A stretch of 62,427 nt of DNA, filler included. It is 8 parts of 8 records of this genome, joined end to end, with 100 filler letters (N's around TTAATTAATTAA, not from the genome) between each part and the next. Parts side by side here need not be neighbours in the genome. Positions count along the whole stretch, not along the records: positions 56,195 to 62,427 come from SRR31156797_46438; 7 more parts are not named here. One strand, 5' to 3'. Below, piece after piece: positions 1 through 62,427 of this stretch (position 1 is the first letter of the stretch; every line of letters starts with the position of its first letter). The notes beneath the pieces were generated by a model. The model had not been told where the DNA came from and ran no database searches. It saw only the letters and a list, made by a program, of their open reading frames with translations. Both the position numbers and the translations under genes were made by a program.

Positions 1-706
1 ATATTGGCTTTGGCATAAATGATGCGTATAGTCCATGACGCTTCGCAATGGACTTTACAACCATTTTGAATGTAACTACATTATCAGCAGTTTCAAGTAT
101 TTCATCATATTTGAAGTCAATTTCGTGCTGACCGTGTGCCACCTCATGATGAGATGCTTCAATGTGGAAGCCCATTTCCTCCAGTGTCAGACACATATCA
201 CGACGAGCATCAGCTCCTAGGTCGATTGGAGCTAAGTCAAAGTAGCCTGCTTCGTCATGAGTAGTAGTTGTTGGTCTGCCTTCATCATCCACGTGGAATA
301 GGAAGAATTCACACTCAGGACCTACATTGCATGAGTATCCCATATCAGATGCTTCTTTTATAACTTTCTTTAGCACATAGCGTGGATCGCCCTCAAAAGG
401 CTTGCCCTCTGGTGTGTAAATGTCACAGATTAACCTCGCAACTCTGCCTACCTGTGGTCTCCATGGGAATATAACAAAAGTTGATGGGTCAGGTCTTAGA
501 TACATATCGCTTTCCTCAATGCGTACAAAACCCTCTATTGATGAACCATCAAACATACACTTGCCGTCTAATGCCTTTGATAATTCGTCTATTGTAATAG
601 CTACGTTCTTTAGTGTGCCGAATACGTCAGTAAATTGAAGTCTGATGAATTTTACATCGTTGTCCTCTGCCATGCGTAAGACGTCTTTTTTGCTGTATTT
701 TGCCAT
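1..706 (-). CDS. glnA: Glutamine synthetase type I, N-terminal part (runs off window start; absent from ORF track)
   Basis: Manual translation from ATG at 706: [35 protein letters not shown]...[20 protein letters not shown]...GPECEFFLF...[13 protein letters not shown]...ASFMPKP. GGAGG RBS at 716-720. Confidence 0.97.
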
Positions 707-826
707 TTATTGATTCCTCCATATTTTTAAAATTCACTGGAGCCTTTTAAAAAGACTTTTATCACATTACTACACTAAAGAATTTGCAAGATTTTCTTAA
801 TTTCCTGCATATTAAATAGTATAATC

Positions 827-854
827 ATTATAACAATTTATTATCTTTTTGCAA
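827..854 (-). promoter_or_regulatory. Putative sigma-A promoter of glnA
   Basis: TTGCAA-16 nt-TATAAT with extended -10 TG on the minus strand. Confidence 0.55.
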
Positions 855-1067
855 CCCCAATTATTAATTCTTTACATATTTTCTTCGTAATGTCTCACAT
901 CTTGTCTATATATATTATTATGTACGAAAATTCCTCTTGTCCTGTTGCTATATAATCATTTAAATCATAGTAATACAGCACGTTTTCTGTATTTCGCCTT
1001 AGTAATATACCGTATAATATATATTATATCATAAGGTTTGTCTTTATTTTCAATATATGTTAATAAA

Positions 1068-2288
1068 TTATAAGCCCAGCATATCATAGGCAGATATGCC
1101 GTGCTCTGCCTCATCTAAGCCAAGTACTTCTTCTCTCCTATGGACACGTACCTTGACAGTATATTTTGCTGTTAAAAAGTATACCGCTGAAGCCAATAGG
1201 GCAACTGACCCACAGCATAGTACTCCTAGTGATTGTATCCCCAACAGCTGCCATCCGCCTCCATGCAGCAGTCCGCCCTCAGCAGCAAATACACCAACTA
1301 AAATAGTACCTAGAGAGCCGCACACACCATGAACACTGATTGCGCCAACAGGGTCATCAATGCGCAGTTTCGTATCTATTGCTTCACAAACAATGACCAT
1401 TATAACTGCGGAAATTATACCAATAATAATTGCTGCATTAGCTGATACAACATCACATCCAGCTGTAATACCCACAAGTCCTGCCAGACAGCCGTTTAAT
1501 GTCATGCCTACATCTGCCTTTTTATCTCTAAAATATGTGAATAACATTGCTGATAATGCCGCTGCTGCACCAGCCAAAACTGTATTTACTGCAATAATAC
1601 CAATAGCACTAGGATCAGCTGCAAGAGTAGAACCACAGTTAAAGCCAAACCAGCCAAACCATAATAGCAGAACTCCCAACGCTCCCAGCGGTATAGAGTG
1701 TGCAGGTATTGAGTTAACTTTGTTTCGAGTGGTATATTTCCCAGCCCTTGGACCTATAATCTTTGCCGCTGCAAATGCTGCAAATCCACCCATAGCGTGT
1801 ACCGCTGTACTTCCTGCAAAGTCATGGAACCCCTTTTGTGCCAGCCATCCGCCGCCCCATATCCAGTGTCCTGTTACCGGATATACTAATCCGCACATTA
1901 TTACACAGAAAAACAAGTAAATGTTGAATTTCGTTCTCTCGGCTACAGCTCCTGACACTATAGTTGCGCAGGTTGCAGCAAATACTGCCTGAAAGAAAAA
2001 AAAGGTTTCCATAGTAAGTCCGTCTGCCACCGCGCCTGTACCCTCAATTCCAATGCCGCTGAAGCCCACTATACCGTTTACATCAGAGCCAAACATCAAT
2101 GAATAACCAATCACATAATAGCAAAGCGTGCCTATAGCTATTGTCATAAAGTTCTTCATTATGATATTGGCTGTGTTTTTTGATTGGGTAAAGCCTGCTT
2201 CTACACAAGCAAATCCTGCATGCATGATAAATACCAATGCCGCCGAAACAATAACCCATACAGTATTAATCGCCAATGTTATGTCCAT
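1068..2288 (-). CDS. amtB: Ammonium transporter (Amt family)
   Basis: Multiple TM helices; motifs FFQAVFA, SGAVAER, HWIWGGGWL, DFAGSTAVH, WFGWFGFN, DDPVGAISVHG (twin His present); GGAGG RBS. Confidence 0.97.
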   Translation of the reverse strand: MDITLAINTVWVIVSAALVFIMHAGFACVEAGFTQSKNTANIIMKNFMTIAIGTLCYYVIGYSLMFGSDVNGIVGFSGIGIEGTGAVADGLTMETFFFFQAVFAATCATIVSGAVAERTKFNIYLFFCVIMCGLVYPVTGHWIWGGGWLAQKGFHDFAGSTAVHAMGGFAAFAAAKIIGPRAGKYTTRNKVNSIPAHSIPLGALGVLLLWFGWFGFNCGSTLAADPSAIGIIAVNTVLAGAAAALSAMLFTYFRDKKADVGMTLNGCLAGLVGITAGCDVVSANAAIIIGIISAVIMVIVCEAIDTKLRIDDPVGAISVHGVCGSLGTILVGVFAAEGGLLHGGGWQLLGIQSLGVLCCGSVALLASAVYFLTAKYTVKVRVHRREEVLGLDEAEHGISAYDMLGL

Positions 2289-2326
2289 AAATTCCTCCTA
2301 TATTAATATGATATATAATATGATAT

Positions 2327-2387
2327 AAAAAAGACATCCTAACAAAAAGACCCCAAAAAGGGGTCTTTTGATAGAACGCCTTTGTCC
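2327..2387 (-). promoter_or_regulatory. Leader attenuator of amtB: ANTAR-type hairpin overlapping an intrinsic terminator
   Basis: Minus strand GGAC-AAAGGC-GTTC hairpin (hexaloop with A1/G4). Its 3' half also forms the 5' arm of a long stem (GGCGTTCTA..AAAAGACCCC / GGGGTCTTTT..TAGGATGTC) followed by TTTTTT. Confidence 0.75.
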
Positions 2388-2403
2388 TTAAATATTAATT
2401 AAC

Positions 2404-2432
2404 ATTATAATACTCATTACCTCAATTTGCAA
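2404..2432 (-). promoter_or_regulatory. Sigma-A promoter of amtB
   Basis: TTGCAA-17 nt-TATAAT on the minus strand, just upstream of the attenuator. Confidence 0.7.
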
Positions 2433-2653
2433 TATTTATATTATTTCTTGCAAAAATTAGCACTATATTTTTTTACTGATAATAGCATCTATTGCAGTAA
2501 AGCAAAGCTGAATCTTATATGTATTACAATATAAAAGAATATAAAAGAATTCTCTATCGAAATTTATTGAATTTTCTGCTATAATATCTACTCGTTAATT
2601 TTTGTTGAAATATTTAAACAAAATATGTAATATAATTATACGAGGATTATGAG

Positions 2654-3874
2654 ATGAAAAGTACACAGAATAACGAAATAAATATTGATTATATAGATAT
2701 TATCCCCGGTATCAGAGTGCTGGCAATATTTTTGATTGCATGGTTTCACATCTGGCAGCAGTCATGGCTATCTCCATATTTGCCTATCGGAGAGAAAACA
2801 CTGGATTTTATGTTCCTGCCTCGTGCTGGATATTTATGGGTAGATATGTTTATTATGCTTTCTGCTTTCCAATTATTTCTGCCATACGTCAAAAAAATAA
2901 TGAATGGTGAACAATTCCCTACAGCAGGTCAATTCTACAAAAAGAGGGCTCTGCGTATAATGCCATCTTACTATTTTTGTATATTAATATGCCTGGTAAT
3001 GTCACTGGCACTAAATGAATATCAGCAGGAGCCATTGTTATTGGATCTCTTTACTCACTTGACATTTACCCATAATTTCTTTAAGTTTACATATTTATGG
3101 ACAAACTTAAATGTTGTTTTGTGGACAGTCGCTATTTTGATGCAGTTCTATCTTATATTCCCATTGCTAGTTAGAGCATATAAAAAATATCCTGTAGTTT
3201 CTTTCGCTGTTATGGTGTCTATCGCATTTGCTTTCAGGCACTATTTAGTCAACAGCTCAAAGAGTCCTTCAATGTTTGTCAATCAGCTGCCTGCATTTTT
3301 GGATGTAATAGCCCTTGGGTTCTTTGCAGCATACTTGGTAGTAATCATTAATAAAAAAATCAACTATCAAAAATACAGCACTGGTTTTACACTGATATCT
3401 ATAATGTCATTTTTCTGGATAGCCTACTATATGAAGGAATTATCTGGTGTACTAAACCAAGAATTAATACAAAGATGGCAGGGCGAATACCGCTTCCCTG
3501 TAGCAATTGCATTTATGACACTGATAATCAGTACAGCCTATTCACGATACGGATATCGCCGGATATTCTCCAACAGGGTAATGATTTTCCTAAGCTCAGT
3601 ATCCTATAATTACTATATCTGGCATCAGTACATAGCTGTGCGGATGGTAGAATTCAAGTTTCCTTATTATATATCCGATTTACCTCAGGTGATGGCTGAA
3701 AAGCCTTGGCAGTACACATATACTGCTGCCAGTTTTATAATTCCTCTTATTGTAGCAATAATTGTTACATGGGGTATTGATAAGCAGATGATACCTGCAA
3801 TACAAAAGATAATTAGTATGAGAAACGAAAAAAAATTGAAAACAACAGGTGCTGATATTGGTAATATAAGCTAG
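2654..3874 (+). CDS. Membrane O-acyltransferase (acyltransferase-3/OafA family)
   Basis: About 10 TM segments; motifs GIRVLA..I..FH, VDMFIMLS, FYKKRALRIMPSY, LWTVA...QFYL, SYNYYIWH. Confidence 0.85.
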   Translation: MKSTQNNEINIDYIDIIPGIRVLAIFLIAWFHIWQQSWLSPYLPIGEKTLDFMFLPRAGYLWVDMFIMLSAFQLFLPYVKKIMNGEQFPTAGQFYKKRALRIMPSYYFCILICLVMSLALNEYQQEPLLLDLFTHLTFTHNFFKFTYLWTNLNVVLWTVAILMQFYLIFPLLVRAYKKYPVVSFAVMVSIAFAFRHYLVNSSKSPSMFVNQLPAFLDVIALGFFAAYLVVIINKKINYQKYSTGFTLISIMSFFWIAYYMKELSGVLNQELIQRWQGEYRFPVAIAFMTLIISTAYSRYGYRRIFSNRVMIFLSSVSYNYYIWHQYIAVRMVEFKFPYYISDLPQVMAEKPWQYTYTAASFIIPLIVAIIVTWGIDKQMIPAIQKIISMRNEKKLKTTGADIGNIS

Positions 3875-4040
3875 TGCCTAGTTGGTATTAAGTATTATAT
3901 TAACGTAGGTAATTTAATTATATATATAATGCACGTAACAATATTGTAATAAACCTTAAGAAACACTAGCATATTTATTTCAAATGATATATAATATGTT
4001 TTGGTAACTACGAAATCACTAAGGACGGTAGTAATTTAAT

Positions 4041-5063
4041 ATGTTTAATGGTAAAACTTTACTTATAACAGGCGGAACCGGTTCATTCGGTAACGCTGTA
4101 CTAGATAGATTCTTGGACACTGATATCGGTGAAATAAGAATATTCTCCAGAGACGAAAAAAAACAGCATGATATGCGTAAAAAATATAAGAACAGCAAGA
4201 TTAAGTTCTATATCGGTGACGTAAGAGACATTCAGTCTATTAAAGCTGCAATGAACGGAGTTGACTATGTCTTCCACGCAGCAGCACTGAAGCAGGTTCC
4301 ATCCTGCGAATTCCACCCTATGCAGGCATACAAGACAAACGTCGAAGGTACAGCAAATGTGTTGGAAGTGGCAGTCGATATGGGAGTAAAGAAGATTGTC
4401 TGCCTGTCAACAGACAAAGCAGTCTATCCTATTAATGCAATGGGTATTTCCAAGGCAATGATGGAAAAGGTTGCAAGTGCAATGGCACGTGAAACAGACG
4501 AATCCAAGTGTACAATCTGCTCAACCAGATATGGCAATGTAATGGCTTCCAGAGGAAGCGTTATTCCTCTGTTTGTTAATCAGATAAAAAATGGCGATGA
4601 GCTGACTGTTACAGATCCAAATATGACTAGATTCCTAATGTCGCTTGACGAAGCAGTGGACTTGGTGCTGTTTGCTTTCAAAAATGGTCACAGCGGCGAT
4701 GTCTTTGTTCAAAAAGCCCCTGCTTGTACAATTGAAGTATTGGCACAAGCTGTAAAGGAAGTTTTCAAATCAAATGCGAACATAAAAGTAATAGGTACTC
4801 GCCACGGCGAAAAGCTATATGAAACTTTAGTTACTCGGGAAGATATGGTAAAAGCTCAGGACTTAGGCGATTATTTCCGTATACCGCCTGATAATCGTGA
4901 CCTGAATTATGATAAGTATTTCAAAGAAGGCTCGCAGGAAGTTGCTTCCTTTGAGGATTACCATTCTCACAATACTCAGAGGCTTAATGTAAGCCAAGTA
5001 GTTGAAAAACTATTGGAACTAAAATATATTCAAACTGAATTAGAAATCATGAGCAAAGACTAA
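4041..5063 (+). CDS. wbjB: UDP-GlcNAc 4,6-dehydratase/5-epimerase (WbjB/Cap5E/FnlA type)
   Basis: TGGTGSFG, FSRDEKKQ, HAAALKQVPSCEF, STDKAVYPINAMGISKA, TRYGNVMASRGSV, RHGEKLYETL. Confidence 0.92.
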   Translation: MFNGKTLLITGGTGSFGNAVLDRFLDTDIGEIRIFSRDEKKQHDMRKKYKNSKIKFYIGDVRDIQSIKAAMNGVDYVFHAAALKQVPSCEFHPMQAYKTNVEGTANVLEVAVDMGVKKIVCLSTDKAVYPINAMGISKAMMEKVASAMARETDESKCTICSTRYGNVMASRGSVIPLFVNQIKNGDELTVTDPNMTRFLMSLDEAVDLVLFAFKNGHSGDVFVQKAPACTIEVLAQAVKEVFKSNANIKVIGTRHGEKLYETLVTREDMVKAQDLGDYFRIPPDNRDLNYDKYFKEGSQEVASFEDYHSHNTQRLNVSQVVEKLLELKYIQTELEIMSKD

Positions 5064-5134
5064 TACTCTTTGCTTTTATACAAATAAAGATATAGTAATT
5101 ATCACTTCTACAGGAAGGTACAAGGAAGAAAGTC

Positions 5135-6244
5135 ATGAATATACTAGTTACTGGTGCAAATGGGTTCGTAGGGCGCAATCTGTGTTCTCATTTGAAATTG
5201 ATGGAAAATGTTAATCTCTATGAATTTGACAAGGAGAATACTACTGAGGAATTAAAGACCATGGTAATGGACTCCCAATTTATAATGCATTTTGCAGGAG
5301 TAAACAGACCAAAAGATGAAACTGAATTCTTTGAAGGCAACACCGATTTAACTAAATTAATCATAGAGACTCTTGAATCAAATAATCTGTCAGTACCAAT
5401 TTTATTATCATCCTCTACTCAGGCAACCAGAGATAATGCCTACGGCAAATCAAAGCTGATGGCAGAAAAAGCGGTAATAGATTACGGCATTGATAATGAT
5501 GTGCCGGTATATGTATATAGATTCCCTAATCTTTTCGGTAAATGGTGCAGACCAAATTACAACAGCGTTGTAGCTACGTTCTGTCACAATATTGCAAACG
5601 ACTTACCTATCACAATCAATGCACCAGACGCGCTGATTACATTATCTTATATTGATGACGTAGTTAACGAATGCCTTAATGCAATGGTTGATGATGTTGA
5701 AAAGGATGGCAACTATTGTGTTGTTCGTGAAAAATATGATATTACTTTGCAGGACTTAGCAGACATGATATATTCGTTTAGGGATGTCAGGAAGACTGGA
5801 ATAATACCGGATATGACAAATAGCCTTACAAAATATATGTATTCTACATATTTGTCCTATGTAGATGATGCAAACCACGGATATAAGCCTGAACTTCATA
5901 CTGATGACCGGGGCTGGCTGTTCGAGCTTATCAAATCCCCTAACATTGGTCAGATATTCGTATCAAAGACAAAGCCTGGAATTACTAGAGGTAATCACTA
6001 TCACCATACAAAGGTAGAGAAGTTTACAGTAATTGAAGGAAAAGCATTAATCAGATTAAGGTGTATTGACGGTGATGAAGTCTTGGATTATGAAGTTAAC
6101 GGAGACGATCCTACAATCGTGAATATTCCTCCGGGATATACCCATAATATTTCTAATATCGGCGATACCGATGTACTTACGCTATTCTGGGTGAATGAAA
6201 TATTCAATAAAGATAAACCTGATACAATATATGAGGAAGTATAG
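5135..6244 (+). CDS. wbjC: UDP-2-acetamido-2,6-dideoxy-hexulose reductase with C-terminal cupin (WbjC/Cap5F/FnlB type)
   Basis: TGANGFVG, YGKSK, FGKWCRPNYNSVVATFC, cupin motif RGNHYHHTKVEKF and PPGYTHNI. Confidence 0.92.
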   Translation: MNILVTGANGFVGRNLCSHLKLMENVNLYEFDKENTTEELKTMVMDSQFIMHFAGVNRPKDETEFFEGNTDLTKLIIETLESNNLSVPILLSSSTQATRDNAYGKSKLMAEKAVIDYGIDNDVPVYVYRFPNLFGKWCRPNYNSVVATFCHNIANDLPITINAPDALITLSYIDDVVNECLNAMVDDVEKDGNYCVVREKYDITLQDLADMIYSFRDVRKTGIIPDMTNSLTKYMYSTYLSYVDDANHGYKPELHTDDRGWLFELIKSPNIGQIFVSKTKPGITRGNHYHHTKVEKFTVIEGKALIRLRCIDGDEVLDYEVNGDDPTIVNIPPGYTHNISNIGDTDVLTLFWVNEIFNKDKPDTIYEEV

Positions 6245-6255
6245 GAGCAACACTA

Positions 6256-7383
6256 ATGAGCAAACTTAAGGTAATGACAGTCGTTGGAACCAGGCCCGAA
6301 ATCATCAGATTATCATCAGTAATCAAAGCCTGTGACAAATACTTTGACCACACTTTGGTTCACACTGGTCAAAACTGGGACTATACATTAAATCAAGTAT
6401 TTTTTGATGAATTAGAGCTTCGTGCACCTGACTACTCACTAGGTGCTGTGGGTAAGCACTTAGGCGAAACAGTTGGAAACATTATAGCTAAATCATATGA
6501 AGTAATGCAAAAAGTAAAGCCCGAAGCACTGCTTATACTAGGTGATACCAACTCTGCCCTTGCTGCATATTCAGCAAAAAGACTAAAGATTCCGATTTTT
6601 CATATGGAAGCAGGTAACAGATGCTTTGATCAGAATGTTCCTGAAGAGATTAACAGAAAAGTAGTTGACCATATTTCTGACATCAATCTTTGCTATACAG
6701 AGCATTCTAGGAGATATTTATTATCTGAGGGCGTACAAAAGCAGCATGTATATGTAACTGGTTCTCCTATGCAGGAAGTTCTGACCCTTTATAAAAATAA
6801 AATAGATAATTCAAAAGTTCTAGAGGAATTAGGACTGGAAGAAGATAAATATATTTTGGTATCAGCTCACAGAGAAGAGAACATAGATAATGAGCAGAAT
6901 TTCCTAACTCTGATGAATGCAATCAACTTCGCAGCAGAACAATACCAATTACCTGTTATATATTCTACTCATCCACGTTCTCTGAAAAAAATTCAGGAGC
7001 GAGGATTTGAGTTCCATCCCCTAGTCAGGTCACTAAAGCCATTTGGTTTCTTTGACTACAACAGACTTCAGAAATCCTCCTTTGCTGTTTTATCTGACAG
7101 CGGTACGCTATCTGAGGAATCTGCAATGTTAGGATTTAACGGAATATTAATTAGAACTAGTACAGAGCGTCCGGAAGTTCTGGACAAAGGAACAGTAATA
7201 ATCGGTTCAATCGCTTCCGACTCAATAAAGCAAAGCATTGAACTAGCTAGAGCAATGAAACACAATAACGAAAAAGTTTGCTTGGCACACGATTATGTTG
7301 ATACTAATGTATCAGTAAAAGTTGTAAAAATAATACAATCCTATGTACCAATCATAAATAATATGGTATGGCGCAAAGGTTGA
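6256..7383 (+). CDS. wbjD: Non-hydrolysing UDP-sugar 2-epimerase (WbjD/Cap5G/FnlC type)
   Basis: VGTRPEIIRLS, HTGQN, HMEAGNRCFD, SAHREEN, SDSGT, TERPE; third gene of the FucNAc trio. Confidence 0.92.
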   Translation: MSKLKVMTVVGTRPEIIRLSSVIKACDKYFDHTLVHTGQNWDYTLNQVFFDELELRAPDYSLGAVGKHLGETVGNIIAKSYEVMQKVKPEALLILGDTNSALAAYSAKRLKIPIFHMEAGNRCFDQNVPEEINRKVVDHISDINLCYTEHSRRYLLSEGVQKQHVYVTGSPMQEVLTLYKNKIDNSKVLEELGLEEDKYILVSAHREENIDNEQNFLTLMNAINFAAEQYQLPVIYSTHPRSLKKIQERGFEFHPLVRSLKPFGFFDYNRLQKSSFAVLSDSGTLSEESAMLGFNGILIRTSTERPEVLDKGTVIIGSIASDSIKQSIELARAMKHNNEKVCLAHDYVDTNVSVKVVKIIQSYVPIINNMVWRKG

Positions 7384-7402
7384 TAAGATTGACGGAGTAT
7401 AA

Positions 7403-8497
7403 ATGGCTAGAACCGACAAAAAAGTATTAATAATTGGTGCTCTTGGAGATGGACCTGACGGCATGAGTCAGGCAACCATTGTACTTCGAGATATTTGGCT
7501 TAATGAAGGTGTACCTCTTGAAGTTGTAGATTTCTTTGACAATGGCGGTGCAGGAGTAGGAGTGAGTCCTCTTACAAAGATTAAATCCAGTAAAATCAAC
7601 CAAAAGAAGGCTGACAGGATTATTCCAACAGTAGACAGTGTATATCTGACACCGAAACTATCACCCTTAGGCTTTTTGTCTGTAGTTCCATACATGAAAT
7701 CCTGCTTGAAATACAAGGTTCCTTATACTCTTCACTTTCATGGCAGAGCATTTCAACGCAATTATAAAAAATATCCCTTTTTTAGACCGATTTTTGATAA
7801 GTATATAACCAAATCTCACATAAATATTGCTCTGACTAATAGTCTGCTCAATGAAATTCAGGAATTAGGAATTGGCGGAAGCTGGACAACAGTTGGTAAC
7901 TATTCACAGGATTTTATGATGCTTAAGAGTGATGAAATATCTCAAAAGAAACAATTGTGTTATATTCATCCGATAAAAATCGCATATATGTCAAATATAA
8001 TTGAATCAAAAGGCATTTTTCACGTAATGGAAGCTGTTGGAGGAGACGATAGATTTGCATTAGAAATAGCCGGCAAAGTATTCCCTGATGAAGAAAAAAG
8101 ATTCTACCAACTGCTTAATGAATATAACAATATCAAATTCCTTGGTTTTATCAGCGGAGACGAAAAGCGTGAAATGCTGAAAAGATCAGCGATATTTATA
8201 CTGCCAACACTCTACCCTACAGAAGCTCAGCCTATTAGCTTAATTGAAGCTCTGTGCTTAGGATGTATTATAGTAGCTACCGAACACATTGGTATTATGG
8301 ATACTTTGGGAGAAAGTTATCCCAAAGATTTGTACGTTAAGCAGGATGTAATAAACATACAAAAAAGGCTAAATGATATATACAATAATTACAATAAATA
8401 CAGCGGATACATTTTAAGTAATCTAGAAACCTATCAGAATAAATTCTCTCAATCAAATTATGCTGATAATATATATAATACTTTAGACTTTAAGTAG
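7403..8497 (+). CDS. GT4-family glycosyltransferase
   Basis: LHFHG, SNIIESKG, and E-X7-E motif EAQPISLIEA. Confidence 0.85.
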   Translation: MARTDKKVLIIGALGDGPDGMSQATIVLRDIWLNEGVPLEVVDFFDNGGAGVGVSPLTKIKSSKINQKKADRIIPTVDSVYLTPKLSPLGFLSVVPYMKSCLKYKVPYTLHFHGRAFQRNYKKYPFFRPIFDKYITKSHINIALTNSLLNEIQELGIGGSWTTVGNYSQDFMMLKSDEISQKKQLCYIHPIKIAYMSNIIESKGIFHVMEAVGGDDRFALEIAGKVFPDEEKRFYQLLNEYNNIKFLGFISGDEKREMLKRSAIFILPTLYPTEAQPISLIEALCLGCIIVATEHIGIMDTLGESYPKDLYVKQDVINIQKRLNDIYNNYNKYSGYILSNLETYQNKFSQSNYADNIYNTLDFK

Positions 8498-8689
8498 ATA
8501 CTATTTCACTTCATTCTTTCTTCAATATCTTACACAAATAAAAGCCCTATATATTTCAATATACCAATAATTTCTATATTGATAAATCAAGATTAAATTA
8601 ACTAAAAACACAGTGTTTTACTGCTCCGAATCCCCCTTGACAAGCACGGATTATTAGAAATACATAAAAACCTAAAAAATTGAACAAAA

Positions 8690-8746
8690 TAAGCAAAAAA
8701 AATGTTGACAACAATAATTCATTATGATATTCTATTGAAGCTGTCA
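8690..8746 (+). promoter_or_regulatory. Strong sigma-A promoter at contig end, probably of an rRNA/tRNA operon
   Basis: A-tract UP-like element, TTGACA (8705-8710)-17 nt-TATTCT with extended TG, then AAGCTGTC; the contig ends about 20 nt later. Confidence 0.55.
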
Positions 8747-8754
8747 ACGAAAAC

Positions 8755-8854
8755 NNNNNNNNNNNNNNNNNNNNNNNNNNNNNNNNNNNNNNNNNNNNTT
8801 AATTAATTAANNNNNNNNNNNNNNNNNNNNNNNNNNNNNNNNNNNNNNNNNNNN
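8755..8854. other. Artificial contig spacer
   Basis: N44-TTAATTAATTAA-N44 (stops in all frames); abrupt composition change across it. Confidence 0.99.
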
Positions 8855-9123
8855 TCATTCGCATCTCCATCCCCCCTTTGACCGAGGAAAGGCGAAAAGA
8901 GCTGGCCAAACTGGCCAGAAAAATGGCGGAAGACAATAAGATTTCAATCCGGAACTTGAGGCGGGAAGCCAACGACATGTTCAAGGAGTTGAAAGCCGAA
9001 AAAGAAATCAGCGAAGATGAGCTTTATAAATCCCAGGATGATGTTCAGAAAATTACCGATGAATTCATCAAAAAAATAGACGAAACAACCACCCAAAAAG
9101 AACAGGAGATCATTGAATTCTGA
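8855..9123 (+). CDS. frr: Ribosome recycling factor, C-terminal part
   Basis: [16 protein letters not shown]...[10 protein letters not shown]...ISEDE...VQKITD...KEQEI; lies upstream of uppS. Confidence 0.96.
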
Positions 9124-9126
9124 TAC

Positions 9127-9855
9127 ATGACATCAATCATAAGCAAAGAAAGCCTGCCGAAACATGTGGCCATTATCATGGATGGAAACGGCCGGTGGGC
9201 GGAAAAGCACGCCTTCCCGCGTGTCAGAGGGCATCGAAAGGGAGCGGAATCCGTCAGAACAATCGTCACGCTCTGTCGTAAGCTGGGTATTCCGTGGCTC
9301 ACCCTTTACGCTTTTTCGGAAGAAAACTGGAAAAGGCCTCCCCATGAAGTAAACGCACTCATGAAACTCCTTGGCAGTTTCCTGAAACGCGAATTGAAAG
9401 AAATGAAAGAAAACGGCATCCGTTTGAATGTGATCGGCCGAACCGAAAAGCTTCCCGCCGCCATCAGAGAGATACTTCTGGATACCATCCGACAAACATC
9501 TCATGGCCGTAATATGGTTTTGACCCTTGCGCTCAGTTATGGCGGCAGACAGGAAATACTGGATGCGGCCCGCACCCTTGCCCACAAGGTGAAAAACGGC
9601 GACATGGATCCCGCGGACATCTCGGAAGATCAATTTTCAGGCAGCCTTTACACCAGCGGGATGCCCGATCCGGACCTTGTCATTCGAACCAGCGGCGAAT
9701 ACCGTATCAGCAATTTTCTGCTTTGGCAGATTTCATACAGTGAAATCTACATTACCCCGACCCTGTGGCCTGACTTTGGTGAAGCGGAATTTTTGAAAGC
9801 ACTTTCGGAATACCAAAAAAGGGACAGAAGATTTGGCGCGGTCGCCACAACATAG
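9127..9855 (+). CDS. uppS: Undecaprenyl diphosphate synthase
   Basis: HVAIIMDGNGRWA, YAFSEENWKRP, RTSGEYRISNFLLWQ. Confidence 0.97.
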   Translation: MTSIISKESLPKHVAIIMDGNGRWAEKHAFPRVRGHRKGAESVRTIVTLCRKLGIPWLTLYAFSEENWKRPPHEVNALMKLLGSFLKRELKEMKENGIRLNVIGRTEKLPAAIREILLDTIRQTSHGRNMVLTLALSYGGRQEILDAARTLAHKVKNGDMDPADISEDQFSGSLYTSGMPDPDLVIRTSGEYRISNFLLWQISYSEIYITPTLWPDFGEAEFLKALSEYQKRDRRFGAVATT

Positions 9856-9879
9856 CGAGACCTTTCGGAGCTGCTCATA

Positions 9880-10695
9880 ATGGTAAACATGGGCAAAATG
9901 CATCTGAAACGGTGGCTTACGGGCATCATCTGTGTCCCGGTCCTGATTTTCCTGATCGGTTTCGGTCCCAGATGGCTCTTTTATAGCCTGCTCTGTGCTG
10001 CCGCGCTGGTCGGTCTTTGGGAATATTTCAGGATCACCGGCCCTGGGCTTTCACCCTTTATCAAATGGATCAACGGCGCCCTTGTCATTGTGCTCTTTGT
10101 TGCCGTTTACATGCGACAGGCCCTGCTTTTACCCGGCATTATAGTGCTTTGGGCGTTTTTTCCCATGGCCCTGGAAATGTTTACTTTTTCTGCTGCAAAG
10201 GAAAAGGAAACCGCCATGACCGGCATGATCGCACTATCGGGACCGGTGTACACCGCACTCCCCCTGGCCCTGCTCATGTTTATCGACATGCGCCCGCAGG
10301 GGCACCTCTGGATCTTTTTTCTGCTCACCGTGGTTTTTGCCTGTGATACCGGCGCATTCTATTTTGGCAGATCCTTCGGCAAGCACAAGCTCCATAAACG
10401 CGTGAGTCCCGGAAAAACCTGGGAAGGTGCCGTTGGAGGGCTTTTCAGCAGTTTGCTGGCAGCCATGTTATTCCTTAAATTCATAGATCTCCATCCGTTC
10501 AACATGTCTCTGATCCTGATGGTCATCACACTCGCCATGGCCAGTCAGATCGGGGACCTGGCTGAATCCGTATTAAAGCGAAATCAGGGTGTCAAAGATT
10601 CGGGGAACATTCTTCCGGGTCATGGTGGTATACTGGACCGCATTGACGGGCTTCTATTTGCCATACCGGTCCTTTTTTTCTATCTCTGCATATGA
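9880..10695 (+). CDS. cdsA: Phosphatidate cytidylyltransferase
   Basis: DTGAFYFGR, SPGKTWEG, KDSGNILPGHGGILDRID. Confidence 0.96.
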   Translation: MVNMGKMHLKRWLTGIICVPVLIFLIGFGPRWLFYSLLCAAALVGLWEYFRITGPGLSPFIKWINGALVIVLFVAVYMRQALLLPGIIVLWAFFPMALEMFTFSAAKEKETAMTGMIALSGPVYTALPLALLMFIDMRPQGHLWIFFLLTVVFACDTGAFYFGRSFGKHKLHKRVSPGKTWEGAVGGLFSSLLAAMLFLKFIDLHPFNMSLILMVITLAMASQIGDLAESVLKRNQGVKDSGNILPGHGGILDRIDGLLFAIPVLFFYLCI

Positions 10696-11921
10696 CCTTT
10701 CAAGGTTCAAAGAACATAAATGGTAAAGACGCATCCATGAAAACCACGACTACGGAACATAAAGTTAAAAGCTTAAGCGTATTGGGTTCCACCGGGTCAA
10801 TCGGTGTAAATGCACTGAAAGTGGTCCGGGCCCACCCGGAAAGATATCGCGTAATCGCTCTTTCAGCCGGAAAAAACATCGGACTTCTGCAAAACCAGAT
10901 AGAGATGTTCAAACCGAAAGCCGTTGCCGTTTTGGATGAATCCCTCGCCATGGTTCTCAAGAAAGCACTGACCGGCGGCAATCTCCCTGAAATCTTTTTC
11001 GGTCCTGAAGGATTCAAGCATCTGGCAACCATGCCTGATGTGGATACCATTATTTCCGCCATAACCGGCGCCGCGGGCCTCATGCCGACCTACGAGGGGA
11101 TCAGGGCCGGGAAAGAAGTTGCCCTGGCCAACAAGGAAACCATGGTCATGGCAGGCCCCCTGGTCTTGCGCGAAGCGGAAAAACAGGGGGTTTCCATTTT
11201 GCCCATTGACAGTGAACACAGCGCCATCTTCCAATCCCTGCAGGGCCATCAAAAAGAAGACGTAAAACGCATTATTCTCACGGCATCGGGCGGCCCCTTC
11301 AGGAACCTGTCCCTTAAGAAAATGGCTCATGTCACCGCCACCCAGGCCCTGAGACACCCCAATTGGGAAATGGGGCCGAAAATCACCATCGATTCGGCCA
11401 CCATGATGAATAAGGGACTTGAGGTCATCGAAGCAAAATGGTTATTCAATCTGCCCATAGAACAGATCGACGTTCTCATACACCCCCAGAGCATCGTCCA
11501 CTCCATGGTGGAATACAGAGACGGTTCCGTTATCAGCCAGATGGGCATCCCGGACATGATGATTCCCATTGCCTATGCCCTTAGCTATCCCAGGCACATC
11601 AAAACCGGGCTCCCTCCCCTGGAGCTTGCAAAAGTGGGGCCCCTTAATTTCGAAAAGCCGGATCTTGCCCGTTTCAAATGCCTGGGCCTGGCCTTGAGGG
11701 CGGCATCGACCGGCGGGAGTATGCCCGCGGTGTTGAACGGCGCCAATGAGATTGCAGTGGATGCATTTTTGAAGGGAAAAATCGGTTTTTTAGATATTCC
11801 GAAACTGATCGAACAAGCAATGGAAGCCCACAAAACCCATCCCATTGACCGGATCGATTCGGTCATGGATGCCGACAGGTGGGCACGTGAAAAATCACTG
11901 GCCAATCTCACGGCGTACTAA
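10692..11921 (+). CDS. dxr: 1-deoxy-D-xylulose-5-phosphate reductoisomerase (true start may be ATG at 10737)
   Basis: LGSTGSIG, LANKET, PIDSEHSA, TASGGPF, HPNWEMGPKITIDSATMMNKGLE. Confidence 0.97.
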   Translation: MTFQGSKNINGKDASMKTTTTEHKVKSLSVLGSTGSIGVNALKVVRAHPERYRVIALSAGKNIGLLQNQIEMFKPKAVAVLDESLAMVLKKALTGGNLPEIFFGPEGFKHLATMPDVDTIISAITGAAGLMPTYEGIRAGKEVALANKETMVMAGPLVLREAEKQGVSILPIDSEHSAIFQSLQGHQKEDVKRIILTASGGPFRNLSLKKMAHVTATQALRHPNWEMGPKITIDSATMMNKGLEVIEAKWLFNLPIEQIDVLIHPQSIVHSMVEYRDGSVISQMGIPDMMIPIAYALSYPRHIKTGLPPLELAKVGPLNFEKPDLARFKCLGLALRAASTGGSMPAVLNGANEIAVDAFLKGKIGFLDIPKLIEQAMEAHKTHPIDRIDSVMDADRWAREKSLANLTAY

Positions 11922-11935
11922 TATCAGGTAAATCC

Positions 11936-13018
11936 ATGCACTATTTTATCTACTATGTTCTTCCCTTCCTGGTTGTTCTGGGAGTTCTGATCTTTTTTCA
12001 TGAACTGGGTCATTTCCTTGTTGCCAAGCATTTCGGCATCAAAGTCCTGAAGTTTTCCCTGGGTTTCGGCCCGAAGGTGCTGGGGAAAAAAATTGGGGAA
12101 ACCGAATATCTCATTTCCGCCATCCCCCTGGGCGGTTATGTGAAAATGCTCGGCGAAAGCGATGACGATGAAGATGATCCCATCCTCCCCGAAGATGAAT
12201 CAAAGTCCTTCAGCCATAAGCCGGTGTTGCAAAGGATCGCCGTTGTGGGCGCAGGCCCCGTATTCAACCTTCTCCTGGCTCTCTTCATTTTCTGTGCTTC
12301 TTTTTGGTTCACCGGCATGCAGGTCCTGACCACTGAAATTGGAGAAGTGCACGAGGGATCTCCCGCCGAAAAAGCGGGGCTCCAAAAGGGAGATCTGATT
12401 ATTTCAATTGACGACATGGATACGGATACCTGGCCCCAACTTAAGGAACTGGTTCAGGACAACCAGGGGGAACCGATCAAGGTAACCCTCTTAAGAAAAG
12501 GACAAGTATCAACGGTGACCATCATTCCCGAAATAAACGTGATCAAGAATATTTTTGGAGAAGAAATCAAAACACCCCTTTTGGGGGTTGTCTCGGCAGG
12601 ATCTTTCCAAGAAATTAAACTGGGGTTTCTGGGGGCCCTGAAGGAAGGATGCGTGAAAACCTGGGACATCATAAAACTGACCTGCCTGACGGTGATCAAG
12701 CTTTTCCAGGGGATCGTTTCCATCAAAACCCTTGGCGGCCCTATTTTGATCGGGCAGATGACCGGCCAACTGGCTGAGCAAAGCTGGGCTTATCTCATCC
12801 CTTTTACGGCCGTTATCAGCATAAACTTAGGCATTTTAAACCTTTTGCCCATACCGATCCTGGACGGTGGCTTTATTATTTTCCTTCTCATTGAACTGAT
12901 CATGGGCCGCCCCCTGAATATTAGAAAGCGGGAATTTGCCCAGAAACTGGGCATGGGGCTTCTCGTATTGCTCATGATGGTTGTCATCTACAACGATATC
13001 ACGAGAATTCTGCAATAA
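11936..13018 (+). CDS. rseP: RIP metalloprotease RseP with PDZ domain
   Basis: HELGH zinc motif, PDZ GSPAEKAGL, NLLPIPILDGG; conserved position after dxr. Confidence 0.95.
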   Translation: MHYFIYYVLPFLVVLGVLIFFHELGHFLVAKHFGIKVLKFSLGFGPKVLGKKIGETEYLISAIPLGGYVKMLGESDDDEDDPILPEDESKSFSHKPVLQRIAVVGAGPVFNLLLALFIFCASFWFTGMQVLTTEIGEVHEGSPAEKAGLQKGDLIISIDDMDTDTWPQLKELVQDNQGEPIKVTLLRKGQVSTVTIIPEINVIKNIFGEEIKTPLLGVVSAGSFQEIKLGFLGALKEGCVKTWDIIKLTCLTVIKLFQGIVSIKTLGGPILIGQMTGQLAEQSWAYLIPFTAVISINLGILNLLPIPILDGGFIIFLLIELIMGRPLNIRKREFAQKLGMGLLVLLMMVVIYNDITRILQ

Positions 13019-13034
13019 AGGATTTCCATTAACC

Positions 13035-13733
13035 ATGATCCTTGCACTAAATACCTCTACCCGGCAATGCAGTATGGCGCTGTTGCGTAAAGACCGCACG
13101 GTTATTGCGGAACAGCTGATGTTCGAAGGAAAAGGGCATTTCAGCGGTCTGATGCCGGCCGTTGACAGGCTGCTCACCGGCGCCGAGGTTGAACGCAAAG
13201 ACATCAAATGCGTGGCCGTGGCCACGGGACCCGGCAGCTTCACCGGCCTTCGGGTTGGCCTCTCTCTGGGAAAAGGTTTCTGCCAGGCCCTTCATATCCC
13301 CATCATCGGCATATCCAGTTTGAAGGCATTGGCCTTCCAACTGCCATTCACGGCAAACCCCATCGCGCCGATTCTCTCCTCAAGAAAGGGGGAAGTCTTC
13401 ACAGCCCTTTTTCTATGGGACCGGGAAAATTGTCTTCAGCGGAAGGGAAAAGACAATTGCTTTAGAATCAATGAATTCCCATCCCTGTTTACTGAAACGA
13501 CTGTTTTCGTGGGAAACGACTATTTAAACCAGGGTCCCCTGCTGAAAAAACTTCTGGGGACCCATGCCAGGATCGCCCCCCCCCATTGCTGGCAACTCAA
13601 AGCCTCTTCCGTAGGCGCTCTGGCGTTAACCCGTTTTGATTCCGGTAATATTGACGATCCGGGGAACCTGATCCCCAGATATTTCAGGTCCCCGGATATA
13701 CGATCCAACCCGGGGTTTCCCATCCACAAATAA
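13035..13733 (+). CDS. tsaB: tRNA t6A biosynthesis protein TsaB
   Basis: MILALNTST start (ATG 13035), GPGSFTGLRVG, C-terminal PRYFR. Confidence 0.92.
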   Translation: MILALNTSTRQCSMALLRKDRTVIAEQLMFEGKGHFSGLMPAVDRLLTGAEVERKDIKCVAVATGPGSFTGLRVGLSLGKGFCQALHIPIIGISSLKALAFQLPFTANPIAPILSSRKGEVFTALFLWDRENCLQRKGKDNCFRINEFPSLFTETTVFVGNDYLNQGPLLKKLLGTHARIAPPHCWQLKASSVGALALTRFDSGNIDDPGNLIPRYFRSPDIRSNPGFPIHK

Positions 13734-13774
13734 TCCATTTTTCCAACCAATTTAACCTTCGCTCATAACCCTGG

Positions 13775-13803
13775 TTGACAACCCCACTCAAAATAAATAT
13801 AAC
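13775..13803 (+). promoter_or_regulatory. Sigma-70 promoter of psd-rsmD-coaD
   Basis: TTGACA-17 nt-TATAAC. Confidence 0.55.
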
Positions 13804-13846
13804 AGCAACAACTTTACGCTTTTAATCCCCATAGGGTAATACATCC

Positions 13847-14509
13847 ATGAACAGGGATACACGCATCAACAATCGGTTGCCTTTAGCCAGAGAGGGCTTC
13901 CCGTTTATCGGCATCGGAATCGGAATGATCGTCCTTTTTGCATGCCTCGGGTGGACGACCCTCACCATAATGACCGGCCTCGTTACGCTTTTCGTTATCT
14001 ACTTTTTCAGGGATCCCGAACGACACCACTCCGCACGGGAAAATGCCGTTTTGACCCCTGCGGACGGGCGTATCCTGGAGGTCAGGAAGGTGGAACCAAA
14101 CCATAACCCTTTGGGCCGATCTTCCATCAAAGTGTCCATTTTCATGAACGTATTCAATGTTCATGTGAACCGAATCCCGATCCAGGGAACCATTAAAAAA
14201 ATTTCCTATCACCCGGGAAAATTTCTTTCAGCGGACCTGGACAAAGCATCCGAGCAGAACGAAAACAACCGGGTCACCCTGGAAACGGATAATTCAAAGG
14301 AAATCCTGATTATCCAGATCGCCGGTTTGGTGGCAAGGCGTATCGCCTGCTGGATTAAGAGGGGGGACAGGGTTGACACCGGCCAAAGGTTCGGCCTTAT
14401 CCGCTTTGGTTCCAGGCTTGAAGTTTTCCTTCCTCCGGACAGCGAAATTGTGGTCCGGGTTGGACAAAAGGTCAAAGCCGGGGAGACGGTTATCGGGTAT
14501 CTGGCATGA
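13847..14509 (+). CDS. psd: Phosphatidylserine decarboxylase proenzyme (short type)
   Basis: FFRDPER, PADG, SIFMNVFNVHVNR, QIAGLVARRI, RFGSR autocleavage site. Confidence 0.93.
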   Translation: MNRDTRINNRLPLAREGFPFIGIGIGMIVLFACLGWTTLTIMTGLVTLFVIYFFRDPERHHSARENAVLTPADGRILEVRKVEPNHNPLGRSSIKVSIFMNVFNVHVNRIPIQGTIKKISYHPGKFLSADLDKASEQNENNRVTLETDNSKEILIIQIAGLVARRIACWIKRGDRVDTGQRFGLIRFGSRLEVFLPPDSEIVVRVGQKVKAGETVIGYLA

Positions 14510-14510
14510 T

Positions 14511-15071
14511 ATGAAAATCACCGGTGGCCAAATAAAAGGGAGGAGACTTGCAGCGCCCAAAAATCTTGAAATCCGCCCCAGCAGCAATAAGGTGAGGGAA
14601 GCAATCTTCAATATCATCGGACAGGATCTTTCCGGTTCACGGGTATTGGACCTTTTCTCCGGTACAGGGCTTCTCGGTATGGAGGCATTGAGCCGAGGCG
14701 CAACCCTCGCGGTCTTTGTGGATCATGCGACACAATCCCTTGCCCTCATCAAAAAAAACCTTGCACTGTGCGGATACGAACAATCAGGACGTATATGTAA
14801 ATGGAATTTGGCCAAAGGGCTTCCAAAGAACCACCCTTTCCTTGATACAACTTTTGATTTGGTGTTTCTCGATCCACCCTATAAAAACGGTCCGGCAGCG
14901 GGGTTAATGGAAGAATTATCCGTTTCGGAACGGCTGGAGCCGGGGGCACTCATCATTTTGGAATCCGCCAAAACCTTAGAGACAAAACGCGCCTTGTCTC
15001 TACCTTTAATTGAAACCCGGATTTATGGAGATACCAAACTCAGTTTTTTTAAAAAAGGGGACTATTCATGA
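14511..15071 (+). CDS. rsmD: 16S rRNA m2G966 methyltransferase
   Basis: MKITGGQIKGRRL, RPSSNKVREAIFN, LDLFSGTG, FLDPPY; lies upstream of coaD. Confidence 0.93.
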   Translation: MKITGGQIKGRRLAAPKNLEIRPSSNKVREAIFNIIGQDLSGSRVLDLFSGTGLLGMEALSRGATLAVFVDHATQSLALIKKNLALCGYEQSGRICKWNLAKGLPKNHPFLDTTFDLVFLDPPYKNGPAAGLMEELSVSERLEPGALIILESAKTLETKRALSLPLIETRIYGDTKLSFFKKGDYS

Positions 15072-15565
15072 AAAAAAGTGTGGCCGTTTACCCCGGCTTC
15101 TTTGATCCCATAACCAATGGACACCTCAGTATTGTTTCAAGGGCACTTGAAATATTCGATAAATTGATTATCGCCATTTTGAACAACCCCAAAAAGGTCC
15201 CTCTGTTTTCCGTTGAAGAGCGGATCGAAATGATTGAAAAAGCGGTCCATAAGAATTCAAGGATAGAAGTGGACACCTTTGATGGTCTTCTGGTGGACTA
15301 CGCCGTTCACAAGAATGCAAATGTGGTGCTACGGGGGTTGCGGGCACTTTCGGATTTCGAATACGAATTCCAGATGGCCCTCATGAACCGAAAGCTCAAT
15401 CGCGATGTCCAATCCATTTTTCTGATGACAGATTATAAATGGTTTTATATAAGTTCAACAATCATCAAGGAGGCCGCAAGTTTCGGCGGAGATGTGAGCG
15501 GCCTGGTTCCTGATATCGTCAACCGAAACCTGAAAGAAAAATTCAAAAAGACAAATAATGCTTGA
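15068..15565 (+). CDS. coaD: Pantetheine-phosphate adenylyltransferase
   Basis: YPGxFDPITNGH, RGLRALSDFEYE, ISSTIIKE. Confidence 0.96.
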   Translation: MKKSVAVYPGFFDPITNGHLSIVSRALEIFDKLIIAILNNPKKVPLFSVEERIEMIEKAVHKNSRIEVDTFDGLLVDYAVHKNANVVLRGLRALSDFEYEFQMALMNRKLNRDVQSIFLMTDYKWFYISSTIIKEAASFGGDVSGLVPDIVNRNLKEKFKKTNNA

Positions 15566-15590
15566 CACTCTTTTCGCCATAAGCCATACT
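15562..15590 (+). promoter_or_regulatory. Sigma-70 promoter of the IHF gene
   Basis: TTGACA-17 nt-CATACT, overlapping the coaD stop codon. Confidence 0.55.
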
Positions 15591-15702
15591 CATTGTTCAT
15601 AAAATTAGCTGTTTACGAATATGTTATTTCGTTATGGAAATAGCAAAATCAAACGATAGATTTCTGAAGTCTCTTTTATGAGACCGTGTAGGAGGTTCAA
15701 CG

Positions 15703-15987
15703 GTGGCCCTCACCAAAGAAAAAATTATTGATAATATTTATCATCAGGTCGGACTCAGCAAAAGCCAATCCCGAATTGCGGCGGAAGGACTCCTTGAAAT
15801 CATCAAGGAAACCCTGGAAAATGGAGAGGATCTTTTAATCAGCGGTTTTGGAAAGTTTCTGGTGAAAGAAAAAGCATCCAGGCGCGGCAGAAATCCGCAG
15901 ACAACGGAAGACCTTCAACTGAGGGCGAGAAGGGTCGTCGTATTCAAAACGTCAGGCGTACTCAGGGATAAGATCAACGTAAATTAG
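15703..15987 (+). CDS. ihfA: Integration host factor alpha-like protein (GTG start)
   Basis: ALTK, ISGFGKF, RRGRNPQT, RRVVVFKTSGVLR; AGGAGG RBS. Confidence 0.88.
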   Translation: MALTKEKIIDNIYHQVGLSKSQSRIAAEGLLEIIKETLENGEDLLISGFGKFLVKEKASRRGRNPQTTEDLQLRARRVVVFKTSGVLRDKINVN

Positions 15988-16028
15988 GGATTAACAAAGG
16001 ACTCGCCTGACGTTGGAACACCCCAAAT

Positions 16029-16060
16029 AGACGGGAGGATGTTTTTCGGTCCCGTCTTTT
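16029..16060 (+). terminator. Putative intrinsic terminator between the convergent IHF and merR-like genes
   Basis: AGACGGGA-13 nt-TCCCGTCT followed by TTT. Confidence 0.5.
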
Positions 16061-16139
16061 CAAACCTGCTGTGACAATCAACCGTAACGCTTCACGCCAG
16101 ATACCATCAACCCGTCCCGTCCGGAGTCAGAGGACTGCA

Positions 16140-16466
16140 CTAGCCCAATATCTTCAAAATTTGGCGTAATTCCGTTTTTATTTCTTCAAGGTCAGGATTC
16201 AAAGTGGCTGTTTTTTCAGACCTTTCCCCCTTAAATCGAAGCCTGGCCCCTTCAATGGTCATCTTTTCCTCATAAAGAAGTCGTTTGATCTCAGCCAGTA
16301 TTTCCAGGTCTTGTTTCTGGTAGGTCCTCTGGTTGGAATCGGCCCTTTGCGGTCTGATTTGGGAAAATTCGCTTTCCCAATACCGCAGGACATAGGGTTC
16401 AACCCCCACAATACGACTCGCTTCTCCAATACGGAAATATTTTCTGTTCTCAGGAATCTGGACCAT
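16140..16466 (-). CDS. MerR-family HTH regulator of the pheT-associated type
   Basis: KYFRIGEAS..VGVEPYVLRYWESEF, QRTY, LLYEEKMTIEGAR. Confidence 0.9.
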   Translation of the reverse strand: MVQIPENRKYFRIGEASRIVGVEPYVLRYWESEFSQIRPQRADSNQRTYQKQDLEILAEIKRLLYEEKMTIEGARLRFKGERSEKTATLNPDLEEIKTELRQILKILG

Positions 16467-16473
16467 ATTTTAT

Positions 16474-18888
16474 TTAGCCCTCCCTCAATTTCCCTCCCGT
16501 CTTCTGCCGGATTTTCTCCACAATCGCCTCATACAACCGATTGATCTCTTCACCATCAAGGGTTCCACGAACTGACCGAAAAGAGATCTTAAAGGAAATG
16601 GCTTTTTCCGATGAATCAATCCTTTCGCCCTCGTAAAAATCAAAAACATGGACGGATTCAAGTAGATGACCGCCCTCTTCCTTGATAATATCCGTGATGG
16701 CGCCACACTCGGTCCTACGATCCAACACCAGCGAGAGATCTCTGTGAACAGCCGGAAACCTGCCAAAAGGGATAAAAGTCTTTTTTTCAGGGAGCGCCGC
16801 CAACAGGGCCGCCACATCAAGCTCGAAAAGGCAGACAGGGTTCATTTTCAGCGCATAGGCATCCATCACCTCAGGAGCAGCAAAACCGACCTGGCCCAGG
16901 CGTGTATTATCGGCACAATAAATGGCAGATGAAATTTCCTTATGGTATCCTGGAAGATTATCCTCCCGTTTGAACCGGAAACCCTCAAGCCCCAACGCAT
17001 TCAACAGCGCCGCCAATATCCCTTTGATGTCATAAAAATCAACGGCCCTTTCTTCATCATACCAGGACTTTTCAGCATGCATACCGACCATAACACCGGC
17101 CAGACAAATTTTCTCAAGGGGTTGCGGTTTGTTTTCCCTGTCAAAGAAAACCTTTCCCCACTCAAAAAGCTTAAGGTCCCCCATTTCATGAAGCACATTG
17201 TACCTGGCCGTCTCCATGAGCCCTGGAATCAAGGATGTTCGCAACACAGACTGATCCACGGTAAGCGGGTTCATGATCCTGGTAAAAGCCTTCAAAACCC
17301 CGGGCGTCTCCCCCACAAAGGCATTAACGGAATCGGGAGAAACAAAGCTGTAGGTGATGATTTCAGAAAAACCGAAAGCCGTCATCATTGTCCTGGCCTT
17401 ATCCCGAAGTAAAAGGTCAGGGGATTCCGATCCCTCGGAAGGGGTTATCCTGGGTGAAATTACCGGAATATTGTCGAACCCATGGAGTCTGGCCACCTCC
17501 TCCACCAGGTCCACTTCCCGCTTGATATCCACCCTGAATGTGGGTGGAATAACGTGCAGAAGGTCTTGATCTTCCAGAACCCTCATTTCAAGAGCATCAA
17601 AGTAACCCCTCATGGCCTCTTTTGAAATGGCGGTCCCCAGTATTGCATTGGCTTTTTCCGGTCGAAAGGAAATACGGGGTGCCGTGAAAGGCCTGGCGTA
17701 TTTGTCCATTATACCTTTGGCCGTTACACCGCCCGCCATCAGGTTTATGAAATAAAGTGCCCGATTGAGGGCGGAGATCACCCCCCCCACATCGGCGCCT
17801 CTTTCAAACCGATAGGAAGCTTCCGTGGAAAGCCCCAGCTGTTTTGACCCTCGGCGAATGGTGATGGGATCAAAAAAAGCGCTTTCCACCAGGATATTTT
17901 GCGTTTGGTCATGAATCTCAGAGTTCAAACCACCCATAATACCGGCCAGGGCCACAGGCTTATGGCCGTCGCAAATGAGCAATGTTTCCGGATTCAAGTC
18001 TCGCTCCACGCCATCCAAGGTTGTGAAGGTTTCTCCTTTTTCCGCTCTGCGAACCTCAATTCGATGCTCACTCAATCTGTCATAATCGAACGCATGAAGC
18101 GGTTGCCCCATTTCAAGCATCACATAATTGCTCACATCCACTAAATTGCTGATGCTTCGAACGCCGGACTGAAAAAGCCTGTAGCGCATCCAGAACGGTG
18201 TCGGCTTAAGGGAAACATCCTGAACGATCGCCGCGGCATAACGGGGACACCCTTCCGGATCCTGGACGGAAATATCCGTAAGTCCGTCAATGGGAGGTCC
18301 TTTTTCATCCACCCCGTGTTCAAAAGTTTTCAACGGTTTTCCCGTGTTGGCGGAAATTTCCCGTGCGATACCCAGAACACTGGCGCAGTCCGGCCTGTTG
18401 GGGGTAATGCTCACATCAAAAATCCAATCGGGAAAGGATAACAGCGAGGACAGAGGCGTTCCGGGGACTGCATTCTCAGGTAAAACCATAATCCCGGCAT
18501 GATCATCCGTCAGCCCCATCTCGTCCTCTGCCAACAGCATACCCTTTGAAACCTCCCCCCGAATACGGCTTTCCTTCATTTTCGTACCGTCCGGAAGTTT
18601 CCCGCCGGGGAGTATGAGCGGCGCCAAAACCCCTTCGGCGGCATTGGGCGCGCCACAAACCACCTGAATTATTTCGGTGCCCGTATCGACCCGACAGAGG
18701 GACAGGCGATCTGCGTTGGGGTGAGGGTTCACCGCCAGAATCCTGGCCACCAGGATATCATCCAGGTTCTGCCCCACCACTTCAAGACCTTCCACTTCAA
18801 GACCCGCCATGGTCAAAAGATGGCCGAGGTCCTCGGGAGAAAGTTCAATATCAACGTGTTCTTTCAACCAGTTTAAACTTACCTTCAT
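16474..18888 (-). CDS. pheT: Phenylalanyl-tRNA synthetase beta subunit
   Basis: MKVSLNWLKE, HPNADRL, VCGAPN, ITPNRPDC, SYRFERG, RVDIKREVDLVEEVAR, FDX-ACB domain. Confidence 0.98.
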   Translation of the reverse strand: MKVSLNWLKEHVDIELSPEDLGHLLTMAGLEVEGLEVVGQNLDDILVARILAVNPHPNADRLSLCRVDTGTEIIQVVCGAPNAAEGVLAPLILPGGKLPDGTKMKESRIRGEVSKGMLLAEDEMGLTDDHAGIMVLPENAVPGTPLSSLLSFPDWIFDVSITPNRPDCASVLGIAREISANTGKPLKTFEHGVDEKGPPIDGLTDISVQDPEGCPRYAAAIVQDVSLKPTPFWMRYRLFQSGVRSISNLVDVSNYVMLEMGQPLHAFDYDRLSEHRIEVRRAEKGETFTTLDGVERDLNPETLLICDGHKPVALAGIMGGLNSEIHDQTQNILVESAFFDPITIRRGSKQLGLSTEASYRFERGADVGGVISALNRALYFINLMAGGVTAKGIMDKYARPFTAPRISFRPEKANAILGTAISKEAMRGYFDALEMRVLEDQDLLHVIPPTFRVDIKREVDLVEEVARLHGFDNIPVISPRITPSEGSESPDLLLRDKARTMMTAFGFSEIITYSFVSPDSVNAFVGETPGVLKAFTRIMNPLTVDQSVLRTSLIPGLMETARYNVLHEMGDLKLFEWGKVFFDRENKPQPLEKICLAGVMVGMHAEKSWYDEERAVDFYDIKGILAALLNALGLEGFRFKREDNLPGYHKEISSAIYCADNTRLGQVGFAAPEVMDAYALKMNPVCLFELDVAALLAALPEKKTFIPFGRFPAVHRDLSLVLDRRTECGAITDIIKEEGGHLLESVHVFDFYEGERIDSSEKAISFKISFRSVRGTLDGEEINRLYEAIVEKIRQKTGGKLREG

Positions 18889-18907
18889 GGATTATACTCT
18901 GGAATAA

Positions 18908-18973
18908 AGTTGTCAGTTATCAGCTATCAGTTGTCAGTAATGGCAACAGACTGCACACTGAAAACTGAAAACT
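18908..18973. repeat. Hairpin with heptamer tandem-repeat arms in the pheS-pheT spacer
   Basis: AGTTGTC AGTTATC AGCTATC AGTTGTC followed by complementary-type units ACTGCAC ACTGAAA ACTGAAA ACT. Confidence 0.7.
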
Positions 18974-18990
18974 TGCAGATGTAATCTGCT

Positions 18991-20019
18991 TTAGAATTGA
19001 TTCAAGAACCGCATATCATTCTTGAAGAAGAGTTGGATGTCATCGATCCCGTATTTCAGCATGGCAATTCTCTCTATACCCATGCCAAAAGCAAAACCGC
19101 TGTAAACATCAGGATCATAATCTACAAAACCGTATACTTCAGGATCCACCATACCGGAACCCAGTATTTCCAGCCATCCCGTATGGGAACATGTCCGGCA
19201 TCCTTTCCCCCCACACATAACGCACCTGATATCCACCTCGGCACTGGGCTCGGTAAAAGGAAAAAAGCTGGGCCTGAAACGCAAACGGGTATCGCTACCG
19301 AACATCTGATGAATAAAACGGGTCAGGGTTCCTTTCAATTCACCAAAAGAAACATCCCGGTCCACCAAAAGCCCCTCCACCTGATGGAACATGGGGGTAT
19401 GGGAAACATCCGAATCACGCCGATATACTTTTCCCGGCGCGATAATGCTGACGGGAGGCTTTTGGGTTTCCATGACACGCACTTGAATGGGAGAGGTATG
19501 GGTTCTCAAAACCACATTTTCGGATATATAAAATGTATCCTGCATATCCCTGGCCGGATGTTCTTTGGGCAGGTTCAGCGCCTCAAAATTATAATAGTCC
19601 AACTCCACATTTGGACCTTTTACCACCCGGAAACCCATTCGCGAAAAAATAAGGCACACTTCTTTAATCACCAAAGTGATGGGGTGCAGGTGGCCGAAAA
19701 GAGGCGCTCTCCCCGGCAGGGTCACATCAACGGATGCCACACCAAGACCCTTACCGGCTTCGATGGATGTTTTGACTTCCTGGAAACGACGGGAAAGGTT
19801 TACTTTGATTTGATTTGCAAGTTTCCCCGCTTCGGGACGTTCCTCACGGCTCAGTTTTCCCAAGCTTTTCATCAGGGAAGTCAGCGCACCTTTTTTACCC
19901 AGATACTTGATCCTGAACGGCTCAAGGTCAGACGGATCATTAATGGCGTCAATTTCAGCATTGCCGCGTTTTTCAAGTTCTAGAAGTTGGTCTTTCATGG
20001 TGTTATCCGTTAGATGCAC
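18991..20019 (-). CDS. pheS: Phenylalanyl-tRNA synthetase alpha subunit
   Basis: [52 protein letters not shown]. Confidence 0.98.
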
Positions 20020-20021
20020 CG

Positions 20022-20366
20022 TTACGAGGCCATTGCAGCCAACCGGGCGAAGCCTGCCGGATCACTAATGGCCATATCTGCCAGCACCTTACGATCCAGA
20101 ACAACACCCGCCTTGTTAAGGGCCCCCATCAATCGACTGTAGGAAAGCCCGTGGGCACGGGCCGCCGCATTAATCCTGATAATCCACAACTTTCGAAAAT
20201 CACGTTTCCGAACTCTGCGGTCGCGGTATTCATACATCCCGGCGCGCATCACAGCACTTTCAGCTGTCCTGTACTGTTTACTGTGTCCTCCCCGGTATCC
20301 TTTTGCAGCTTTTAATACTTTTTTTCTTCTTCTTCTGGCTTTAAAGCCTCTTTTAACCCTTGGCAT
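20022..20366 (-). CDS. rplT: 50S ribosomal protein L20
   Basis: [32 protein letters not shown]. Confidence 0.98.
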
Positions 20367-20421
20367 GACAAACCTCGTTGTTGCGGTTATTCGTTTAGAA
20401 TTATGTTAAGAAACCGGAAAA

Positions 20422-20619
20422 CTAGCGATATGGAATCATCCGCTTGACACCTTTCAAATTAGCCGGATCCAATACGCTTGACTTTCGAAGATTCCGTTTT
20501 CTCTTTGTACTTTTCTTGGTGAGGATATGGCTCGAAAAAGCTTTATTTCTCACAATTTTTCCAGAACCGCTGGTTTTAAACCGTTTGGCCGCCCCGCGGT
20601 TGGTCTTCATTTTAGGCAT
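20422..20619 (-). CDS. rpmI: 50S ribosomal protein L35
   Basis: [29 protein letters not shown]. Confidence 0.98.
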
Positions 20620-20759
20620 TATTATCCTCCACTACACCATACGACCCTTACGGAAAAAACAGCGATCTCCCTAATCTCCGCCACAGACGAAAGATCATAA
20701 AGGCAAGGGGTGCCCCTGCTTCTACGGTGCTGAACCCGAAAGAGCTTATATTGTTTTCG

Positions 20760-21278
20760 TTATTTTGGAACAATGACCATGGTCATTCGATTCCGAGCCT
20801 CCCTGGCAGGAGGTTGGTCCACGGTTCCGATTTCCGAAACTTCTTCAGCCACGCGTTTCAGAAGATCATCACCAGCCTTCATAAACGCCATCTCCCGCCC
20901 ACGGAAAAAGACGCTCACTTTCACCCGGTGTTTTTTATCTAAGAATTTCTTCAAATTCCTGACCTTGAATCCAAGATCGTGATCTTCAGTGTGAGGCCGA
21001 AGTTTAATTTCCTTCATCTGACCGCCCCGGGTCTTCTTGCGCGCCTCCTGAACTTTCTTACTGGCCTCGTACCGGAACTTGCCGTAATCCATTACGCGAC
21101 AGACGGGCGGATCCGAATTGGGCGCTACCTCAACCAGATCCAACCCTTCGTCTCTGGCCTCGTTCAGAGCGTCCTCAAGAGACAAAATTCCCAACTGTTC
21201 TCCATGGGAGGAGATCAGTCTCACTTGCCTGGAGCGGATCTTCTCATTGATCCTTACTTCGTCCGTTTTTTTTCTTAT
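20760..21278 (-). CDS. infC: Translation initiation factor IF-3 (probable ATA start at 21278)
   Basis: [51 protein letters not shown] lies 8 nt before ATA. Confidence 0.96.
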
Positions 21279-23197
21279 TGCCATTCCCTCCTCTGTCTGC
21301 ACTCCTTGGTAATCAGGTCAATAAACTCATTTGCCCCCATCAAAGAGAGGTTTTGACCATTCCTTTTCCTTGGGGTTACACCATCATTATCGCATTCTTT
21401 ATCCCCAATAATCAACATATAAGGAATCTTTTTTACCTGGGCTCCCCTGACCTTGAGACCCAACTTCTCATTTCTGAAGTCGGACACCACCCGAATCCCC
21501 GCCGTCAGAAGCGCATTTTTCACCTTTTCACCAAACGGAATATTCCGGTCCGTCACCGTCAGGACGGCAACCTGCACCGGGGCCAGCCAGGTGGGAAAAG
21601 CGCCGGCATAATGCTCTATGAGAACGCCGATAAAGCGCTCAATAGCCCCGAGTATCACCCTGTGAATCATAACGGGCCGGTGTTTTTCGCCATCTTTTCC
21701 AATGAAGGTCAAGTCAAATTTTTCAGGGAGCGTAAAGTCACATTGAATGGTCGCACACTGCCATTTTCGACCTAAGGCATCTTCAAGTTTGACATCGATC
21801 TTGGGACCATAAAAGGCGCCATCACCTTCATTAATCTCATAGTCCAGTTGAAGCTCGTCCATGGCTTTTTTAAGGGCCTGGGTGGCCAGATCCCAGTCTT
21901 CATCGGAACCGATGGATTTTTCCGGGCGTGTGCTGATCTCCAGCTCATAATCGAACTGAAAAATCCCCATCACTTCTTTTACAAAATCAAGGACACCCTT
22001 AATCTCGCCGTTGAGCTGTTCAGGGGTACAGAGAATGTGAGCGTCATCCTGGGTAAATTCCCGGACCCGGAAAAGACCGTGCAAAACCCCTGAACGCTCG
22101 TGCCGATGCACCGTCCCCAATTCGAAATATCGCTTGGGCAGATCGCGATAACTTCTTATTTTAGAACCGTAAATCAGCATGTGGGAAAGACAATTCATGG
22201 GTTTCATGCCGTAGGACACGCCGTCAATCTCGGTAAAATACATATTTTCGCGGTAGTTGTCAAAATGACCGGATTTTTTCCACAAATCCGTCTTGAGGAC
22301 CTCCGGGCCTCTCGCCAGGTCATAGCCCCTTTTGAGATGTTCCGAAATCTCAAAATCCTCCAGGAGGTAACGCAACATGGCACCGTTGGGGTGCCAGACA
22401 ACCATTCCCGCACCCACCTCTTCATGGGTGCTGAAAAGTTCCAACTGGGCCCCGAGCCTCACGTGATTCCGTTTTCGGGCCTCCTCCAACATGTGGAGAT
22501 GCTTTTTTAACTGCTTTTTGTCGGAAAATCCCACGCCGTATATGCGGCTCAACATGGGCCGATGTTCATCACCCCGCCAGTATGCACCGGCCACCTTGGT
22601 CAAATGAAACGCTTTAATCATACCGGTTCGAGGGATATGCGGCCCGCGGCAGAGATCCGTGAAACTCCCTTGGGTGTATAGGGACACCGTCTCCGCTTCA
22701 AGGTCGTTAATGAGCTCAACCTTGTAATCCTCACCCTGATCTTTAAAAAAAGCCATCGCTTCCGAACCGGGCATCTCTTTTCTGGTAAAGGGAAGATCAG
22801 ACTTTATGATCTCATTCATCTTTTCTTCCACACCGGCAAGGTCATCCTCCCTGAAAGGCCTTTCGTAATCAAAATCGTAGTAAAAGCCATGCTTAACAGC
22901 GGGCCCGATGGTCACTTTTACGCCGGGAAACAGTTCTTTAACGGCCATGGCCATCACGTGGGAAGTGCTGTGGCGAAGAATTTCCAAACCCTCATCCGAA
23001 TGCAGGTAAACAGGTTCCAGCTCCGCATTAAGATCCATCTCAGCCGAAAGATCCTGAAGAATCCCGTTCATCTTCACCGCCACCACCCGGTCCAAGCCAC
23101 CCACCTTCAGGTGCTCCAACGCCTTTTTGCCCGACAGTGTTTGAGCCTCCACCTGTATGGCAGCCTTGCCTTTTACACGGATTGAATATACGTTCAT
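21275..23197 (-). CDS. thrS: Threonyl-tRNA synthetase (start uncertain; ATG 23197 preferred)
   Basis: [57 protein letters not shown]. Confidence 0.98.
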
Positions 23198-23220
23198 AAA
23201 GATAATCACCAAAGAAAATA

Positions 23221-23275
23221 AGGCATCTGACTTGTAGGGACAAGGCATGCCTTGGCGCTACTTCTCAAAATGCCT
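23221..23275. repeat. GTAG-type REP-like palindrome upstream of thrS
   Basis: GTAGGGACAAGGCATGCCTTGGCGCTAC nested inside AGGCAT...ATGCCT. Confidence 0.6.
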
Positions 23276-23697
23276 CATGGATGTCAACATCAACGTTTAA
23301 CTGGCGTTCACAAAAATATTCCACACGCTTCCAAAAAGGATTGAGCGTCACTCATACAGCAGCTACGGCACACTCCAAGCTTGGCAGATGGCAAAGCAAC
23401 CCCTTGATTTCATTTGGCATGAAGCGTTCTAAAAGACCCAACTTAATGGGCAAATGCAGCCAAATCTAAAAATATCCGGACTTTATAAACAATAACATTA
23501 TGAAATGCAAGCAAAAAATATCCAGCAAGCGAATCCGTTTTCACGATCCATCCCGTGTGCGACACCAAATCGGGGTAGCACACATGAGAGAATTCATTTT
23601 TTCACGCCCATAAAAAAGTTTGTTGAAAAATGTCATTAAAAAAACTAGGCTCCCGATAGATTCCAAAATTTCAGGATAAGGATCATGAGAGGATGAA

Positions 23698-24577
23698 ATG
23701 GCCCAATGCACTTCCCGACTTGCCGCTGCCGCTCCAAAAACAGCCCTCCTGACCATTTTCATTTTTCTTACAGGCCTTTTTTCGCTTAATGGGCCACAGC
23801 CGACCGCCAGAATGGTCACCGACGAACTGGGACGGAAAATGAACGTTCCCGACGACCTGAAACGGGTCGTTTCCCTGGCGCCGAGCATTACCGAAATCAT
23901 CTTCGCCCTGGGCAAGGAGGATCTTTTAAAAGGCGTGTCGCGGTTCAGCGATTTTCCGCCCGCAGCCCAAAAGCTGCCGCGCGTGGGCTCCTACGTTCAC
24001 CTGGATCTTGAAAGGATCGTAGCCCTGAAACCGGATCTTTGCATCGGCATAAAGGAAGGAAACCCCATCGCGGTGGTCAGGAAACTGGAACATTTGGGCA
24101 TCCCCGTTTATGCGGGGGACCCCAAAAACCTGAACGCTGTCCTCGAAACCATCCTTCAACTGGGGAAACTCCTGGGCGCCGACCAAAAGGCACATGCCAT
24201 TGTTTCCGATTTGCGCGCCCGCATAGAACGGGTGAAATCCCTGGTGGCCACATCACCCCACAGACCCGGTGTTTTTTTTCAGATCGGCATCTCGCCCATT
24301 GTTTCCGCGGGCACCGAGACCTATATTCACGAATTGATCGTCATGGGCGGGGGCAGAAATCTTGCGGAAGGTCCCGTACCCTACCCCAGGTACAGTCGTG
24401 AACAGGTACTGGGTCTTTCCCCCGACGTTTTGATCATCACCTCCATGGCCAGGGGCGCCAGTTTTGAACGCGTCAAGAAACAGTGGCAAAAATGGCCCTC
24501 CATGCCCGCGGTTCGGAACAACCGCATCCTCCTCATGGATTCCGATATCCTCGACCGTCCCACACCCAGGCTCATTG
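23698..24577 (+). CDS. BtuF-like cobalamin/metal-chelate periplasmic binding protein (3' truncated)
   Basis: TDELGRK, RVVSLAPSITEIIFALG, LERIVALKPDL, PAVRNNRI, DRPTPRL. Confidence 0.85.
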
Positions 24578-24677
24578 NNNNNNNNNNNNNNNNNNNNNNN
24601 NNNNNNNNNNNNNNNNNNNNNTTAATTAATTAANNNNNNNNNNNNNNNNNNNNNNNNNNNNNNNNNNNNNNNNNNNN
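24578..24677. other. Artificial contig spacer
   Basis: N44-TTAATTAATTAA-N44. Confidence 0.99.
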
Positions 24678-25036
24678 GCTAAAAACAGGTTTAATTCTGC
24701 CAAAACAACACCTGGCTCAACAACTACATAGTTCTCATCTTTGTTGAATTCCAATATATTATTCATGTATTTCGAAATGTCAACCACAATTCCACTACCC
24801 ACAACCTGACCTGCCAATGATGTTCCGGCCCCACGCGGAATAACCGACGATTTGTTTTTAAGGGCAAATTCGATTATTCTTTTTATATCCTCTTTGTTTT
24901 TAGGCTTGGTAACAGCCAGTGGCATTTCTTTGTATTGAGAGGCATCGGTGGAATACAAAACACGTTGAACATTGTCGATAAAAAGATCACCACCAAGGGT
25001 GGTTTTAAGCTCGTTGAATTTAGTAGTGATTGTCAT
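24678..25036 (-). CDS. FAD-binding oxidoreductase (GlcD/D-lactate dehydrogenase-like), N-terminal part
   Basis: YSTDAS, PRGAGTSLAGQ, VVEPGVVL. Confidence 0.88.
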
Positions 25037-25064
25037 ACGAATTATTTGAATTCATTCTGTCGGG

Positions 25065-25251
25065 CAAAGATATATGTAATATGTCGTACAAAAAAGAATG
25101 TTTTTTATTTCTTAAGTTAGATTTATTTTGAATTGGTAAGAATGTAAGATTGAGTTTTACAGGAAATTTGAACTTGTTTCATTAGGTGAAATTCTAATTT
25201 GCATGAAATATCATTTCCGGAAAGGCAATTATGTATATATCTGTATATTTG
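25065..25251. promoter_or_regulatory. Divergent Bacteroidota-type -7 promoter elements
   Basis: TATCTTTG on minus (25065-25072) and TATATTTG on plus (25244-25251); both match TAnnTTTG. Confidence 0.6.
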
Positions 25252-25338
25252 TAGCTGATGTTGAAATGTTTTGTAATTGCATTAAATTAGCAATTAGATA
25301 AACATACTATTAATACTAATAGCTTAAGGAAAAGATAA

Positions 25339-26511
25339 ATGATTGAGTTTAAAGAGGCTCTGGAAATAATCATCAATAATACAGTGCAGCCTGAATTGGA
25401 AAAAGTATCATTAGGCAATGCTCACAACCGTGTTCTGGCAGAAGATGTATACTCAGATGTTGCCCTTCCCCCATTTGATAAATCAGCAATGGATGGTTTT
25501 GCTTGTCGTAGTCGGGATATTTCCAATAGTTTGGAGATTATAGCAACTATTGCTGCCGGTCAGCAACCTCAAAAAACAATTGGAGCAAACCAGTGTGCTA
25601 AAATAATGACCGGAGCTGTTGTTCCTTACGGAGCGGATTGTGTGGTTATGAAAGAGTATGCAGTTGAAAAGGATGGAGAAGTTTCTTTTTCTATTGGAAA
25701 ATCAAAATCGAATATCTGCTACATGGGTGAAGATGTACAGATTGGAGATCTGGTTTTACCAAAAAACACCCTTTTGTCTCCACGTCATATTCCTGTTTTA
25801 GCTGGTGCCGGCATTACCGAACCCATGGTTTATAAGCAACCCATAGTAACTGTTTTTGCTACAGGCAGCGAACTTGTTGAACCCAACCAGAAACCTTTAT
25901 CTTTTCAAATACGAAATTCAAATTCATCGCAAATGATGGCTCAACTGGATGACCTGGAGATTAAAGGGAATTATGGCGGAATAATTGGCGATGTTTATGA
26001 AGACACAAAAAATAATATCTCTCTTGCTTTTGAAAACAGCGATGTTGTGATATTGTCAGGAGGTGTCTCAGAGGGTGATTTTGATTTTATTCCATCGGTA
26101 ATGAATGAATTAGGATTTGAATTACTAGTAACCCGTGTTGCTATACAGCCCGGTAAACCAATATTATTTGCGCGAAAAGAGAATAAATATTGTTTTGGTT
26201 TATCCGGAAATCCTGTGTCTTCATTCATTCAGTTTGAATTGTTTTTAAAACCATTCTTGCACAAAATGATGGGGTATAATTTTGAACCGGAAATAGTACA
26301 GGCTCGGCTTACTCATGATTTTTACAGGAAGAAGAATGATCGTTTAAAATTGAGTCCGGTATATTTAGCAAATGATAAAACCCTGAAACAGGTTGAATTT
26401 CATGGGTCGGCACATATAAACTCATTTGTAAATGCAAATGGTTTAATGATTGTTCCCAGAGGTGTTTCTGAATTAAAAAAAGGGGAGATAGTTAATGTTA
26501 GACGCTTATAA
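25339..26511 (+). CDS. moeA: Molybdopterin molybdotransferase
   Basis: PPFDKSAMDGFA, IMTGAVVP, TGSEL, SGGVSEGDFD, PGKP, GNPVS. Confidence 0.96.
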   Translation: MIEFKEALEIIINNTVQPELEKVSLGNAHNRVLAEDVYSDVALPPFDKSAMDGFACRSRDISNSLEIIATIAAGQQPQKTIGANQCAKIMTGAVVPYGADCVVMKEYAVEKDGEVSFSIGKSKSNICYMGEDVQIGDLVLPKNTLLSPRHIPVLAGAGITEPMVYKQPIVTVFATGSELVEPNQKPLSFQIRNSNSSQMMAQLDDLEIKGNYGGIIGDVYEDTKNNISLAFENSDVVILSGGVSEGDFDFIPSVMNELGFELLVTRVAIQPGKPILFARKENKYCFGLSGNPVSSFIQFELFLKPFLHKMMGYNFEPEIVQARLTHDFYRKKNDRLKLSPVYLANDKTLKQVEFHGSAHINSFVNANGLMIVPRGVSELKKGEIVNVRRL

Positions 26512-27298
26512 AAGGGAAATAAATTACTTACGTATATCGGTTACCGATCGATGCAACCTGCGTTGCACATACTGTATGCCTGCCAAAGGTATTGCGTTGA
26601 TGCCGCATGACGAGATTCTGACTTTGGAACAAATAGCAGAGGTTGTACGTGTTGGAGCTGAAAAATTTGGCATAACAAGAATTCGTCTGACAGGAGGTGA
26701 ACCTTTGGTTCGAAAAGGAATTGTACAATTGGTTACTATGTTGCATGCTATAAAAAAAATTGAAGAGATTGCTCTTACCACAAATGGAGTATTACTTCCG
26801 GAGTATGCTGTAGAACTAAAGAAAGCCGGATTAAGGCGTGTTAATATCAGTCTTGATTCTTTATCTCCTGAGAAATACAGAGCTATTACCCGAACCGGAA
26901 ATATTAAAGATGTTTTATCCGGTATCCAGGCAGCGAAAAATGCACAACTTTATCCCATAAAAATAAATGTCGTAAAAAACGGCTTATCGGATCAAAAGGA
27001 GTTGGATGAGTTAAAGGTTTACTGTGAGAAAGAAGGATTGAAAATTCAGTTTATACGCCAAATGGATTTAGAAAGTGGTTATTTTTCGCAGGTTGAAGGA
27101 GGAAATGGAGGAAACTGTGCCATTTGTAACCGTTTACGTTTAACCGCAAACGGCTTTTTAAAACCTTGTTTATTTAGTAATAAAGCTTTTAACATAAAAG
27201 AATTTGGCATTGAAAAGGCATTTGAGGCAGCGCTACAGAATAAACCGGAGAAAGGGACAATAAGCAATGTTCATCGTTTTTACAACATCGGAGGATGA
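26495..27298 (+). CDS. moaA: GTP 3',8-cyclase (short form)
   Basis: YLRISVTDRCNLRCTYC, TGGEPL, CxxCNRLRL...KPCL, C-terminal IGG. Confidence 0.93.
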   Translation: MLDAYKREINYLRISVTDRCNLRCTYCMPAKGIALMPHDEILTLEQIAEVVRVGAEKFGITRIRLTGGEPLVRKGIVQLVTMLHAIKKIEEIALTTNGVLLPEYAVELKKAGLRRVNISLDSLSPEKYRAITRTGNIKDVLSGIQAAKNAQLYPIKINVVKNGLSDQKELDELKVYCEKEGLKIQFIRQMDLESGYFSQVEGGNGGNCAICNRLRLTANGFLKPCLFSNKAFNIKEFGIEKAFEAALQNKPEKGTISNVHRFYNIGG

Positions 27299-27747
27299 TT
27301 ATGAGTAAACTATCGCATATAAACAAAAAGGGAGAAGCCAATATGGTAGATGTTTCATCAAAGCCAGATCAATCCCGTACAGCAAAAGCTGAAGGTTGTA
27401 TTTCTCTCAGCAGCGAAACGCTTAAACTGGTAAATGATAACGTGTTAAAGAAAGGTGATGTGTTGTCAACGGCCCGAATTGCCGGAATCATGGGAGCCAA
27501 ACAAACCTCCACTCTAATTCCCTTATGCCATCCGATACAACTTTCGAAGGTGGAGGTGGAATTTGATGTACAAGCGAATGGAATAAAGGTAATGGCATTA
27601 AGTAAATGTATAGGAAAAACAGGTGTTGAAATGGAAGCTTTAACAGCTGTAAATGTGGCTTTGCTTACCATTTATGATATGTGTAAGGCTGTGGATAAAA
27701 ATATGGTAATGTATGATATAAAATTGATCAGTAAAACGAAAGAATAG
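27295..27747 (+). CDS. moaC: Cyclic pyranopterin monophosphate synthase
   Basis: MVDVS, KGDVL, LIPLCHP, TGVEMEALT, IYDMCKA. Confidence 0.96.
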   Translation: MIMSKLSHINKKGEANMVDVSSKPDQSRTAKAEGCISLSSETLKLVNDNVLKKGDVLSTARIAGIMGAKQTSTLIPLCHPIQLSKVEVEFDVQANGIKVMALSKCIGKTGVEMEALTAVNVALLTIYDMCKAVDKNMVMYDIKLISKTKE

Positions 27748-27749
27748 AA

Positions 27750-28685
27750 ATGACTCAGTTTAAAATACGATCATTAAATATTTCAGAAAAAAAAGGTACT
27801 GTTAAATTCCCAACCGATTCGATCCGTCTTGATTCAAAAGGAGTTGTTGGCGATGCTCATGCCGGTGATTGGCACAGACAGGTAAGCTTATTGGGCATTG
27901 AAAGTTATCATAGAATGGAAGCAAAAAAGCCAGGTACCAAACTTGATTTAGGAGTATTTGCCGAAAATATTACCACCGAAGGACTTGAGCTTTATAAAAC
28001 AAATGTATTTGATCGTTTTGTTAACGAAACAGTTGAATTAGAAGTTACCCAGATTGGTAAAAAATGCCATCATGGATGCGAGATAATGAAACAAATAGGT
28101 GATTGTGTGATGCCTGTAGAAGGAATATTTTGCAAAGTGATAAAAGAAGGGAATCTTAACAATGAGAGCATATTGAAATACATTCCCAGAATTATTAAGG
28201 TTCTTATACTTACCCTCAGTGACCGGGCTTTTAATGGGGTGTACGAAGATCGCAGTGGACCTATGGCCCAAAAGAATATGGAACAGTTTTTTAATTCCTA
28301 TGGACGATATTTTAAAATAGACAGAAAAGTTCTACCGGACTGTAAAAACGAGATTGAAGCAACAATACTGGATGCCAGGGAGGCACAATACGATATTGTT
28401 TTAACAACAGGAGGCACAGGGCTGGGAAAAAGAGACATTACACCGGATGTGATAAAACCGCTGTTTGATAAAGAGATTCCGGGAATAATGGAACATATTC
28501 GTTTAAAGTATGGGGCAGAAAAACCTAATGCTTTGGTAAGCCGGAGCATTGCTGGTGTAATAGAAAATACACTTGTTTATGTTTTGCCGGGAAGTGTTAA
28601 AGCTGTGAACGAGTATCTAAACGAAATAGTCCCAACAATCGAACATTCCTTGCGAATGATCCATGGAGTTGATAATCATTCTTAG
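27750..28685 (+). CDS. MOSC-domain / MogA-MoaB molybdopterin adenylyltransferase fusion
   Basis: N-half GDAHAG.WHRQVSLL, FAENITT, TQIGKKCH.GC; C-half LSDR, DRSGP, TTGGTG..RDITP, PGSVKAV. Confidence 0.9.
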   Translation: MTQFKIRSLNISEKKGTVKFPTDSIRLDSKGVVGDAHAGDWHRQVSLLGIESYHRMEAKKPGTKLDLGVFAENITTEGLELYKTNVFDRFVNETVELEVTQIGKKCHHGCEIMKQIGDCVMPVEGIFCKVIKEGNLNNESILKYIPRIIKVLILTLSDRAFNGVYEDRSGPMAQKNMEQFFNSYGRYFKIDRKVLPDCKNEIEATILDAREAQYDIVLTTGGTGLGKRDITPDVIKPLFDKEIPGIMEHIRLKYGAEKPNALVSRSIAGVIENTLVYVLPGSVKAVNEYLNEIVPTIEHSLRMIHGVDNHS

Positions 28686-28871
28686 TACATTAGCTTTACT
28701 ATCTGGTTAAGCAATTATTGAATTGTTTTCCTTCAATGGTGCAACTTATTTTGCGTTAATTTGAAATTTTTGCTCCTGTTACAAAATGCTAATACATATT
28801 CGTGGTTTAATTTATTGCGTTTAACAATAATTTTCCTGATCTTTTACCTTGAATAAAACGAAAACCAGACC

Positions 28872-29978
28872 ATGAGATTCTTTTTAAAGCTGTTTACCTT
28901 ACTTTTTTTATTAGTTTGTTCAACTACAGTAGTAAAAGCTCAACAAAAAGCAAAAAAAGATAGTACCAAAAATGTAAATTTTGCAGCGATTCCCGTAATT
29001 AATTATAATAATTCGTTAGGAACAATGGTTGGTGGAATGGCTTCAATGTTTTATAAATTGAATCCAAATGATACGATTTCTCCTTCTTCGTCCACCATGC
29101 TTGCCGGCATATATACATCTAATAAATCGTGGATGGGAATAGTTTTGCAAAAGTTTTATTTTGCAGAAGATAAATGGCGTGCAAAACTGATTGGTGGAAC
29201 TGGTGTATATTATTTTCAATATTTTCAAGGACTACCTTCGGGGCCGGGAAGAGCACTGAAAGATGGTATCTGGATTGATTTTGACACCGAAGTTAAGTTT
29301 TTGATGGCAGAGGTTCAACGAAAAGTTCTTTCTGATTTTTATGTGGGTTTGGAGGCTATTTTTGCTAATGCCAATACTACATTTGATATAACAATAGGCC
29401 CATGGCAGCCAAAAGAAGAGTCAGATATTAATAGTTTAGGATATACATTCCTGTATGATAATCGGGATAATGTAAATTTTCCCGTTAAAGGGTTGTATCT
29501 AAATTATAAGAACCGTTTTATTCGCGACTGGATCGGTTCTACAGAGAACTACGACAATTACGAAGTGGCTTTCAATCATTTTTGGGATATTAAAAAGAAT
29601 AGTAAATCAGTTTTGGTTTCGCGTTTATATGCCAATATAGCGGCTGGCGATGTTCCTTTTCAAGGCCAAAGCCATATCGGTGGTGATGACCTGCGTGGTT
29701 ATTCAAAAGGTGAGTTCAGGGGGAATCAGGTTTATACAATCCAAACTGAACTGAGGCAAAATGTGTACAAAAAATTTGGTATGGTTGGATTTGTAGGGAT
29801 TGGTTCTGCAGTGGACAAGATCGGTGATATTCCGCATGAAGACCTGTTACCTGGTTTCGGGATTGGACTTCGTTACCTCATGATCGAAAAAGAGAAAATA
29901 AATATTGGGGTTGATGTCGGGGTTGGTAAAAACGACTGGAGTCTGACTTTCCGCATTGGGGAAGCGTTTAGTCGCTAA
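28872..29978 (+). CDS. Omp85/BamA-TamA-like outer-membrane beta-barrel lacking POTRA domains
   Basis: Signal peptide, YDNRDN..FP.KG, LRGY, terminal IGEAF. Confidence 0.82.
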   Translation: MRFFLKLFTLLFLLVCSTTVVKAQQKAKKDSTKNVNFAAIPVINYNNSLGTMVGGMASMFYKLNPNDTISPSSSTMLAGIYTSNKSWMGIVLQKFYFAEDKWRAKLIGGTGVYYFQYFQGLPSGPGRALKDGIWIDFDTEVKFLMAEVQRKVLSDFYVGLEAIFANANTTFDITIGPWQPKEESDINSLGYTFLYDNRDNVNFPVKGLYLNYKNRFIRDWIGSTENYDNYEVAFNHFWDIKKNSKSVLVSRLYANIAAGDVPFQGQSHIGGDDLRGYSKGEFRGNQVYTIQTELRQNVYKKFGMVGFVGIGSAVDKIGDIPHEDLLPGFGIGLRYLMIEKEKINIGVDVGVGKNDWSLTFRIGEAFSR

Positions 29979-30344
29979 TCTTTAATTTTATTTTACAGTT
30001 AGTGGTAAAACCTCTTCTAATTAGGACCAGGCTTTACAAACTTGCCTAACGGATTTTCCTCAGCAGTGATGGTAGATAGGGAGCATCGCAGCTGCTTTAG
30101 TTGTTATAAACTTTTAATTCACTATTTAGGGAAGTATAGATTCTTGCTCTTATTTCATCTTTTTCTTTAATATTTCCTGTCAGTAGCGCAGGCAGGTATT
30201 CAACCTATAAAACCTATATATTTCCAGTTTATAGTAGTTGCGTTCTCAATTTGTAAAAAGATTCGATATTAGCTTAGTTCGCATAAAAGTCTTAAACAAT
30301 TGTGGTTTTGGTGAATCAAATCTTTGTTTTATACGTATTAGGTA

Positions 30345-30444
30345 NNNNNNNNNNNNNNNNNNNNNNNNNNNNNNNNNNNNNNNNNNNNTTAATTAATTAA
30401 NNNNNNNNNNNNNNNNNNNNNNNNNNNNNNNNNNNNNNNNNNNN
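30345..30444. other. Artificial contig spacer
   Basis: N44-TTAATTAATTAA-N44. Confidence 0.99.
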
Positions 30445-30622
30445 AACTTCAGAGAAGTTGAATATCTATAGAGAATAAAAATATATGCCCCATAATCATA
30501 CAACTGCTGAGGAGTTGCACATGGACAAAAGCAAATTCAGTATAGAAAATTATTTACCGGGCAACAATGATTTATTACATTTAAGGTGAAATAAGCAAAG
30601 AAACCTTGAAACATTAAATTTT

Positions 30623-31969
30623 ATGAAAAAAACAATCCTAATCCTAGCGGTAGCATTTTGTTACCAGATTGTTTCAATTGCACAATCAACCAACGAAGCT
30701 CCAAAAATTATAAAAACGGTTCCCGCCATGGGAGACTGTGATGTTGATCCTGAGTTGAAAGAGATTTTGGTTTATTTTGATCAGGATATGGGTGGAGGCA
30801 TGTCAACGATCAATACATCCAATATGCCGAAAAGTAATGGAAGAGCACGTTGGGTGGATAATAGAACCTTCTCGATTCCAGTGCAGTTATATGCCAATAA
30901 GATGTATGCTATTGGATTTAACAATCAAAAATATACTGGATTTAGAAATACTTCCGGAATACCATTAAATCCTGATATGCTTTTTTTCAAAACTCAGTCG
31001 GTTAATTATGTACAATTAAATAAAAAGGCTTACCAAGAGTTGATCGATGTTTTTCCTGGTAAATATTCCTATGCCACAAGAAAAGGAATTGAATGGGAAT
31101 CTATCTTAAAGGAGAAAAAAGAGGAATTGAACAATGCAGAATCAAATGTGGATTTTGCCATTCAATTGTTATCTATATTAAAAAAAGCAGAAGATCCGCA
31201 TTTATGGGTTGAGTTTGAAGGGAATCGTTATAATACGAACCCTTTAAAAATGGTTAGTGCCAATTGCAATAAAAAACTTATTTTCGAAATGCTCCAAAAC
31301 AAAAAACTAAGTAAAGATTTTAAGGTGATTACAGGAACCATAGATAGTATGGCATACATTTATTTTCAGGATTGGAATACTCCCTTGGATCAAATTAAAC
31401 TACAGGCTTGGGGTAATTCCAAAAATCCACAAATTCCATTAGATGAGGTTTTAAAGGAGCTCTTTTCTTACCCAAATTTGATTATTGATGTAAGAGAAAA
31501 TGGAGGCGGTAATGAAAAGAATGCCAAAGCGATTGCTTCGTGCCTGGTAGAGAATGAAGTAGCTTTTGAAAAAGTAGTGGGGTATAATAGCGAAAGTGGA
31601 AAGTTTGATCAGGAACATATTAAAACCATAGAACCTAATAATGGCTCCTTACATTACAAAGGAAAAACGTATGTGCTGTCAGGTCCTTCCGGTATGAGTA
31701 GCAACGAAGCCTTTGTTTTAATGATGAAGGCAGCACCAAACATTGATGTAATAGGGATGAGTACTTACGGAAGTTCAGGCAATCCTCAGCCATACACATT
31801 ATCAAATGGCATTACGCTTTATATTCCATCTTGGCAGGCATATACTTTAGATGATGAGTTAATAGAAGGTAATGGAGTTAAACCAAATATCGAAATCATA
31901 ACCAAACCCGAAGACTTTAAAGATAGAGATGTTCTAATAGAAAAGGTGAAAGAACTAGTAAGTAACTAG
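30623..31969 (+). CDS. Secreted S41-family peptidase with N-terminal Ig-like domain
   Basis: Signal peptide; P.IIKTVP..G..DVDP...I.V.FDQDM; DPHL; IIDVRENGGG; SSNE; TYGSSG; EGNGVKPNI. Confidence 0.85.
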   Translation: MKKTILILAVAFCYQIVSIAQSTNEAPKIIKTVPAMGDCDVDPELKEILVYFDQDMGGGMSTINTSNMPKSNGRARWVDNRTFSIPVQLYANKMYAIGFNNQKYTGFRNTSGIPLNPDMLFFKTQSVNYVQLNKKAYQELIDVFPGKYSYATRKGIEWESILKEKKEELNNAESNVDFAIQLLSILKKAEDPHLWVEFEGNRYNTNPLKMVSANCNKKLIFEMLQNKKLSKDFKVITGTIDSMAYIYFQDWNTPLDQIKLQAWGNSKNPQIPLDEVLKELFSYPNLIIDVRENGGGNEKNAKAIASCLVENEVAFEKVVGYNSESGKFDQEHIKTIEPNNGSLHYKGKTYVLSGPSGMSSNEAFVLMMKAAPNIDVIGMSTYGSSGNPQPYTLSNGITLYIPSWQAYTLDDELIEGNGVKPNIEIITKPEDFKDRDVLIEKVKELVSN

Positions 31970-32011
31970 GTTTATCGAATTTTATTTTAGGAGATTAGAA
32001 AGATATCAAAC

Positions 32012-32040
32012 AAAAAAGCCGCTATTGCTAGCGGCTTTTG
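32012..32040. terminator. Bidirectional intrinsic terminator
   Basis: AAAAAAGCCGCTA-TTGC-TAGCGGCTTTT between convergent genes. Confidence 0.85.
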
Positions 32041-32060
32041 CATTTATAATAGAAATAATG

Positions 32061-34202
32061 TTATTGAGCGATGTCAAGAACTTTTGTATCTGCAGCAACG
32101 GTGTCACCAACGTTTACAAATATTTCATTAACCGTACCGGCATAATCAGTAGTAATGCTATTTTCCATTTTCATGGCTTCCAGAATAATTACTACCTGAC
32201 CTTTATCAACGCTATCTCCAGGTTGTACCTGAATATCAAGAATTTTACCAGGCATTGGAACAGTAACCGCTTTAGTAGGACCAGTAGCTTTAGGAGCAGC
32301 AGCACTTGCCTTTGGTGCTTCTGCAGCAGGAGCAGCAGCTTCATCTACGATGTCCATTAGAGCCGCATCTGCAGCAACAGTTTCTCCTTCTTCTACAATT
32401 AGATTATTTACATATCCTGCATAAGGAGAAGTAATACTGTTTTCCATTTTCATGGCTTCCAATACAGCAACAGCTTGATCTTTCTCTACTTTGTCACCAG
32501 GTTGAACTAAAAATTGCAATACTTTACCAGGCATTGGAACAGTAATTTTCTTACCTGTCACTTGCTTAGCAGCAGCTTTAGGTTGTTCTTTAACTTCCGC
32601 TTTTTCTTCCTTAGGAGCATTGGCTTGTTGCGCTTCCCAGGCAGCTTTTTTCACACCAGTTAAATAACCTTTGGCTACCATTGGGAATAATTCCAATAGC
32701 AATACTTCTTCTTCGTTCTCTGCTAATTTAACACCACCAAAGTCCTCTAATACTGGATTTGGTTGCATTTTATATGTAGATGTATCAAACGGACGCTCAT
32801 CTTTGTGTCCACAAATTTTCTCTCTAAACTCTGGTTTTACCGGAATTGGCGTATCTCCGTACTCACCTTTAACAAGACTGATAAACTGGTTAGAAACGTT
32901 GGTATACATAGCGCTACCTTTCTTAATATCCATCGCACAGTTTACAGCTTGTGCACCTACAATTTGGCTGGTAGGAGTTACCAATGGAGGTAGACCTGCA
33001 TCTAATCTTACCTGAGGAATCAGTTTCATTGCATCTTCCAGAATGTCTTCTGATTTAAGTGCTTTTAACTGAGCCACCATGTTGGTATACATACCTCCAG
33101 GGATTTGCGCATTTTTAACCAGTTCGTTTGGTTTTGGGAATCCGAAATATTTATCAATAGCGTGACAGGCACTAACTAATTCCGGCTCATTTCCTTTTTT
33201 AGCTGCAGCAATAGCTTTATCAAATAAACCATCGATGTCAGCAGGAAGCGTATCTGTTAATGGATTGAATGGTTTTGGGAAATGTTTACCCGCGTCCACA
33301 TCAGCTAATTCCTGACGAATCTTATATAACTCCTCATTAATTTTAGCAACCGCTTCCATGTTTACATCCATCTCAATACCTAGTTTTTTAGTAAACAGGT
33401 AAATTAACTCGATGGCAGGAGCAGCTGGTCCACCAGCAAAGTTCCAAATGTTTGTGTCAACAACATCAACACCAGCAATTATAGCAGCTAAAATAGCAGC
33501 TAAACCGTATCCAGGCGTACAGTGTGTATGGAAGTCAACAGGTACTTTTACATTTTTCTTAAACGAAGAAACCAATTTAGCCACACGCATAGGTGGAATT
33601 AGACCACTCATATCTTTAATGGTGATCATGTCTGCGCCTAACTTCTCTAATTCTTTCGCTTTATTTACAAAATACTCATCTGTAAAAACAGGCTTTGGAA
33701 GTGGTTTTCCTTTTAAAAGTGCTTTATAACGCGCAGCTCTTTTGTATTCCGGATCAATTGTATAACATACTGCACAATCAGCCATACCACCATGTTCTTT
33801 TACATACTTAATGGTTGACTTTACATTGTTAATGTCATTTAATGCATCAAAAATACGCATGATACCAAGACCAGAACTAATGGCATTTTTACAGAACCCA
33901 TCAATAATTTCATTGGTATAAGGAGTATAACCAAAAAGGTTTCTTCCTCTGGATAGTGCGGTTAATTTACTAACATCACCAACAGCTTTTTTAATCGTCT
34001 GAAGGCGAGTCCATGGATTCTCGTTTAGGTAACGCATAACGGAATCAGGTACAGCACCACCCCATACTTCCATTGCGTAAAAGTTAGCGTCTTTGTAAAA
34101 TGGTAAAACGCGATCAATTTGCTCCTGGCGCATTCTTGTTGCGAACAAAGATTGTTGCCCATCTCTAAGCGTTAGGTCTCGAATCAATAGTTTCTTTGAC
34201 AT
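32061..34202 (-). CDS. Pyruvate/oxaloacetate carboxyltransferase (OadA/PycB-like) with two C-terminal biotinyl domains
   Basis: RDGQQSLFATRM, EVWGGA, IKDMSG, HTHCT, PGGM, PPLVTPTSQIVG; two EAMKMEN motifs. Confidence 0.92.
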   Translation of the reverse strand: MSKKLLIRDLTLRDGQQSLFATRMRQEQIDRVLPFYKDANFYAMEVWGGAVPDSVMRYLNENPWTRLQTIKKAVGDVSKLTALSRGRNLFGYTPYTNEIIDGFCKNAISSGLGIMRIFDALNDINNVKSTIKYVKEHGGMADCAVCYTIDPEYKRAARYKALLKGKPLPKPVFTDEYFVNKAKELEKLGADMITIKDMSGLIPPMRVAKLVSSFKKNVKVPVDFHTHCTPGYGLAAILAAIIAGVDVVDTNIWNFAGGPAAPAIELIYLFTKKLGIEMDVNMEAVAKINEELYKIRQELADVDAGKHFPKPFNPLTDTLPADIDGLFDKAIAAAKKGNEPELVSACHAIDKYFGFPKPNELVKNAQIPGGMYTNMVAQLKALKSEDILEDAMKLIPQVRLDAGLPPLVTPTSQIVGAQAVNCAMDIKKGSAMYTNVSNQFISLVKGEYGDTPIPVKPEFREKICGHKDERPFDTSTYKMQPNPVLEDFGGVKLAENEEEVLLLELFPMVAKGYLTGVKKAAWEAQQANAPKEEKAEVKEQPKAAAKQVTGKKITVPMPGKVLQFLVQPGDKVEKDQAVAVLEAMKMENSITSPYAGYVNNLIVEEGETVAADAALMDIVDEAAAPAAEAPKASAAAPKATGPTKAVTVPMPGKILDIQVQPGDSVDKGQVVIILEAMKMENSITTDYAGTVNEIFVNVGDTVAADTKVLDIAQ

Positions 34203-34505
34203 GTTTTTGGTTTGCTACGGTTATTACTGAATTATCTGGCTACAAAAATATAAAATAGCACCATAAAAAAGCAATGAAATAAGCATGTTTATAGGTATTA
34301 TATAACATGAATTTTTTTTTAAAGAAATTTTTCTTTAATATTACAATCCCATTCTATTTATCAGTCCCAACAAGCCTTTTTTACTGACTTTTGTCTTGTT
34401 TTTTATTCAAAAAGCACTGTTTTTCCACTTTATTTTTTCGCAGTAAATATTCTGAAATATTTGTTAACAAATTTTAACCAGAGGATTGCTTCTTTTCTAA
34501 ACTTT

Positions 34506-35348
34506 TTAGGATAATTGAGATTGATGATATTGTATTAAGCCATCCATCGGAGAGGCACTAATTTTACCTGTTTGCAATTCATATTTATTTAATACTATAT
34601 TGAGGATATTTTTAAAATGAAAGGCGATACTTCCGGTAAAATGGATTTTGTGTTGTTTGGCATCTGTGTACTGCAATAAATTTCTTTCTACAAATGCTTC
34701 AAAACCGGAAGAAACTATCCTGTAAATAGGAGGGGAGCTTAAGTGCTCTTTTATAAACGGAGTAAATTGAGCTAAAAATCTATTCGGAAAGTCTTGTTTA
34801 TAAATACGGGTTAATATATCGGCCTGCGTGTAGTTGTATTCTGCAAAAAAGGCGTCTCTAATTTTTATGGGGAATTGATTTTTTAAAAGATCAGCCATAA
34901 ACATTTTACCTAATACAGCTCCACTTCCTTCATCGCCAATAATATATCCTAAAGGAGATATGTTTTCAACAATATTTTTGCCATCATATAGGCAAGAGTT
35001 GGAACCTGTCCCTAATATACAGGCAATTCCTTGTTCTTGTCTGCACAAGGAACGTGCGGCAGCCAAAAGATCGCTGTTAATAGTAATTATGGCCTTATTA
35101 CATAACTGTTGTAGTGCATCAGAAACTATTTTGATTTTATCATCACCAATGCAACCTGCACCATAAAAATGAATTTCCTGTACATCAGAGCAGTTTATAT
35201 TGAAACTGTTTTGCAATTCCAGATAAATTTGTTCACTGCTTTGGTAAAAAGGATTAATTCCTGCCGATATAAACTGGCATTTTACTTTTTGGTTATCAAT
35301 TAAAGCCCAATGTGTTTTGGTAGAACCACTATCTGCAATTAATATCAT
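34506..35348 (-). CDS. BadF/BadG/BcrA/BcrD ATPase-family sugar (GlcNAc) kinase-like protein
   Basis: IADSGSTKT, FYGAGC, ILGTGSNS, GYIIGDEGSG. Confidence 0.88.
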   Translation of the reverse strand: MILIADSGSTKTHWALIDNQKVKCQFISAGINPFYQSSEQIYLELQNSFNINCSDVQEIHFYGAGCIGDDKIKIVSDALQQLCNKAIITINSDLLAAARSLCRQEQGIACILGTGSNSCLYDGKNIVENISPLGYIIGDEGSGAVLGKMFMADLLKNQFPIKIRDAFFAEYNYTQADILTRIYKQDFPNRFLAQFTPFIKEHLSSPPIYRIVSSGFEAFVERNLLQYTDAKQHKIHFTGSIAFHFKNILNIVLNKYELQTGKISASPMDGLIQYHQSQLS

Positions 35349-35450
35349 ACAGTTTTGTTTTAACTCTACAATATTAATTAAAATGTATGAGGAAGCAGAA
35401 TAAGCTAGTTGATTAGCATGTGTAATTAATATATATGCGCCAACGTTATT

Positions 35451-36257
35451 TTACAGGTTCAATATAAATCGATCCACCACTTCAGCAACACCGTCATCAT
35501 TATTAGAAGCCACAATTACATCAGCCTTATCTCTTAATTCCGGTGTTACATTATCAACCCAAACGCCTAATCCGGCAAACTCAACCATGGTTAAATCGTT
35601 TCCGGCATTTCCTACTGCAATAATTTCTTCTTGCAGAATGCCTAACTTACTAGCCAAACGTTTAATACTTGCTGCTTTATCAATACCTTTGGGCATCACC
35701 TCCAAAAAGAAAGGTTTTGAAATAGCTACGCTAAGATTTTTTTTCTCTTCTTTTAGCTTTGGTTCAAAGTCTTTTAAACGAATAGGATCATCCAATAAAA
35801 TACATTTAACAGCCGATTGATTCATTTCGGTTTTAAAGCAGTTTACCTTCTGTAGTGGTAATCCGGTTAATTTATGCTCCACATCGATGTACTCCGAATC
35901 TGTTTCACTGATAATCTGGTTATCCTTATAAGATAAGATATGCAGATTGTTTTCAGTACTGAATTCGTGTAGTTCATGAATTTCGTTTGTACTTAATGTC
36001 TGCTCAAAAATAACCAGGTTGTTTTTTATATCTGTTATAATAGCACCGTTATAAGAAATGATGTACGAACCGAATCTTTGCAAATCCAGTTCTTCTGCAT
36101 ATTGCATCATGGCTTGTGTAGGTCGACCAGAAGCCAATACCACATAAACTCCTTTTTTCTGGGCTTCCATTAATTTCATTCTGTTTTTCTCAGAAATCTT
36201 ATAATCGTCGGTCAGTAGTGTGTCATCTAAATCCAATACAAGCATTTTATACTTCAT
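35451..36257 (-). CDS. Cof-type HAD-IIB phosphatase
   Basis: DLDDTLL, ASGR, YNGA, IDKA, GNAGNDLTM, NNDDGVA; TAnnTTTG promoter element at 36280-36287. Confidence 0.92.
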   Translation of the reverse strand: MKYKMLVLDLDDTLLTDDYKISEKNRMKLMEAQKKGVYVVLASGRPTQAMMQYAEELDLQRFGSYIISYNGAIITDIKNNLVIFEQTLSTNEIHELHEFSTENNLHILSYKDNQIISETDSEYIDVEHKLTGLPLQKVNCFKTEMNQSAVKCILLDDPIRLKDFEPKLKEEKKNLSVAISKPFFLEVMPKGIDKAASIKRLASKLGILQEEIIAVGNAGNDLTMVEFAGLGVWVDNVTPELRDKADVIVASNNDDGVAEVVDRFILNL

Positions 36258-36476
36258 AACATATCATATTAAGAGCGGACAAAAATATAAAAAAAGGAGG
36301 TGCAAATAAATGTGGGAAAGCTGATTTAAGTCTATTTAAGATTTTAAACTAGTTCTATACTTCTTATATACTGTATTTCAATGCCGGGTAATCTCATTAT
36401 AATTATTACAAAGTTGAATATGGAGCAACCGACATCATCAACGCAGCTTGGGACCCACTTTTCTTTATTTTGAAAA

Positions 36477-36576
36477 NNNNNNNNNNNNNNNNNNNNNNNN
36501 NNNNNNNNNNNNNNNNNNNNTTAATTAATTAANNNNNNNNNNNNNNNNNNNNNNNNNNNNNNNNNNNNNNNNNNNN
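36477..36576. other. Artificial contig spacer
   Basis: N44-TTAATTAATTAA-N44. Confidence 0.99.
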
Positions 36577-36917
36577 CCGCCAAACCAGTGACCGGCGCGT
36601 TCGTCTATCATATGCCGTGCCATCTCAGTGCCGTTGGTGATGATGCGGTATCGCTGAAGCTCTTGCAGGGTGTTTTCAAGGTAGATGTCACCAACCTGGG
36701 CGCCGGCTGCTGCGGCCTCTCCGGAACCTTCGGCATGCAGAAGAAGAACTATGAGCTGTCCGACATGATCTCCGACAGTCTCAAAGGGGCAATCAAGGCG
36801 GCACCGACGCGAAACGCCTTGACCGAGTGCGCCGCCTGCAAGATGCAGATCGAGCACATCGCCTCGACGACGGTGACTCATCCGGTCAAGATCCTCGCCC
36901 GGTCCTACGGTCTCTAG
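36577..36917 (+). CDS. C-terminal CCG (GlpC-like) Fe-S domain of a 5' truncated oxidoreductase
   Basis: YHMPCH, GCCGLSGTFG, TECAACKMQI, HPVKIL. Confidence 0.85.
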
Positions 36918-37049
36918 CATCACCGAGCGCACAACTCGTCGCGGTCTGGTCTGGATCGGCTAGCCATGCCTCGTTGCCGTTGATTTCCAGGCGCCAACTC
37001 TGTATAGTAAACCTTCGAATCAGCCAATCCTGTTTACCGGGGATTCGTC

Positions 37050-38084
37050 ATGGATGCTCAAGGCAAGCTCAAACAGGCGGTACTGTGGGAACCGGAGGAC
37101 GATGGCAAGGTCCACTGCCGACTATGCAACTTCCGGTGTGCCATTGCCGATGGCCAACTGGGGCATTGCCGCGTCCGTCAGAACGTGGGCGGGGCGCTGT
37201 ATAGCCTTACGTACGACAAGGTCTGTGCCGCCAATCCCGATCCGATCGAGAAGAAGCCGCTGTTTCACTTCCAGCCGGGCACGCAGAGTTTCTCGATTGC
37301 CACGATGGGCTGCAACCTCCAATGCGTGTTCTGCCAGAACTGGCAGATCAGCCAGGCCGCGCTGGAGGATGGACATCTCGGTGGCGAAGCCATCACGCCT
37401 GAGGAGATCGTCGCCGCGGCGGTGCGCAGTGAGTGCAAGAGCATCGCCTACACCTATACCGAGCCGACGATTTTCATGGAGTTGTGCCACGACTGTGGGC
37501 ATCTGGCAAAGGAACAGGGGCTGGCCAATGTCTTTGTCAGCAATGGCTACATGACCCGTGAAGCCATTGATTTCGCGACCGACTGGCTCGACGGCATCAA
37601 CGTGGATCTGAAGGCTTTCAGTGATTCCTACTATCTGGAATTGTGCAAGGCACGCCTGCAGCCGGTCTGTGATACCATCGCCCATATCGCCAAGCACACG
37701 GATATCTGGATGGAAATCACCACGCTCCTGGTACCGGGCGAAAACGATTCGGAAGATGAGTTGAAGCAGTTGGCGGATTTCCTGGTCTACGCTGCCGGCC
37801 CCGACGTGCCCTGGCATATCAGTCGGTTCCATCCGCAGTACAAATGTCTGGAGTCGCCTGCGACGCCTCTGGAGACCCTTCAACGGGCCGAGCGCATCGG
37901 TAAAGAGGCCGGATTGCGCTACGTGTATTTGGGCAACGTGCCCGGTTCCCGGTCGGAGTGTACCTTCTGCCCGGGTTGCGGCGGTATTGTGATCGATCGC
38001 ACTGGGTATCGGATCAATGCCAATCACATCAAGAATTCCCAATGCCCCGATTGCGGTACGGTAATCGCGGGCGCCGAGCTCTGA
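37050..38084 (+). CDS. amrS: AmmeMemoRadiSam-system radical SAM enzyme (PFL-activase-like)
   Basis: N-terminal CxxCxxxC...C, DPIEKKPLFHF, GCNLQCVFCQNWQIS, YTYTEP, SRFHP, C-terminal zinc ribbon. Confidence 0.88.
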   Translation: MDAQGKLKQAVLWEPEDDGKVHCRLCNFRCAIADGQLGHCRVRQNVGGALYSLTYDKVCAANPDPIEKKPLFHFQPGTQSFSIATMGCNLQCVFCQNWQISQAALEDGHLGGEAITPEEIVAAAVRSECKSIAYTYTEPTIFMELCHDCGHLAKEQGLANVFVSNGYMTREAIDFATDWLDGINVDLKAFSDSYYLELCKARLQPVCDTIAHIAKHTDIWMEITTLLVPGENDSEDELKQLADFLVYAAGPDVPWHISRFHPQYKCLESPATPLETLQRAERIGKEAGLRYVYLGNVPGSRSECTFCPGCGGIVIDRTGYRINANHIKNSQCPDCGTVIAGAEL

Positions 38085-38090
38085 GGGCTT

Positions 38091-39248
38091 ATGAAGATTG
38101 TTGCCGATGCCAATATCCCCTTCGTCCAGGAGTGCTTTTCGTCGATTGCTGATGTCACGGTCCTCGGAGGTCGTGACATGACGCCCGCGGCGGTGGCCGA
38201 TGCCGACGCACTGCTGGTGCGGAGTATCACCCCGGTCAACGAGCAGTTGCTCGCCGGCAGTTCCGTGCGTTTTGTGGGCACGGCGACGATCGGTTTCGAC
38301 CACGTGGACCGCCACTACCTTGACGCGCAGCATATCGGGTTCGCCTCGGCGCCGGGTTCCAACGCCAACTCGGCCGCTGAGTATATCATTGCGGCTCTCC
38401 TGGCCGTAGGTCAGAAGCAAGGGATTCGGCTCGAAGGCAAATCGATCGGCGTCGTCGGCGTCGGCAACGTGGGCGGCCGTGTGGCGAAGAAGTGTGAGGC
38501 GCTGGGCATGCGCGTCCTGCGCAACGATCCGCCACTCCAGCGCCAGACCGGCAGTCCGGTCTACGTTTCCATCGAAGCGTTGTATGATTGTGATTTCATC
38601 ACGTTCCACACGCCTCTGACAAAGGACGGGATCGACAAGACGTATCACCTGGCCGATGAGGCGTTCTTCGCCTCCTTGAAGGAAGAGGCGGTTGTGCTCA
38701 ACGCGTCGCGCGGAGCCGTGGTCGATTCGCAGGCCCTCGCGGCTGCGATTGACGATGACCGTCTCGGGCCGGTCGTGCTGGACGTTTGGGAAGACGAGCC
38801 CAACATTGACATCGCATTGCTCGATCGGGTGATGCTCGGCTCGCCGCACATCGCGGGCTATTCGTTCGACGGCAAGATCGCCGGTCTGATCATGATCTAT
38901 CAGGCGGTCTGCGAGTACTTCGGCCTGGAGCCCAAATGCCAGGCGGCGGACTTCCTGCCCGCTCCGGCGGTGCCGGAAATCGGTCTGGGGGCCGTGCCGG
39001 AAGATGACGAAGCGGCGCTGGCTCAGGCGGTGCAGCAAGTCTACAGCGTGCAACGGGACGACGAGAACCTGCGGCCGATTGCCCAGGAGCCGTCGGAGGC
39101 GAGGGGGGCCTTCTTCGATGCCTTACGAAAGAGCTATCCAGTGCGACGCGAGTTCCAGAATACGACCGTCACTGTGGATGAACCGGGTGGCACGGTGGTG
39201 CGCAAGTTGCTGGGAATCGGCTTCAAAGTGAGAGGGCGGTCGTCATGA
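38091..39248 (+). CDS. pdxB: Erythronate-4-phosphate dehydrogenase
   Basis: MKIVADANIP, LLVRSIT, TATIGFDH, GVGNVG, FHTPL, LDVWEDEP, PHIAGYS, FDALRKSYPVRRE. Confidence 0.93.
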   Translation: MKIVADANIPFVQECFSSIADVTVLGGRDMTPAAVADADALLVRSITPVNEQLLAGSSVRFVGTATIGFDHVDRHYLDAQHIGFASAPGSNANSAAEYIIAALLAVGQKQGIRLEGKSIGVVGVGNVGGRVAKKCEALGMRVLRNDPPLQRQTGSPVYVSIEALYDCDFITFHTPLTKDGIDKTYHLADEAFFASLKEEAVVLNASRGAVVDSQALAAAIDDDRLGPVVLDVWEDEPNIDIALLDRVMLGSPHIAGYSFDGKIAGLIMIYQAVCEYFGLEPKCQAADFLPAPAVPEIGLGAVPEDDEAALAQAVQQVYSVQRDDENLRPIAQEPSEARGAFFDALRKSYPVRREFQNTTVTVDEPGGTVVRKLLGIGFKVRGRSS

Positions 39249-40096
39249 AAACGGCAGCGGATCGTCTGCTTCAATGGCCCAACGGCAAGCTGGAATTTTC
39301 CGGTGGTTGCCTGGTCATGGGGGTGCTCAATGTTACGCCCGATTCGTTCAGTGATGGCGGACAGTTCCTTGACGCTGAGCAGGCAATTGCGCACGGCCGG
39401 AAGATGGTTGCCGAGGGAGCCGCGATCATCGACGTCGGTGGCGAATCGACGCGGCCCGGTTCCGAACCGATCTCCACAGCCGAACAGATTCGACGCGTGG
39501 TCCCGGTGATCGAGGGACTGCGCAGGCAGGTGGAGGTCCCTATCAGCGTCGATACGTGTGATGTGGAGGTGGCCCGCGCGTCGCTGGAGGCCGGCGCCGC
39601 GGTCGTCAACGATATTACCGCCTTGGCGGACGAACGCATGGCGACTTTGGTGGCCGAGTCTGAGGTGCCGGTTGTGCTGATGCACATGCAGGGGACACCC
39701 GCCACGATGCAGAGCGAGCCGCACTATGATGACGTGGTGGGAGAGGTCCTGCACTTTCTGCTCGAACGCGCGAAAAGGGCCGAATCGTGCGGCGTTCCCA
39801 GCGAGCGGATCGTCATCGATCCCGGAATCGGCTTCGGCAAGACCCTATCCCACAGTCTTTCGCTGCTCAAGTACATCGACCGATTCGTCGCGACCGGCTA
39901 CCGTGTCCTGGTGGGCACCAGCCGCAAACGTTTCATTGGGAGTCTCACCGGTCGAGCGGAGCCACAGGATCGGATTTTCGGCACGGCTGCCACCGTGGCG
40001 CTGTGCGCCGCAGCCGGCGTATCCATCGTTCGCGTACACGACGTTGGTGCCATGCACGACGTGGTACGCGTCACTGCTGCCGTGCAGGACGCCTAG
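39245..40096 (+). CDS. folP: Dihydropteroate synthase
   Basis: MGVLNVTPDSFSDGG, GGESTRPG, DPGIGFGK, SRKRF, RVHDV. Confidence 0.96.
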   Translation: MKTAADRLLQWPNGKLEFSGGCLVMGVLNVTPDSFSDGGQFLDAEQAIAHGRKMVAEGAAIIDVGGESTRPGSEPISTAEQIRRVVPVIEGLRRQVEVPISVDTCDVEVARASLEAGAAVVNDITALADERMATLVAESEVPVVLMHMQGTPATMQSEPHYDDVVGEVLHFLLERAKRAESCGVPSERIVIDPGIGFGKTLSHSLSLLKYIDRFVATGYRVLVGTSRKRFIGSLTGRAEPQDRIFGTAATVALCAAAGVSIVRVHDVGAMHDVVRVTAAVQDA

Positions 40097-40117
40097 GGTC
40101 GCGCCGGTTGTCCCGCG

Positions 40118-42312
40118 TCAATCCATCTCCAGCGTAGCCTTGAGCACGTCCCGGGTGTTGCGCACGAAGGTGAAGGTCAGACCCTTCTTGGCTTCCTTGG
40201 GAATTTCAGGGACATCCTTTTTGTTGCGGTCTGGAAGAATGACGGTTTTGATCCCGGCCTGCTTGGCGGCCAGGACCTTCTCCTTGAGCCCGCCGATGGG
40301 CAGGACCAGGCCGCGCAGCGTGATTTCGCCCGTCATGGCGACGTCGGGCCGCATCGGTTTCTGCAGGAGCAGGCTGACCAGGGATGTGAACATGGCCACT
40401 CCGGCGCTCGGTCCGTCTTTGGGAATGGCTCCGGCCGGCACGTGGATGTGGAAATCCTGCTTGGCGAACTGCGTTTCGTCGATGCCGAGTCGCCCGGCGT
40501 TCGCCTTGACGACGGAGAATGCCGCCTGAGCGCTCTCTTTCATGACATCCCCGATCTGGCCGGTCAGTTGCAGTTGTCCCTTGCCTGGCATGGTGGCTGA
40601 TTCGATGAACAGCAACTCACCCCCAACCGGCGTGTAGGCCAGGCCCGTCGCGACGCCCGGAATGCCCGCCCGCAAGGCCAGTTCCGATTCGTACTGGGCC
40701 GGCCCCAGAATATCGGCCAGATGCTTCTTCATGATCGTGGCGCGGCGCTTGGTCTTCTTGGCGATTTCGGTCGCGATGGCCCGGCACACGGCGGCCAGGT
40801 TCCGCTCCAGGTTCCGCACGCCCGCCTCACGCGTATAGCTCTGGATGATGGCGGCAATGGCGTCGTCTTTGATGGTCAGTCGTGCTTTGCTCAGACCGTG
40901 TTCCTTGAGCTGACGTGGAACCAGGTAGCGCTTGGCGATGCTCAGTTTTTCGTTCGCGGTGTACCCGGGCAGTTCGATCACTTCCATTCGATCGAAGAGG
41001 GCCGGCGGGATCGGTCCGGTGTAGTTGGCCGTCCCGATGAACATGACCCCGGAAAGGTCGAACGGCTGGTCCAGGTAGTGGTCGGTGAAGCTGCTGTTCT
41101 GCTCGGGGTCCAGCACTTCCAGCAGGGCGCTGGCCGGGTCGCCGCGGAAATCGGCGCCGATTTTGTCCAGTTCGTCCAGCATGAACACCGGATTGCGACT
41201 CTGACACTTACGCAGTTCCTGCACCACCCGCCCGGGCAGGGCACCGATATACGTTCGGCGGTGGCCTCGGATGTCGGCTTCGTCGCGGATGCCGCCCAGC
41301 GAAACACGGACGAACTTGCGTCCCATCGAGCGGGCGATGGATTTGCCCAGCGAGGTCTTGCCCACGCCGGGGGGGCCGACAAAGCAGAGGATGGGACTCT
41401 TGCCCTTGGGGTTGAGTTTCCGCACGGCCAGGAACTCGAGGATGCGCTTCTTGATCTTCTTGAGATCGTAATGATCGCGATTGAGAATACGCTCCGCCTG
41501 GCCAATATCAATGCGGTCCTCGGTCTGGAGCGACCAGGGCAATTCGCAGATCCAGTCCAGATACGTGCGAATCACACTGTACTCGGGCGAGGCGGCGGGG
41601 ATCTTGCTGAGGCGATCCAGCTCGCGCAACGCCTCGGCCTCGACCTTCTTGGGCATCTTGGCCTCGGCGATATTCTGGCGCAGCTCCCGTAGCTCCTCCG
41701 TCCGGACATCCTGCTGGCCCAGTTCGGATTGGATGGCCTTGAGCTGCTCCTGCAGGAAATACTCACGCTGGCTCTTGTCGACTGAATCGCGGACGCGCCC
41801 CTGGATCTTATGACTCAGTTCCAGCACCTCCAGCTGGTGAGCCAGAATGACCGAAATCTCCTTGAGGCGCTTGGTCGGGTTCAACTCCTCCAGCAGTTCC
41901 TGTTTCTTGGCGATGTCCATATTGAGATTGGCGGCCAGGAAGTCGGCCAGGGCCGAGGGGTCCTCGATGTTCTCCAGCAGCACTGACGCCTCCTCCGAGA
42001 CGCTCGGGCTCAGTGCCACGATGCGGTTGGCGCTCTGCCGGACGCTGACCATCAGGGCCTGGAGCTGTTTGGTCATCCTGGCCGTGACGGAGAGCATCTT
42101 GATCTTCGCCTTCAGATAGGGTTCCGTCGCGATGGGCTTGGTGATCTTGAATCGCGCGATCCCATGGACGAAGATGTTGACGGACCCCTGGGGCATCTTG
42201 ATGACCTTCAGCACGGAGGCGGCGGTGCCCACGGTATAGAGCTGCCGAAACCCCGGCTTGTCGGTGTCAGGATTCCGCTGGGTCACAAGGCCGATCAGCG
42301 ATTCGTTCGGGA
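40118..42312 (-). CDS. lon: Lon protease (5' truncated)
   Basis: GPPGVGKTS, DELDK, PKDGPSAG (catalytic Ser), GGLKEK (catalytic Lys). Confidence 0.97.
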
Positions 42313-42412
42313 NNNNNNNNNNNNNNNNNNNNNNNNNNNNNNNNNNNNNNNNNNNNTTAATTAATTAANNNNNNNNNNNNNNNNNNNNNNNNNNNNNNNN
42401 NNNNNNNNNNNN
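42313..42412. other. Artificial contig spacer
   Basis: N44-TTAATTAATTAA-N44. Confidence 0.99.
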
Positions 42413-43242
42413 CAAATGTCGGTAATGTCTACTGGGATAATGCTAACTGGCACTGGGGAAGCAAGTTGTTTTTCTCAAAATATCCAACCGATTTTTATGG
42501 AATTGGAAATCACACGAAGCTGTCAAATGAAGAGGTTTTTGAGCCCTTTAGCTTTGACTTTGAAAATGACTTTAATTACCGTCTGTGGCGCGCACTTTAC
42601 GGTGGAGTTACACTTATTCAGGGATACTACAAGCTACTTGATAAGAAGAAAGACGGACTCGCAGACAAGTATTTTCAGTCAAGAAGAAAAGAGGGGTTTG
42701 TTTCAGGGTTTGGTCTTAAACTAAATTATGATTCAAGAGACGATTCATTTTTTCCAACTAAAGGGATCAAAGGAGAGCTGTCTTTTCAATATTTTCCTAC
42801 ATGGCTAGGCAGTCAGTATCGATTCTCAAAATTTGAACTGGATGTCAGAGGTTACATTCCTTTCGTTTTTAATAGCGTTTTAGCAATTCAGGCCCTTTTT
42901 GTAGCAGTTGAAGGAGCGGCCCCATTATCATTTCTTCCGGCACTTGGATCAAAAGATCTTCTTAGGGGTTATGCTGGTGGAAGATTTCGCGATAATATCT
43001 ATATAGCTGGACAGATGGAGTTAAGGATTCCTATCTGGTGGCGATTTGGAGCAGTACTTTTCTTCGGTGTTGGAAAAGTGCAAAATGAAATGATGGAGTT
43101 TTTCTTTAAAGATCTAAAATATGCCGGTGGTTTTGGCATTCGTTTTCAACTTAATGATAAAAAGAAAATAAATTTCAGATTTGATATGGGGTTCACCCCG
43201 GAAGGATTTAATTTTTACTTTAATCTTCTGGAAGCTTTCTAG
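42413..43242 (+). CDS. Omp85/BamA-TamA-like outer-membrane barrel (5' truncated)
   Basis: Frame open from the contig edge; YDSRDDSFFPTKG, LLRGY..GRFRD, terminal LEAF. Confidence 0.8.
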
Positions 43243-43245
43243 GAT

Positions 43246-43437
43246 CTAAACTGTAGTAAAAGGATCCGGTGGAGGTGGAGGTGGATCAGGATCTACCGGT
43301 GGTGACGGAGGAGGCTCCTGAATTCCGGCAATAACGATCTCTGTATCATAGGAGCTAATGTTCACGCTAGTAAACGCAAATGCTGCAAACAGTACTGTAA
43401 AAATTAGAAGTCTTGTGATCATGCAAACACCTTTCAT
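43246..43437 (-). CDS. Small secreted proline-rich peptide
   Basis: Hydrophobic N-terminus, acidic poly-Pro tail, GGAG RBS 7 nt before ATG, own near-consensus promoter. Confidence 0.65.
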   Translation of the reverse strand: MKGVCMITRLLIFTVLFAAFAFTSVNISSYDTEIVIAGIQEPPPSPPVDPDPPPPPPDPFTTV

Positions 43438-43465
43438 TATTCAACTCCACACATTCATCATTTAA

Positions 43466-43494
43466 ATTGTAGTCCATGTAAAATGATAAGTCAA
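43466..43494 (-). promoter_or_regulatory. Sigma-70 promoter of the Pro-rich peptide gene
   Basis: TTGACT-17 nt-TACAAT on the minus strand. Confidence 0.65.
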
Positions 43495-43599
43495 GTGTAG
43501 CAGGATAAAAATGATAGGAACTCGATTTGTAAAAAGGTAGTTCTTGTGTTAGTATTTCTCGATAAATTTGTTTTTAATAACCTGTAATAAATAGTCATT

Positions 43600-44142
43600 A
43601 TGGATAGCTCAGCAGCTTCACAGGGAACAAAGAAAAATATTCTTGAAAGTATAATCAGGCTTGTTGAAGAAAAAGGAACACTTGATCTTTCTATCAAAGA
43701 GCTTGCTAACGGTTGTAATCTGACCCCGGCTTCTCTTTATGCCTATTTTGAGTCCAAGAACGATCTTGTTGAAAGTGTAAGAAGGGAAATGTCAGAAAGA
43801 TTTGATTCTATTATTAATCTCCCGATACCTGAACGAATTCCGGAAAATATGAAGATAAAAATGTTAACGTTTTATATTTTTGATTTTGTGGACCGTAATA
43901 AATGGGCTGTTGAATATATTAATCCTTTTTCAGGTCATAAAAGCACCGAAGATCTTCTGAAAAGGATAGTATCTTTCTTGAAAGTCCATAACCGTAAAGG
44001 TTCTGAGTATGGCGTAGATTATAGAGGTTATACCTTTCTTGCAGGTGTTTATTTTAAGATCAGATACAGAATTATGAGAAACGAAAGTCCAACGGAGAGT
44101 GATATTGAAGATATTTCCTACTTTATGGAACTGCCTAAATAA
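43600..44142 (+). CDS. TetR/AcrR-family regulator
   Basis: N-terminal HTH LSIKELA...LTPASLYAYFESKNDL. Confidence 0.85.
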   Translation: MDSSAASQGTKKNILESIIRLVEEKGTLDLSIKELANGCNLTPASLYAYFESKNDLVESVRREMSERFDSIINLPIPERIPENMKIKMLTFYIFDFVDRNKWAVEYINPFSGHKSTEDLLKRIVSFLKVHNRKGSEYGVDYRGYTFLAGVYFKIRYRIMRNESPTESDIEDISYFMELPK

Positions 44143-44797
44143 ACCTGTTCTAATATTGTTTATGTTTGTTCCTTTTTTAATTTCTGCTGACATAATTGAT
44201 GAGCTTATTGAAAAGTACTCTGGGGTTTATCAAAAATATAACGGCATTAAAAGTGAAAGAGTTGTCACTGCAGTTTCTAAAGAACCTGAAACAGGAAAAA
44301 TTCTAAAGAAATTTAAAGCAACGATCGAAAGAAAAGATCATTTTTATAAAACTCCCGATATCAAAGCCCTGAAATATTTTGAAAATGGTAAGTTAGGCGA
44401 TCTTGATGACTATGATACCAGAGAAATTGAACCTTTCTATCCACTTTTTGATAAAAAGTCCAAAGCCAACTACGAATTTAAAAAGGTTGGAGAAAAAAAG
44501 ATCGGCAATTTGGAATGTCTTGAATATCAGGTTAATGCAAAAAAGAAAAGTGCAAGGCATTTTGTAGGTAAGATCTATATTGATAAGAAAAGTAAAACAC
44601 TTGTGAAACTTCAAGGAACTCTGGCAAAAAGGCATTGGGCACTAAAAAAATATGATTTTGTTTTTTACTACATAGATAAGTCCGGTTTTCCCGTAATTAC
44701 TAGCGGAATCGTCAAAGCAAGAGTTAAGGTTTTTCTTATAATTAGTGATAATATCACAGACTACAAAATCAAAGTTAAGAGTTCTAAGTTTTTCTAA
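44099..44797 (+). CDS. Hypothetical exported protein (start uncertain; LolA/MucB-like beta fold possible)
   Basis: Signal-peptide-like stretch, beta-rich body with YEFKKVG...GKIYIDK. Confidence 0.6.
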   Translation: MILKIFPTLWNCLNKPVLILFMFVPFLISADIIDELIEKYSGVYQKYNGIKSERVVTAVSKEPETGKILKKFKATIERKDHFYKTPDIKALKYFENGKLGDLDDYDTREIEPFYPLFDKKSKANYEFKKVGEKKIGNLECLEYQVNAKKKSARHFVGKIYIDKKSKTLVKLQGTLAKRHWALKKYDFVFYYIDKSGFPVITSGIVKARVKVFLIISDNITDYKIKVKSSKFF

Positions 44798-44808
44798 TTG
44801 ATTATTGA

Positions 44809-46308
44809 TCAAGTTCCAATATGAATATGGGTGTTGTGATTCGGGAGTCCATTTCCGTAAACATAGTACTCAATGAATTCAAGCTCTTCATCGCTTACAT
44901 GATTTATATCACTGGGGTCAAGTTCGTTATAGATCCGTGCCTGTTTTATAATTTCTTCAGCGATTAGCCAGTCAACAATGAATAACCCGGAAAAAACACT
45001 AGTGTTATATAGAGATTGAATGAAGAAAAGTTGCTTGTCTATGTCTACAAGGTGTTTGGTCCTGTCTTCTTCTTTACACTCCATTGAATAGATCGAAGGT
45101 GCTTCATTGCAAATATTTCTAAAACTGTTGTCGTTGTTTTTTTGAAAGAATGATATATCGATTGCTTTACCATCTGTATGGTTTGCATAAGAGTTGTAGG
45201 AGAATGAACCTCCCATATCAGCTCCTGGTGATAAACCATTTTTCTGACTGACAATACTTATCCAAATCGGATTTGTGCCCGGATAAGCCTCCATAGTATT
45301 TTTTATAGCATATCTCGTTGCCATAATGATCTCACGAGACCCGAATCTGTAATTAACCAGTGTGGCGAACCTGTAGTTGTCTGCAGGATTTTCACTGTTT
45401 GTATCTGGAATTGGAAACTGCAGAATCTCATCGCATTCTTCTCTTGTAAATCCGCTTGCTATGCAGTTTTTTCCATCTTTATAATCAAGAAATCTTATTG
45501 TAATTTTATAAGAGTTCTGATTGCTTTCATTTCCTGAAACCGACAGGTGGTATGATTTTGCTTCATCTTTTGAAAAGATAGCAACACACTCAAGTCCTGT
45601 GTTGAAAACGTCATAATCTTCATCGGGGTCAACAGTATCGGGGTTTCTCGAGGCGATTAGCTGACGATCTTTATCAAAAAGTTTTAGGTTTATATCGCCA
45701 GACGGCTGATAGTAGACAATACATGCTTCCATATATTTTCCTTTATTTACATCAACTTTAAACCAGTCTTCGTTATCTCCACAGATAAAAAGGTCTTTCT
45801 CAATGTCAGAAACTACCTCAAAAGGGGTGTCGGAAAGATTAGAATCAAGCTCATCTTTTTCTGAGCATTTAATTTTTTCGGTATATTTTGAACATGCTGA
45901 ATTCAGAAACTGTCCATCGTTATTTATACAAGATAGATCGTAGTCGCTCACTCCTTCACAGTTATCAGTCTTACTAGAGATCACACGAAATTTTTTAAAA
46001 CAGAGATCATTATCAAAAAGTGGGGTCTCTTTGCAGATAAAAGCAGTTGGACAACCGTACTCACATGACTCTGTTTCAAGTCCGCAAATTCCGTAAATGC
46101 ACACTCCTCTAAGATCATTTGCTCCTTCACATTCATCATCACAGGCACAAAGTTCTCCGGGGGTTTTAGGAACTTCTTTTAATGTATCTGTGTCAACATC
46201 CGATATGCTGTCTGAACTTTTATCCTGGTCCGTTTCATTTTCAATCTTCACTTTGCATGATTGAAATAAAAGAACCAATAAGATCATGAATGCTGAGTTA
46301 AACTTCAT
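44809..46308 (-). CDS. Cys-rich lipoprotein with PPC-like domain and C-terminal MepA/LAS-type zinc peptidase
   Basis: Lipobox LFQSC; C-x-C-DDEC...C.YG.C; DNEDWFKV...GDINLKLFD; H-x6-D (HTDGKAID) and H-x-H (HIH). Confidence 0.7.
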   Translation of the reverse strand: MKFNSAFMILLVLLFQSCKVKIENETDQDKSSDSISDVDTDTLKEVPKTPGELCACDDECEGANDLRGVCIYGICGLETESCEYGCPTAFICKETPLFDNDLCFKKFRVISSKTDNCEGVSDYDLSCINNDGQFLNSACSKYTEKIKCSEKDELDSNLSDTPFEVVSDIEKDLFICGDNEDWFKVDVNKGKYMEACIVYYQPSGDINLKLFDKDRQLIASRNPDTVDPDEDYDVFNTGLECVAIFSKDEAKSYHLSVSGNESNQNSYKITIRFLDYKDGKNCIASGFTREECDEILQFPIPDTNSENPADNYRFATLVNYRFGSREIIMATRYAIKNTMEAYPGTNPIWISIVSQKNGLSPGADMGGSFSYNSYANHTDGKAIDISFFQKNNDNSFRNICNEAPSIYSMECKEEDRTKHLVDIDKQLFFIQSLYNTSVFSGLFIVDWLIAEEIIKQARIYNELDPSDINHVSDEELEFIEYYVYGNGLPNHNTHIHIGT

Positions 46309-46480
46309 AAGTCTATAATTCCTTTAATCTAATAATTTTCTTCAAAATTGCCTTAAATAACTTTAGTTTATGAGCCGTAAAATTGCAAGTACATGAAATC
46401 TCATAAATTGATTTTTTTTGGAATAAATATACCATCTCATCTGTTTTAAAACTGTTTTTTTGGAATAACGGAGGGGTTAC

Positions 46481-47458
46481 ATGGAATTCTCTGAGATTAA
46501 TGAAAGGATTCGTCAGCAGGCAACTGGTGTTAACGCACTGAGAACGGAGATCTCAAAGATCATAGTTGGTCAGCAGGACATGGTCGATTCTCTGATCATG
46601 GGTATAATCGGTGGTGGTCATATTCTTTTAGAAGGTGTTCCGGGGCTTGCAAAGACAACAGCTGTAAAGGCTTTTGCTCAGGCAACAGATTTGGATTTTA
46701 CAAGAATTCAGTTCACTCCTGATCTTCTTCCCGCTGATATAATCGGAAGTCGTATCTACAATATGAATGAAAGGAACTTCGATGTTAAAAAGGGCGTTGT
46801 TTTCTCAAATGTTGTTCTTGCCGATGAGATCAACAGAGCTCCTGCAAAAGTTCAGTCGGCCCTTCTTGAAGCTATGCAGGAAAGACATGTCACAATAGGT
46901 GATCAGACTTTTCCTCTTCCTGATCCTTTTATAGTTCTAGCAACTCAGAATCCGCTGGAGCAGGAAGGAACTTATCCTCTTCCGGAAGCGCAGGTGGATA
47001 GATTTATGTTTAAGGTGCTTATCGATTATCCGACAGAAGATGAAGAGCTTAGAATTATTGAGAAATTTGAAAAGAAAGAGCTTGATTTAAAGCTTCAGAA
47101 AATTCTTGAAAAAGATCATATAAAGCAGTGGCAGGAAACTGTCGGAATGATATATACCGATGAAAGGATAAAGAAGTATGTTATTTCAATAGTTTTTGCA
47201 ACAAGAGAGCCTAAAGATAAGCAGCTTGCACAGTTAATTGACGTTGGTGCAAGTCCTAGAGCTAGTATTTTTCTCCTTCTTGCAGGCAGGATCAGAGCTT
47301 TTATGGAGGGCAGAAATTTTGTTACTCCTGAAGATATTAAAGAGGTCGCTTATCCTGTTCTTCGCCACAGACTTATTCCATCTTTTGAAGCTGAGGCTGA
47401 AAAGATATCAACAGACAGAATAATTACAGAGTTGTTAAATAGAGTTGAGGTTCCTTAA
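46481..47458 (+). CDS. moxR: MoxR-family AAA+ ATPase
   Basis: EGVPGLAKT, RIQFTPDLLPADI, LADEINRAPAKVQSALLEAMQE, ATQNPLEQEGTYPLPEAQVDRF. Confidence 0.95.
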   Translation: MEFSEINERIRQQATGVNALRTEISKIIVGQQDMVDSLIMGIIGGGHILLEGVPGLAKTTAVKAFAQATDLDFTRIQFTPDLLPADIIGSRIYNMNERNFDVKKGVVFSNVVLADEINRAPAKVQSALLEAMQERHVTIGDQTFPLPDPFIVLATQNPLEQEGTYPLPEAQVDRFMFKVLIDYPTEDEELRIIEKFEKKELDLKLQKILEKDHIKQWQETVGMIYTDERIKKYVISIVFATREPKDKQLAQLIDVGASPRASIFLLLAGRIRAFMEGRNFVTPEDIKEVAYPVLRHRLIPSFEAEAEKISTDRIITELLNRVEVP

Positions 47459-47461
47459 ACC

Positions 47462-47863
47462 ATGCTCAACGAAGAACTATTAAAAAAAATAAGACTTATT
47501 GAGCTTAATGTAAGAAAAAAGGTCGACAACTATCTTCAGGGTTCGTACCACACTCTTTTTAAAGGCCAGGGACTCGAATTTCAGGAGGTAAGAGAATATA
47601 CCGACAGTGATGATGCCAGAATGATCGACTGGAATGTTACAGCAAGAATGAACAAACCTTTTGTTAAGCTCTTTCGTGAAGAGCGCGAACTTACGGTCAT
47701 GATCGTTGCAGATATTTCCGGATCAACTCTTTTTGGAATGTCGTACAGTGTTCAGGAAATAATGGCAACCATTTCTGCAGCACTTACTTTTAGTGCAATA
47801 AAAAATAATGATAAAGTCGGACTTCTTCTTTTTTCAGACAGGGTTGAAGAGTATATCCCTCCA
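47462..47863 (+). CDS. DUF58 (vWA-like) MoxR partner, 3' truncated
   Basis: FKGQGLEFQEVREY, IDWNVTAR, FREERE, DISGS. Confidence 0.92.
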
Positions 47864-47963
47864 NNNNNNNNNNNNNNNNNNNNNNNNNNNNNNNNNNNNN
47901 NNNNNNNTTAATTAATTAANNNNNNNNNNNNNNNNNNNNNNNNNNNNNNNNNNNNNNNNNNNN
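47864..47963. other. Artificial contig spacer
   Basis: N44-TTAATTAATTAA-N44. Confidence 0.99.
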
Positions 47964-49044
47964 GGACAAGGCCATTGGGACGCTGAACGGCTGTCATGAA
48001 CTGGGTCAGGTTTTTCTGGGTAAAGCCCAGTTTGGTCAGGTCGACATTCAGCCCGCTCTTATCCAAAATACGCAAAACGACTGATTCGCCGAAAAGCGTC
48101 GGCAAGGCGGACACACGAAAGTCGACTTCTTTTCTTCTGCCGAGTTTCATCTTGATGCGTCCGTCCTGTGGAACCCGCTTTTCGGTAATGTCCAGTTGGG
48201 CCATGATTTTGAAGCGGGCTATCAGGGCGTTTTTGATTTCCATGGGCAGCTTCATGCTTTTGAAGAGGGCCCCGTCCATTCTGTACCGGACGTAAAACTG
48301 CTTTTCAAAAGGTTCGATATGAACGTCCGAAACCCCGCTGGTTATGGCCTTGACCAGAATCTGGTTGACGAGCTTGATAATGGGGGCGTCGGAAGCTGAA
48401 AATTGATCGCCGCCGAAATCTTCGTCTTCATCCGATGCCACGACAAAATCTTCAACCGCGTCGGAAATCAATTCACCCAGGTTTTCGACAGTGGCCGGAG
48501 CTTCTTCTTCTTCCGCGGCTGCCGCCCCGAAAAATAAATTATATTCCTCTTCACTGATTTTATAATATTTTTTATAAGCCTCGATTATTTCCTTTTCCAT
48601 GGCCACGGCAGCCTGGACCGGGACCTTGACTGCTGCTTTAATTTCTTCGATAGCTATGGAGTTTGTGGGTTCGGTCATGGCAATGGTCAGATTGCCTCTT
48701 TTCATTTGAACCGGAAAAGCGAAAAATTTCTTGGCGGTTTCGTACGGAAGCATGTTGATTAATTTGGGGTCTATTTCACGCTCCGAAATGCCGATGACCG
48801 CATAATTGTATTGCCTGGAAAGTAGACTGGGGATGGTGTTGTCTTCTATGTCGCCATTGTGAAGAAGATAGGAACCGATGAATCCGCCGTTTTTCTTAAC
48901 GTGGTCCATGGCCTCGTCAAGTTGGCGTCCGGTGATCTGTCCTGCCTTAGACAGATATTCACCGACCAGGAATTTATATTCTTCGGGGCTGGTGTCCTTT
49001 ATGGTTCCAGCCAGACTTCCCTGCCTTCTAGTTGGTTCAGCCAT
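47964..49044 (-). CDS. pilB: Type IV pilus assembly ATPase PilB (GspE family), 3' truncated
   Basis: DAPIIKLVN, SDVHIEP, RYRMDG, DITEKRVPQDGRI, RVSALPTLFGESVVLRILD; truncated just before Walker A. Confidence 0.9.
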
Positions 49045-49576
49045 TTATCATCTCCCGACATTCAGGCCGTTTTCAAACCACGATCTAAAACAATAGACGT
49101 TATTGTTCCGACCGGCGCCTCTTCACAAAACTTCACCCCGGAAATGTTATATATTCCTAATAAGGGGTAAACCGTCCAATCAATCCTCACAAGCAATGCA
49201 CTAGTATATTATATTATAAACTCAACAGTATGGGCAAGTTTAAATCGGTTTTTTCACAAACCTTCTTTAAAAAGCTTTTTGGCGGCCGCGGTGATTGTGA
49301 AAAATAGCCGCCAGATATAAACAGACGCAAATCCAACTTCAGCCTACAATATTTGTATTAAAAAATCAGATAAGAATCAATATTTTAACTTGCAGGAAAC
49401 GCTCTTTATTGACAAAGTAATCCGGCAAGCTACATACTTATAAGTTCAGGTCGGGCCTGGACGCTCCCTGGCGCCCGGGTAAAGAAACCTGGCGAGCGTG
49501 AGTTTAATTGTTTGCGCTTGCTGAAATAATTACGTTTTTTCCGTGTTCGGACTGAAATATTCTACATGGCGGTAAA

Positions 49577-50650
49577 TTGTTGATGGCGAGACGCCTGACA
49601 AAAAAAATAATCCTCGGCGACGTGTCCATAGGCGGCGGTTCGGAGATAAGGGTTCAATCCATGACCAATGTCGACACCCGGGACCGGGAAGCGACGCTGA
49701 ACCAGATAAACGGCCTGGCCGAACAAGGTTGTGAGATAATAAGGGTCGCGGTTCCGGACCAGGAGGCGGCCGGAAACCTGGATTGGATAAAGGAGCGCAT
49801 TGCGATTCCGCTGATCGCGGATATACATTTCGATCATCGTCTGGCCCTGGCAGCCCTTGAACGGGGCGTGGACGGACTTAGAATTAATCCAGGCAATATC
49901 GGCGGCCCCGATGAAGTTGAAAAGATCGCCAGGTCGGCTTTAAATCGTTCCGTCCCGATCAGGGTGGGGGTCAACTCCGGATCCCTGGAAAAGGATCTTT
50001 TGGAGAAGCATGGAAAGCCGACGCCCGAAGCAATGGTAGAGAGCGCTTTAAGAAAAACGGCCATGCTTGAGGCCCATGATTTTGATTTAATAAAAATATC
50101 TCTCAAGTCGTCGAATGTTTTGGATACGGTCAAGGCGTACCGCCTGATGTCTGAAGCATCGGACTATCCATTACATCTCGGCGTAACTGAAGCCGGAACC
50201 CTTATCGCGGGTACTGTCAAATCGTCTTTGGGCATCGGCCTTCTATTAGCAGAAGGAATAGGCGATACTTTCAGAGTGTCGCTGACCCGCGATCCGGTTG
50301 AGGAAATTCGAGTCGCTTATGAAATACTCAGGGCCCTGGACATCAGGCACAGAGGTCCGGAAATAATATCCTGCCCGACCTGCGGCCGGACGGAAATAGA
50401 TCTGTTTTCACTGGTTGAAAAAGTGGAAGCCGCGCTGTCCGGCATCGAAACGCCCATAAAAGCAGCGGTTATGGGGTGCGTGGTCAATGGACCCGGGGAA
50501 GCCCGTGAAGCCGATGTCGGAATTGCAGGCGGCAGAGGACAGGGCATTCTGTTCAGGCGAGGCGAAGTCATAAGAAAAATTCCCGAGGCGGATCTGGCGG
50601 ACGCTCTTGTTGCCGAGGTCCTGGACTTGGTTAAAAAGAAAGGAATATAG
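49577..50650 (+). CDS. ispG: (E)-4-hydroxy-3-methylbut-2-enyl-diphosphate synthase
   Basis: VQSMTN, ADIHF, RINPGNIG, HLGVTEAG, SCPTCGR, MGCVVNGPGE. Confidence 0.97.
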   Translation: MLMARRLTKKIILGDVSIGGGSEIRVQSMTNVDTRDREATLNQINGLAEQGCEIIRVAVPDQEAAGNLDWIKERIAIPLIADIHFDHRLALAALERGVDGLRINPGNIGGPDEVEKIARSALNRSVPIRVGVNSGSLEKDLLEKHGKPTPEAMVESALRKTAMLEAHDFDLIKISLKSSNVLDTVKAYRLMSEASDYPLHLGVTEAGTLIAGTVKSSLGIGLLLAEGIGDTFRVSLTRDPVEEIRVAYEILRALDIRHRGPEIISCPTCGRTEIDLFSLVEKVEAALSGIETPIKAAVMGCVVNGPGEAREADVGIAGGRGQGILFRRGEVIRKIPEADLADALVAEVLDLVKKKGI

Positions 50651-50651
50651 G

Positions 50652-52373
50652 ATGAAATTCTCAACTCTATTTGCTCCCACATTAAAGGAAGATCCCGCGG
50701 AGGCTGAAGTTATTAGCCACAAGCTGTCGGTTCGCGCCGGCCTTATCCGGAAACTTGCTTCGGGAATATACACTTACCTGCCTTTGGGGCTTAAATCGCT
50801 ACGTAAAACCGAAAATATAATTCGTGAAGAGATGAACAGGGCGGGCGCCCAGGAAATGCTTATGCCGGGCGTGCAGCCCGCCGAGATATGGCGGGAATCC
50901 GGCCGTTGGGTTCAATACGGCAAGGAGCTATTGAGATTCAAGGACCGGCACGATCACGACTGCTGTCTCGGACCGACCCATGAAGAGGTCATTACGGACA
51001 TAGTCCGCAAGGAAATTCGTTCCTATCGCGACATGCCGGTAAATCTTTACCACATTCAGACAAAGTTTCGCGATGAAATCCGGCCCCGCTTCGGATTAAT
51101 GCGTTGCCGTGAATTTATTATGAAAGACGCTTATACTTTTGATATTGACGAAGAAGGCGCGGACAAAAGCTATCGTAACATGTACCAGGCCTATGAAAAG
51201 ATATTTAAAAGATGCGGGCTGCGCTTTACGGCCGTGGAAGCGGACTCGGGAACCATAGGCGGAAGTTATTCCCATGAATTCATGGTCCTGGCCGAAACCG
51301 GAGAGGACGCCATAGTTCACTGTGAAAAATGCGGTTATGCGGCCAATACGGAAAAGGCCGAACTTGCCCCGACAGTTGAGGCCCAGGTTATGGATTCCGA
51401 AGCGCCCGCGTTTTCAAAGGTACTAACCGAAAATATGAAAACTGTGGAAGATGTCACGGCATTTTTAAAAATCGGCCCTGAAGAGTTGATTAAAACAATG
51501 ATTTTCAAGACGGACGACGGCCTGATCGCGGTTCTGATTCGGGGCGACCGTGATGTAAATGAAATAAAGCTGAAAAACCTTGTGGGCGGCGAACCTGAAC
51601 CGGCTGAGGCGGAGTCTGTTAAGGAGCTGACAGGTGCGCCGGTGGGATTCGCAGGACCGGTCGGTTTAAAGACCAGAATCATTGCCGATAACAGCGTCAT
51701 GAGCATGGGACGTGCGGTTGTGGGCGCCAATGAAGCCGATTATCACCTGAAGGATGTCGTACCGGGCCGGGATTTTAAAATAGAGAGCTACCACGACCTG
51801 GGATCGGCCCAAGCCGGAGATCAATGCCCCCGTTGCGACGGAAAATTTGTATTGGAAAGAGGCATTGAAGTCGGTCATGTATTTAAACTGGGACTTAAGT
51901 ATTCAAAATCGATGAACGCGACGTTCCTGGACGCCCAGGGCAAAGAACAGCATATCATCATGGGTTGTTACGGCATCGGCCCCGGACGGACCATGGCCGC
52001 GGCCATTGAGCAGAACCACGATAATAACGGCATCATCTGGCCTATGCCCCTGGCGCCGTTTGAAATTACCGTGCTGCCCTTGCAGGTTCACGACGACGAA
52101 GTGATGCAGGCCGCGACAAAACTGTATGAAAAGCTGTTAGGGTTAGGCCTGGACGCTTTGCTGGACGACCGTGATGAAAGAGCGGGCATCAAGTTCAAGG
52201 ACGCCGACCTGATAGGCATACCGTTAAGACTGGCGGTAAGCAAAAAGACTTTGGCCAATAACCAGGTTGAATTCAAGGCCAGGCAAGGCGGAGAAGTGGA
52301 GATGTTGAACCTTGATGACGCCGCGGAAAAAATGAAGGAAATGCACGACGAAATGATGAAGGGACTAAACTGA
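50652..52373 (+). CDS. proS: Prolyl-tRNA synthetase with INS editing domain
   Basis: GPTHEE, KFRDEIRPRFGLMRCREFIMKDAY, GIEVGHVFKLG, MGCYGIG. Confidence 0.97.
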   Translation: MKFSTLFAPTLKEDPAEAEVISHKLSVRAGLIRKLASGIYTYLPLGLKSLRKTENIIREEMNRAGAQEMLMPGVQPAEIWRESGRWVQYGKELLRFKDRHDHDCCLGPTHEEVITDIVRKEIRSYRDMPVNLYHIQTKFRDEIRPRFGLMRCREFIMKDAYTFDIDEEGADKSYRNMYQAYEKIFKRCGLRFTAVEADSGTIGGSYSHEFMVLAETGEDAIVHCEKCGYAANTEKAELAPTVEAQVMDSEAPAFSKVLTENMKTVEDVTAFLKIGPEELIKTMIFKTDDGLIAVLIRGDRDVNEIKLKNLVGGEPEPAEAESVKELTGAPVGFAGPVGLKTRIIADNSVMSMGRAVVGANEADYHLKDVVPGRDFKIESYHDLGSAQAGDQCPRCDGKFVLERGIEVGHVFKLGLKYSKSMNATFLDAQGKEQHIIMGCYGIGPGRTMAAAIEQNHDNNGIIWPMPLAPFEITVLPLQVHDDEVMQAATKLYEKLLGLGLDALLDDRDERAGIKFKDADLIGIPLRLAVSKKTLANNQVEFKARQGGEVEMLNLDDAAEKMKEMHDEMMKGLN

Positions 52374-52401
52374 GAGGACCAAACAGGGGACGGCCGATAA
52401 T

Positions 52402-54552
52402 TTGCGCAGAATAGAAGATATATTGGAACAGATCAGCGGATATCATCCGCTCGCCGATCTTGAGCTGATCGAGAGATCCTACATTTTTTCGGCCGGCGCC
52501 CACCAGGGGCAGGTTCGCCGTTCAGGCGAGCCTTACCTGAGTCATCCATTGGCGGTGGCCGGCATACTGGCCGATATGAAGTTGGACGTGGCCACGGTAT
52601 CCAGCGGGCTGCTTCACGATACGGTCGAGGACTCTGCGACCACGGTGGATACCATAGGCGAATTGTTCGGCCATGAAGTGGCGGTTATTGTTGACGGCGT
52701 GACAAAAATAAGCCAGATGCAATTTTCCTCCCATGCCGAGCGCCAGGCCGAGAATATGCGCAAGATGATTTTGGCCATGGCCAAGGACATCAGGGTCATA
52801 TTGGTCAAGCTGGCGGACCGGCTTCACAATATGAGGACGCTCGGCTTTATGTCGCCGGAAAAGCAGGTCACGATTTCTGAAGAGACAATAGACATTTATG
52901 CACCTCTGGCCGGCCGCCTGGGCATCCATAAAATCCAGTCCGAACTTGAGGATTTGTGCCTTTTTCACCTGGAGCCCGACACTTATGACGAAATTCGTTC
53001 CGGATTTGCAAGCAAACGGGATGAAAGAGCCGCTTATATCAAGGAAGTTATAGAACTTATAACCGCCAAAATGAGCGAGTTCAGCATTAATTCTCAACTT
53101 GAGGGGCGTCCCAAGCATATTTACAGCATTTACAAAAAAATGCGCGAACAGAATCTGACCATTAACCAGGTCTACGATATTACGGCCTTCAGAATTATTG
53201 TGGAAAGCATCAAGGACTGCTATGCGGCCCTGGGAGTGATTCACAGCATCTTCAAGCCGATTCCCGGACGATTCAAGGATTACATATCCCTTCCGAAAGC
53301 CAATGGATACCAGTCGCTTCACACCGCGGTAATCGGGCCGCGCGCGGAAAGAATGGAAGTTCAGATCAGAACCAAGGACATGCACGTCTATTCTGAAAAC
53401 GGCATTGCGGCCCACTGGCGGTACAAGGAAGGCGACACACTGAGTGAAAACGAAAGCCAGAGATTTGTCTGGCTGCGATCGTTGCTGGAATGGCAAAGAG
53501 ATCTCAAAGACCCGAATGAATTCCTTTCCAGCGTCAGGCAGAGCCTGTTGACTGAAGAATCGTACGTATATGTCTTCACTCCGGCGGGAGACGTGCGCGA
53601 ACTGCCGCGCGACGCCACGCCTGTCGACTTTGCCTACAGCGTGCATACCGAAGTCGGGCATCATTGTATTGGCGGCAAGGTCAACGGCATGATCGTGCCT
53701 TTGAAATACAAGCTCAATAACGGCGACACCGTTGAAATCCTGACTTCCAAGAACAGCGCCCCCAGCAAGGACTGGCTTAATTTTGTAGTAACAACAAAGG
53801 CCCGCAACCGCATTCGTCAATGGTTCAAGGTTGAAGAGCGATCCAGAGCACTTTCCCTGGGCAAGGAAATGCTGGAAAAAGAGTTCCGAAAAGAAAGCCT
53901 CAGTTATAGCCAGATGAGCAAAAGCGGTGAAATTGAAAGCGTGGCCAAGGAATTCTCTCTGGTCTCTCAGGATGACCTTATTGCAACCGTCGGTTTTGGA
54001 AAAATCAGCGCTCGCCAGGTGGTGGGTAAAATCAAGCGACTCGGCGACAGCGGACCTTCGCTCATGGAAAGAATGGTTCGCAGTATTCGCAAACGCCCCA
54101 AAGACGGTATCAAGGTCAGAGGGGTGGACGATATTTTGGTCAGATTCGCCGGTTGCTGCAATCCACTGCCCGGTGAGGAAATTGTCGGTTATATCACCCA
54201 GGGAAGGGGCGTAACCATTCATTCAGCAAGGTGCAAAACCCTGGCCCAGGCCGACCCTCAAAGGAGGGTGGATGTAGAATGGGAAAATGAAAAAGGGCTG
54301 ACCTATCCCGTGCGTATTCAGGTGGTGGCCAAGGACAGGCCTGGAATTCTGGCCGAACTGAGCGGGGCCATAGCGGAAGCTAAAGCCAATATAACCCAGG
54401 CTTCCGTGGAAGTGACCGTGGACAACAAGGCGGTGGACAATTTTACAATCGAAGTTACAAGCAAGGATCACCTTAGGCGGGTTATAAACAATTTGAAAAA
54501 GCTCAAGTGGGTTGAGAGGGTTAAGAGGATTGGGCAGCATAGCGCCATTTAG
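52402..54552 (+). CDS. rel: Bifunctional (p)ppGpp synthetase/hydrolase, long RSH (TTG start)
   Basis: Intact HD motif LLHDTVED, KLADRLHNMRT, GRPKH, NGYQSLHT, EVQIRT; TGS, CC and ACT domains. Confidence 0.95.
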   Translation: MRRIEDILEQISGYHPLADLELIERSYIFSAGAHQGQVRRSGEPYLSHPLAVAGILADMKLDVATVSSGLLHDTVEDSATTVDTIGELFGHEVAVIVDGVTKISQMQFSSHAERQAENMRKMILAMAKDIRVILVKLADRLHNMRTLGFMSPEKQVTISEETIDIYAPLAGRLGIHKIQSELEDLCLFHLEPDTYDEIRSGFASKRDERAAYIKEVIELITAKMSEFSINSQLEGRPKHIYSIYKKMREQNLTINQVYDITAFRIIVESIKDCYAALGVIHSIFKPIPGRFKDYISLPKANGYQSLHTAVIGPRAERMEVQIRTKDMHVYSENGIAAHWRYKEGDTLSENESQRFVWLRSLLEWQRDLKDPNEFLSSVRQSLLTEESYVYVFTPAGDVRELPRDATPVDFAYSVHTEVGHHCIGGKVNGMIVPLKYKLNNGDTVEILTSKNSAPSKDWLNFVVTTKARNRIRQWFKVEERSRALSLGKEMLEKEFRKESLSYSQMSKSGEIESVAKEFSLVSQDDLIATVGFGKISARQVVGKIKRLGDSGPSLMERMVRSIRKRPKDGIKVRGVDDILVRFAGCCNPLPGEEIVGYITQGRGVTIHSARCKTLAQADPQRRVDVEWENEKGLTYPVRIQVVAKDRPGILAELSGAIAEAKANITQASVEVTVDNKAVDNFTIEVTSKDHLRRVINNLKKLKWVERVKRIGQHSAI

Positions 54553-54752
54553 CGTCAACCATAAATAGTTATTTTTTCCAATCTCTTTGTCGAGCTCGGT
54601 TTTTAATCCTCAACATATGTTTTCAGTCAGCCTATGGGCTGACAGTCAGATTATTAGTTTTCGCTATGCGAAAACCAATTATATATGCCTGCGGTTAAAA
54701 ATCTCGCTCTCCTCGACCTTGAAAAAAAATTCCTTATTTATGGCAAGACGCT
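54551..54752. mobile_element. MITE-like ~200 bp palindromic element
   Basis: Terminal IRs AGCGTCAACCATAAATA / TATTTATGGCAAGACGCT, nested inner IRs, no ORF. Confidence 0.65.
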
Positions 54753-54784
54753 TCTAAATTGCTTTGAGAAGACTCAAAAAACGG

Positions 54785-54832
54785 AAAAAAAGGCGCACTG
54801 AAGGAATATTTTTCCTTCGGGGCGTTTTTTTT
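54785..54832. terminator. Bidirectional intrinsic terminator
   Basis: A-tract, GGCGC.CTGAAGGA / TCCTTCGG.GCGTT stem, T-tract. Confidence 0.7.
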
Positions 54833-54872
54833 GTAGTAAGGCCGTACAAGAAAGTGAAAAAAACAGTTAGAT

Positions 54873-54923
54873 TTAGCGAAGCGTAACCCAACACCCTGAA
54901 TTCGTTGGATTACGCTACGCCAA
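54873..54923. repeat. Inverted REP-like doublet
   Basis: TTAGCGAAGCGTAACCCAAC and GTTGGATTACGCTACGCCAA are reverse complements with 3 mismatches. Confidence 0.65.
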
Positions 54924-54953
54924 CCCTACCTAAATAAAACTGAAAAGGCGATT

Positions 54954-55361
54954 TTATTCACACAAGGGCGGGCATATGGTCGAAGGACGCATCGCCATGA
55001 AAAACCCTGCTTTTGTCTTTATTACCAGTATATTACGTACTGTTCTTTCCCAGGGGCTCTTGTCCTTGGTCGTCCAGGGAACCCTGTATCGCGCTTCGTA
55101 TTCGACGCATACGCAGTATAATTCCTGGGGATCGTGTTGCTGAACAAATGCTTTTGTGGGAACTATGGGTTGGACTCGAATGGTCGCCGGTTCCCTGACT
55201 TCCCACATTGTACTCTCTTTGTACGAATTATACAGACCCAGTATTGCAGCCCTTTCCACGGGATTGTCCGGCAGGTCGGGGTCGTCCATACTATTGTCGC
55301 AGCCGGAAAAAGTCATGACTAACAGGCAAATCAACATCAGCGCTGTGACACTTGCTTTCAT
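54954..55361 (-). CDS. Hypothetical lipoprotein
   Basis: Lipobox FSGC, GGAGG RBS, four further Cys residues. Confidence 0.75.
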   Translation of the reverse strand: MKASVTALMLICLLVMTFSGCDNSMDDPDLPDNPVERAAILGLYNSYKESTMWEVREPATIRVQPIVPTKAFVQQHDPQELYCVCVEYEARYRVPWTTKDKSPWERTVRNILVIKTKAGFFMAMRPSTICPPLCE

Positions 55362-55584
55362 TTATTATCCTCCGCAGGAGATAGTACTATATCAAAAGCG
55401 AACCCGCGCTTCAATCTCCCATAAAATTTCTTAGCAAACCCAAGGCCAAAAAACAGAGCTCGACGCTGATTACTTTTACTTGGCCGGCTTGTTATGATAT
55501 TCTTTTAAAATATATTTCATTCAAACAAGACAAAAAGTGCGTTTGGCCGACTTTTTATAACATTTTGGGCTGCATGGAGACAAC

Positions 55585-56094
55585 ATGAGCATCATAATCA
55601 ACGAGAAGCATTGTTTTTATCCCGATCGATTCGAATATTTGACCCCCGCCCAATGGGGTTTAAGCTATAGCCAACTGGATATACCCGGCACAGGCGGAAT
55701 CCGGTTGACAGGTTGGCATATTCTTCCGGCGGACGGCGTTGAACCGAAAGGAAAAACAATACTTCATCTTCACGGCAACGCCCAGAATATGACAGCTCAT
55801 TTACTAGGTTCTTATTTTTTGGCTCTTGAAGGGTTCCGCCTGGTGACATTCGACTATCGAGGTTACGGCAGGAGCACCGGGGAACCTACGCTGGAGGGTA
55901 TAATTGATGACGGCCGCAGCGCCGTAAGATACCTTTTCGACAATCCTCCGGCCCCTGATGAGCCTTTGGTTTTGTTTGGCCAATCCATGGGCGCTTTCAC
56001 CGCTGCCAATTTGGCGCCTGAATTTCCAATGCTTGACAGAATCATACTTGAGGCGGGCCTCATATCCTTTCGCGATCTTTTCAATGAAGCATAC
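55585..56094 (+). CDS. Alpha/beta hydrolase, 3' truncated
   Basis: HLHGNAQN, FDYRGYGRS, GQSMG nucleophile elbow. Confidence 0.9.
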
Positions 56095-56194
56095 NNNNNN
56101 NNNNNNNNNNNNNNNNNNNNNNNNNNNNNNNNNNNNNNTTAATTAATTAANNNNNNNNNNNNNNNNNNNNNNNNNNNNNNNNNNNNNNNNNNNN
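56095..56194. other. Artificial contig spacer
   Basis: N44-TTAATTAATTAA-N44. Confidence 0.99.
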
Positions 56195-56295
56195 ACCACC
56201 TCGCAGCCGTATTCGTCCTGCAGCCAACGCAGGATGACCGATGTGTCCAATCCGCCCGAGTAGGCCAGCACGGCCTTCTTGACTTCGCCTTTCAT
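56195..56295 (-). CDS. argG: Argininosuccinate synthase, N-terminus (truncated; absent from ORF track)
   Basis: Manual translation [33 protein letters not shown]. Confidence 0.93.
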
Positions 56296-56410
56296 GGTTT
56301 TCACGCCTTTGATTTTCTTGGGGACATAAGAGGCGCGCAGTATAGGAAATAACGCGCGCCGGGCAAGCGCCGCATGAACGGACTTTTCGAACGATGGAAA
56401 CCTGAAAAAA

Positions 56411-57538
56411 TCAGCCGCCGGGCGCGGCGTGGTCGTCCTCGATGCCGGCGGCCAGACGAGCCTTGTGCTGGCTCAGGCGTTCGCGTTCGGTTTCCGAGCG
56501 CAACTGCCCGCATGCGGCCATGATATCGCGGCCGCGCGGCACGCGAATCGGCGCCGAATAACCGGCGTCGTTCAGGATCTCGGAAAACCGCTTCATGTCG
56601 GCGGCCTTCGAACACTGATAGGTCGCACCCGGCCAGGGATTGAAGGGGATCAGGTTGAACTTGGCCGGAATGCCCTTGACCAGGCGGGTCAGCGCGTGGG
56701 CGTCGGCCGCCGAGTCGTTGATGCCCTTCAGCATGACATATTCGAACGTGATGCGGCGCGCGTTATCGGCGCCGGGATAGGTGCGGCAGGCTTCCATCAG
56801 GTCGGCCAGCGGGTACTTCTTGTTGATCGGCATGATCACGTCCCGCAGCTCGTCGGTGACGGCGTGCAGGCTGATCGCCAGCTTAACGCCCAATTCCTCG
56901 CCGCAGCGCCTGATCAGCGGCACGACGCCGGAGGTGGACAGGGTGATGCGGCGCTTCGAAATGGCGATGCCTTCAGGATCCATGATAATGCGCAGCGCCT
57001 TGGCCACCGCGTCGTAGTTCATCAGCGGTTCGCCCATGCCCATGACGACGATGTTCGACAACAGCCGCCCGCCCTTAGGCGCCGGCCATTCGCCGCAGGA
57101 ATCGCGCGCCACCATCAACTGACCGACGATTTCGCCGGCGCTCAGGTTGCGGACCAGAAGTTGTCTTCCGGTGTGGCAGAACTTGCAGGTCAGCGTGCAG
57201 CCGACCTGGGTCGAGACGCACAGCGCGCCGCGGTCCTCTTCCGGAATGAACACGCATTCGGCTTCGTGGTTTTGCGCGAACTTGAGCAGCCATTTGCGCG
57301 ACGTGTCGTCGGATATGAGCTCGCGCGTCACCTTGGGCCTATCGACCGTGAAATTTTCGGCCAGGCGGGCCCTGAAATCCTTGGCCAGGGTTGTCATGTC
57401 GGCAAAATCGGTGGCGCCGCGGTGATAGATCCAGTGCCACACCTGCTTGGTGCGGAACGGCTTTTCGCCCATTTCCGCCAGCAGCGCGCCCAGTTCGTCG
57501 CGATCCAGGCCGATCAGGTTGGTTTTTTCCGATGTCAT
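56411..57538 (-). CDS. rlmN: 23S rRNA/tRNA m2A radical SAM methyltransferase
   Basis: [53 protein letters not shown]. Confidence 0.97.
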
Positions 57539-57679
57539 GACGGGAGAGATAGAGCGATTCGCGCCGGTTCGCCAATCAAATCGATGATTTTCGAAAGCAG
57601 CGCGGCGGCCGGGGCGCCATCAGGGAGGAGGCTTGGGGGAGGTTGGCGCCGGCCGGCCGCCGGCTTCGAGTCATCTCGT

Positions 57680-58186
57680 TCAACGGCCTTTCGATTGGCC
57701 GCATTTGGCCGATCTGTAAAAACGGGCGCTGCCGTTGCGGGCCGGCTTGATGCCGCCGACAAGCTCGACGTCGCCGATCATGGTGCGCCCCAATGCCCGG
57801 TTGGCGGCATCGGTCAGCCGTTTTTTCAGATCTTCCGTCTGTATTTGGACGGATTTGCGAAACTTGATCGGATGGCGATGCAGGGTCGTCATGAAGGCGT
57901 CCATGATGCGCGGCGACAGCCAGCAGATCTCGTCGATCTGGACGCCGTCGGCAAGGGACAGCAGCGGCGTTACGGCGGCGGCGCCGCCGCGCCCGTCGGC
58001 TTGCCTGATCGGCGCCATGAAAGCGGAAAGCTGAACCTGGGAAACGGCCGCGCCGGGGCTGGGCGTAACCGCCGACAGGGCCGGCGCCGCGGCGACAACG
58101 ACCAGGGAAAGCCCCAGCAACAGTGCTGCCGCGATTGCCGGTATCGGATTTCGAAGGGTTAGCCGTATCGTCCGTGTCGCCGTCAT
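57680..58186 (-). CDS. Exported hypothetical protein, FliL-like
   Basis: ATG 58186, N-terminal hydrophobic segment, PRIMDAF...LKKRL..AANRALG...DV pattern reminiscent of FliL. Confidence 0.5.
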   Translation of the reverse strand: MTATRTIRLTLRNPIPAIAAALLLGLSLVVVAAAPALSAVTPSPGAAVSQVQLSAFMAPIRQADGRGGAAAVTPLLSLADGVQIDEICWLSPRIMDAFMTTLHRHPIKFRKSVQIQTEDLKKRLTDAANRALGRTMIGDVELVGGIKPARNGSARFYRSAKCGQSKGR

Positions 58187-58480
58187 TTTTCTGGACCGTC
58201 CCTGCCGGTTGCCAAGGTGTGATAACGGCAATACAGGGGCAATCGCCGTGCCAGATCGCCGGGCAGGGACAGTCCGTTGATTTTATTGAGTATCGACCGC
58301 GATCAAGCCGGGCCGCGGCAGGGGGTGGACGGTGATTTTTCGCAGATTGCGACGCAGGTTTGAAAAAACTTTAGGAAAAATGCGGCCTAATTATTACGGT
58401 ATCTACAACAAGCTGTTGTACCGATTGACTCCGATGACGATGTCTGATTCTCTTTGATGATCGATATTGGAGGCCTGCAA

Positions 58481-59002
58481 ATGGTGATTCTGAGCACGAT
58501 AGGATACGAAAAGGCCTCGATCGAAGACTTTCTGGAAACTTTAAAAGTCGCCGGCGTCAACGTTCTCGTCGACGTTCGACAACTCCCAATTTCACGGCGA
58601 AAAGGCTTTTCGAAAAAGAAGCTTGGTTTGTCGTTGGAATCAGTCGGAATAAGATATGTCCATCTTGTTGGTCTGGGCGATCCAAAGGAGGGAAGGATTG
58701 CCGCGAAAGAGGGACGTTACGACGATTTCATTCAAGTATTTACCCAGCATATGAAAACGACGGAAGCCAAAGCGGACCTCCTTGTGGCGGCCGATCTTGC
58801 CGAGTCCGGGCATGTTTGCCTCATGTGTTACGAGCGGGATCACGCTTCCTGCCACCGGAAGTTGTTGGCAGAATCGATTTCGAGTATGATTGGTGCAAGT
58901 ATTCAGCCTTTGGGCATTCGAGAAGGCTTGGCGAAAAATGAACGTAAAACAAGGTCGAGAGAAGACCTTGATACTCGTGAAGGCACTTCCGCACATTGGT
59001 GA
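58481..59002 (+). CDS. DUF488-family protein
   Basis: GGAGG RBS 7 nt before ATG 58481; TIGY, LVDVR..P.S...GF, Y.HL..LG, LMCYE.....CHR. Confidence 0.88.
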   Translation: MVILSTIGYEKASIEDFLETLKVAGVNVLVDVRQLPISRRKGFSKKKLGLSLESVGIRYVHLVGLGDPKEGRIAAKEGRYDDFIQVFTQHMKTTEAKADLLVAADLAESGHVCLMCYERDHASCHRKLLAESISSMIGASIQPLGIREGLAKNERKTRSREDLDTREGTSAHW

Positions 59003-59702
59003 CAAGCATGGTGAAACTGTTTGTTGCGCAGGGGTAACTGAAAACGGTTCTTGGCGACGCCTGTTTCCCGTTGTTTTCAGGTCTCTTGAAACAGAAAAAC
59101 AATTCAAACGATGGCAATGGGTTGAATATGATTGGCGGGTGCCTCGTGACGATAGGCGACCGGAAAGCCGAAGAATTCAGGAAAACTCGATCAATATCCT
59201 TCGGGAAATTCCCAAGAACGAAAGACCCGGGTTTTTAAACCCTTGCGTAGTGCCGACACCGGAAAGAGCAGAGAAAGGCGGAAAAACCCTGGTGCTGGTT
59301 CGACCGGTCGATTCCCACTTCCACTGGAAACCAAAGCCGACCGAAACGATAGAAGACGAGCGCCAAGCGTTTGAGCGTGCCGCTCGGCAGTATTCGTTTT
59401 TCTCCTCAGGCCGCAAAAAGTGGGAGCCATGTCCCTTTAGTTTTCATTTTTCTTATAGACTGGTCGATGGAAAGATACGGAATGCGACCTGTGACGATTG
59501 GGAAACCGCCGCGACTTTCTACAAATATCGAAAGAAATATGGTGAATCCGAAGCGCTACGTGTGATGGACGAGCGATTCAATCAGGACTATCCGAAAAAT
59601 GGGATGGTATTTGCCATGGGAACGCATTCGCGATTCCCGAACACGTGGTTGTTGGTCGGCGTCATACGCCTCGATCCGCTGAATCAATTGTCTCTTATTT
59701 GA
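58938..59702 (+). CDS. Conserved uncharacterised protein, DUF488 partner
   Basis: ATG 58938 overlapping the DUF488 3' end; LILVKALP, ETVCCAG, WRRLFPV, DDRRPES, DWE, FAMGTH. Confidence 0.8.
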   Translation: MNVKQGREKTLILVKALPHIGDKHGETVCCAGVTENGSWRRLFPVVFRSLETEKQFKRWQWVEYDWRVPRDDRRPESRRIQENSINILREIPKNERPGFLNPCVVPTPERAEKGGKTLVLVRPVDSHFHWKPKPTETIEDERQAFERAARQYSFFSSGRKKWEPCPFSFHFSYRLVDGKIRNATCDDWETAATFYKYRKKYGESEALRVMDERFNQDYPKNGMVFAMGTHSRFPNTWLLVGVIRLDPLNQLSLI

Positions 59703-59929
59703 GAAGCTTGACGAAACCGAAAATTGACTGAACTAACAACAAAATCCGCGAGTTCAGCAGTATCCATATGCCCTATACGTGTCCATTCCTCTGGTCCGTT
59801 TGGAAGTTCACATTCCGCTGGCTCTCTGTATCCATAGATATCACAACCTTCGGCCTTCCAAGGGTAGTCAGTCCAAACCGGGATACCCTTGTAGATATAC
59901 ACTTTTTTGAATTTTGGATAGTTGCTCAT
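59684..59929 (-). CDS. Small hypothetical protein (81 aa)
   Basis: AAGGAGG RBS 8 nt before ATG 59929; convergent, 19-nt tail overlap with the partner gene. Confidence 0.6.
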   Translation of the reverse strand: MSNYPKFKKVYIYKGIPVWTDYPWKAEGCDIYGYREPAECELPNGPEEWTRIGHMDTAELADFVVSSVNFRFRQASQIRDN

Positions 59930-60157
59930 GACAGAGTCCTCCTTAGAAAATAACTCTTGAGGACTCAACTGCTTCGCAGAATCTTGCCAACTTGTTCCGA
60001 ACAAAACAACGGAAACGAAACAAGAACATCAAGAAAAAACATATTGCAATGCAGATTATTTGTGGAAATCACTCTTAATAAATGGCGGAATTTACTGAGA
60101 TAACTAATATCCCGGCCAATACGAACTATCTCTCATAAGGTTGTTCATGAGACTAGT

Positions 60158-60679
60158 TCATTTCACCTTGCAGGCCTTCGAGATCGCCGCGTAGGCCGCG
60201 GTGAAACCTTTCAGGGAATAGGTATCGGTGGTCAGCGTGCCGCGCGACGAGGTGCCCTTGACGATCAGCGTGCTTCCCGCCTTCATGGCGGCGACCAGGG
60301 CGCGGTCGGTCTCGATGTCCCGCGCCCAGGAAAATTCGTTGTCGGTGAACAGCTTGAAGGGCTGGTTGCTGTCGATGCGTACTTCCGTGTCGCTTCCCTG
60401 CTGATATGTATAACCGGCGCGAACGCTGACCTCGCCGAGGGTTTTTTCGGCCGGCCGGTGGGTGACCATGATGTAGGTGTCGCCGCGTTGGGTGTACTTG
60501 CCTTCCGATTTTTCCGGCAGGCTGGCCATGTAACAAAGCGGCTTGCCGTTCTCGGTATCGGCGAAGGCGTTCCAGTCGCCGAATTTGTCGATAAAACCCT
60601 TGTTCTGGGCGACGGTCGAACCGGCCCCGGCAAGGAGCAGGGCGGCGGCAATCAGGGGAAAGCGGATAGAACGTTTCAT
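60158..60679 (-). CDS. Invasion-associated locus B (IalB) family periplasmic protein
   Basis: ATG 60679, signal peptide, FGDW...CY, AMKAGSTL.VKGTSSRGT.TTDTYSLKGFTAA, terminal Cys. Confidence 0.85.
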   Translation of the reverse strand: MKRSIRFPLIAAALLLAGAGSTVAQNKGFIDKFGDWNAFADTENGKPLCYMASLPEKSEGKYTQRGDTYIMVTHRPAEKTLGEVSVRAGYTYQQGSDTEVRIDSNQPFKLFTDNEFSWARDIETDRALVAAMKAGSTLIVKGTSSRGTLTTDTYSLKGFTAAYAAISKACKVK

Positions 60680-61000
60680 GGACTCATAGATACTGATGCA
60701 AAAGCCGCTTGCCAAGTCCCGAAAAGAGCAAACCGACGCGAACTTTTTTGAACTTTTCGAAACGCCGGCCGGCACTTATTCGACGGCTTTTCCGACCCGG
60801 TTGACCTTCTTGCAAGGGTTGTATATTAACCGTCGCAGGTTCCAGGCACCTGCCGCTCGCAGCTTTTCATGTCTCGGTGAAGTCTTGGCTTAGACACCCT
60901 GTCCTCTCCACGCATTTCGCGCGGTTGGCAATGCGAGCGCCCATCCCCTTCCGGGCTTTGCCCGGATCTACTGCGGAATGCCCGACCTGAGGAGACCGGG

Positions 61001-62386
61001 ATGTCGACCGGCAACACGCCTTCGAACGCCTTTACACACGATCCGCTGGGTACCGTTTTCGCCAGGACGGCGCCGCCGATCATCTTCGTGATGGCCATGA
61101 ACGGTCTGCTGACCGTCGTCGATGCCGTTTTCCTGGGCCTGTTCGTCGGGCCGCAGGCGGTCGGCGCCGTTACCCTGATGTTCCCGCTTTATATGTTCGT
61201 CGCGGCGTTGGCGACGCTGGTGGCGAGCGGCATGTCGAGCCTGATCGCGCGGCATCTGGGGGCCGGGCGTTTCGATGATGCGCGGGCCGTTTTTGCCGGC
61301 GCCCACGGGCTGGCGCTGACCTTCGCGATCGCCTTCATTTTGTTGTTCCTGGCAATCGGGCAGCAACTGGTTCTGTTGGTTGCCAACGGTTCGGCGCCAC
61401 TTGCCACGATGGGTTATACCTATCTGGCCATTACCGTGCTGTTTTCGCCCCTGCTTTTTGTGTTGTCGGTCAATTCCGACGCCCTGCGCAACGAGGGCCG
61501 GGTTGGGTTCATGGCGGCGATGAGCCTGCTGGTATCGATCGCCAATATCGCCTTCAACTATGTGCTGATCGCCGTGATGGGGTGGGGCGTTGCCGGCTCC
61601 GCCTACGGTACCGTGATGGCGCAGGCCCTGGCCCTGGCCATCATCCTCGCTTTTCGTCTGCGCGGCGGTACCGAACTCAGGCCAAGCGCCCTTTTGCGGC
61701 ACAATCCGGTCACGGGCTGGCCGCGCATCCTGGCGCTCGGCGCGCCGCAGAGCCTGAACTTCATCGGCATCGCGCTCGGATCGGCCGCCATCATCGCGGC
61801 CGTTCAGATGACGGCCGGCGAAAGCTACGAGACGACGGTCACGGCCTACGGCATCGTCACCCGCATCATGACCTTCGTTTACCTGCCGCTGATGGGGCTT
61901 TCGCGGGCCTTGCAGTCGATCGTCGGCAACAACTACGGAGCCGAGCTGTGGCGCCGGTCCAACGACAGCCTGCGGCTGGGAATGGTCATCGCGCTGGTCT
62001 ATTGCCTGGTTGCCGAGGTCGTACTGATCGGCTTCGCACGATCGATCGGTTTGATCTTCGTCGAAAACGGCGAAGTGGCCGGCGAGGTGGCGCGGATCAT
62101 GCCGGTCCTGGTGGCCATGTACTTCGCCGTCGGGCCGATGATGATGATCGCGACCTATTTCCAGGCGATCGGCGATGCGACGCGGGCCGCCGTGCTCAGC
62201 CTGGCCAAGCCCTATGCCTTCGCCATTCCGCTGACCTTCCTGCTGTCCTTCCTTATCGGCGAACCGGGCATCTGGCTGGCCAATCCCGTGGCCGAAGTCC
62301 TGCTGCTCGGGCTGACGGCGGCGGTACTGATGGGAATGGCGCGGTTCGGCGCGCTGCGCTGGGGGCTGTTCAAGGCGGACGCTTAG
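61001..62386 (+). CDS. MATE-family efflux transporter
   Basis: About 12 TM segments with two-fold repeat, TM1 Asp (TVVDAVF), LRNEG, GVAGSAYGT, GNNYGA. Confidence 0.92.
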   Translation: MSTGNTPSNAFTHDPLGTVFARTAPPIIFVMAMNGLLTVVDAVFLGLFVGPQAVGAVTLMFPLYMFVAALATLVASGMSSLIARHLGAGRFDDARAVFAGAHGLALTFAIAFILLFLAIGQQLVLLVANGSAPLATMGYTYLAITVLFSPLLFVLSVNSDALRNEGRVGFMAAMSLLVSIANIAFNYVLIAVMGWGVAGSAYGTVMAQALALAIILAFRLRGGTELRPSALLRHNPVTGWPRILALGAPQSLNFIGIALGSAAIIAAVQMTAGESYETTVTAYGIVTRIMTFVYLPLMGLSRALQSIVGNNYGAELWRRSNDSLRLGMVIALVYCLVAEVVLIGFARSIGLIFVENGEVAGEVARIMPVLVAMYFAVGPMMMIATYFQAIGDATRAAVLSLAKPYAFAIPLTFLLSFLIGEPGIWLANPVAEVLLLGLTAAVLMGMARFGALRWGLFKADA

Positions 62387-62427
62387 GCGCCGCCGGTCTA
62401 GAGCGTAATTCGATCATCTGGAATCGA

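Follow-up and report, generated by a model that had tools for sequence, protein, structure and literature searches.

The window analysed here, a 62,427-nt stretch, consists of eight metagenome contigs joined by N spacers, with very different GC contents between contigs. The last of these (56195-62427; 6.2 kb) bears a low-GC cassette of 1791 nt, delimited from its GC content and from an empty site (58369..60159, no strand). On the plus strand of the cassette, a gene for a 173-aa DUF488 protein (58481..59002) is followed by a gene for a 254-aa partner of the PDC-M19B family (58938..59702). The two genes overlap by 65 nt in different frames (58938..59002, plus strand), with the start of the partner lying inside the DUF488 gene. 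An orphan ORF of 81 aa on the minus strand (59684..59929) is convergent with this pair and overlaps the 3′ end of the partner gene by 19 nt. The native right flank is an IalB-family gene (60158..60700, minus strand; PF06776, 5.1e-16) whose stop codon abuts the cassette, the joint of the empty site falling at 60160. To the left lie a GC-rich 183-aa ORF (57680..58231, minus strand), also native, to which family profile searches assigned no family, and rlmN (56411..57538, minus strand; RlmN_N 1.7e-22, Radical_SAM 5.7e-16), which served as the anchor gene for finding relatives and is 75% identical to the best of them. The first-pass annotation had named the flanks as ialB-like and rlmN-argG and had described the pair as facing opposite to them. 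Both flanks are present, although the 183-aa ORF separates the insert from rlmN, and the orientation is as described: ialB, the 183-aa ORF, rlmN and an argG fragment are all encoded on the minus strand.

A foreign cassette between rlmN and ialB

The cassette is real, foreign DNA that is missing from a near-identical strain. Its GC content is 0.466 (58369-60159), against 0.623 on the left (56195-58368) and 0.619 on the right (60160-62427). Third codon positions follow the same division, with a GC3 of 0.50 for DUF488, 0.50 for the partner and 0.37 for the 81-aa ORF, against 0.75-0.84 for rlmN, the 183-aa ORF, ialB and a MATE gene. At 0.47, the GC content of the insert resembles that of other contigs in the window. 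An AT-rich insert had been proposed at 58340..60155; it exists, with borders that we correct to 58368/58369 and 60159/60160 on the strength of an empty-site contig from an independent run (X2). In this seawater metagenome, a near-identical strain carries 31 other bases in place of the cassette at the exact site. A single 478-nt record (X2 record 10) passes from 58020-58368, with 4 differences, through the 31 other letters and into 98 letters from 60160. Coverage by X2 is nil over 58483-60146 while the flanks are covered. The 183-aa ORF is also found in the cassette-free strain, where X2 records 9 and 10 cover 57758-58368, and was not found in 20 loci of relatives. In 13 of 16 other alphaproteobacterial loci ialB directly adjoins rlmN, and the pair is absent there. 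Since a near-identical strain has an empty site and most relatives keep ialB next to rlmN, the foreign origin first proposed from composition holds, and the data support a recent gain or loss of this DNA. The source run itself yields a Logan contig of 5018 nt (57410-62427) that spans both junctions with 0 differences at an even depth of 54.6.

No integrase or transposase was detected among the ORFs scanned in the 6.2-kb contig, as the first-pass annotation had also concluded, and a search of the cassette borders returned neither flanking direct repeats nor terminal inverted repeats that were convincing. A 28-nt inverted pair at 58004 and 60272 falls within the two flanking genes and was dismissed as a chance occurrence. 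Scanning 58200-60250 for promoters and terminators gave counts at or below the shuffled expectation.

The 81-aa ORF has a good Shine-Dalgarno sequence (AAGGAGG, 8 nt before the ATG). It has no family match among Pfam, PADLOC, NCBIfam and PHROG profiles and no homologue at E <= 0.01, with a best Atlas score of 0.82. The first-pass annotation had listed it as the third gene of the insert. No counterpart stands beside the pair in any of 80 genome, 80 metagenome or 37 viral loci (0 of 197 in total), and the gene is incidental cargo of the present cassette only, outside the conserved module.

Predicted folds of the two proteins

The DUF488 protein matches PF04343 (4.9e-31) at 108.3 bits, well above the gathering cut-off of 22.2, over profile positions 1-120 of 121. 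It also matches PF22751 (2e-10) and PDC-M19A (1.8e-33). The motif set TIGYE, DVR, SRR, GDPK, C-x-E and CHR is intact and is invariant in an alignment of 36 DUF488 proteins that includes the one from the window, as are the residues of the combined C-x-E-x5-CHR motif. Individual invariant positions are T6, G8, Y9, E10, D31, R33, S38, R39, G42, K45, Y59, H61, G66, P68, G71, R72, C116, E118, C124, H125 and R126. In the AF2 model (pLDDT 91.6), invariant C116 and C124-H125-R126 are located on a strand-loop-helix element. Sequence and profile searches of solved structures with this protein returned nothing meaningful.

Comparison of the model with known folds points to the PTP and dual-specificity (DSP) phosphatases, which dominate the best 50 VIA matches (Z 8.9-6.3). 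Residues 1 to about 140 align with the laforin DSP (Z 8.9) and a Sulfolobus PTP (8.5), followed by PRL (8.4), KAP (8.2), DUF442 (7.8), the baculovirus RNA 5′-phosphatase (7.4) and PIR1 (6.9). These matches are middling, and the best Foldseek E-value is 0.011. The likeness has limits: tetrapyrrole-methylase domains score as high as the phosphatases (VIA Z 9.4-8.8 versus 8.9-8.2), the N-domains of tetrapyrrole and diphthine methylases matching equally well; C-x-E-x5-C-H-R takes the place of the canonical C-x5-R motif; and the protein lacks a sequence match to any solved structure. Judged from the model, the layout resembles that of Cys-dependent phosphatases of the PTP fold, and we predict that DUF488 is a Cys-dependent enzyme of phosphatase fold, in line with the activity first suggested for it. 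Burroughs and Aravind reportedly placed DUF488 in a RapZ-C/DUF488/DUF4326 clade within the rhodanese-phosphatase superfamily in 2023, and are said to have predicted DNA-end processing for enzymes of the DUF488 clade. Our literature search found no experimentally shown function for the DUF488 family.

The partner matches PDC-M19B at 2.4e-38 over profile positions 3-267 of 269 and phrog_25907 at 7.5e-27, and has no Pfam or NCBIfam family match. Its ETVCCAG, WRR.FP, D.R.ES, DWE and GTHS patterns, most of which had been singled out at the outset as possibly catalytic or nucleic-acid binding, are invariant or nearly so in 34 relatives. Searches of solved structures by sequence and profile gave nothing meaningful for this protein either. 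In its AF2 model (pLDDT 87.8), residues 1 to about 90 form a five-stranded OB barrel, a resemblance of fold only, and residues 1-102 match RecO (Z 9.4; 88 residues aligned, rmsd 3.7), PriB (9.0) and TEBP (9.0). More broadly, the N-terminal 90-100 residues resemble those of multi-OB single-stranded DNA binders, namely RPA70, TEBP-alpha, CST, LEF-3, the RecO N-domain and SSB/PriB (Z 9.4-7.4). Foldseek likewise matches the partner to multi-OB proteins (E about 4e-5), aligning it as a whole at E 3.6e-5 to 5e-4 in the PDB, with baculovirus LEF-3 at 1.5e-4. The partner differs from these proteins in that identity is 4-13% with no family-level sequence match, whole-protein TM-scores are about 0.3, and long helices and a conserved D-W-E, atypical of plain SSBs, occur in the C-terminal half.

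The model supports an OB fold of the single-stranded DNA-binding type for the N-terminal 90 or so residues, in agreement with the OB-like partner anticipated earlier. This domain has many invariant Trp, Arg, Tyr and Phe residues, and from its fold and these aromatic and basic residues we infer that it may bind single-stranded nucleic acid. The most conserved polar residues of the wider family are D72, R74, E76, S77 and D187-W188-E189, which suggests from sequence that the partner may itself be an enzyme and not a binder alone. A zinc or Fe-S site formed by C29, C30, C165 and C185 was considered and rejected, these cysteines not being conserved in the wider family.

Gene linkage, carriers and neighbours

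The two genes form a conserved unit: they nearly always stand side by side, mostly overlap and are now and then fused. The gene directly upstream of the partner, on its strand, is DUF488 in 79 of 80 genome loci and all 37 IMG/VR viral loci, and in 74 of 80 metagenome loci, the remaining 6 being cut off less than 160 nt upstream. The overlap, whose length of 65 nt the first-pass annotation had given correctly and which runs from the partner start at 58938 to the DUF488 stop at 59002, recurs elsewhere; of 151 pairs from other loci, 118 have the DUF488 stop past the first aligned codon of the partner. A distant clade differs, the partner and DUF488 being convergent in 6 of 8 annotated loci, namely in Gordonia phage Eviarto and in plasmids of Rhizobium, Pseudomonas, Streptomyces, Burkholderia and Arthrobacter. 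Fused DUF488-partner forms of 404 aa (L005) and 409 aa (P0176) were found, and a search for forms of 446 aa or more returned none. Such fusions are rare (1 of 152 loci), and a frameshift error where the genes overlap could account for them. One solo partner gene (L024) adjoins a recombinase. Co-folding of DUF488 and the partner, run without controls, gave ipSAE values of 0.08 and 0.09 against a mark of 0.34, which speaks neither for nor against binding between them.

The partner family is present in at least 395 species genomes and comprises at least 2053 clusters at 50% identity (E <= 0.001), with 26 plasmid records, of which 13 are conjugative, and 7 phage records. Close relatives in metagenomes were missed by a single-protein scan and found by an alignment scan. 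Carriers of the module include chromosomal islets, prophages, plasmids and archaeal plasmids, and in many hosts its composition is foreign. Among 35 genome loci, the nearest two neighbours on each side are mostly housekeeping genes (PGI/MutL, NusA/RimP, FtsH/FolP/GlmM, TauE/ThiC), and some chromosomal copies adjoin MutL, RecG or a Suv3-like helicase. Like the present cassette, most of these loci hold the pair alone, and no gene of phage or plasmid type occurs within two ORFs of it. In three Parvibaculaceae genomes (L045, L047, L058) the pair occupies one shared TauE locus, which suggests stable retention. Enrichment near defence genes, one of the earlier expectations, was not borne out, as a specific defence neighbour lies within two genes (E <= 1e-10) in only 2 of the 35 loci. 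The neighbours of defence type that we encountered are ThsB (L028), PD-Lambda-2_A (L056) and UzuA (pRL8).

In viral loci, the two upstream ORFs include a ParB-like DNA methyltransferase in 22 of 34 loci and a serine integrase in 4 of 34, and the next two ORFs include a small terminase subunit in 7 of 34. The position of the pair just before terminase genes in those 7 loci would also fit a phage-intrinsic role. In phage Eviarto, gene 43, the partner homologue, comes after gene 44, the immunity repressor, on one strand with it and is convergent with the DUF488 gene (gene 42), three genes from the integrase. The pair is in the lysogeny-control region and not in the packaging module. A further 6 records share this gene order; with Eviarto included, the records represent 5 phages.

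Function and likeness to candidate defence systems

The explanation that best accounts for these observations, and one to which we give about an even chance as a whole, is that the locus is a horizontally acquired, strain-variable PDC-M19 cassette with a mechanism acting on nucleic-acid ends and a role in genetic conflict. DUF488 and its partner would be made together by translational coupling. The partner would recognise single-stranded nucleic acid or a free end; candidate targets are phage or plasmid DNA that has been injected or is replicating, and damaged ends. DUF488 would then remove or transfer a terminal phosphate or sugar-phosphate group on the substrate so recognised, which would block its replication, ligation or packaging. 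The module probably binds and trims nucleic-acid ends. Its likeliest role would be in conflict with mobile elements, phages among them, whether as a host defence or as an exclusion function encoded by prophages; the defence role is what we infer from the whole. Counting against a conflict role are the mostly housekeeping neighbours and the specific defence neighbour in just 2 of 35 loci.

A more far-reaching form of this idea is that the DUF488 and OB-fold pair is an immune module that is widespread, acts autonomously and works by a mechanism of a new type. Rather than a passive SSB, the partner would be an enzyme or sensor built on an OB fold, with a conserved acidic centre (D72, E76, D187 and E189) that would act on single-stranded DNA ends. 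DUF488, with its Cys-phosphatase fold, would add or remove a terminal phosphate or nucleotide-derived group, and the pair would mark or disable the ends of invading DNA. Such a module would be common to bacteria, archaea, temperate phages and plasmids, and would move between core genes as a cassette of less than 2 kb without a recombinase of its own. All of these parts holding jointly is doubtful.

Among the alternatives, an end-healing repair module without an immune role survives best, and we consider it rather unlikely. Here the task of the OB protein would be to locate gaps or broken ends, and that of DUF488 to clean blocked termini, for instance 3′-phosphates or adducts; this would help the cell or element to survive DNA or RNA damage. 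The same folds would serve this purpose, the best OB match being to a repair mediator, RecO (Z 9.4), and most chromosomal copies are between housekeeping genes, some beside MutL, RecG or the Suv3-like helicase, with no defence-island enrichment (2 of 35 loci) and with retention at the TauE locus in the three Parvibaculaceae genomes. Against this, the module differs between near-identical strains, is of foreign composition in many hosts, and is carried by conjugative plasmids and by prophages beside immunity, integration and methylase genes; by the construction of PADLOC, as its source describes it, it also lies within RM, BREX or DISARM loci at some place in RefSeq. Such strain variability, foreign composition, mobile carriage and embedding typify conflict genes, not core repair.

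It is unlikely that the pair mainly serves the element that carries it, by processing or protecting phage ends around packaging, by helping plasmids to establish or by counter-defence, with the chromosomal cassettes as remnants or hitch-hikers. The 37 IMG/VR loci, the methyltransferase upstream in 22 of 34 viral loci with a small terminase subunit nearby in 7 of 34, the 26 plasmid records (13 conjugative) and the DNA-end processing that Burroughs and Aravind are said to have predicted in 2023 would all fit. However, the present pair and most of the 35 genome loci are without a phage or plasmid gene within two ORFs, the present cassette is 1.8 kb with clean borders, and the Eviarto pair is co-directional with a repressor in a lysogeny-control region instead of a packaging module.

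Less probable still is an addiction pair of the toxin-antitoxin kind, one protein being toxic and the other neutralising, that stabilises mobile DNA. The unit is a compact one of two genes that occurs on plasmids and prophages, the genes overlap, or converge so that their 3′ ends overlap, and the solo partner is beside a recombinase; yet neither protein matches a known toxin or antitoxin family, both are the size of enzymes or binders, unlike the usual small antitoxin, natural fusions exist, and the pair persists at one locus in three Parvibaculaceae genomes. Finally, a chimera in which foreign reads were misjoined into an alphaproteobacterial contig, which the stitched window with its mixed GC and the 0.47 of the insert might bring to mind, can be dismissed: the independent Logan contig crosses both junctions without a difference at a depth of 54.6, the empty-site form from another study breaks exactly at the compositional borders, and both flanks belong to one syntenic ialB-rlmN neighbourhood.

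Whether as a conflict cassette, the reading that we prefer, or otherwise, the locus offers two near-identical strains that naturally have and lack the cassette, with borders known to the base. It gives evidence for the module as a self-contained cassette of less than 2 kb, together with a map of its carriers, and provides a clean, small construct for asking if PDC-M19 truly is a defence system and which reaction DUF488 carries out on nucleic-acid ends. Should the pair be only a repair accessory or phage-intrinsic, a role would still be assigned to two large uncharacterised families, DUF488 and a partner family of at least 2053 clusters that has no Pfam entry.

By profile matches, the pair is already known as the PADLOC candidate anti-phage system PDC-M19 and is not a new idea: M19A (1.8e-33) and M19B (2.4e-38) are matched by adjacent genes with a 65-nt overlap, in accordance with the PDC-M19 definition, and distant plasmid and Eviarto members match the same profiles. 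Validated defence and toxin-antitoxin profiles gave no match, PADLOC giving only the candidates PDC-M19 and PDC-M45, and NCBIfam none. The window protein differs in covering only positions 150-286 of the 294-position M19A profile, and so lacks the N-terminal part of M19A, and no RM, BREX or DISARM locus surrounds the window pair. According to the source preprint, the PDC systems come from genes that lie within BREX, DISARM or type I RM loci and are computational, unvalidated candidates (10.1101/2024.01.29.577857). Two others, PDC-M63 and PDC-S04, showed no activity when tested (PMC12409345). A literature search for PDC-M19 found no paper naming it, and a search of titles and abstracts on DUF488 found no experimental work on the DUF488-partner pair, in keeping with the earlier statement that it was uncharacterised.

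The sister arrangement PDC-M45, with the Pfam family DuOB (PF22557), similarly has an OB-containing protein encoded beside DUF488 enzymes. In one example (L105), two DUF488 proteins, PDC-M45B and PDC-M45C, come after DuOB (2.6e-66), and at two loci of the present family (L002, L007) a further DUF488 of M45B-like type stands upstream. PDC-M45 differs in gene order and in the number of DUF488 genes, of which it has two. Membership of the partner in DuOB was considered and not accepted, with no PF22557 match at E <= 0.1 and a score under the 27-bit cut-off. Among 34 partner relatives 1 matches (E = 0.073), and two distant relatives reach E about 0.002 at 18.6-18.7 bits, below the cut-off. Aligning the partner family to the single L105 DuOB sequence with hhalign gave probabilities of 0.2 (A1) and 0.1 (A3), and the Atlas feature score of the partner to the DuOB cluster, 0.84, serves as a lead only.

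A third likeness is to the prophage defence genes of actinobacteriophages. Dedrick in 2017 and Montgomery in 2019 reportedly described a general pattern of prophage-expressed defence genes beside immunity repressors in these phages. Our literature search found no defence phenotype for Eviarto-type genes; in its position directly after repressor gene 44, the Eviarto partner homologue resembles those defence genes.

Gene layout and borders of the cassette

Each joint of the window has a 12-base linker, TTAATTAATTAA, with 44 N's on either side of it; the N runs start at positions 8755, 24578, 30345, 36477, 42313, 47864, and 56095. GC content ranges from about 0.35 to 0.62 across the contigs (in classes of about 0.35, 0.50, and 0.62), so the window is not a single genome stretch and features on different segments need not share one organism. 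The cassette (58369–60159) is held by the last of the eight contigs (56195–62427, 6.2 kb). To its left are a GC-rich 183-aa ORF of no assigned family (57680–58231, minus strand), rlmN (56411–57538, minus), and the start of argG (minus). To its right is an IalB-family gene (60158–60700, minus; PF06776, 5.1e-16), and the contig also carries a MATE transporter gene (plus). The cassette carries a DUF488 gene (58481–59002, plus; PF04343, 4.9e-31), a gene for a 254-aa partner (58938–59702, plus) that starts 65 nt within the DUF488 gene, and an 81-aa ORF (59684–59929, minus) that is convergent with the partner and has a good ribosome-binding site. GC content between ialB and the 183-aa ORF is 0.466 versus 0.62 on either side, and GC3 of the cassette genes is 0.50, 0.50, and 0.37 versus 0.75–0.84 for the flanking genes, confirming the AT-rich, three-gene insert described in the first-pass annotation. 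The protein motifs listed there are invariant or nearly so in alignments of relatives. As also stated there, no integrase or transposase was found among the ORFs of the contig; flanking repeats were likewise not found.

Contigs of three public runs were aligned to the full 6.2-kb contig. The Logan assembly of the probable source run contains a single 5018-nt contig that crosses 57410–62427 with no differences and even depth. This contig, which is a separate assembly yet of the same sample as the window, counts against an assembly chimera. Contigs from X2, an independent seawater metagenome run, match the flanks at about 99% identity and give no cover of 58483–60146. One 478-nt X2 contig follows 58020–58368, continues with 31 other letters, and resumes at 60160. 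The borders of the cassette are 58368/58369 and 60159/60160, the right border falling at the ialB stop codon. Together, the 478-nt contig and the flank cover reveal a near-identical strain without the cassette, so that the empty site sought by the first-pass annotation exists and the borders are exact to the base. The change from 31 to 1791 bases looks like an exchange of the spacer, a variable stretch bounded by conserved flanks.

In other alphaproteobacterial rlmN loci (RlmN identity 65–75%), ialB lies 13–220 nt upstream of rlmN at 13 of 16, and both the pair and the 183-aa ORF are missing from all 20 fetched loci of relatives. The 183-aa ORF has a hydrophobic N-terminal stretch and is present in the cassette-free strain. 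In relatives, ialB usually abuts rlmN. The ORF may derive from an earlier, lineage-specific insertion into this position.

Linkage of DUF488 and its partner

A word-indexed search identified 681 partner homologues at E ≤ 0.001, and the family comprises 2053 representative clusters at this threshold, 1165 of them at 1e-10 or better. Two peptide patterns place it in 395 species genomes, and it occurs in at least 502 metagenome stretches and 37 IMG/VR contigs. DUF488 is directly upstream on the same strand at 79 of the best 80 genome loci, 74 of 80 metagenome loci (the other six end less than 160 nt upstream), and all 37 viral loci. The one exception among the genome loci is a solo partner that adjoins a serine recombinase (L024, 5228–7248). 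The stop codon of DUF488 falls past the partner's first aligned codon in 118 of 151 pairs. DUF488-partner fusions in frame are present at least in locus L005 (5557–6768) and protein cluster P0176 (404 and 409 aa), and cluster P0188 combines DUF488 with just the C-terminal half of the partner; all three may be genuine, or may stem from indel errors in the overlapping genes.

Plasmids of Rhizobium, Pseudomonas, Burkholderia, Streptomyces, and Arthrobacter carry a distant clade of the partner (23–29% identity), as do five Gordonia phages, represented by seven records. Here the partner is convergent with the DUF488 gene in six of the eight annotated regions examined; in the Calothrix and Sulfolobus plasmids, a small unassigned gene occupies the place of DUF488. 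The two genes stay linked even where their order differs, which strongly supports a joint function. The 81-aa ORF has no homologue that we could find and is beside the pair at none of the 80 genome, 80 metagenome, and 37 viral loci. In our alignment of DUF488 proteins (columns about 160–175), a recurring E-G-x-[AS]-A-like motif closes the C-terminal tails. It is encoded in the stretch overlapping the partner start and could reflect an overlapping-frame constraint or a docking peptide.

Chromosomal neighbours of the pair are mostly housekeeping genes (35 loci, two ORFs per side, 140 ORFs), and its GC3 is often below that of its surroundings. Specific defence neighbours at E ≤ 1e-10 are limited to ThsB (L028) and PD-Lambda-2_A (L056), and phage-type DNA methyltransferases lie near the pair at four loci. 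Across these 35 loci, the predicted enrichment near defence genes, or in classical defence islands, was not seen. Three Parvibaculaceae genomes (L045, L047, and L058, about 3850–9150) carry the pair in a common position following MsrA and TauE, with ThiC coming next in L045 and L058; this shared site indicates that the module can persist vertically once acquired.

Of the 37 viral loci, 34 (120 ORFs) were scanned for context. Within two upstream ORFs there is a ParB-like DNA methyltransferase at 22 loci and a large serine integrase at four, and within two downstream ORFs a small terminase subunit at seven. In phage Eviarto the partner homologue comes after the immunity repressor, near the integrase, and on plasmid pRL8 a UzuA-like gene adjoins the pair. 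The module is mobile and is placed where accessory conflict genes sit. At nine viral loci (L193, L196, L198, L209, L211, L212, L216, L217, and L219), phrog_10315 is directly downstream of the partner on the opposite strand, and small phrog_4276 or phrog_14596 proteins recur close to the pair; such genes may also be associated with the module in its phage versions.

Predicted folds and proposed function

The AF2 model of the partner (pLDDT 87.8) begins with an OB barrel (residues 1 to about 90), as the first-pass annotation had supposed. The barrel resembles RecO (Z 9.4), PriB (9.0), and TEBP-alpha (9.0), along with numerous domains of SSB and RPA proteins. The whole chain matches CST, TEBP, and RPA70 (E about 4e-5 to 5e-4) and baculovirus LEF-3 (1.5e-4) in Foldseek, with TM-scores of only about 0.3. 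The best-conserved residues of the wider family are D72, R74, E76, S77, and D187-W188-E189, a pattern suggesting that the partner may itself be catalytic. The DUF488 model (pLDDT 91.6) has no Foldseek match below 0.01. With an exhaustive aligner, its top 50 matches are mostly Cys-dependent PTP and dual-specificity phosphatases (Z 8.9–6.3), RNA 5'-phosphatases among them; tetrapyrrole and diphthine methylase N-domains score as well (Z 9.4–8.8). These resemblances agree with what Burroughs and Aravind reportedly described in 2023.

As the best explanation, we propose that DUF488 and its partner are made as a co-translated pair, in which the OB-fold protein would recognise a free end or single-stranded nucleic acid, and the substrate of DUF488 would be a phosphate or sugar-phosphate at a terminus. 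The module would serve in conflict with phages or other mobile DNA. The data show the gain of the cassette, the gene linkage, the mobility, and the fold resemblances, and from these the binding, chemistry, target, and phenotype are inferred. Rival readings are a repair accessory, a function intrinsic to the elements that carry the pair, an addiction module, and an assembly chimera. The value of the locus is practical: it offers a cassette of less than 2 kb whose borders are known to the base, a naturally cassette-free strain, and a clear residue set for mutation.

Relation to catalogued candidate systems

The partner has no match in Pfam, NCBIfam, or PDB sequences. Among PADLOC profiles, DUF488 matches PDC-M19A (1.8e-33) and the partner matches PDC-M19B (2.4e-38) over almost its full length. 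The pair is already catalogued, as candidate defence system PDC-M19. The first-pass interpretation holds for foreign, strain-variable DNA, a linked pair, and an OB fold, and is corrected in treating the pair as unrecognised; enrichment in defence islands was not seen. The 145 PDCs ("phage defence candidates") were drawn from genes lying inside BREX, DISARM, or type I RM loci (10.1101/2024.01.29.577857), in a paper whose main text makes no mention of DUF488. The name PDC-M19 was not found in the literature searched, nor was the pair in the DUF488 literature, judged mostly from search listings. Tests of other PDCs have had mixed outcomes: four of eight were active in one study and neither of two in another (PMC12409345).

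The sister system PDC-M45, found in one of 301 genomes, consists of DuOB (PF22557, an OB-containing protein) and two DUF488 genes. In that genome (G215; L105, 238–3240), a true DuOB gene is followed by two DUF488 genes, corresponding to PDC-M45A, B, and C, and a 414-aa neighbour weakly matches pAgo-associated profiles (1.5e-17). Our partner differs in falling below the DuOB threshold, and hhalign lends the relationship no support. An extra DUF488 paralogue is directly upstream of the pair in L002 (4936–5532) and L007 (4927–5367), and that of L002 matches PDC-M45B (2.2e-52). This three-gene variant bridges PDC-M19 and PDC-M45.
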